Shown piece after piece: positions 1 through 64,000 of a stretch of DNA of 64,000 nt. The notes under the pieces were generated by a model that saw nothing but the letters and a program-made list of their open reading frames with translations, was not told the DNA's origin and made no database searches. The stretch spans positions 4,806,163 to 4,870,162 of the forward strand of contig NC_081394.1 in the NCBI RefSeq assembly GCF_030684315.1. The letters run 5' to 3'. This DNA comes from Stegostoma tigrinum. Lineage: Eukaryota. Every line of letters begins with the position of its first letter. The stretch's first letter is position 1. The translations under genes and the position numbers were made by a program.

Positions 1-89
1 ACCTCAGGGCGAGATTCCAGGCTCAGTGGCACAACACTTTCCCAAGGCACTCTCAAAGCCACACAGACCGCTGACTCCACAATCACTCT

Positions 90-313
90 CAGAGGGTCAG
101 TGCTGAGGGAGCGGGCACTGTCGGAGTGTCAGTGCTGAGGGAGTGGGCACTGTCAGAGGGTCAATGCTGAGGGAGCGGACACTGTAGGAGGGTCAGTGCT
201 GAGGGAGTGGGCACTGTCGGAAGGTCAGTGCTGAGGGAGTGGGCACTGTCGGAGAGTCAGTGCTGAGGGAGCACCGCACTGTCGGAGGGTCAGTGCTGAG
301 GGAGCGGGCACTG
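90..313 (-). repeat. 32-bp minisatellite (reverse orientation), ~7 units
   Basis: Tandem cagtgctgagggagtgggcactgtcggagggt. Confidence 0.9.
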
Positions 314-1139
314 GTCCTGACTGATAACATTTGCCTGCTGGGAGTGTTTCCACCCACAACTTCTACCAGTGGGTTCCATTTCAAAGAGAAGGCAGGAAAT
401 GAGTCTGTAATGTTTCACTGCTGCGGTTAACACAGAGCACATGACAACTCAGATTGGGAAGTGTAAAGTGTTACATTCTGTTCACTTGTTGAGCCTTTAA
501 GGTAAACGTAAAGCCAAATATAAAGCAGTGATGTGCACCGATCTGAATCCGTGCATAAAAGCTCTCAGAAACAGCGTTTTACAATGGCATTTGGGATTTG
601 CGATTTGATGAACAGGTGGGAATAAGATGAATGGAAGCCCTTGATGAAATTTTGCAGGGCACGGATTCATATCATGTGTGACTGCAGGCCCCCTACACCT
701 TTGACCATGAATCTCCAGGCATTTCCCAGGAAACAGAGTTTTCAGTCCTTGGGGGTAGCGACCTGGAGAGGCTGGGATCACTCCTCTCAGAGCTGGCCGG
801 GATCAGGGAGAGATTGAATCACTACAGAGATGTCAATTGAGTCAATGTGGGAGTCAGGAGAGGACCCACTTGGTGGCGAAGAGGAGGAGAATGTGGTTTT
901 GGACCCCGCCAGTTCTTCTTGTTTCTGGGACAAGTTGCCCAGAAGGGAACAGATTCCACAGAAACTTCCAAATAGCTGGGGAGGGGGTGAGAGGGAATAT
1001 TGGGGAGACATTGGAGGGAGGAAAAAGTTCAGTGGAGGTAAGAACATGGGAGAGATGGCTCGCAGGGCTAGTACAAGCCAGAGGGCCTGAATGGTGTCCT
1101 CGAGTGCCAGGTGATTTTGTGCACTTTGAGTTATACAGC

Positions 1140-2245
1140 CAGACGGTTGTACCGCACAGGAACAGACCCTTTGGCCCAACTCATCCATACTGACCCAGAT
1201 ATCCTAAAATAATCCAGTCCCATTTGCCAGCATTTGGCCCCTATCCCTCTAAACCCTTCCTATCCACGTCCCCATCCAGATGCCTTTTAAATGCTGTAAC
1301 TGTACCAGTCCCCACCACTTCCTCTGGCAGCTCATTCCATACACGCACCACCCTCAGTGTGAAAAAGTTGCCCCTCAGGTCCCTTTTAAATCTTTCCCCT
1401 CTCACCTGAAACCTTTCATTTTGGGCTCCCCTTTTCTAGGATAAAGACCTTGTCTATTCACCTTATCCATGATTTTATAAACCTCTACAAGTGATGGAAA
1501 ATAAAAATATAGGGGCAGGCGAAAGGTTAAATCTGACAGTGATCAGTAGGATGATGCACTGAATTATAGAATGTTGCAATAATCAATGAAATGCTGTACC
1601 TTAATAGAATGAGGTGCTTGAACAGGTCAAGGGAGTGTAGAGCAATAGTTGTATAACCAGGCTAGCTATTAACAGCAGCTTAATTAGGTTGATTAAAGCA
1701 GGTAACTTAGAAGCAAGAGCTAGCATGATGTAGTCAACCCGAGGCGAAGGACCGTCGTGGCAGATGTAGTAATAGATAATCAGTATCTTATAGACTAAGT
1801 TTGAAGTAGAAGAGACCATTGTGTAGTAATAAATAATCGTTATCTTAGTTTGAAGAAGAAACAGCCATCGTGGCAGAAACAGAAAGATAACATAAACTAA
1901 CAGCATTGACTTCCTGCCTCAGTGTAGAAGGATAACGCCCTACTGACACCGTTGGGCACGCTGGCAGTCTGAGAAAGAGCGTGATAACGGAAAATATATA
2001 AAGGATAACAAGCCCCGAGGATCGGGGGCGATTGGAAAACCACTTTCTGATTGTCACAGCTTTTGTTTGCAAATAAAAGTTAAACTCCCTGAAGAATTCT
2101 CCGCGTCTCCTGGTAGTTTCTCCACTACTTAAGGTCAACCCCTCAGCCTCTGACTCTCCAGGGAAAATAGCCCCAGCCTATCCAGCCTCTCCCTGTAGCT
2201 CAAACCCTCCAACCCTGGCAACATCCCTGTAAATCTTTTCTGTTG
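1140..2245 (-). mobile_element. CR1-clade LINE 3' fragment, interrupted by a solo LTR
   Basis: Colinear with the copy at 7910-8375; sequence resumes (taaggtcaacccctcagcc) after the insert. Confidence 0.8.
1492..2129 (+). mobile_element. Solo LTR (~640 bp)
   Basis: Clean insertion in a CR1 copy with a 4-bp CAAG/TAAG near-TSD, TG start, imperfect terminal inverted repeat, TATATAAA at 1995 and AATAAA at 2072 in U3-R-U5 order. Confidence 0.75.
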
Positions 2246-2294
2246 AAAAACTTAAGAACTGAGGCTAAAATTCTATCCTTGCAGTCACATGCAC

Positions 2295-2970
2295 TGAATT
2301 TATTGCCTCCATCCCTAGTTGATACCGGGGTGAGCTGCCTTGTTGAGCTGCTGCAGTCCCCATGTGCTGTGGGTTGACCCACAATGCCCCTTAGGGAGGC
2401 AATTCCAGGATTTTGACACTGAAGGATCGGCGACATATTTCCAAGTCAGGATGGGGAGTGGAGGGGAACTTGCAGGGGGCTGGTGTTCCCATGTATCTGC
2501 TGCCCCTTGTCCTTCTGGATGGAAGTGATCGTGGGTTTAGAAGGTGCTACCTGAGGATCTTTGGTGAATCTCTGCAGAGCATCTTGTAGATGGTACACAC
2601 TGCTGCGACTGAGCGTCGGTGGGGGGAGGGAGTGGGATGTTTGTGGATGTGGGGCCAATCGAGCGGGGGCTGCTCTGTCCTGGATGGTGTCGAGCTTCTT
2701 GTTGGGGCTGCCCCCATCCAGGGGCAAGTGGGGAGTATTCCTGAGTTGTGCCTTGGAGATGGTGGGACAGGGCTTTGGGGGGTGTCAGGGGGTGGGTTAC
2801 TTGCTGCAGAATTTCCAGCCTCTGACCTGCTCATGCAATGACTGTATTCAGCAGTAAACCCCAAGCTTTCAATACTGGGGTAATCAGCGATTGTCACACC
2901 ATCGAATATCAAGATGCAATGGTTAGAACCGCTCAGAGCTGTCTGAGCTGGTCTTTGCCTGGCATATGTG
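2295..2970 (-). mobile_element. Second CR1-like LINE family, 3' fragment
   Basis: Decayed ORF2 C-terminus (KKLDTIQDRAA...HRRSVAAVCTIYKMLC); same family at 16380-16690, 28520-29265, 36225-36750, 54550-54925, 60100-60500. Confidence 0.8.
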
Positions 2971-2976
2971 TGAAAT

Positions 2977-3105
2977 AGAGATAATGGGAACTGCAGATGC
3001 TGGAGAATCCAAGATAATAAAATGTGAGGCTGGATGAACACAGCAGGCCAAGCAGCATCTCAGGAGCACGAAAACTGACGTTTCGGACCTAGACCCTTCA
3101 TCAGA
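2977..3105 (-). mobile_element. Penelope-like element terminus with hammerhead core
   Basis: Same terminal sequence as the GIY-YIG-bearing element at 43470-44570; CTGATGA...GAAACGTC on the - strand at 3077-3104. Confidence 0.75.
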
Positions 3106-3427
3106 AATAAATGTTTGTTACCTAGCTGTGTCCTTCCCTCAACCCGGTGATCCTTAAGACACCGAATTGAGACCTGCGGGCTATACGGCTGAGACTGTGA
3201 GCTGTGTGAAGTGTGGGTTCCTGAGCCTGAGAGAGGGGTCAGAGAGGGGACAACTGGTGGAGAGGTGATGTTCGAACAATGCAAAGACCAAGCACTCACA
3301 AAATGTCTGCCCTCTTTGTCTTTCAGCTGCTACAGGAAGTTCACGCCAAGCTTCAAATGCAGCTGCCTCAACCGCTGAGACGTGTCTTCTCATGTTCAAA
3401 ATCCTGCTCTTCACTCAACATTTACTT

Positions 3428-4237
3428 TCACTGGCCCTCCGATAGTGCCCACTCCCTCAGCACTGACCCTCCGACAGTGCCCACTCCCTCAGCACTGACC
3501 CTCTGACAGTGCCCACTCCCTCAGCACTGACCCTCCGACAGTGCGCACTCCCTCAGCACTGACCCTCCGACAGTGCCCACTCCCTCAGCACTGACCCTCC
3601 GACAGTGCCCACTCCCTCAGCACTGACCCACCTACAGCACGGCGCTCCCTCAGTACTGACCCTCCGACAGTGCCCGCTCCCTCAGCACTGTCCCTCTGAC
3701 AGTGCGGTGCTACCTCAGCACTGACCCTCCAATAGTGCGGCGCTCCCTCAGCACTGACCCTCCGACAGTGCCCGCTCCCTCAGCACTGACCCTCTGACAG
3801 TGCCCACTCCCTCAGCACTGACCCTCCGACAGTGCGGCACTCCCTCAGCACTCATGCTCTGACAGTGCAGCGCGCCCTCGGCGCTGACCCTCCGACAGTG
3901 CGGTGCTCCCTCAGCACTGACCCTCTGACAGTGCCCACTCCCTCAGCACCGACCCTCCGACAGTGCCCGCTCCCTCAGCACTGACCCTCCGACAGTGCCC
4001 ACTCCCTCAGCACTGACCCTCTGACAGTGCCCACTCCCTCAGCACTGACCCTCCGACAGTGCCCGCTCCGTCAGCACTGACCCTCCGACAGTGCCCACTC
4101 GCTCAGCACTGACCCTCTGACAGTGCGGCACTCCCTCAGCACTGAGCCTCCGACAGTGCGGCACTCCCTCAGCACTGACCCTCCAACAGTGCCCGCTCCC
4201 TCAGCACTGACCCTCCGACAGTGCAGCGTACCCTCAG

Positions 4238-4238
<1 letters not shown>
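3428..4238 (+). repeat. 32-bp minisatellite, ~25 units
   Basis: Tandem cactgaccctccgacagtgcccactccctcag. Confidence 0.95.

Positions 4239-4240
<2 letters not shown>

Positions 4241-4304
<64 letters not shown>
4241..4304. repeat. (TG)n microsatellite
   Basis: About 32 perfect TG units. Confidence 0.98.
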
Positions 4305-4306
<2 letters not shown>

Positions 4307-5167
4307 CCCGAATGAAGACTGTGATCCCTTCAGGTTGAGCTGAGTGTCTACAGCAGGGACTGGGTGCGGGTAGTGTGGAGTGGGTATTAAAATGGGCATC
4401 AGAGACCTGTGTCGGAGCCCCATCGATAGCCCAGCTACAGAGCCTCAACTTTCCTCAGGATGTGCCTGGCATAAAAGCATAAAAGTCCTGGTGTTGCTGA
4501 CAGAGATGCCCCAGCCCATTCTCCGTCCTTCCAAGCATGTCTACAGAAGATGACCACCAATGGGAATGGTTTTCCAGTTGGAGCTGGAACTGAATTCCCC
4601 AGTGACCTCTTGTCTGACTGTGAAATCTCCTTCTCTCCCTCTCCATTGCAAGCAAAAGCTGCTGATTTCTCTGTTAACCCAGTGAGTCCCAGCCCTCACT
4701 CACCCATTGCCCAACCTCAGCTCACTCGTCAAGCTACTTCACAGCACTGCTCACCCATCAACCCCTGACCCAAAGAGCAACACTAACACTGAGCCACAAA
4801 CTCTTCCAGCTCCTCCAGCCCCTACACCCCCTACCTATCCCTATAACCTCATCCTCCACCCCTTCCCTATCCCTGTAAATCCCTCCTACACCCGCTCCCC
4901 ATCTCTGTAATTTCCCCCAGTTCCTATCAGTCCCACCACTCAGGGCTATACCTCCGATGGCCAGGACTAATCTCTGGAAACCCCTCCCTGAACCTGTCTG
5001 TGTCCCCTCTCTCTCAGCTCGTGTTACTCCATTTTTAATGTGATTACGCACGTGAATATTTCACACAGGAACATGTGTGACTGTTTGATAAGTTTGTTGC
5101 ACCTTACTTCGTTTTGTAAAGATTTATAAAGTGAAATTTTGAAGCAAATGTTTATTCTTGTTCTTTC

Positions 5168-5362
5168 ATACTGTCCCCCCATCAAACACTCCCAGGACAG
5201 GGTCCGAATGGGGTTAGATACAGAGTAAAGCTCCCTCTACACTCTCCCTCCATCAAATGGGGTTAGATACAGAGTAAAGCTCCCTCTACACTCTCCCTCC
5301 ATCAAATACTCCCAGGACACGGACAGCACAGGGTTAGACGTGAGTAAAACCTCGTCTACCGT
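5168..5362 (-). repeat. ~70-bp tandem repeat family (reverse of 63525-63830)
   Basis: Repeated gggttagatacagagtaaagctccctctacact...catcaaacactcccaggaca. Confidence 0.8.
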
Positions 5363-5767
5363 TTGAAACTATAAGCAAACTTCCTCTGCCCTTCCTGTCC
5401 AGTCCTCCTGAGTCGATGTTAAACATTTTTTTTGGTGAGGTGTTTAGCCTGTTGTCGGTGGTTCAGGGCTGACACACTTCAGCAGGATTGGAATGTGTTA
5501 CACAGAAAATGTAACCGATCCTGATGGGTGAGATATTTTCAGCTGAAACTGCTAGAGGCTATGAAAGGTTTCTATGTGTGCACTGAGCTCAAACGTGGGA
5601 GGGACTAACTTATCGAGAGTGATAGCTCTCAGTGAAACTACAGCTCCTGAGATTTCTTCCCGATCTCAGGTATCTGTCTACACATCATCACAATAACTGA
5701 TCATTACCGCTGCAGAATGTATTGAGGAAATGCGACTGTCTCTCCCAGCATAGCAAACGTCTATCAA

Positions 5768-7067
5768 CACTGACCCTCCGACAGTGCCCGCTCCCTCAGC
5801 ACTGACCCTCCGACAGTGCCCGCTCCCTCAGCACTGACCCTCCGACAGTGCCCGCTCCCTCATCACTGACCCTCCGACAATGCCCGCTCCCTCAACACTG
5901 ACCCTCCGACAGTGCCCGCTCCCTCAGCACTGACCCTCCGACAGTGCCCGCTCCCTCAGCACTGACCCTCCGACAGTGCCCGCTCCCTCAGCACTGACCC
6001 TCCGACAGTGCCCGCTCCCTCATCACTGACCCTCCGACAATGCCCGCTCCCTCAGCACTGACCCTCCGACAGTGCCCGCTCCCTCAGCACTGACCCTCCG
6101 ACAGTGCCCGCTCCCTCAGCACTGACCCTCCGACAGTGCCCGCTCCCTCAGCACTGACCCTCCGACAGTGCCCGCTCCCTCATCACTGACCCTCCGACAA
6201 TGCCCGCTCCCTCAACACTGACCCTCCGACAGTGCCCGCTCCCTCAGCACTGACCCTCCGACAGTGCCCGATCCCTCAGCACTGACCCTCCGACAGTGCC
6301 CGCTCCCTCAGCACTGACCCTCCGACAGTGCCCGCTCCCTCATCACTGACCCTCCGACAATGCCCGCTCCCTCAACACTGACCCTCCGACAGTGCCCGCT
6401 CCCTCAGCACTGACCCTCCGACAGTGCCCGCTCCCTCAGCACTGACCCTCCGACAGTGCCCGCTCCCTCAGCACTGACCCTCCGACAGTGCCCGCTCCCT
6501 CATCACTGACCCTCCGACAATGCCCGCTCCCTCAACACTGACCCTCCGACAGTGCCCACTCCCTCAGCACTGACCCTCCGACAGTGCCCGCTCCCTCAGC
6601 ACTGACCCTCCGACAGTGCCCGCTCCCTCAGCACTGACCCTCCGACAGTGCCCGCTCCCTCAGCACTGACCCTCCGACAGTGCCTGCTCCCTCAGCACTG
6701 ACCCTCCGACAGTGCGGCGCTCCCTCAGCACTGACCCTCCGACAGTGCCCGCTCCCTCAGCACTGACCCTCCGACAGTGCCGACTCCCTCAGCACTGACC
6801 CTCCAACAGTGCCCACTCCCTCAACACTGACCCTCCGACAGTGCCCACTCCCTCAACACTGACCCTCCGACAGTGTCTGCACCCTCAGCACTGACCCTCC
6901 GACAGTGCCCGCTTCCTCAGCACTGACCCTCCAACAGTGCCCACTCCCTCCGCACTGACCCTCCGACAGTGCCCGCTCCCTCAGCACTGACCCTCCGACC
7001 GTGCCCAGTCCCTCCGCACTGACCCTCCGACAGTGCCCGCTCCCTCAGCACTGACCCTCCGACAGTG
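5768..7067 (+). repeat. 32-bp minisatellite, ~40 units, with a 160-bp higher-order period
   Basis: Variant unit catcactgac...acaatg recurs at 5861, 6021, 6181, 6341, 6501. Confidence 0.95.
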
Positions 7068-8380
7068 TGATGAACCTTCTCTGAACTGCCTCCAAAGTAT
7101 TAACATCTTTTGTTAAATAAGGAGACCGGCCCTGTAGACAGTGCCCCTAGATGCAATCTGACCAGTGCCCTGTCTAACTGAAGGATAATCTTCCTCCCCT
7201 CATATACAATGGCCCTCGCCAAAACTCTTACAATAATTTCCTGATAACTTGCTGTGCCCTAATTGTAATTGTTTGTGATTCATGCTCTATGGCACCCAGA
7301 TCCCTCTGCATCTCAGAGCTCTACAACCTCTCAACCATTGAGATCAGCTTTGTTTTACACTCTTCCTGGCAAACTGGGGCAATTTCATATTGTACCGCAT
7401 TCACTGCATCCTTGCCCACGCACTTGACCTATCTCTGTCACTTTACAACATTCTTCTGCTCTCTTTGTCACTCACCTTCCTAACTGTCCTGGTGTCCTTC
7501 ATAAACTGGGTTGCCAGACCTTCTGGCTCTTTGCTTGAGTCACTTGTATGAATGGTACAAAGTTGAGGCTCCGGCTCTGACCCCTGTGGCACACCATACA
7601 TTTCATCTTTTCCATCTTGAAAAAAAACCCCACTTATCACTAATCCCAACCCCCAGGTCGGCAGCCAATTTTCTATCCATGCTGATATCTTACCCTTTAC
7701 ACCACCAGCTCTTATTTTCCACCACTGACCCTCCGTGTGTCGCCTTATCAATTGCCTGCTAGAAAGCTCAATACGCTACATCTACTGGCTCCCCCTTATC
7801 AACACACATGTTCCCTCCTCAAAGAACCCCAGTAGGCTAGTGAAATGTAATTCTGCGTTCACTAAACCATCTGAACTCAGCCCAATGGCCTTCCTTTTAT
7901 CCTGTTATAGGGATGTCCAACACAGAAACAGGCCCTTTGGTCCAACACATCCATGCTGACCAGATATCCTAAACTAATTTAGCCGCATTTGCCAGCATTT
8001 GGCCCATATCTCTCCAAACCCTTCCTATTCATACACCCATCCAGATGCCTTTTTAAATGCTGTAACTGTACCAGCCCCCACCACTTCCTCTGGCACCTCA
8101 TTCCATACTCACACCCACCCTCTGTATGAAAAAGTTGCCCCTCAGGTCCCTTTTAAATCTTTCCCCCTCTCACCTTAAACCTCTAGTTTGGGACTCCCCC
8201 ACCCTGGGGAAAAGACCTTGTCTCTTTGCCCTATCCAGGCCCCTCATGATTTTACAAACCTCTATAAGGTCACCCCTCAGCCCCCGACGCTCCAGGGAAA
8301 ATAGCCCCAGCCTCTCCGTGTAGCTCAAACCCTCCAACTCCGGCAACATCCTGGTAAATCTTTTCTGAACCCTTCCTGTT
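7068..8380 (-). mobile_element. Decayed CR1 LINE ORF2 and 3' fragments
   Basis: Minus-strand remnant RT motifs (AWIENWL...GVPQGS) and a CR1 3' end. Confidence 0.75.
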
Positions 8381-9478
8381 GTGACTTATTTGATAATGGA
8401 CTCTCACATTTTATCCCATGACAGTTGACAGACTGACTCAGTAACTGTGCTCATGCTCGCTATCCCCACCCCACCTTCTGATTGTTCAATCTCCTCTTTA
8501 ATCTTCCCTGCTCCCAGGATGACAATCCCAGCATCTCCCAGAGTCCCTGCATGAATTGAAGCCCCTCAGCAGTGGCCATTCTGGTGATTCTCCTCTGCAC
8601 CTCTCTCAGCGTTGGCGTCATCCCTTCAATAGGCCCGCTTGAGATCCAGCCGGTCTGTGCGCAGTTTTACGGTGTCAATGTCTCAGCTTTTCACATTCTC
8701 TGCCTCTCTTCATGAAGCCCAGAGTATCAAGATCAATCTTTGAAGCGTTTTAAAAAGGGCTGATGGAAATCTCTCTGAATGAAGGCCTCAATGCATCCTG
8801 GGTCTAAATTTGCGACATGGGCCCCCTCCCGCCGAGGTCGCCTCTGTTAAATCTGCTGAAGACTGAGAAATAAACATCATCCCAGCTACCCCAGGAGCGG
8901 AGTAAAAAAGGAAAGACCCTATTTTCAATTTGCAAGGACTGAAAGGGGAGATTTCCCCCCCTAATGTCGTCTGTGACTCACTCTTTCCACTTGAGTGTTT
9001 TGATAACCACTGTTCCCATTTGGGATAGAGCAAAAATCAGGGAATTTCGCATCACAAGGCCAATTATAAGACAGGTGATTCATCCAGAGGAGTCAGAAAC
9101 TGTGCCACATTCAGATTTAGACTGAAAAAATGGCAAGTAAAAACACAGAAGACAGGAGACAGGAGTAGGCCATTCAGCCCTTCGAGCTCGGCTCCCTGTT
9201 CCTCTGCTCTCCCCATTCCATTTAACCGTTTAGACCCAAGAATTATCTCAGACTCCTTCTTGCAAACGTTGGAAGTTTCGGCCTCAACCACTTTGTGTGG
9301 CGACTATTCCACAGGCTGGCCGACAAGAGCAGGGCGGAGGCGAGGAATTCCGCAGCAAGTAACTCACCTCCTGGCTCCCCAAAGCCTGCCCCACCATCGA
9401 AATTAACTGGGATGGAACACTCTCCACTTGCCTGGATGGGAGCACCTCCAACAACGCTTAAGAAGCATGACACAAGCC

Positions 9479-10122
9479 NNNNNNNNNNNNNNNNNNNNNN
9501 NNNNNNNNNNNNNNNNNNNNNNNNNNNNNNNNNNNNNNNNNNNNNNNNNNNNNNNNNNNNNNNNNNNNNNNNNNNNNNNNNNNNNNNNNNNNNNNNNNNN
9601 NNNNNNNNNNNNNNNNNNNNNNNNNNNNNNNNNNNNNNNNNNNNNNNNNNNNNNNNNNNNNNNNNNNNNNNNNNNNNNNNNNNNNNNNNNNNNNNNNNNN
9701 NNNNNNNNNNNNNNNNNNNNNNNNNNNNNNNNNNNNNNNNNNNNNNNNNNNNNNNNNNNNNNNNNNNNNNNNNNNNNNNNNNNNNNNNNNNNNNNNNNNN
9801 NNNNNNNNNNNNNNNNNNNNNNNNNNNNNNNNNNNNNNNNNNNNNNNNNNNNNNNNNNNNNNNNNNNNNNNNNNNNNNNNNNNNNNNNNNNNNNNNNNNN
9901 NNNNNNNNNNNNNNNNNNNNNNNNNNNNNNNNNNNNNNNNNNNNNNNNNNNNNNNNNNNNNNNNNNNNNNNNNNNNNNNNNNNNNNNNNNNNNNNNNNNN
10001 NNNNNNNNNNNNNNNNNNNNNNNNNNNNNNNNNNNNNNNNNNNNNNNNNNNNNNNNNNNNNNNNNNNNNNNNNNNNNNNNNNNNNNNNNNNNNNNNNNNN
10101 NNNNNNNNNNNNNNNNNNNNNN
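9479..10122. other. Assembly gap (others: 23454-23764, 23909-24038, 24645-24916, 25827-26098)
   Basis: Runs of N. Confidence 1.
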
Positions 10123-10662
10123 ATCTGTATTTGCAGATACATTCTATTTTGTTCAAAAAGCACAATTTATAGACAGTTAGTCATAGTGACATTGTGTAAA
10201 TTCCTATTTTAGAAATGAAACCACTCTAATTCCAAACCGAAACACAAACAGATTCTAAACAGAGATAGTAGGAACTGCAGATGCCGGAGAATCTGAGACA
10301 AAACCTTTACTTCTCTCAGGACAGGGACTTGAAGGGAATTTAGGGATTTACATGTCCATATTAATCAATGAAAACCTACTAAGTGATCAAACATCAAACC
10401 ACATCTCAGGTTTGTTTAATACTTCCTCATCAGTGGTGTGACCCTTTGATCTTTTATTTATAAATTCTGTGCCTGATACACTGAGGACAGATCGACTACC
10501 TCATCCCACCTCCTTGACCTGTCCGTCTTCCCTGGACTGACCTATCCCCTCCCTACCTCCCCACCTATACTCTCCTCTCCACCTATCTTCTTTTCTCGCC
10601 ATCTTTGGTCCACCTCCCCCTCTCTCCCTATTTATTCCAGAACCCTCTCCCCATCCCCCTCT

Positions 10663-10690
10663 CTGATGAAGGGTCTAGGCCCGAAACGTC
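10663..10690 (+). ncRNA. Minimal type I hammerhead ribozyme motif in a Penelope terminal repeat (element ~10480-10755)
   Basis: CTGATGA-A-GGGT(CTAG)GCCC-GAAA-CGTC: core boxes, helix II, palindromic ACGT helix III, GUC cleavage triplet. Confidence 0.7.
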
Positions 10691-11339
10691 AGCTTTTGTG
10701 CTCCTGAGATGCTGCTTGGCCTGCTGTGTTCATCCAGCCTCACACTTGGTTATCTTCGACTAGTTTGGGTTTGTTTTTGCTGGAGTCCAAATGAATGAGG
10801 GGGATTCTCATAGAAACTTCCAAAATTCTAACAGGACTACACAGAGTAGATGCAGGGAGGATGGTCCCGATGGTGAGTGTGTCCAGAACCAGGGGTCACA
10901 GTGTGAGGATTCAAGGTAGACCATTTAGGGCAGAGATGAGGAGACATTTCTTCACCCAGAGAGAAGTGAGCCCGTGGAACTTGTGGGGAATGGGATCAAT
11001 AGTTATGGGGAGAAAACAGGATTAGTTTGTTGAGTTGGATGATCATCCACGATCGGGAAGAATGGCAGAGCAGGCTTAAGGGCCGAAAGGCCTCGTCCTG
11101 CTCCTATCTTCTATGTTTCTAGATTTCTACCTCTCTCACTTGCACCTGGAGAAGGAGTGATGCTCCAAAAGCTTGTGTTTTTTGAAATAAACCTGTTGGA
11201 TGATAACCCGGTGTCGTGTGATTTCTGACCTTGCCCACCATTCAGGACAAAGCAGCCGCTCGGTTGGCACCACATCCACAAACATCTCACCCCGTCCATC
11301 ACTGACGCTCAGTAGCAGCAGTGTATACCATCTATCAGA

Positions 11340-35736: not shown

Positions 35737-38065
35737 TTACGAGCTTAAGATTGACGGTGAACACTCGTAACTTGAGAAAATTTGCCTGCGAGGTCATTGT
35801 TTTCTTTCCCCTTAAACGCCAGCGGCAAAAGTTAAAGTAAGCAGGAGAATTTACAACAATTGTTCGTGGGTTTGGGTCACACCTTCAGGAATTATTTGAA
35901 ATTTTAAGTTGAACATTTGAAGCTAAACTGTTGCTTTTTTTAAAAAAAAGAAACATTTCAATCTTTTTTTTCAGTATCGTTCAAAATTTATTTGAGAATT
36001 TTCTGCTGGCTTAAATCTGAAAGTGATCTTCTTGATATATTCTAAAATGGATTTAGAATTTTTGATTCGCCCCTTATGTTTTTTTGGGAATAATTTCAGA
36101 TTCAGGTCAGTTTTAAGTTTGAAAACTATTATAGTAAATTTTAAGGTATCAAAGCTACTAGTAAGAGGATCAACTATTTTGAAGTTTAAGGTTATTGAAG
36201 GAATGTAAAAAATAAATATTGTTCTTCATTCATTCATGGGCGTTACTGGCTGGGCCCAGCATTTACTGTCCCTAGTTGCCCCCCTTGAGAAGGTGGGGGT
36301 GAGCTGCCTTCTTGAGCCGCTGCGGCCCCCACATCCTGTGGTTTGACCCACAGTGCCCCTTAGGGAGGGAATTCCAGGATTCTGACCCAGTGACACTGAA
36401 GGAACGGCGATATATTCCCAAGTCAGGATGGGGAGTGGAGGGGAAATTGCAGGGGGCTGGTGTTCCCCTGTATCTGCTGCCCCTTGTCCTTCCCGATGGA
36501 AGTGGATCGTGGGTTTGGAAGGTGCTGCCTGAGGATCTTTGGTGAATCTCTGCAGAGCATCTTGTAGCTGGTACACACTGCTGCAACTGAGCGTCGGTGG
36601 GGGGGAGGGAGTGGGATGTTTGTGGATGTGGGGCCAATCGAGCCGGGGCTGCTCTGTCCTGGATGGTGTCGAGCTTCTTGAGTGTTGTTGGGGATGCCCC
36701 CATCCAGGGGCAAGTGGGGAGTATTCCATCCCCCTCCTGACTTGTGTCACAGACTCCTTTTCTCACTGCATTGTGGAGGGAGCACTGTAGGGCTGGGCTG
36801 GACATGGTCAGAGGTCACATCGCACTGGGTTATAGTACAATGGGTTTATTCGAAAACACAAGCTTTCGGAGCGCTGCTCCTTCACCTGACAAAGGAGCTG
36901 TGCTGCAGAAGCTTGTGTTTTCAAATAAACCTGTTGGTCTATGAACTGGTGTCATGTGATTTCTGATTTTTGTTCATCCTTTGTGTAATCCTTAAACCCC
37001 GACCCCCCCCACTCACCCAACAGCCTTAACATTTTCTATCAAGCCCCCTCCCAGCCCTGAGACTTTTGTTTTGAGGGAGGGGTGGCAGGGAGAGATTCTG
37101 AAGTGCTACTCCCCCTCTCCTACCCCTCTCTGCGAGTGGGGATATGTTTCCTGACATTTCCCTCCCCTCTAACCTGCCCAGAAAGGGGCTGGTTTGGATT
37201 TGAAGCAGACTGAATTGCATCCCACCCCCATCCCACACTACCCCCAACCTCTCACCTCTCCTCCAACAGCAGAAATAACTTCTCTCCCTTGAACCTGTTG
37301 CATCATATCAATTAGACAGCTGCCAGCAGCAACCCCCCACCCCACCAAATCAAGAACATACACCCCCAGTGCAAGCAATCTTCCTTCTGGTTCCTTCCAG
37401 GAATGGTGATCTTCCTCAAGGTGTCACTAGGGGATGTATGGTCAACTGATTTGTGTCCTTGGCGACGTTACCCAAGAATCTGGAGTAGGTTGGTGAGGAG
37501 CAGGCCCATACGCAATGCGGAAACATGACACAAGGTAGAGAGAGAGAGAGCCGTGCGGAAGGAGTGTAAATAATTACACATTTACAATACCGACGTGAAA
37601 GATTGAGAGAAAGTGAGATCGCGGCCAGTTAAGCGTCATTTGGAGATTGGGGCACAGACGTCTGGCCACGACTTGTGCTGAGATTTTCCCAGAGACTGAG
37701 GGGAATTGAAGGGTGAAAAATGAGCGACGTCCTCCATCATCAGAGAGCATAAAGTCCCAATCTCCAAACGATGGGTGCCAGCAATCTCACTCACCAGCAG
37801 TGAGAGGGTTCTCCGCATAAATCAGCATACATGAGCATGTTGCCACAGTTATTAGCCTACATTAGCATGTATTAGCACGTATTAACATGTGTGCACTACA
37901 ATTGACATACATTAGCGTACATTAGCCTGCAGTCATTACCGAACACTGACTCACTAATATGCAGTTTCCGATGGTCTCTTTCACCAGGTAGAGACAAGAT
38001 GGTGACAATTCCCAACAAGAAGGTTATAATGGGCACCTGATCACTGCGGCTTGTTACTTGCCCAA

Positions 38066-39090
38066 AACCTCACCCTAGTCCCAACCCTAACCCCAACATC
38101 CCAACCCTAACCCCAACCCCAACCCGAACCCCAACACCCTAACCCTAACCCCAACACCCTAACCCTAACCCCAACACCCTAACCCCAACATCCCAACCCC
38201 AATACCCTAACCCCAACATCCCAACCCTAACCCCAACATCCCAACCCTAACACCAACACCCTAGCCCCAACATCCCAACCCTAACCCCAACATCCTAACC
38301 CTAACATCCTAACCCTAACCCCAAGATCCTAACCCCAACATCCCAACCCTAACCCCAACACTCTAACCCCAACATCCCAACCCTAACACCAACACCCTAG
38401 CCCCAACATCCCAACCCTAACCCCAACACCCTAGCCCCAACATCCCAACCCTAACACCAACACCCTAGCCCCAACATCCCAACCCTAACCCCAACATCCT
38501 AACCCTAACATCCTAACCCTAACCCCAAGATCCTAACCCCAACATCCCAACCCTAACCCCAACACTCTAACCCCAACATCCCAACCCTAACACCAACACT
38601 CTAACCCCAACATCCCAACCCTAACCCCAACATCCTAACCCTAGCATCCTAACCCTGACCCCAAGATCCTAACCCCAACATCCCAACCCTAACCCCAACA
38701 CTGTAACCCTAACCTCAACCCCAACATCCCAACCCCAACACCCTAACCCTAACCTCAACCCCAACATCCCAACCCCAACACCCTAACCCTAACCTCAACC
38801 CCAACATCCCAACCCTAACTACAACAGCATAACCCCAAAATCACAACCCTAACCCCAACACCCTAACCCCAACATCCCAACCCTAACCCCAATACTGTAA
38901 CCCTAACCTCAACCCCAACCCCAACATCCCATCCCTAACCCCAACCCCAACATCCCAACCCTAACCCCAACAGCATAACCCCAACATCCCAACCCTAACC
39001 CCAACACCCTAACTCTAATCCAACCCTAAACCCAACCCCAACTCCAACCCCAACCTGAGCCCTAACCCTCAGTGTCACCCTCACCCTAAA
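38066..39090 (-). repeat. Degenerate interstitial telomere-like repeat (CCCTAA/CCCCAA/CATCCCAA)
   Basis: About 1 kb of CCCTAA variants; resumes at 39577-39610 after a CR1 fragment (39095-39575). Confidence 0.85.
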
Positions 39091-39847
39091 CAGTTCTGGT
39101 CTCTGTGTTATCGTAGTAAACTGGAGACGGTTCGGAAGAGATTTACCCGGACGTTGTCGGGAATGAAGGGCGTTGAGTTATAAAGCCAGGCTGGATGGAC
39201 TGGGACATTTTTCACTGGAATGTAGGAAGTTGAGGGGTGACCTTACTCTAAAACCATGACAGGTACAGAGAAGGTTATTGTTTCCCTGGGGAGGAGATTT
39301 CAAGACCAGGGGCATTTCGTTCCAGTGAGAGGAGAGAAATTTAAAGAAAAAATACGAGGGGCAACTTTATTTTACACCGAGAGTGGTGCGTGTGTGGAAA
39401 TTTCAGAGGAAAAGGGGGGCGCCGGTACAGTTACAATGTATAAAAGGCACTTAAATAATTACATAAATACAAAATGTTTGGAGGGACATGGGCCAAGAGT
39501 AGGCAGGTGGGACTAGTCTAGTTTGGAATGATGGCTGGCATTGACTAGATGGACTGAAGGGTCTGTTTCCATGCTCTAACCCTGACTCTCGCCCTCACCC
39601 TAACCCTAATCTATCACCACCACCTGGTACCCCGGACACCCTATTTTGGGCTCACTCCCTGGTTGGGGACACTGCCTCCCCACATTCCTAACATGGTGGC
39701 ATCAGGCATTGGTAGCTGCCTCACTGTTCCATTCTCTACCTCTGCTCGAATGCTAACATTGGGGCCAGAAAGCCACAGCTCATTGCCACCTAGCTTCCTG
39801 ATTGGACTCAGATCTCCTCACTCACTCCCTGGGCACTCATTCACCCT

Positions 39848-40280
39848 ACCTTGGCATAGGCCTGACACCCTGATGTAGGCCTGATACCCTGCTATAGGCC
39901 TGATACCCCGGTGTAGGCCGGATACTCTGGTGTAGGCCGAATGCCCTCGTGTAGGCTGACTACCCTGGTGTGGGCCCGATACTCTGTTGTAGGCCTGATA
40001 CCCTGGTGTAGGCCGGATACCCCGGTGTGGGCCGGATACCCAGGCATAGGCCGAATACCTTGTCGTAGGCCTGATACCCTGGCATAGGCCTGATATGCTG
40101 GCGTGGGCCTGATACCCTGGCATAGGCCTGATACCCTGGCGTAGGCCTGATACGCTGGCGTGGGCTTTACACCCTGGCGTGGGTCGGATACCCTGATGCA
40201 GGCCTGATACCCTGTTGCAGGCCTGATATTCTGTTGTAGGCCTGATACCCTGGTGTAGGCCTGATACCCTGGCATAGACC
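39848..40280 (+). repeat. 19-bp minisatellite, ~22 units
   Basis: Tandem ggcctgataccctggtgta variants. Confidence 0.9.
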
Positions 40281-41972
40281 TGTGTCCCATGTAGTCAGAA
40301 GCTGATGGAAAAGCAGGGGCCTAGCAGTTCCGTGGAGTGTTCACCTGTAGATAGCAAAAAGCTTTTTCCCAGAGTGGGGGACTCAATTACTAGGGGTCAT
40401 GAGTTCAAAGTGAGAGGAGGAAAGTTTAATGGAGATATGCGTGGAAAGTTCTTTACACAGAGGGTGGTAGGTGCCTGAAACGCGTTGCCAGCGGAGGTGG
40501 CAGACGCAGACACATTAGTGTCTTTTAAGATATATTTGGACTGGTACATGGATGGGCGGGGAGCAAGTGGCAGGAAGAAAATAGATGACATGTTAGTCAG
40601 AGGATCTGGATCGGCGCAGGCTTGGAGGGCCGAAGGGTCTGTTCCTGTGCTGTAGGTTTCTTTGTTGGAGCCATGTGGTAGGTTTGTGCTAGAATCATGG
40701 GAGAAGTGGCTGTTCGGTCAGACAGTATGCAGGAGGACATGGGGTGATCCCTGAAGGAATAAATGAAGGGTCATTCTAGCTGTGGGCCAGAGTGTAACGT
40801 TGGTGGGGGGGGGGGGGGGGGGGGGGTGGTGGGAGTTGGGAAACAGGCGACAGAATGTGCAGACACATAAAACAAAAAGCCAGGACTCAGAAAGTACAAG
40901 GCCTAGCGACTGCTGCTCCGGGTAAAGGCTCCTGGGGCCTGTGTTATGACTGGGACAGGAGTGTGTGGTGTGGGAGGATGGGGCGGTGCGGGGGGGCTCT
41001 TGGCCCCCAGAGACCTGTGCAGCAGCCTGTCGAGTAGCTGAGGCCTGTAGGCCAAGGCCTGAAGGATCTAGGCCTCGAGTAGGCCTGGAGTTGGGGTTGT
41101 GGAGGGGGGTTGGGGGGGAGCGGAAATCTTTCCAGCTGGTGGCCTCCCGCTGGTCACGGCCCCTCCTACAACTGCGGCCCCATTTGCCAACGTCAATGAT
41201 GTTGCAGCCCGAGAGTCCCATTGCCCGAGATACGGCACTCCACTGCCCGGGACCTGAGTGCCCAACTCAGAGTGTAGTCACTTCATTGCCCTGTTCACCA
41301 TCAGACAGCTTGACGAAGCGAAGGTCAGAAACCCCTGCAGGGGCTGCACCGATGCCAGCCTCCGACAGTTGCTCTCGGGATTCCTCTGCCAATAAGGGAG
41401 GGAAGGGGGGGGTGCAAGAGTCAGCCCTCCTCGTGCAGCGATGCCCGCCATTTGCCAGCTTGAGCTCTTCTCCCGGGGTGCGGTTTTGTTAGGGGGGGGG
41501 GCGAGGAGAAACAAGCCGATGGGCCAACCCAGCGGCAAGAGGGCGAATGGCCAAGAGGGTTGTGGATTGAAGTAGATCAGGAGAGAAAAGGGGACAGAGG
41601 CAGAGAGAGGGGGTGTGGGGGGAGAATGTGTTTGTCATCGAGCCGCTGTTGTGTTCTGGGACGCGCTGTTTGAAAGGGAACAGATTCTATAGGAACTTCC
41701 AAACAGAAGCAGGATAAGTAGGGGAAGTACCCGAGGGGAAGGATTTGCACAGTTATTGTGGAAGGGCGGTGATGAGATTGGGGCATGGTTTAGAGAGACA
41801 AACGAACTGAATCGATCACAAGGATAGGCAGGACACTTCTGGGCCAAGACCCTGTTATTAAACTCTGAAATGCATGTCAGATTAGCTACGATCTCGGTGG
41901 GGGGTGTAGGGCAGACACCAAGTGAGGCAGCAGAAAAAAGAAAATTTATTCTGAGAATTCTGTTAGAAAACA

Positions 41973-41982
41973 GGGAATTTCC
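41973..41982 (+). promoter_or_regulatory. Consensus NF-kB site GGGAATTTCC in putative intron 1
   Basis: Exact match to GGGRNWYYCC within unique sequence; motif only. Confidence 0.4.
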
Positions 41983-43469
41983 CCCTCGTCTGCATGGGGC
42001 AGTCCCTCATTTGGAGGGAGAAGGAGGTAGACAGAGAGACAGAGACGGAAAAGAAAATCAAAATATTTGTTAAATGCCGAGCAGGCAGGATAAATTTTGC
42101 ACAGTTTCACACCCCCAGCAGAATTCGCTTCCTTTCAGGCCCGATGACAATGAATCACCAAGTTAGCCGAAAAACTCTGCTCCCCTCTCCCTCCCCTCAC
42201 CTGGACCTTTTCTCGATTTTTCTCTGATCCGTGACCCTCGAGCTGACTGACGCTGGGAACAGTATCTCCCTCACTGACTCGATCAAGACACCCCTGCGGA
42301 TTCTTGTCGCTCCCCCAAGTCCGTCTCCCCCCCCCCCCCGCCCCCCGTTAACCTTTCCCAGCTCTGAGGAAGACAGTCCCAGGCTCTCTCAGTCATTTAC
42401 AACTCTGGGAGTGTCCTCCTTAGGGAGGGGAAGGTGGATTGTCGATTGAGAGATTCGAAATCACAAGGGGTCTGGTCAGAGACAAGCAGAACCAACTATT
42501 CCCCTTGAGAACCAGTGTTCACAGCTTTAAGGTAAAGAAGGGGTGATATTTTACCCCAGCAGCTGGCAATACTAGAAGCACCAGATGTCAGAGAAACAGC
42601 CCTCTTGACAGACCATATTTTTCCCTTTGGCTTGCCATTGCGAACAGTCACTAAATATGAAGCTGCTTTAACTAAGCGCACTAAAGAAAAGGATAAAGCA
42701 AAATGACACTTAGATGACAGAATTTGGAAAGATCCTTTTGGAAACAGTAAAGTAAAATGATTCAAGTTTTTTTTAAAAAAGATTCCCAGCAACGTCCTTG
42801 ATAGATACTCAACCCCAGTAAAAAAAAAGTTCCTGTCCATCTTTACTATTTGATTTCTGAGTCAAATGATGAAGCAATGGGCGTTTCACCTGCAGGATGT
42901 GATTTTCTCACTGAGAATGAGAAGAAATGTCTTCACCCAGAGAGTGGGGCATCCTGGGGAATTCTCTGCCACCGAGAGCAGCTGAGGCAAAAATATTGAA
43001 TGTTTTGGAGAAGGAGTTGGATATAGTTCTTCAGATTAATGAGATCAAAGGGTATAGGGGAAAGTGGGAATGGGGGACTGAGTTGGATGATTAGCCTTGG
43101 TGAGGCCATTCCCTGAGCATTCTGTGCAGTTTTGGTCTCCTAGTCTGAGGAAGGACATTCTTGTCATGGAGGGAGTCCAGCGAAGGCTCACCAGACTGAT
43201 TCCCGGGATGGCAGGACTGGCATACAGGGAAACACAGGGCTTGCACTCGCTGAAATTAGAAGAACAAGGGGGGGAATCTCATAGAAACATATAAAATCCT
43301 GATGGGGCTAGACAGGCCAGATGTGGGACGGATGTTTTCGATGTTGGAGAAATCTAGAACGAGGGGTCACCCTCTACGAATAAGGGCTAAGCCATTCAGG
43401 ACTGGGATGAGGAAGAATTTCTTCGCTGTGAACCTGTGGAATACTCTCCCACAGGAGACAGTTGGGGCC

Positions 43470-44570
43470 AACAAAGTGTGGAGCTGGATGAACACAGCAG
43501 GCCAAGCAGCATCTCAGGAGCACAAAAGCTGACGTTTCGGGCCTAGACCCTTCATCAGAGAGGGGGATGGGGAGAGGGTTCTGGAATAAATATGGAGAGA
43601 GGGGAAGGCAGACCGAAGATGGAGAGAAAAGAAGATAGGTGGAGAGGAGAGTATAGGCCGGTAGGTTTGCAGGGGAGTGGGGGATGGCGGGGATAGGTCA
43701 GTTCGGGGAGGACAGACAGGTCAAGGCGGGGGGGATGAGGTTGGTAGGTGGGAAATGGAGGTGTGGCTTGAGGTGCGAGTAGGAGATGGGTGAGAGGAAG
43801 AACAGGTTAAGGAGGCGGGGATGAGCTGGGCTGGTTTTGGGATGCAGTGGGGGAGGAGGAGATTTTGAAGCTTGTGAAGTCCACATTGATACCGTTGGGC
43901 TGCAGGGTTCCCAAGCGGAATATGAGTTGCTGTTCCTGCAACCTTCGGGTGGCATCATTGTGGCAGTGCAGGAGGCCCATGATGGACATGTCATCTAAAG
44001 AATGGAAGGGGGAGTGGAAATGGTTTGCGACTGGGAGGTGCAGTTGTTTATTGCGAACCGAGCGGAGGTGTTCTGCAAAGCGGTCCCCAAGCCTCCGCTT
44101 GGTTTCCCCAATGTAGAGGAAGCCACACCGGGTACAGTGGATACAGTATACCACATTGGCAGATGTGCAGGTGAACATCTGCTTGATATGGAAGGTCATC
44201 TTGGGGCCTGGGATGGAGGTGAGGGGGTAGGTGTGGGGGCAAGTGTAGCATTTCCTGCGGTTGCAGGGGAAGGTGCCGGGTGTGGTGGGGTTGGAGGGGA
44301 GTGTGGAGCGGACAAGGGAGTCACGGAGAGAGTGGTCTCTCCGGAAAGCAGACAAGGGTGGGGAAGGAAAAATGTCCTGGGTGGTGGGGTCGGATTGTAG
44401 ATGGCGGAAGTGTCAGAGGATGATGCATTGTATCCGGAGGTTGGTAGGGTGGTGTGTGAGGACGAGGGGAAGTTTCTTTTAGAGGTTATTGCAGGGGCGG
44501 GGTGTGAGGGATGAGGTGCAGGAAATGCGGGAGACACGGTCGAGGTTGTTCTCAACCACTGCGGCGGGGG
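43470..44570 (-). mobile_element. 5'-truncated Penelope-like retroelement with GIY-YIG endonuclease and 3' terminal repeat / hammerhead (43531-43558)
   Basis: ORF 43807-44355: PCNRRKCYTC...FTCTSANVVYCIHCTRCGFLYIGETKRRLGDRFAEH...PVANHF...EQQLIFRLGTLQPNGIN; inserted in a CR1 fragment. Confidence 0.92.
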
Positions 44571-46763
44571 TGAGGAGGGGGGATGTCTGATCGTTAGATA
44601 TATTCAAGAGGGAACAGGATTTGGCCCTTAGAGCTAAAGGGATTAAAGGTTATGAGGAGATTGGATGCTAAATTGCATGCTCAGCCATGATCATAGGGAA
44701 TAGGGGAGCAGGTTTGAAAGGCCGAATGGGTGCACTTATTTTCTATGTTTCTTATGAATGGAAAGGCAAGCCTTTTTCAAGGTGCACTCCTGCTCCAGTC
44801 TCTATGTTGCACCATCTTTCTCTGCCTTGGCCATTTGGGGAAGGAGAACACAGAGGTTCTTCCTCAGTTGCTTGATGAACCATTGACCTGCACCATCTGG
44901 CTGTCTCTGGGCAGTAAATCCGATCTGAGTAATCACGTCAATTGTTGTCGAACCACATCATTCACAAATCATTTCGCTGAAAGCCGCACAAGTTTGCTTT
45001 CGGAAAATATTTTTGTGACCTAGTGCAAACAAAAAAATAGAGCTTCTAAACTTTTCGAAACCAAAACTCCCTGCCAACATTTGAAAAACCCATTTACCTG
45101 TATTTTACAACTGGTACATTTATAAACCTTCCTCAGCGAGCCAACCAGGCAAAAAACATTTTGATCTGGAGCGCATTGCTTGAGATTCTTAAGAGGGTTT
45201 GACAGGAGTATGTGGGGAGGTCATTTCCCCCTTAAGGGAGAGTGTAGGACAAGGCGGGGTGTAATCTCAGAATAAGGGGTCACCCATTTAAGACAGAGAT
45301 GAGAAAGAATTTCTTTTCTCAGAGAGGAGTGAAGCTGTGGAATTCTTCACCACAGAGGGCTGCAGAGGCTGAGTCGTTGAGTATATTAAAGGTTGAAGTT
45401 TTAGTCAGTGACGGGAATCAAGGGTTGTTGGGAAAAGTCAGGTAAGTGGAGTGAAGGATGATCTGATCTCATTAAATTGCGGAGCAGATTAAATAGGCCG
45501 AATGGTCGACTTTTTAAAAAGGTTTTTAGTTTAGAAACCAGCGCATGACTTATACACATAATGGTAAGATCCTGGGGAGTGTTACTGAGCAAAGAGACCT
45601 TGGGGGAGGGCGGGTTCATAGTTCCTTGAAAGTGGAGTTGCAGGTAGACAGTGCGGTGACGAAGGTGTTCGGTACGCTTGCCTTTATAGGTCAGTGCATT
45701 GGGTATAGGGAGTTGGGAGGGTCATGTTGGGGCTGTACAGGACATTGGTTCGGGCCACTTTTGGAATACTGCGTTCAATTCTGGTCTCCCTGCTGCAGGA
45801 AGGATGTTGTGAAACTTGAAAGGGTTCAGAAAAGATTTACGAGGACGTTGCTGATACTACTGGGTTTGAGCTACAGGGAGAGGCTGGATAGACTGGGGCT
45901 ATTTTCCCTGAAGGTATGGAATGAGCTGCCAGACGAAGTGGTGGGGGCTGGTACAGTTACAGCATTTAAAAAGGCATCTGGATGGAAACATGAGCAGGGA
46001 AGGGTTAAGAGGGATTTGGGCCAAATGCTGGCAAATGGGACTGGATTAGTTTAGGATTTCTGGGTCAGCACGGACGAGTTGGACCGAAGGGCCTGATTCT
46101 GTTCTGTACAGGTCCCAGTATCTATGAAAGGCATCATGTGTCGGCACAGATTTGGTGGGCCGAAGGGCCTGTTCCTACTGTCCTACATTCTGCTGCTACT
46201 TCTTCCCATGGATTTACCACAGTGACTTTCCAAAGAGATTTGAATCGTTATCCAAGGATGAACAGCAGATCCGAGGGGGGCCACAGGGAGGAGGCTAGGG
46301 CATGGGATTGGATGAGTTGCTCTCACAGAGGGCTAGCACAGATATGACATGCCGAACAGCCTCTGTCGGGGCTGGAAATGTTCTATAAAATGAGTCTGTG
46401 CTACCCGACAACATTCCCTCCTTGACCTTTGATTCCCTGATGGCCCAAAACCAAAGGCCTTGGCAGAAAAAAGTATGACACAGATGTATTAACAATTATT
46501 ATTCATGGCACAGGCCCAAAAATGATTGAGGCAGAGTTTTAGCAGCTGCGTCCTAGAAATTAGTTTGACATTCTTCGTAACTTAGTAACTGTTGGGAAAG
46601 GTTCACATGGAAATGGTTTAGACATGGCAGAGAGAGAGAGAGAGAGACAAACGAGAAGCAGCCATTTTGACCTCACGAATGCAGAGCCTGTTTTTGGTAG
46701 GCCGAGAGCCAAGAAAAAGGCCATTGACATTCATTAATACTCCCTTACCCCTTTCTTTCCAGG

Positions 46764-46818
46764 ATGAAGAACTGGCTTTTTGGCCTGCCCCTTCTAGCGA
46801 GCTGCATAACAGTAGCAG
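46764..46818 (+). CDS. ICOSLG: Signal-peptide exon (MKNWLFGLPLLASCITVA-G)
   Basis: Acceptor ccctttctttccag|G at 46762/46763, ATG at 46764, hydrophobic 18-aa leader, donor G|gtgagt at 46818/46819 in phase 1, matching the IgV exon. Confidence 0.85.
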
Positions 46819-49800
46819 GTGAGTTCACTTTACCTCAATTTAGAGGCTTAAGGCTCAATCTGAGGCCTAGCAATATGGGCTGGCACAGGAGACAATTGTA
46901 ATCCGGTATTTTTGTTTTAAAAAGAAGAAGAGGTGCTGGGAATATCTTTAACTCTAAGTCATGAAGTAAATGGCGGGATCCTTTGGCCCGCTGATACACT
47001 GAGGGTTCTTGGGGTCCAAGTTCCCTGAAAGTGGGAACACCAGTGATAAAGTGGTCAAGAAGGCCCGCAGCATGTTTGTCTTCATCGGTCGGGGCACTGA
47101 GTATAAAAGTTGGCGAGTCATATTGCAGCTGTATAAAGCTTTAGTCAGGCCACATTTGGAGTAAGTTATGTGCAGTTCTGGTCGCTGCACTATAGGAAGG
47201 ATGTGACAGCTTTGGAGGGGGTGCAGAAGAGATTTCTCAGGATTTGGCCTGGATTAGCTGTGGAGAGGTTCGGGGCAGGGCTGCGGTTGGACAAATTCTG
47301 ACTGTTTTTTGTTACAGCGTCGTAGACTGAGGGGTGACCTGACAGAAGAATTTAAAATCGAAACCATCAACTTTCCTGCTCCTCTCATGCTGCCTGGCCT
47401 GCTGTGTTCCTCCAGCTCCACACTGTGCTTTCTATGTAAAATTATGGGAGGCATAGATGGGTGGATAGTCAGAATTTTTTTTCCCAGCATGGAATTGTCA
47501 AATACTGGGGGGCACAGAATTCAATTGGAAAGTTTAAGGGAGGTTAAGAGAGAATTTGTTTTACACAGAGGGTGGTAAATGCCTGGAACACTTTGTCAGG
47601 GGAGAAGGGTGTAGAAGCAGACAGAATGGCAATGTTTTAGAGACTTTCAGACAGATACATGTACAGGCAGGGAATAGAGAGATGCGGACCATTTGCAGGC
47701 TGATGGGATTAGTTTAGAATGGCGTCGTGGTCAGCAGAAGACACAGTGGGCCGAAGGGCCTGTTCCTTGGCCATACTGTTCTCCGTTCTCACTGTGATTC
47801 CGAAGATCTGAATCACAACATCATTTTTGTAGCTTCCTGAAGTTGAAAATTAAACAAACAAACAAACAGAGACAGAGATAATGGGAACTGCAGATGCTGG
47901 AGAATCCAAGATAATAAAATGTGAGGCTGGATGAACACAGCAGGCCAAGCAGCATCTCAGGAGCACAAAAGCCGATGTTTCGGGCCTAGACCCTTCATCA
48001 GAGGCCCGAAACATCAGCTTTTGTGCTCCTGAGATGCTGCTGGGCCTGCTGTGTTCATCCAGCCTCACATTTTATTATCTTAAACAAACAGAGACATTTC
48101 ATTGCTGAGAGTAAATTTGACACCGAGCTGCAGAATTAGATATATGTTTGTAAAGGAGGGAGGAGAAAGAGGTAGAGAGGTTGAGGACTACAGAAGGCAA
48201 TGATTCTAATGTCAGGAACTGGGTGGGGGGGATCTCATGCGAGAGGTTGGCATGGAGGGAATGTGTGAAGGACTCATGGAACTCTCACAGAACAGCAGCT
48301 CCTTTCTCTCTCTTTGGGCTCTATCCTATTGTTTACTCCCTACCCCTATTTTCTGTTTTCCCAGCCACCATCAGTTCTGAGGAAAGGTCACCGGACCCGA
48401 AACGTTAACCCTGTTTTCTCCTTCACGGATGCTGCCAGGTCTGCTGAGCTTTTCCAGCGATTTTGTTTTTGTCCAGTTCATACTTGGATAGGGTAATGCC
48501 CTTGGTGAGTCTTAACAAGAAGAGGCATGTTTCCAAACAAGCTTTGCCAAACCTATCAGTGAAGTGCCTCCCCCATTTCGATGCTTCCCAAACAGGGTGG
48601 CCCCGATTTTAAGATTTCAGAGCTGGTGAAACTCTCTGGGTCAGGGGTAGTAAGGGCCAGGCTTGGCTTGGAGCGCTGTGAGTCATCGAGTCATACAGGG
48701 TGGAAGCAGACCCTTCGGCCCAACCAGTCCAGGCTGACCATAATCTTAAACAAAACTAGTCCCACCTGCCAGCTCCCGGCCCATTTCCCTCCAAACCTTT
48801 CCTATTCATGTACTTATCCAAATGTCTTTAAAATGTTGAACCTGTACCTACTTCCTCTGGACATTCATTCCACATACAAACCCAATCTCTGCGCAAAAAA
48901 AAATTCACCTCCTATCTTTCTCCTCCCATCTTAAAACTATGCACCCACGCTTGAAACTTACCCCCACCCAAACTCTAAAGAAATGATCTTTGATATTCAC
49001 CTTACCAAGATTCTTCATGATTTTAGAAACCTCTGTAACCTCCATCTCCTTTGCTCCGGCGAACAAAGGTCCCAGCCTATCCAAGCCCTCCTGAGAACTC
49101 AAACCCTCCACGCGCAGCAAATCATTTCTGAAACCTCTCCAATTTAATAATATCCTTCCCATAGTGGGGTGAGCAGAGCCGCACACAGCAATCTGAAAGA
49201 GGCACCACCGATGTCTCGTACAGCCTCAACTTGACATCCCAACTCCTATACTCAATCATCCAAGCAAGGACTGTGTTCCACCAGCCCAACACTGTGTTCC
49301 TCCAGCCCCACACAGTGTTCCTCCAGCCCCACATTGTGTTCCTCCTGCCCCACACAGTGTTCCTCCAGCCCCACACTGTGTTCCTCCTGCCCCACACTGT
49401 GTTCCTCCAGCCCCACAGTGTTCCTCCAGCCCCACACTGTGTTCCTCCAGCCCCACACTGTGTTCCTCCTGCCCCACACTGTTTCTCCAGCCCCGCCCTG
49501 TGTCCCTCCACCTCCACGCTGTGTTCTTCCAGCTCCACACTGTGTTCCTCCAGCCCCACACTGTGTTCCTCCCGCCCCACACTGTGTTCCTCCTGCCCCA
49601 CACTGTGTTCTTCCATCTCCTCACTATGTTCCTCCAGCTACCCACTGCGTTTCTTCAGCCCCCATACTCTGTTCCTCCAACCCCCCCCACATTGTGTCCC
49701 TCCAGCTCCACACTGTGTTCCTCCAGCCCCACACTGTGTTCCTCCAGCCCCACACTGTGTTCGTCCAGCTCCATACTGTGTTCCTCCAGCCCCACACTGT

Positions 49801-52800
49801 GTTCCTCCAGCCCCGCACTGTGTCCCTCCAGCCCCACAGTGTTCCTCCAGCCCCACACTGTGTTCCTCCAGCCCCGCACTGTGTCCCTCCAGCTCCTCAC
49901 TGTGTTCCCCCAGCCCCACACTGTGTTCCTCCAGCTCCACACTGTGTTCCTCCAGCTCCACACTGTGTTCCTCCAACCGCCCCCACACTGTGTTCCTCCA
50001 GCTCCCCACTGTGTTCCTGCAGCCCCACACTTAAGTCACTCCAGCCCCACACTTAAGTCACTCCAGCTCCCACACTGTGTTCCTCCAGCCCCACACTGTG
50101 TTCCTCCAGGTCCACACTGTGTCCTCTTTAAAGTCACCTCTCAGTCTCTGACACTCCAGGGAAAATGGCCCCAGCCCATCCAGCCTGTCCCTGTAGCTCA
50201 AACCCTCCAACCCTGGCAACATCTCTGTAAATCTTTATCAGACTGATTCCTGTGATGTAAAGACAGATGGATCCGTTCGGACTATATCCACTGGCATTTA
50301 GAAGAATAAAAGGGGTTTATCTCAAAAAAGCTTATAAAATTCTAAGAGGGTCAGACAGGGTAAACACAGGAAGGATATTCTTGATGACTGAGGGAGACCA
50401 GAGTCTCCTGGGGGTCAGGGAGGGGTGGCAAAGTCTATGGGATAGGATTGAGATGAGGGTTAATGCCTTAACTCGGAGAGTGTGGAATTCTCTGTCACGA
50501 ACAGCGAAACATTGAATGTTTGCAAAAAGGAGTTGGATATAGTCCTTGGGACGAACGGGATCGGAGGGTGGGGGGGGAGTAAAAGCAGGAACGGGGACGG
50601 TCAAGTTGAAGGCTCAAAGGGCTGAATGGCCTCCTCCGTTTTCCCGTGTCGCTGCGCGCGTTGCTTCACCTCATCGTGGTCATTCGCTGACTGCTCTGTT
50701 CACCCTTCAGGCACAGAGGCGCCCCCTGTATTGGGGATGATCGGTGAGCGGGTCACCTTGCCATGCAGGTACGAAGAGGGCAGGAGATGGCAAGTGTCTG
50801 ACCTCCGCATCCTCTGGCAGACAGCGACGGATCTGGTGGTCCACGCACAGTACGGGGTGATCGAGGAGAACAATGCCCAGGATAGCAGGTACAGGAACCG
50901 GACCAGCCTGCTGGTGGAACAGATCAGTAAGGGAGACCTCTCGTTGCAGCTTGATGCAGTGAATGCCGCCGATGGAGGGAGTTACCAATGTATCGTCTTA
51001 AAGAAAGGATTAACAAGATTTCGCAAGGTCAAGGCAAGTCACGTCAGCCTCATCACAGCAGGTAAACACCCCAACCCCCGGAGAGCCCATATTTAATCAT
51101 TTTCATTTCTGCTCCCTCCTCTGCAACATGCTCAAACTCAGGCTGCCTCTAAACTCCATACATCTCTCATGCTAATACCACTCCACTACGGACCCTCCAA
51201 CAGTGCACACTCCCTCAGCACTGACCCTCTGACAGTGCCCGCTCCCTCAGCACTGACCCTCCGACAGTGCACACTCCCTCAGCAGTGACCCTCTGACAGT
51301 GCCCGCTCCCTCAGCACTGACCCTCCGACAGTGCACACTCCCTCAGCACTGACCCTCTGACAGTGACTGCTCCCTCAGCACTGACCCTCCAACAGTGCGG
51401 CGCTCCCTCAGCACTGACCAACCAACAGTGCCTGCTCCCTCAGCACTGACCCTCCGACAGTGCCAGCTCCCTCAGCACTGACCCTCCGACAGTGCCTGCT
51501 CCCTCAGCACTGACCCTCCGACAGTGCCTGCTCCCTCAGCACTGACCCTCCGACAGTGCCCACTCCCTCAGCACTGACCCTCCGACAGTGCCCACTCCCT
51601 CAGCACTGACCCTCCGACAGTGCCCATTCCCTCAGCGCTGACCGTGTGTGTGCAGCATAAATTGCATTGTGTCAACCTTGTGTCTTGCCTTCCTGTAGCC
51701 AATTACAGTTTGCCGGTGATATCTGGGCCAGCGCAGGGTGAGATTGGCCTGGGAGAGGAGGTGAACCTCACCTGCAGTTCCTTCGGAGGCTACCCAGCGC
51801 CGGCCGTGTCTTGGGTTGACTGTGATGGCCGGACCCTGCCAGAGGATGCCCATGTGGACACGTTCTCCTCCGAACCAGGCAGTGGGCTCTACAACGTCAC
51901 CAGCGTCCTCCAGATCACGGCAACGAGGAATACCAGTCTCTCTTGTGCCATCTTTAACAAGAGCACCCAAGAAAGGAAGACGTCGTTCCCTTGGAAATGT
52001 AATTTGGAATCTGGCATTTGTTCAGGTCAACTTGGGAGTTTCTGCAACCCCTCTCCAAAAACTCCATTTCCAGTGACCCCCCGTCCCTCATCCTCTCAGA
52101 CCCTGTCGTCACTTCCCCTACCCCTCTCCCGCCCTGACTTCCCCTCGCTAGCAATCCATGAGCAGCACAATGCCCACCCCACCCACCCCCTCGGAACAAA
52201 ACTTTCATTCTTCACCATTTTCAAATCTCTCCCCACCCGCGGGACCTCAATGCTCTCCCACCTGTATCTCTCACCCCCTCTCCAGTGCCTCGGATTGTTG
52301 TGGGTGGGGGGTAGCGTGGGATCACAGCCCAGGAAGGAAGTTGAGGGTGAGAATCTCCCACAAATAGCTCCAGGATGATGAAGGCTAGGGTCCTCATGTT
52401 GGAAAGTGTGACAACCCTGAGATTTCGTGTCGCATACGTAGTATAGATGTGTCGGGCCAAATGGCCTCTCTGTCTGATACAACTTTATCAAACCTTCCCT
52501 ATCCGTGTAATCCCCTCCCCCCTCCCTATAAACCCCTCCATCCCTTCCCTATCTCTGTAACCCTCTCCAGCCCCTACACCTCCTCCCGATCTCTGTAACC
52601 CCCTCCATCCCCTCCCTATCTCTGTAATGTCCTCCAGCCCCTACACCCCCTCCCTATCTCTGTAACCCTCTCCAGCCCCTACATCTCCTCCCTATCTCTG
52701 TAACCCCCTCCAGCCCCTACACCCCCTCCCTGTCTCTGTAACCCCCTCCAGCCCCTACACCTCCTCCTGATCTCTGTAACCCCCTCCAGCCCCTCCCTAT

Positions 52801-55800
52801 CTCTGTAACGTCCTCCAGCCCCTCCATCCCTTCCCTATCTCTGTAACCCTCTCCAGCCCCTACACCTCCTCCCGATCTCTGTAACCCCCTCCAGCCCCTA
52901 CACGCCCTCCCTATCTCTGTAACCTCCTCCAGCCCCTGCACCCCCTCCCTATCTCTGTAACCCCCCCTCCAGCCCCTACACCCCCTCCCTATCTCTGTAA
53001 CCTCCTCCAGCCCAGACACCCCCTCCCTATCTCTGTAACCTCCTCCAGCCCCTACACCCCCTCCCTATCTCTGTAACCTCCTCCAGCCCCTACACCCCCT
53101 CCCTGTCTCTGTAACCTCATCCTCAAAGGGGAGGTGATGAATTTTGGTATTATTGCTGAACTGTTCATCTGAATTCGAATCCTACCAGAGCAGATGGTGG
53201 AATTTGAATTCAATAAAATATGTGGATTTAAGAATCTAACATTGACCATGAATCCATTGTGGGAAAAGCCCATCTGAGTTCACTGATCATGGGAACTGCA
53301 GATGCTGGAGAATCCGAGGTAACAAAGTGTGAAGCTGGATGAACACAGCAGGTCAAGCAGCACCTCAGGAGCACAAAAGCTGACGTTTCGGGCCTAGATG
53401 AAGGGTCTAGGCCCGAAACGTCAGCTTTTGCGCTCCTAGGATGCTGCTGGGCCTGCTGTGTTCATCCAGCCCCACACTTTGTCATCTGAGTTCACTAATG
53501 TTTCCTGGGGAAGGAAAGTTCCATCTTTACTGGTCTGGCCTACACGTGACTCCAGACCCAAAGCCAGACGGTTGACCCTTCAACTGCCAATCAGAGATGA
53601 GCATTAAATGCTGACCTAGTCAATTAAAAAGATGAGAATCCCCAGACCCGTCGAACATCGCCAAATTCCCACTGGTCTGCCATTGGGGGCCGTGCGTTCA
53701 GCAGCCCGTGGTCCTGACCTCAGTAATTCCCTTCAGAAGCCTGTCCCATCTCCCTTCTCTCTCTTGCTGTTCCTCGAAGAGGCCAGCGTGCAACATCCCG
53801 CTCTGATCCCCCCCATTTCTCCCATCCCCTCGTGACACTCCATGCCGGAGCTCAGTCAGAAAATGGCTAGGAATGTTTCAGCTTTGCAGGAGAGAAATTG
53901 AAATTGTGTCTGTTGTGTGCATCTGAGCCCCTCGTAACGGAATTTGTTTTGATTTAGTTTTGCTGAAACCCATTCTGCATCACAATACCCCCACGAAATT
54001 CATCGGCGCCATAATAATTGCAGTGCTAATTATCTTTGCTGTCGGAATTGCGATCTATCTGTGGAGAAGGTCTCGCAATAATTACAGAGGTACGCACCTA
54101 CTCACGACTGTTTGGATGGGGAATAGAGCTGGCTTTCTCACGTTCCCTCCAGTATCATCTCGGTTCCATTGGGTTCTTGGGAAATTGGGGCGTCGGTAGG
54201 CCATTCAGCCCATCGGGTTCTCCTGTATCATTCAACAAGATCACAGCTGATCCACCGCTCCCCGACACAATCCCCGTCCTCCGCAGATATTGCTAATTGC
54301 TAGAAACCTCTCCCTCCCTGTCTCTGGAATGACTCAGCGATGCAGCCGTAGTCAGTTCAGTCCGAAATGACCTGACCCTGCTCCTGGTAGCTGTGTTCCC
54401 CCGCCCCGGTTCTAGATGCACTCACAGGGACGAACAGTCACCTCCTGCCTGGGGCTCTGGGGAACTTGAACTCTGCTACATTTGGAGTTGAGAGCTCGCT
54501 TCAGAAATGGTGCCTGAGTGGCATCAGGCTCATTGAAGGCCACAGGGAGGGGGATACCTGCTGCCCTTGTCCTTCTAGATGGAAGCCCTTCAGTACGACT
54601 GTAATTCCTTCCCCAACAGCATGGCAGGTTTGGAATCTGCTGTCTTTGTATCTTTGGTGAATTTCTGCAGAGCATCTTGTAGCTGGTACACACTGCTGCT
54701 ACTGAGCGTCAGTGGGAGGAAGGGAGTGGGATGTTTGTGGATGTGGTGCCAATCGAGCCGGGGCTGCTTTGTCCTGGATGGTGTCGAGCTTCTTGTGTGT
54801 TGTCGGGGCTGCCCCCAGCCAGGGGCAAGTGGGGAGTATTCCATCGCACTCCTGACTTGTGCCTTGTCGATGGGGGGACAGGCCTTGGGGGAGGGAGTGA
54901 AGATCCCTAGTCTCTAACCTGCTCTTGTGCTGAAAGTGACTTTAAGATGTATATTTTATCTGATAGATCAAAACAGGTTTTGCAGTTTCTCATCTGAAAT
55001 GCGAGTATGTTTCTTGTCGTTTGCAGTTGCCAGAGTCACGGATGCCTTCGTCAATCATGATTCCGCAGTGAACTGGCCCAATCGTAAGTCACATGTGGGA
55101 ATGGTTTTGGTTGTGTTTGGGCAACATGGCCCTGGGCGGGAGGTCCTAGAATGGTACAGTGTGCCGAAAACGCACACAGATCGGGAATATTGCAGGCCAG
55201 TTTGCTGCCCATGTGGAAATTCCAAAGAGATGTTGCTTGGGATATCGATGGTTGCAAATGTCAGGTAGCCTGGGGTCTGGATAAGTAGTGAAGACAGCTA
55301 ACCAGCAGGGGTCAACAGAGATTTATCCAAGGGTCACAGACCAGATAACAGTCATGAACAGATGACTGCAAATAATCAATAAGGTTCATACCATTCTGGT
55401 CTTCATTTGAAGACAAGAACACAAAGGAGTTCTTTTTAATTCATGAACAGAATGAGGGCGTCGCTGGCTAGGCCAGCATTTATTGCCCATCCCTAATTAC
55501 CCAGAGGGTAGTTCAGAGTCGACCACATTGCTGTGGGACTGGAGTCACATGTAGGCCAGACCAGGTAAGGATGGCAGTTTCCTTCCCTAAAGGACATTAG
55601 TGAACCAGATGGGTTTTTCCAAAAATCGACAATGGATTCATGGTCATCATTAGCCTCTTAATTCCAGGGTTTTTTAAAAAATTGAATTCAAAGTCCACCA
55701 TCTGCCATGGCAGGATTCCATTCTGGGTCCCCAGAACATTACCTGGGTCACTGGAATAACAGTCCAGCCAGAGTTGTGAGAGCATGGAATGCGTTGCCAG

Positions 55801-58800
55801 CAGCAGTTGTGGAAGCAAGGTCATTGGGGTCATTTAAGAGACTGCTGGACATGCATATGGTCACAGAAATTTGAGGGTGCATCCATGAGGATCAATGGTC
55901 GGCACAACATTGTGGGCTGAAGGGCCTGTTCTGTGCTGTACTGTTCTATGTTCTATAATATCATGAGGCCCTGATGCTTCCCTCTGGTTGTTGTGCTCCA
56001 GTTGTACAGATCCCTGGTTAGATAGAGTCATGGAAACAGGATCTTCGGCCCAACTCGTCCATGCCGAGCAAGTTTCCCAAACTAAACCAGTCCCCTTTAC
56101 CAGCCTTTGGTCCGTATCCCTCCAAACCTTTCCTGTTCATGTACAAGTCCAAATGTCTTTTGGCTAACAAGGTGTAGAGCTGGATAAACACAGCAGGCCA
56201 AGCGGCATCTTAGGAGCAGGAAGGCCCAGACCCATCATCAGAAATGGATAGATGTTGTAATTGAACCTGGATCCATCACTTCCTCTGGCAGTTCATTCCA
56301 CAAATGAAACACCCATCCCTGTGAAAAGTTTGCCCCTCTTTTAAATCTTCCTCCTCTCACCTTAAAAATATGCCCTCTGGTTTTGAACTCCCCCCTTCTG
56401 GGAGAAGAGATCTTTACCGTTCACCCTATCCATGATTTTGAAAATCTCCATAAGGTGACCCCTCAACCTCGTACACTCCAGTGGAAGAGAGTCCCAGCCT
56501 ATCCAGCCTCTCCTTATAACTCTAGTCTCAGCAACGTCCTGGTCAATCTTTGTTGAACTCTCTCCAGCTTCATAATATCCTTCCTATAACAGGGCAACCA
56601 GAACCACACATAGTGCTCCAGAAGAGTCCTTATCAATGTCCTACACAACCTCAACATGATGTCCCAACTCCGATAACTCGAAGGTCCCAGCAATGAAGAC
56701 AAGAGTGCTAACTGTTTCCTTAACCATCCAGTCTCTCTGTGAGAAAGGGGAGCAGGGAGAGGGCTGCTCGCACTGCACCTATTTCCTTGAAGTTCCCGTC
56801 CCATGTAGATGGGGTGGTTAAAAAGGCGATTAGTACACGCACCTTCGCTGTGTTGAGTATAGGAGCTGGGACATCATTGCAGAGGTTGTACAGGATGTTA
56901 GTGAGGCCTCTTCTGGAGGACTGTGTTCAGTTCTGGCTACAGGAAGGAACGAATTAAACTGGAACTGGGATTGTTTTCCACTGGAGCGTAGGTGGTTGAG
57001 AGGTGACTTTATGAAGGTTTATAAAATTGTGAGGGGCATAGATAAAGTGAATGACAGGAGTCTTTTTCCGAGGTTTGGCGGGGGGGGGGTATTTCAAGGC
57101 TTAAGTAGCGTGTTTTTAAGGTGAAAGGAGAAAGGTTTTAAAAAAGGACATGATGAGCAACGTTTTTAACACAGAGAGAGAGTCAGGTGCAGAATGAACA
57201 GCCAGACAAAGTGGTAAATGTGGGTACAGTTACAGCATTTAAAAGATATTTGCACAAATACGTGAATAGTAAAGGTTTGGAGGGATACAGGCCAGGAGCA
57301 GGCAGGTGAGACTAGTTTGGTTTGAGATTATGTTGGACTGGTGAGACTGAAGGGTCTGTTTCCATGCTGTATAACTCGATGTAACTTAGGTTTAGCCCTT
57401 AATAAGATGCTGCAATACTGTTTGGAATGTGGGATTAGTGATGGAACCATGTGAAAGTGCCAACCAGCTGAAGCCCAGGCGGACTTCAAACAGGCTACAA
57501 TTAGCTTTATCATCAGCAAATGTGGATGCATTGAGCTGCCTCCCGCTGGGAGATACACCACCGATGGACCAGCACTGGAAGAGATTGTAATGGTTTTAAA
57601 TTTTCTGTCATCCTTCCACTCACAGCTGACAATACTAGACTTTAGACGCAGGAAGATCCGATCCTGGCAAAACTGAATCAGCTGGTGATCGTGGAGAAAC
57701 CAAAGGGCCATCACAACCAGAACTGAGACATTTTTGGATGCAGAGAGACACCAGAGGCAGATTATTATGGGGAGCAAGAGTGGTTGTCCCGAGCAAAGGA
57801 CACTACCAGATACTGGCTGAACTCCACCAGGGTCATCCAGGGGTCTCCACAATGAAGATTTATGTCCATTGGCCAGGACTGGATGGTGACATAGCCGCTT
57901 TGGTGGGGCAGTGCCCAGAGTGCCATCAAGGACAGACATTACTGGCAGCAGCTGCCCCGCACTTGTAGGAATAGACCCGGGACTCAGCTACACATTGTGC
58001 ATGCAGGTCCATTCCTGGGCTCAACATTCCTGGTCATCGTGGGCACCCACTCAAAGTGGCTGGATGCACCTGGAGTTCTTTTGTCAAACGCGGGGTTCAG
58101 GATGGAAAAACTGCATCGATCTTTTGCAACATGTGGATTTCCGGAAGGGTCGGTCACAGCTAATGGGCCAAGCAGAGAATTTGAGTATTTCCTCAAATTG
58201 AATGGCATTTCAACAAACAAGGACAGCTCCATACCCATCCATCGCCCAGTGGTCTGGTGGAAAGAGAAGCCCTAACTTTGAAGGTCTGACTTAAAGAAAC
58301 AACCCACGGCTTCGCTCGATACCGAAGTGCAGCCACAGGGATAGCCTCTAGCAGAGTTACTGATGTGGAGAAGGTTCTGTAGCAGGTTACACCTGTTCCA
58401 CAGGGAGGGTAAAACAGCATCAGGAACGCTAATCTTGAACAAAAGGCTAAGCGAGAGAGACAGTTTACTTCGGCGGGGGGGGGGCAACAGGAGTGGCCCT
58501 GCGTGGGTAAGAAACCTGGTCAACATCAGCTCAGGTCTGGTGATGTACAAGTTCAAGATGGGTGCGACAGTCCTGCACAAGCAGCCAGACACGTACCAAA
58601 GCTAAAAACTTGCAAACGGTGCAGGTGCAAAACCTGTACCTGGCCCCTCAGAACGGCTCTTGGAACCTGTAGGTTCACCCTCTCTTCCAAGTGTTGAGAA
58701 ACCTCAGAGGGTGAGATGGGCACCGCAGATGTCATAGCGTCAAAGCCTTTACCACCAGAAGGAGGAGAATTGATGCTGTAGTTGGTTGGCTCTCCATTGA

Positions 58801-58929
58801 GTTCACCAACATTTCATTACCCGGCTGGGTAACATCTGTGCAGCCTCAAATGAAGCGCTGTTGTGCTTTCTTGCCTGGTATTTAAACTCCATTGGATTCA
58901 ATCACCTATTTCTGGTGTCCTTTGCAGTG

Positions 58930-58962
<33 letters not shown>

Positions 58963-61900
58963 GGTCTAGTTCTATGTGGTTGTTGACGGCCTTCTAGGTG
59001 GAGAACCAGGCCTCTAGGAGTTCCCATGCTTGTCTCTGTTTGGCCTGCCCTAGGATCCTGGAGTTGTCCCAATCAAACTGGTGGTTCTCCTTATCCATGT
59101 GAATGGAGATGAGTGAGTACTGGCCATGTCTTTTTGTTGCCAACTGATGTTCATGTATTCCTACGGCCAGCTTCCTTCCTATCTGTCCAATGTAATGTTT
59201 ATCAGAGTCTTTGCACGGAGATGTGACCCAGCAGGGTAATGAAACATCAGCAAACTAACAAACCAGCTCGGTGAGCCGACCAGCCACAGCATCCACAACC
59301 GAAGCCCCAAATCTACTCAAAAATTTCAGAACAGAATGAATTTCTTCTGAGTTCTTCTGGGGACAAGAGGTGAGCTATGGTCTGGTATACCTTCCCAGTA
59401 TCTGTGTCTGAGTCGGACACACTGGATCCGGCGCGGAAATGCCCCAAGAGTGGCCACGAGATAAAGAACAGGGGGAGGGATGTAGCAATTGTAACAGGTT
59501 CAACCTGGCGGCTCTCATAGAATATGAGATCCCTGAATGGGGCTGTTCATCTGGTCCAATTGTGGAGCCCTGGCTGTGGAGCAGTGATCTATCTGAGAAA
59601 GTCCAGCAATAATTACAGAGGAACGCACCTACTCACTGCTGTTTGGATGGGTAGTAGAGCTGACTTTCTCACGTTCCTGCCAGTATGATCTCGGTTCCAT
59701 TGGGTTCTTGGGAAATTGGGGCGTCGGTAGGTCATTCAGCCCATCGGGTTCTCCTGCACCATTCAACAAGATCACAGCTGATTCACTGCTCAACGCCACT
59801 TCCCCACACTGTACCCATCTTCCGCGGATATTGCTAATTGGTGGAAGCCTCTCCCTCCGTCTCTGAAATGACTCAGCGATGTAGCCGTCCTCAGTTCAGT
59901 CCGAAATGACCTGACCCTGCTCCTGGTAGCTGTGTTCCCCCCCCCCTCCCCCACCCTGATTCTAGATGTACTCACGGGGACAAACATTCACCCTCTGCCT
60001 GGGGCTCTGGGGAACTTGAATTCTGCTACATTTGGAGTTGAGAGCTCACCTCAGAAATGGTGCCTGAGTGGCATCAGGCTCATCGAAGGCCACAGGGAGG
60101 GGGATACCTGCTGCCCTTGTCCTTCTAGATGAAAGCCCTTCAGTACAACTGTAATTCCTTCCCCAACAGCATGGCAGGTTTGGAATCTGCTGTCTTTGTA
60201 TCTTTGGTGAATTTCCACAGGGCACAGGTCATCTTGTATATGGTACACACTGCTGCGACTGAGTGTCGGGGGGTGGGGGAGAGTGGGATGTTTATGGATG
60301 TGGTGCCAATCGAGCGGGGGCTGCTTTGTTCTGGATGGTGTTGAGCTTCTTGAGTGTTGTCGGGGCTGCCCCCATCCAGGGGCAAGTGGGGAGTATTCCA
60401 TCACACTCCTGACTTGTGCCTTGGGGATGGTGGGACAGGCTTTGGGGAGTCATGAGGGGAGATACTCGCTGCAGGATTCCCAGCCCCTGGCCTGCTCTTG
60501 TGGTAAAGTGATGTGTGCATATTTTACCTGTTAGATCAAAGTAGGTTTTGCAGTTTCTCGTCTGAAACGGGTTTCTTGTCATTTGCAGGGACCCGAAATT
60601 CCGACGTGTCCCTCGATCACAAATTCCCAGAGGCCATGCCCAATGGTAAGTCACCGCGGAGATGGTACTGGGTTTGCATTTTGTTTGGAGAATGTGGCAC
60701 TGAGCAGGAAACCCTGGCATACAGAGCTGCCTGGTGCAGTGTGCCAACAAACACACAGATATTGCGAGCCACATGGATGGAGATGTGAAATTACAAGGAG
60801 ATATATGCATCGGCAGATTTAGACTATCAGAGGTTCTACTCACTCTGAGAGCTGGGAGGTATTACACACCTTTAAAAAGAGCTTGACTGGGTGAAAGGTT
60901 ACTGACCTCTGTGGAGCTATTTCAGATAGGGAGGCACTTTTTCCTTTAGAAGAGGGCTCAGGGGACATAGATGTAAGGAATGCAACAGAAACCTGAGAGG
61001 ACAGCTGTGTCCTTGAATCATAGTCATAGAGCCAAACAGCATGGAAACAGATCCCCCAGTCCAACTTGTCCACAACGACCAGATAACCTAAATAAATCTA
61101 GTCCCGTTTGACAGCATTTCGCCGATATCACTCCTAACCCCAGCCACTCACATACCCATCCAGGTGCCCTGTTAAATATTGTAACTGTACCAGCCTCCAC
61201 CACCTTCTCTGGCAGCTCATTCCATACACTCACCACCCTCTGCATTACTTTTAATGCGGCTGCCCCTTCAGTTCCTTTAAAATTTTTCCTGTCACCCTAA
61301 ACTCACCCCCTCTAGTTTTGGGCTCCCCCACCCTGGGGAAAAGATCTTGGCTATTCGTCCTCTCCATGCCCCTCATGATTTTATCAATCTCTATCAGGTC
61401 ACCTCTCAGCCTCTGCAAATAACCTCTCCCTGTAGCTCGAACCCTCCAACTCTGGCAACATCCTTGTAAATCTTTTCTGAACACTTTCAAGTTTCACAAC
61501 ATCCTTCCTGTAGCAGGGAAACCAGAACTGAACTCAGTATTCCAAACGTGACCATAACCAATGTCCTGTACAGCTGCAACTTGGCCTCCCAACTCTTACA
61601 CTCAATACAATGTCCAACAAAGACAAGCAAACTATACACTTTCTTCAATATTCTATCTACCTGGGGCTGTGGAGAAATTTTTCACCCAGAAGGTTGTGGT
61701 CACTGTCCAAAAAGTCTTGTTAGATCAGAAACTCTTGTAATGTTTCAGCAGTATTTTTTATTGAGATATTCACTTGGGAGCCTCTAGGGCTTCATGCCAA
61801 GAGCTGGAGAATGGAATGAGTGTAGTCAGGAACAGCCATGGTGGGCTGAATGGCCTCATTGTATGCTGTGAAATGACAACATGTCAGTCTACAACAAAAA

Positions 61901-62257
61901 CAGGAATTGCTGGAAAAATCTTGACAGGGTCTGTGGAGCAAAATCGGAGTTTTGGGTCAATATGACCCTTCTTCAAAATCAACCAGACCCGAAACATCAA
62001 TTCTGATTTCTCTCTGCAGCTGCTGCCAGGCCTGCTGAGCTTTTTTCCAGCAAGCTCTGTTATTGTTCCTGATTTACAATGTCCACAGTTCTTTCGCTAT
62101 CTTTATTTCATGAGTTTGTCTAAACTTCCTCAAGTAAGGAGATTGAAAACAACAGACATAGCTCCAGGACGTGACCATGCCAACAGATAGCAAGTAACCT
62201 TGGTCTCCTTTCATTACAGAGAAAGAGAAGATCAATATACAACAGGATTCTGTGTGA
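46764..62257 (+). CDS. ICOSLG: B7-family costimulatory ligand, ICOS ligand (B7-H2/CD275)-like; spliced CDS join(46764-46818,50711-51061,51699-51998,53958-54089,55027-55083,60589-60645,62220-62257), 329 aa
   Basis: Manual splicing gives a 990-nt open frame with all introns GT-AG and phase 1. Architecture is SP-IgV-IgC-TM-short tail. Motifs WQT, DSRYRNR, GDLSL, YQCIVL, AANYSLPVIS, TCSSFGGYPAP, GLYNVTSVL and the juxtamembrane NYRG| match my recollection of mammalian ICOSL (WQT, DSRYRNR, GDFSL, AANFSVPVVS, TCTSINGYPRP, GLYDVVSVL, SYAG|). B7 family is secure; orthology versus CD276 or other B7s is not tested. Confidence 0.8.
47876..48080. mobile_element. Palindromic Penelope-derived insertion
   Basis: Inverted arms; flanking duplication aaacaaacagagaca. 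Confidence 0.8.
49270..50122 (-). repeat. 21-bp minisatellite (reverse, degenerate) in the SP-IgV intron
   Basis: Tandem tgtgttcctccagccccacac. Confidence 0.9.
50711..51061 (+). CDS. ICOSLG: IgV-domain exon (GTEAPPVLGMIGERVTLPC...LWQT...DGGSYQC...HVSLITA)
   Basis: Acceptor cacccttcag|, donor G|gtaaac, 351 nt; canonical V-set Cys, Trp and DxGxYxC. Confidence 0.95.
51190..51645 (+). repeat. 32-bp minisatellite filling most of the IgV-IgC intron
   Basis: About 14 units ending ~55 nt before the IgC acceptor. Confidence 0.93.
51699..51998 (+). CDS. ICOSLG: IgC-domain exon (ANYSLPVIS...NLTCSSFGGYPAPAVSW...GLYNVTSVL...LSCAIFN...FPWK)
   Basis: Acceptor ttcctgtag|, donor T|gtaatt, 300 nt; B7-type C-domain signature C-x-S-x-GGYPxPxVxW; several N-glycosylation sequons. 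Confidence 0.93.
52495..53120 (-). repeat. 38-bp minisatellite (C-rich strand) in the IgC-TM intron
   Basis: Tandem ccctatctctgtaaccccctccagcccctacaccccct. Confidence 0.92.
53285..53485. mobile_element. Palindromic Penelope-derived insertion inside a SINE
   Basis: Inverted arms; 14-bp duplication catctgagttcact. Confidence 0.8.
53958..54089 (+). CDS. ICOSLG: Stalk and transmembrane exon (FLLKPILHHNTPTKFIGAIIIAVLIIFAVGIAIYLWRRSRNNYR)
   Basis: Acceptor ttttgatttag|, donor G|gtacgc; ~22-aa hydrophobic helix followed by basic stop-transfer RRSR. Confidence 0.9.
55027..55083 (+). CDS. ICOSLG: Cytoplasmic exon A (VARVTDAFVNHDSAVNWPN)
   Basis: Acceptor ttcttgtcgtttgcag|, donor C|gtaagt, 57 nt, phase 1-1, open frame. 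Confidence 0.7.
57400..58770 (+). mobile_element. Decayed Ty3/Gypsy pol (integrase) fragment; PPT and 3' LTR start at 59471-59570
   Basis: LLWGARVVVP...ELHQGHPG...WPGLDGDI...CPEC zinc finger; AGPFLGSTFLVIV...SKW core; gggggaggga|TGTAGC polypurine tract / LTR junction at 59480/59481. Confidence 0.85.
58772..59335 (-). mobile_element. Second Penelope-like family fragment (GIY-YIG) with inverted terminal repeat, nested in the Gypsy element
   Basis: Minus strand 59101-59218 reads PCKDSDKHYIGQIGRKLAVGIHEHQLATKRH; 58772-58840 is the inverted counterpart of 59220-59295. Confidence 0.8.
59573..60800 (+). repeat. Intragenic duplicate of 54038-55260 (3' end of TM exon, intron, cytoplasmic exon)
   Basis: Colinear alignment; TM-exon remnant has donor GT>GA at 59621-59622. 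Confidence 0.92.
60589..60645 (+). CDS. ICOSLG: Cytoplasmic exon B, paralog of exon A (xTRNSDVSLDHKFPEAMPN)
   Basis: Acceptor ttcttgtcatttgcag|, donor G|gtaagt, 57 nt, phase 1-1, open frame; lies in the duplicated segment. Confidence 0.7.
62220..62257 (+). CDS. ICOSLG: Terminal coding exon (EKEKINIQQDSV*)
   Basis: Acceptor ctcctttcattacag|, in-frame TGA at 62255-62257, followed by ~950 nt of non-repeat sequence and AATAAA. Confidence 0.65.
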
Positions 62258-63210
62258 TGCTAACATTTGTGGCACTCAAGGGATGAGCGGAGGAGGCGTT
62301 GGAGAGTTTGGGACTTAGGGGCTGGATAGGAACGTGGACATGGGCTGCGTTGGCCCGTACTCACCAGATATTTGCACCTCTACTGCAGCCCCTGTGCCTT
62401 CCACCTTCCCACGATGCCCCCCTCCCCCACATTAGCCGAGCAGCTGAGAGCACAGGAGGATCCTGTGGCCCCATCCCTGGAGGGAGCTGAACCTGAGCTG
62501 GCTGTGCGTGTAAAGTGGTGGGTAGAGGGGCAGGAAACTGCATTGGGGAGGATTGGAGGCACACTGCAAGTGAGCCTGTAGAGGGGTAATTCCAGGCAGG
62601 GAGGGAACTGTTCTTGCAATACACTGAACACTCACTCAGCCTGACTGCAATGCCGCTGCAGTCGAACAGCACGTCTGCTCTTGCACACTAGTTCCTTGAG
62701 AATGGAATGGACAGGGGAGCTGGGTGGGGCTGATGAAAGAGGATTGGAAACAAGGTGACAATGCAGATATTCTCAGTTCCCCGTGTCCAGTTCTGGAGCC
62801 CCCAACACCATGACAATCCCACCATCCTCAACACACTTTTGGAAGGAGGTCGAGCCTTTGGAGGGAGGGGGAGAGAGAGAGAGGGGGGGGGTACAGACAG
62901 GAAGGAGATTTCCTGGGGGTGCGTTGGTCACAGTTCATGCTGAGAAAGACCAGGGAGAAACTGGCATCACTTCCTTGGAGGAGGATAGGTTCAGGGGAAG
63001 GGCTGGGAGATACAAGAAAGGGGGGAAATAAGCAGGAACTGTGGGCAGCTGGAAGGCAATTAAAAGTTAGCTCTTTAAAAGAGCAGGTACAGGCAAATGG
63101 GACAAAGGGCCTGCATATGTGCTGTAAAATTCTGTGAATGATGTAAGATTGCTACAAGACGTAGCTTTATTGTGCTCTATTATCAAGAATGTATATAGTG
63201 TATTGTCATT

Positions 63211-63216
63211 AATAAA
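63211..63216 (+). terminator. Polyadenylation signal AATAAA of the B7/ICOSL-like gene
   Basis: Canonical hexamer ~950 nt after the stop, in AT-rich context with T-rich sequence downstream. Confidence 0.55.
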
Positions 63217-63524
63217 TGATTATTTTTACCTGCTGCCTGATGACTTTTTTTTTCAGAGGTATTGAGAAGGATCAGATCTCTGGCTGCATCATTCCTTTCC
63301 TGTCTAGGATTTTGCCATTTCCTCCAGAGGCTCAGAAACAATGGGACAGGAGCTGGGGGCTGAATGGTACATCGCTCTCCCCCAACAAAATCACAAACTC
63401 AATCCCAGACAGTGAAAACCTCCCACAAACCAGTACCAAGCAGAATGGCCTGGATTGCACCGGTTCTCCCATTCTCTGAGGTGGGCTCCTACATTTGATG
63501 CAGACCCCCTTACGTTCCTGTCTT

Positions 63525-63830
63525 GGAGGTGTTTGATGTGCGACAGTGTAGAGGAAGCTTTAACCTGTATCTAACCTCGTGCTGTCCCTGACCTGGGAGT
63601 GTTTGATGGGGAACAGTGTCGAGAGAGCTTTACTCTGTATCTAACCCCGTGCTGGGAGTGTTTGATGGGGGACAGTATAGAGGAAGCTTTACTCTGTATC
63701 TAACCCCGTGCTGTCCCCGTCCTGGGAGCGTGTGATGGAGGACAGCGTAGAGAGAGATTTGCTCCGTATCCAACCCCGTGCTGTCCCTGTATTGGAAGTG
63801 TTTGGTCAGGGATAGTAACAGAGGAAAGAG
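63525..63830 (+). repeat. ~70-bp tandem repeat, ~4 units
   Basis: gtgtttgatggggacagtgtagagggagctttactctgtatctaaccccgtgctgtccctgtcctggga variants. Confidence 0.85.
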
Positions 63831-64000
63831 TTCCCTGGTGAACAGTAGAAACAACAGTTAGAAATGCAGGTCACCCTTAGGAGGTGGCTTCCTCACTTTG
63901 GGGGGGCGGGGGGGGGACGTTGCAAATAAAATCGAGATTTAAAAACTTCCTCTTTTTGTTGAATCTCAGGAGCTTGACGGAATTACCATGGACTCACTGG

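What the first reader, a model, noticed from the sequence alone, without database searches (positions are those of the whole stretch)
54038..60800. Duplicated cytoplasmic-tail exon in a shark ICOSL-like gene: exons far more diverged than their introns
Seen: 54038-55260 is duplicated at 59573-60800. Both 57-nt exons (55027-55083, 60589-60645) keep ag/gtaagt sites, phase 1-1 and an open frame. They differ at 26 of 57 nt by my gap-free hand alignment (about 54% identity, mostly non-synonymous), while a 120-nt sample of the upstream intron differs at about 9 positions (about 92%). The downstream intron is intermediate. Inference: either diversifying selection on a new tail module, or an older duplication whose upstream intron was later homogenised by gene conversion. 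Because all exons are phase 1, A, B, A+B or neither can be included in frame, giving up to four tail isoforms that could differ in trafficking or reverse signalling.
Basis: partly seen in the sequence, partly recalled or inferred. Interest (0 to 1): 0.7.

Follow-up and report, generated by a model that had tools for sequence, protein, structure and literature searches.

The report
Old shark tail exons, recopied intron
A carpet-shark immune co-signalling gene carries two spliced copies of a short tail exon that differ far more than the intron in front of them, most likely because the duplication is old and that intron was later recopied from one copy to the other, a known process rather than evidence of rapid adaptive change.

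Summary
In detail: 54038-55241 recurs at 59573-60813; the 57-nt exons differ at 26/57 nt, the upstream intron at 65/789 and the downstream intron at 34/138. The gene is a single-copy B7-family gene (RefSeq 'ICOS ligand-like', zebra shark). One run's contig joins TM-A-B.

The contrast is best explained by an old duplication whose upstream intron was recopied later:
- Silent sites differ as much as replacement sites (6/12 vs 17/42).
- Bamboo and epaulette shark models also have two exons; white shark and catshark models have one.
- A young LINE fragment (5-8% from its family) sits at the same site in both introns.
- Against a close relative, exon A changed no faster than its flanks (5/57 vs 22/294).

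All four splice combinations are in frame, but only A+B and A-only have support. One excess remains: the exons are about twice as diverged as the downstream intron, so selection against homogenisation is not excluded. This is the known opsin-type pattern in an undescribed gene. The scan noted a similar case in shark RP1 on other DNA.

The parts
46764..46818 (+). Signal-peptide coding exon
   Evidence: tblastn of the P0006 N-terminus, 100% over residues 1-19; donor read from the sequence
50711..51061 (+). IgV exon
   Evidence: Pfam V-set E 2e-10; exon chain reproduces RefSeq models
51699..51998 (+). IgC exon
   Evidence: Pfam C2-set_2 (CD80-like) E 3e-14
53958..54089 (+). Transmembrane exon with GT donor at 54090
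   Evidence: predicted helix 248-286; its 3' end is joined to exon A in a contig of run X7
54038..55241 (+). Copy A of the duplicated segment (TM exon end, intron, exon A, about 160 nt of next intron)
54550..54930 (-). Antisense fragment of an abundant LINE-like repeat in the intron before exon A (CR1/L2-type label recalled, not from a call)
   Evidence: 6786 first-look candidates genome-wide; 4.8-7.0% from the majority letter of 28 other copies
55027..55083 (+). Tail exon A, 57 nt, phase 1-1; present in all three zebra-shark models
59573..60813 (+). Copy B of the duplicated segment
59573..59622 (+). Remnant of the TM exon 3' end; donor reads GA instead of GT; 3/35 differences plus one 3-nt gap against the real exon
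60100..60502 (-). The same LINE fragment with the same edges in the intron before exon B
   Evidence: 6.2-8.3% from family majority
60589..60645 (+). Tail exon B, 57 nt, phase 1-1; likely the optional exon (absent from RefSeq X3; lacks the branch-point-like CTCAT that A has at -38)
62220..62257 (+). Last coding exon (12 aa to the stop, terminal Val in all six species); AATAAA at 63211

Best explanation
The two 57-nt exons are spliced tail exons of a single-copy B7-family gene that likely arose by an old duplication in carpet sharks, and the intron in front of exon B was likely recopied from the intron in front of exon A much later, so the intron looks young while the exons show the older age. 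Shown: both exons are spliced together in one run's contig; silent sites are as diverged as replacement sites; one young LINE lies at the same site in both introns; exon A evolves at flank speed between species. Inferred: a single duplication before the zebra/whale-shark and bamboo/epaulette-shark lineages split; ectopic exchange (gene conversion, or an equivalent duplication-then-deletion) ending about when zebra and whale sharks split; and a role for the exons as a length-conserved, probably disordered spacer that sets the distance between the membrane and a better conserved C-terminal end. A is likely constitutive and B optional, giving a long and a short tail.
For: (1) Silent differences 6/12 against 8.2% in the upstream intron, binomial P 1.8e-4; dN/dS 0.71. 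Selection on amino acids does not inflate silent sites. (2) Two 19-aa exons in all 8 full-length Hemiscyllium and Chiloscyllium models fetched; one in the Carcharodon and Scyliorhinus models. (3) LINE body 54650-54860: 1 change shared by A and B, 9 private to A, 12 private to B in 210 columns; each copy is 5-8% from the family majority, below the 13.5% per branch implied by the downstream intron (P 0.01 to 3e-5). An element younger than the duplication in both copies must have been copied afterwards. (4) Organism B (runs X11, X12, two studies, identical tables): exon A 5/57 vs flanks 22/294, P 0.79; that flank value equals the A-B upstream intron value (65/789, P 0.80) and is far below the A-B downstream value (17/175 vs 34/138, P 6e-4). 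(5) Ectodomain distances 0.123 to whale shark and 0.47 to Hemiscylliidae predict a neutral distance near 0.3 at the family split, matching the downstream intron (simulation best fit about 0.3). (6) X7 contig of 322 nt joins TM end, all of A and the start of B at the splice sites. (7) Tail residues 279-329 have pLDDT under 50 (six-sequence alignment, so weak). The last exon keeps 8/12 residues between families, against 6/18 for each of A and B.
Against: The exon is more diverged than the downstream intron even after allowing for gapped alignment: 26/57 needs a distance near 0.7, the downstream intron fits 0.2-0.5. An earlier conversion of the downstream intron or faster change in zebra-shark exon A must be added. 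Parsimony on 18 residues slightly prefers two independent duplications (61 steps) over one old one (63). The last 70 nt of the LINE in copy A is 23-26% from other copies against 7-12% in copy B, which is unexplained. The 28 LINE copies were the best matches to copy B, which biases B's distance down. The upstream intron itself was not read in any other species. Only 12 silent sites are available. X7 is not on record as RNA.
Confidence: 0.72

Rival explanations
1. Same old duplication and conversion, but selection actively keeps A and B different: conversion tracts that crossed the exon were purged, leaving a divergence peak as in primate red/green opsin exon 5.
For: Divergence peaks on the exon, with both flanks lower (0.08-0.15 upstream, 0.46 exon, 0.25 downstream). 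The shared LINE edge puts the recopied tract within about 100 nt of the acceptor. Position 15 (Val in all three A, Glu or Lys in all four B) separates A from B across families, and positions 4, 7, 8 and 16 are compatible with that.
Against: Orthologous A or B exons keep only 6/18 residues between families. Between close species the tail changes faster than the ectodomain (15/72 vs 44/416, P 0.019) and at about intron speed. No Tyr-based or di-leucine motif is shared. High divergence alone would also block exchange across the exon.
Confidence: 0.13
2. The exon was duplicated twice independently, once in the zebra/whale-shark lineage and once in Hemiscylliidae; in the first lineage the upstream intron was still recopied later.
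For: Fitch parsimony 61 vs 63 steps; columns 11, 13 and 18 group the copies by family, only column 15 groups them by copy.
Against: It needs two duplications of the same exon in related families. Short within-lineage exchanges at the exon's 3' end would give the same family-wise columns. The downstream-intron distance matches the expected depth of the family split.
Confidence: 0.1
3. Young duplication (age given by the 8% intron) followed by diversifying selection on a new tail module, as in the first reader's first option.
For: 17 of 23 codon changes are replacements. Four adjacent letters at the start of exon B differ between the window and organism B.
Against: Silent sites 6/12 and the non-coding downstream intron 34/138 are also several-fold above 8%; both exons already exist in organism B with only 5/57 changes in A; hemiscylliid models have two exons.
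Confidence: 0.04

Closest known systems
Primate red/green (L/M) opsin pair: introns homogenised by gene conversion, divergence peak on exon 5 (PMC3924837, passages read)
   Same: Duplicated DNA in which introns are more alike than the exon; explained by conversion; peak centred on the exon.
   Different: Here the unit is one exon inside a single gene, the exchange stopped long ago (8% since), the downstream flank is only partly similar, and no functional residue or dN/dS excess is shown.
Tandem exon duplication in vertebrate genes (PMC8373072, passages read)
   Same: Homologous neighbouring exons with equal length and phase; that paper states that most tandem duplicated exons join the constitutive isoform, as A+B does here.
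   Different: Not a mutually exclusive pair: A and B are joined in the main form. The conserved, slowly evolving substitution class described there does not fit these fast-changing exons.
Human ICOS ligand and CD276 (B7-H3) (PDB 6x4g E 3e-30; 9lme E 2.5e-25)
   Same: Signal-IgV-IgC-TM-short tail layout; best single V-C hits among solved structures. Reverse signalling through ICOSL is described in mammals (PMC12750674, passages read).
   Different: Orthology to ICOSL was not tested; RefSeq names alternate between ICOS ligand-like and CD276-like. Chondrichthyan CD28-family genes could not be classed as ICOS orthologs (PMC11599192, passages read). Nothing links these tail exons to signalling.
Duplicated linker exon in shark RP1 (scan note e1-8153945, unchecked)
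   Same: Same pattern and same reading: duplicated short exon, adjacent intron homogenised.
   Different: Different gene and genome; not tested here.

Membership tests
B7 family | Signal peptide, IgV, IgC (CD80-like C2-set), one TM helix, short tail | tested here: met
   Pfam V-set and C2-set_2 above cut-off; exon chain; model
B7 family | Closest solved relatives are B7 members | tested here: met
   CD276, ICOSL, then butyrophilins, PD-L1, CD80, CD86
ICOSL ortholog | Groups with ICOSL in a B7 tree and shares its synteny | not tested
   Only similarity ranking: ICOSL 108.8 bits vs two-domain CD276 92.7 bits
ICOSL ortholog | Binds an ICOS-type receptor | not testable with these tools
   No binding data; shark CD28-family genes are not classed as ICOS orthologs
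Tandem exon duplication | Homologous adjacent exons of one gene with working splice sites | tested here: met
   gene is single copy, next best IgV 39% or less
Mutually exclusive exon pair | Only one of the two exons per transcript | tested here: not met
   X7 contig and 10 of 11 full-length models from three species carry both exons
Interlocus gene conversion (concerted evolution) | A tract between paralogs is younger than the duplication | tested here: met
   8.2% tract vs 24.6% downstream and 50% silent; change point 0/500 permutations; shared young LINE
Interlocus gene conversion (concerted evolution) | Paralogs within a species closer than orthologs in a species that split earlier, over the same tract | not testable with these tools
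   No hemiscylliid genomic DNA was obtainable; the organism B laying covered only 54940-55290
Positively selected duplicate | dN/dS above 1, or exon faster than neutral flanks between orthologs | tested here: not met
   dN/dS 0.71 between copies; 5/57 vs 22/294 between species; low power
Selection-protected divergence peak (opsin type) | Peak centred on the exon with low divergence on both sides and fixed functional differences | tested here: inconclusive
   Peak present, downstream flank only partly lower; one clearly copy-specific column

The most novel reading that the evidence does not exclude
Carpet sharks built a switchable cytoplasmic tail on a B7 co-signalling ligand: selection has shielded two different tail cassettes from repeated gene conversion since before the carpet-shark families split, and regulated skipping of exon B changes trafficking or reverse signalling.
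Probability: 0.12. Interest if true: 0.55.

Novelty: new member of a known kind. Interest (0 to 1): 0.27.

Why it matters
It is a well-dated example of how exon-versus-intron divergence between duplicates can mimic positive selection: a shared young retroelement and one ortholog comparison expose the intron as recopied. For shark immunology it adds a carpet-shark-specific lengthening of a B7-family tail with one optional exon. It would matter more only if the two tails were shown to behave differently. No description was found in the two shark searches (listings and abstract starts only), but both exons are already in RefSeq models.

Tried and rejected
No RNA holder was listed on record by the run search. 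(53850-62400, likeness 85) was swamped by repeat contigs: 15 joints were shown of 417 and none was a splice joint, so skipping forms could not be counted. X9, X24 and X19 gave no cover on the TM exon or exon A, and X14 none on 54940-55290; these blanks are not evidence. No A-last, TM-B or TM-last contig was seen in X7, but contigs drop rare forms. A likelihood tree of the tail peptides could not be built (18 columns). Assembly artefact rejected: organism B holds separate A and B contigs and two other families' models have both exons. A TM-less, A-less whale-shark form (model P0002 on a 7,022-nt contig) is doubtful: organism B, whose exon B letters read like that model, has an intact exon A with unchanged splice sites. 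Conserved regulatory DNA as the cause of intron identity rejected: the tract contains a decaying LINE and a dead exon remnant. CpG decay as the cause of exon excess: only 6 of 26 differences are in CpG context. Similar repeat pieces at 56029-56670 and 61040-61595 (66-69%) were read by eye as separate insertions of abundant elements, not tested. No complex prediction was run. Scan look-ups by place and by sequence returned nothing.
Full report
Observation. A self-comparison finds the duplication, and local alignment sets it at 54038-55241 and 59573-60813. The two 57-nt exons have AG and GTAAGT sites and differ at 26 of 57 letters without gaps. Segment counts: TM remnant 3/35; upstream intron 54090-54880 65/789 (8.2%); 54881-55026 21/135 (15.6%); exon 26/57 (45.6%); downstream intron 34/138 (24.6%). 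With the exon left out, a change point near 54900 is still found (0 of 500 permutations). The downstream alignment is real (score 81, best of 1000 shuffles 30).

The gene. The exons at 50711, 51699, 53958, 55027, 60589 and 62220 translate letter for letter into the zebra-shark RefSeq models XP_059497236 and XP_059497237 (TM-A-B-last) and XP_059497238 (TM-A-last). The B-only and no-exon chains are also open but match no stored model. The domains are IgV and a CD80-like IgC. The best solved relatives are CD276 and ICOSL. The gene is single copy in G000; other IgV matches are 39% identical or less. ICOSL orthology was not tested. AlphaFold2 on a six-sequence alignment gives two Ig domains, a TM helix and pLDDT under 50 for residues 279-329.

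Splicing. In run X7 one 322-nt contig carries the end of the TM exon, all of exon A and the first part of exon B, joined at the splice sites. The run is not on record as RNA, but the genome holds no intron-less copy among the matches. Its depth (70) accounts for the cover of the TM and exon A bins. Ten of 11 full-length models from zebra, epaulette and bamboo sharks carry both exons; one lacks B. B lacks the branch-point-like CTCAT found 38 nt before A, which weakly fits B being the optional exon. So two isoforms have support, not four.

Age of the exons. Nei-Gojobori counts over 18 codons give 6 silent differences at 12.0 sites and 17 replacements at 42.0 sites (dN/dS 0.71). Six of 12 is very unlikely at 8.2% (P 1.8e-4). 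Epaulette and bamboo shark models have two 19-residue exons in the same place; white shark and catshark models have one. Parsimony on 18 columns does not settle one origin or two: 63 steps for a single old duplication, 61 for independent ones. I prefer one origin on economy and because the ectodomain distance to Hemiscylliidae is 3.8 times that to whale shark (0.47 vs 0.123), which predicts a neutral distance near 0.3, the value that best fits the downstream intron in simulation. This step is inference.

Age of the intron. Both upstream introns hold the same antisense repeat fragment with the same edges. Against 28 other genomic copies (the best matches to copy B among 40 scored), its body shows 1 change shared by A and B, 9 private to A and 12 private to B in 210 columns. 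Including a shared cluster near 54636-54649, A and B lie 7.0% and 8.3% from the family majority; other copies lie 2.6-5.7% from it. That is below the 13.5% per branch implied by the downstream intron (P 0.001 and 0.01). An insertion younger than the duplication can be in both copies only if the intron was copied afterwards. The dead TM-exon remnant at the start of copy B shows the same young divergence; at that end the source was copy A, because the real TM exon still codes. One oddity: the last 70 nt of the element in copy A is 23-26% from other copies, against 7-12% in B.

Ortholog test. Two DNA runs of organism B from two studies each gave one contig across 54940-55290 with 27 differences and no gaps, and a second contig that continues into an exon B. 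Read by hand, those exon B letters give the same residues as the whale-shark model P0002. Exon A differs at 5 of 57 letters (by my codon reading 3 replacement, 2 silent), the flanks at 22 of 294 (P 0.79). So there is no local acceleration in exon A. [quoted passage not shown] Exon B differs at 5 of its first 30 letters, four of them adjacent, and at 4 of 18 residues. Pooled over two species pairs the tail changes faster than the ectodomain (15/72 vs 44/416, P 0.019), at about intron speed.

What remains. After simulating gapped alignment, the downstream intron fits a distance of 0.2-0.5 and the exon about 0.7 (P of 26 or more differences is 0.009 at 0.4 and 0.09 at 0.5). The exon is thus a peak with lower values on both sides. 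Either the downstream intron was also converted earlier, or exon A ran fast in the zebra-shark line (it keeps the fewest residues against other copies), or selection kept the exons apart. The data do not separate these.

How it likely works. The exons keep length, frame and splice sites but few residues: only an acidic residue at position 6 is common to all nine sequences, and no Tyr-based or di-leucine motif is shared. The last exon is better kept (8/12 between families; terminal Val in all six species), which resembles a PDZ-binding end (recalled, untested). The simplest role is a flexible spacer: one or two 19-residue units between membrane and C-terminus. Reverse signalling is known for mammalian ICOSL (PMC12750674, passages), but nothing here ties it to these exons.

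Comparison and verdict. The pattern matches the L/M opsin case of converted introns around a divergent exon (PMC3924837, passages) and ordinary tandem exon duplication with both exons included (PMC8373072, passages). Two searches for a shark B7 tail duplication listed no paper whose title or abstract start describes it; supplements were not read, and subscription papers are outside the library. The scan has a similar unchecked note for shark RP1. It is a real, expressed feature and a new member of a known kind; interest 0.27.

Noticed in passing
P0002 (whale-shark model, 7,022-nt contig): The model joins IgC directly to exon B, without TM exon or exon A. The zebra-shark IgV-to-last span minus the A-B offset is about 6 kb, so a collapse or deletion between the two copies would fit that contig; a gap in the assembly would too.
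   Followed up: partly
window 54861-54929: End of the LINE fragment in copy A has deletions and is 23-26% from other family copies, against 7-12% in copy B; unexplained.
   Followed up: partly
window 57639-58275: Broken frames resembling an LTR-retroelement integrase region (label recalled) in the spacer between the copies; little repeat cover.
   Followed up: no
G000:C53:5341127-5659557 and 4754482-4754808: About a dozen further IgV exons (29-38% identical to this gene's IgV) lie within about 0.8 Mb on the same contig, a possible IgSF cluster.
   Followed up: no
window 62184-62383: Run X9 has an exact 200-nt contig that starts 36 nt before the last exon's acceptor; unspliced RNA or DNA.
   Followed up: no
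window 13743-15180, 33066-34379, 49270-50126; 3429-4237, 5764-7067, 51188-51643; 30914-32330: Several long minisatellite arrays, two families recurring at three or more places in the window, one inside the IgV-IgC intron.
   Followed up: no
window 24039-24644 and 25220-25826: A 607-nt stretch repeated at 99.8% identity between N runs; very recent duplication or assembly effect.
   Followed up: no
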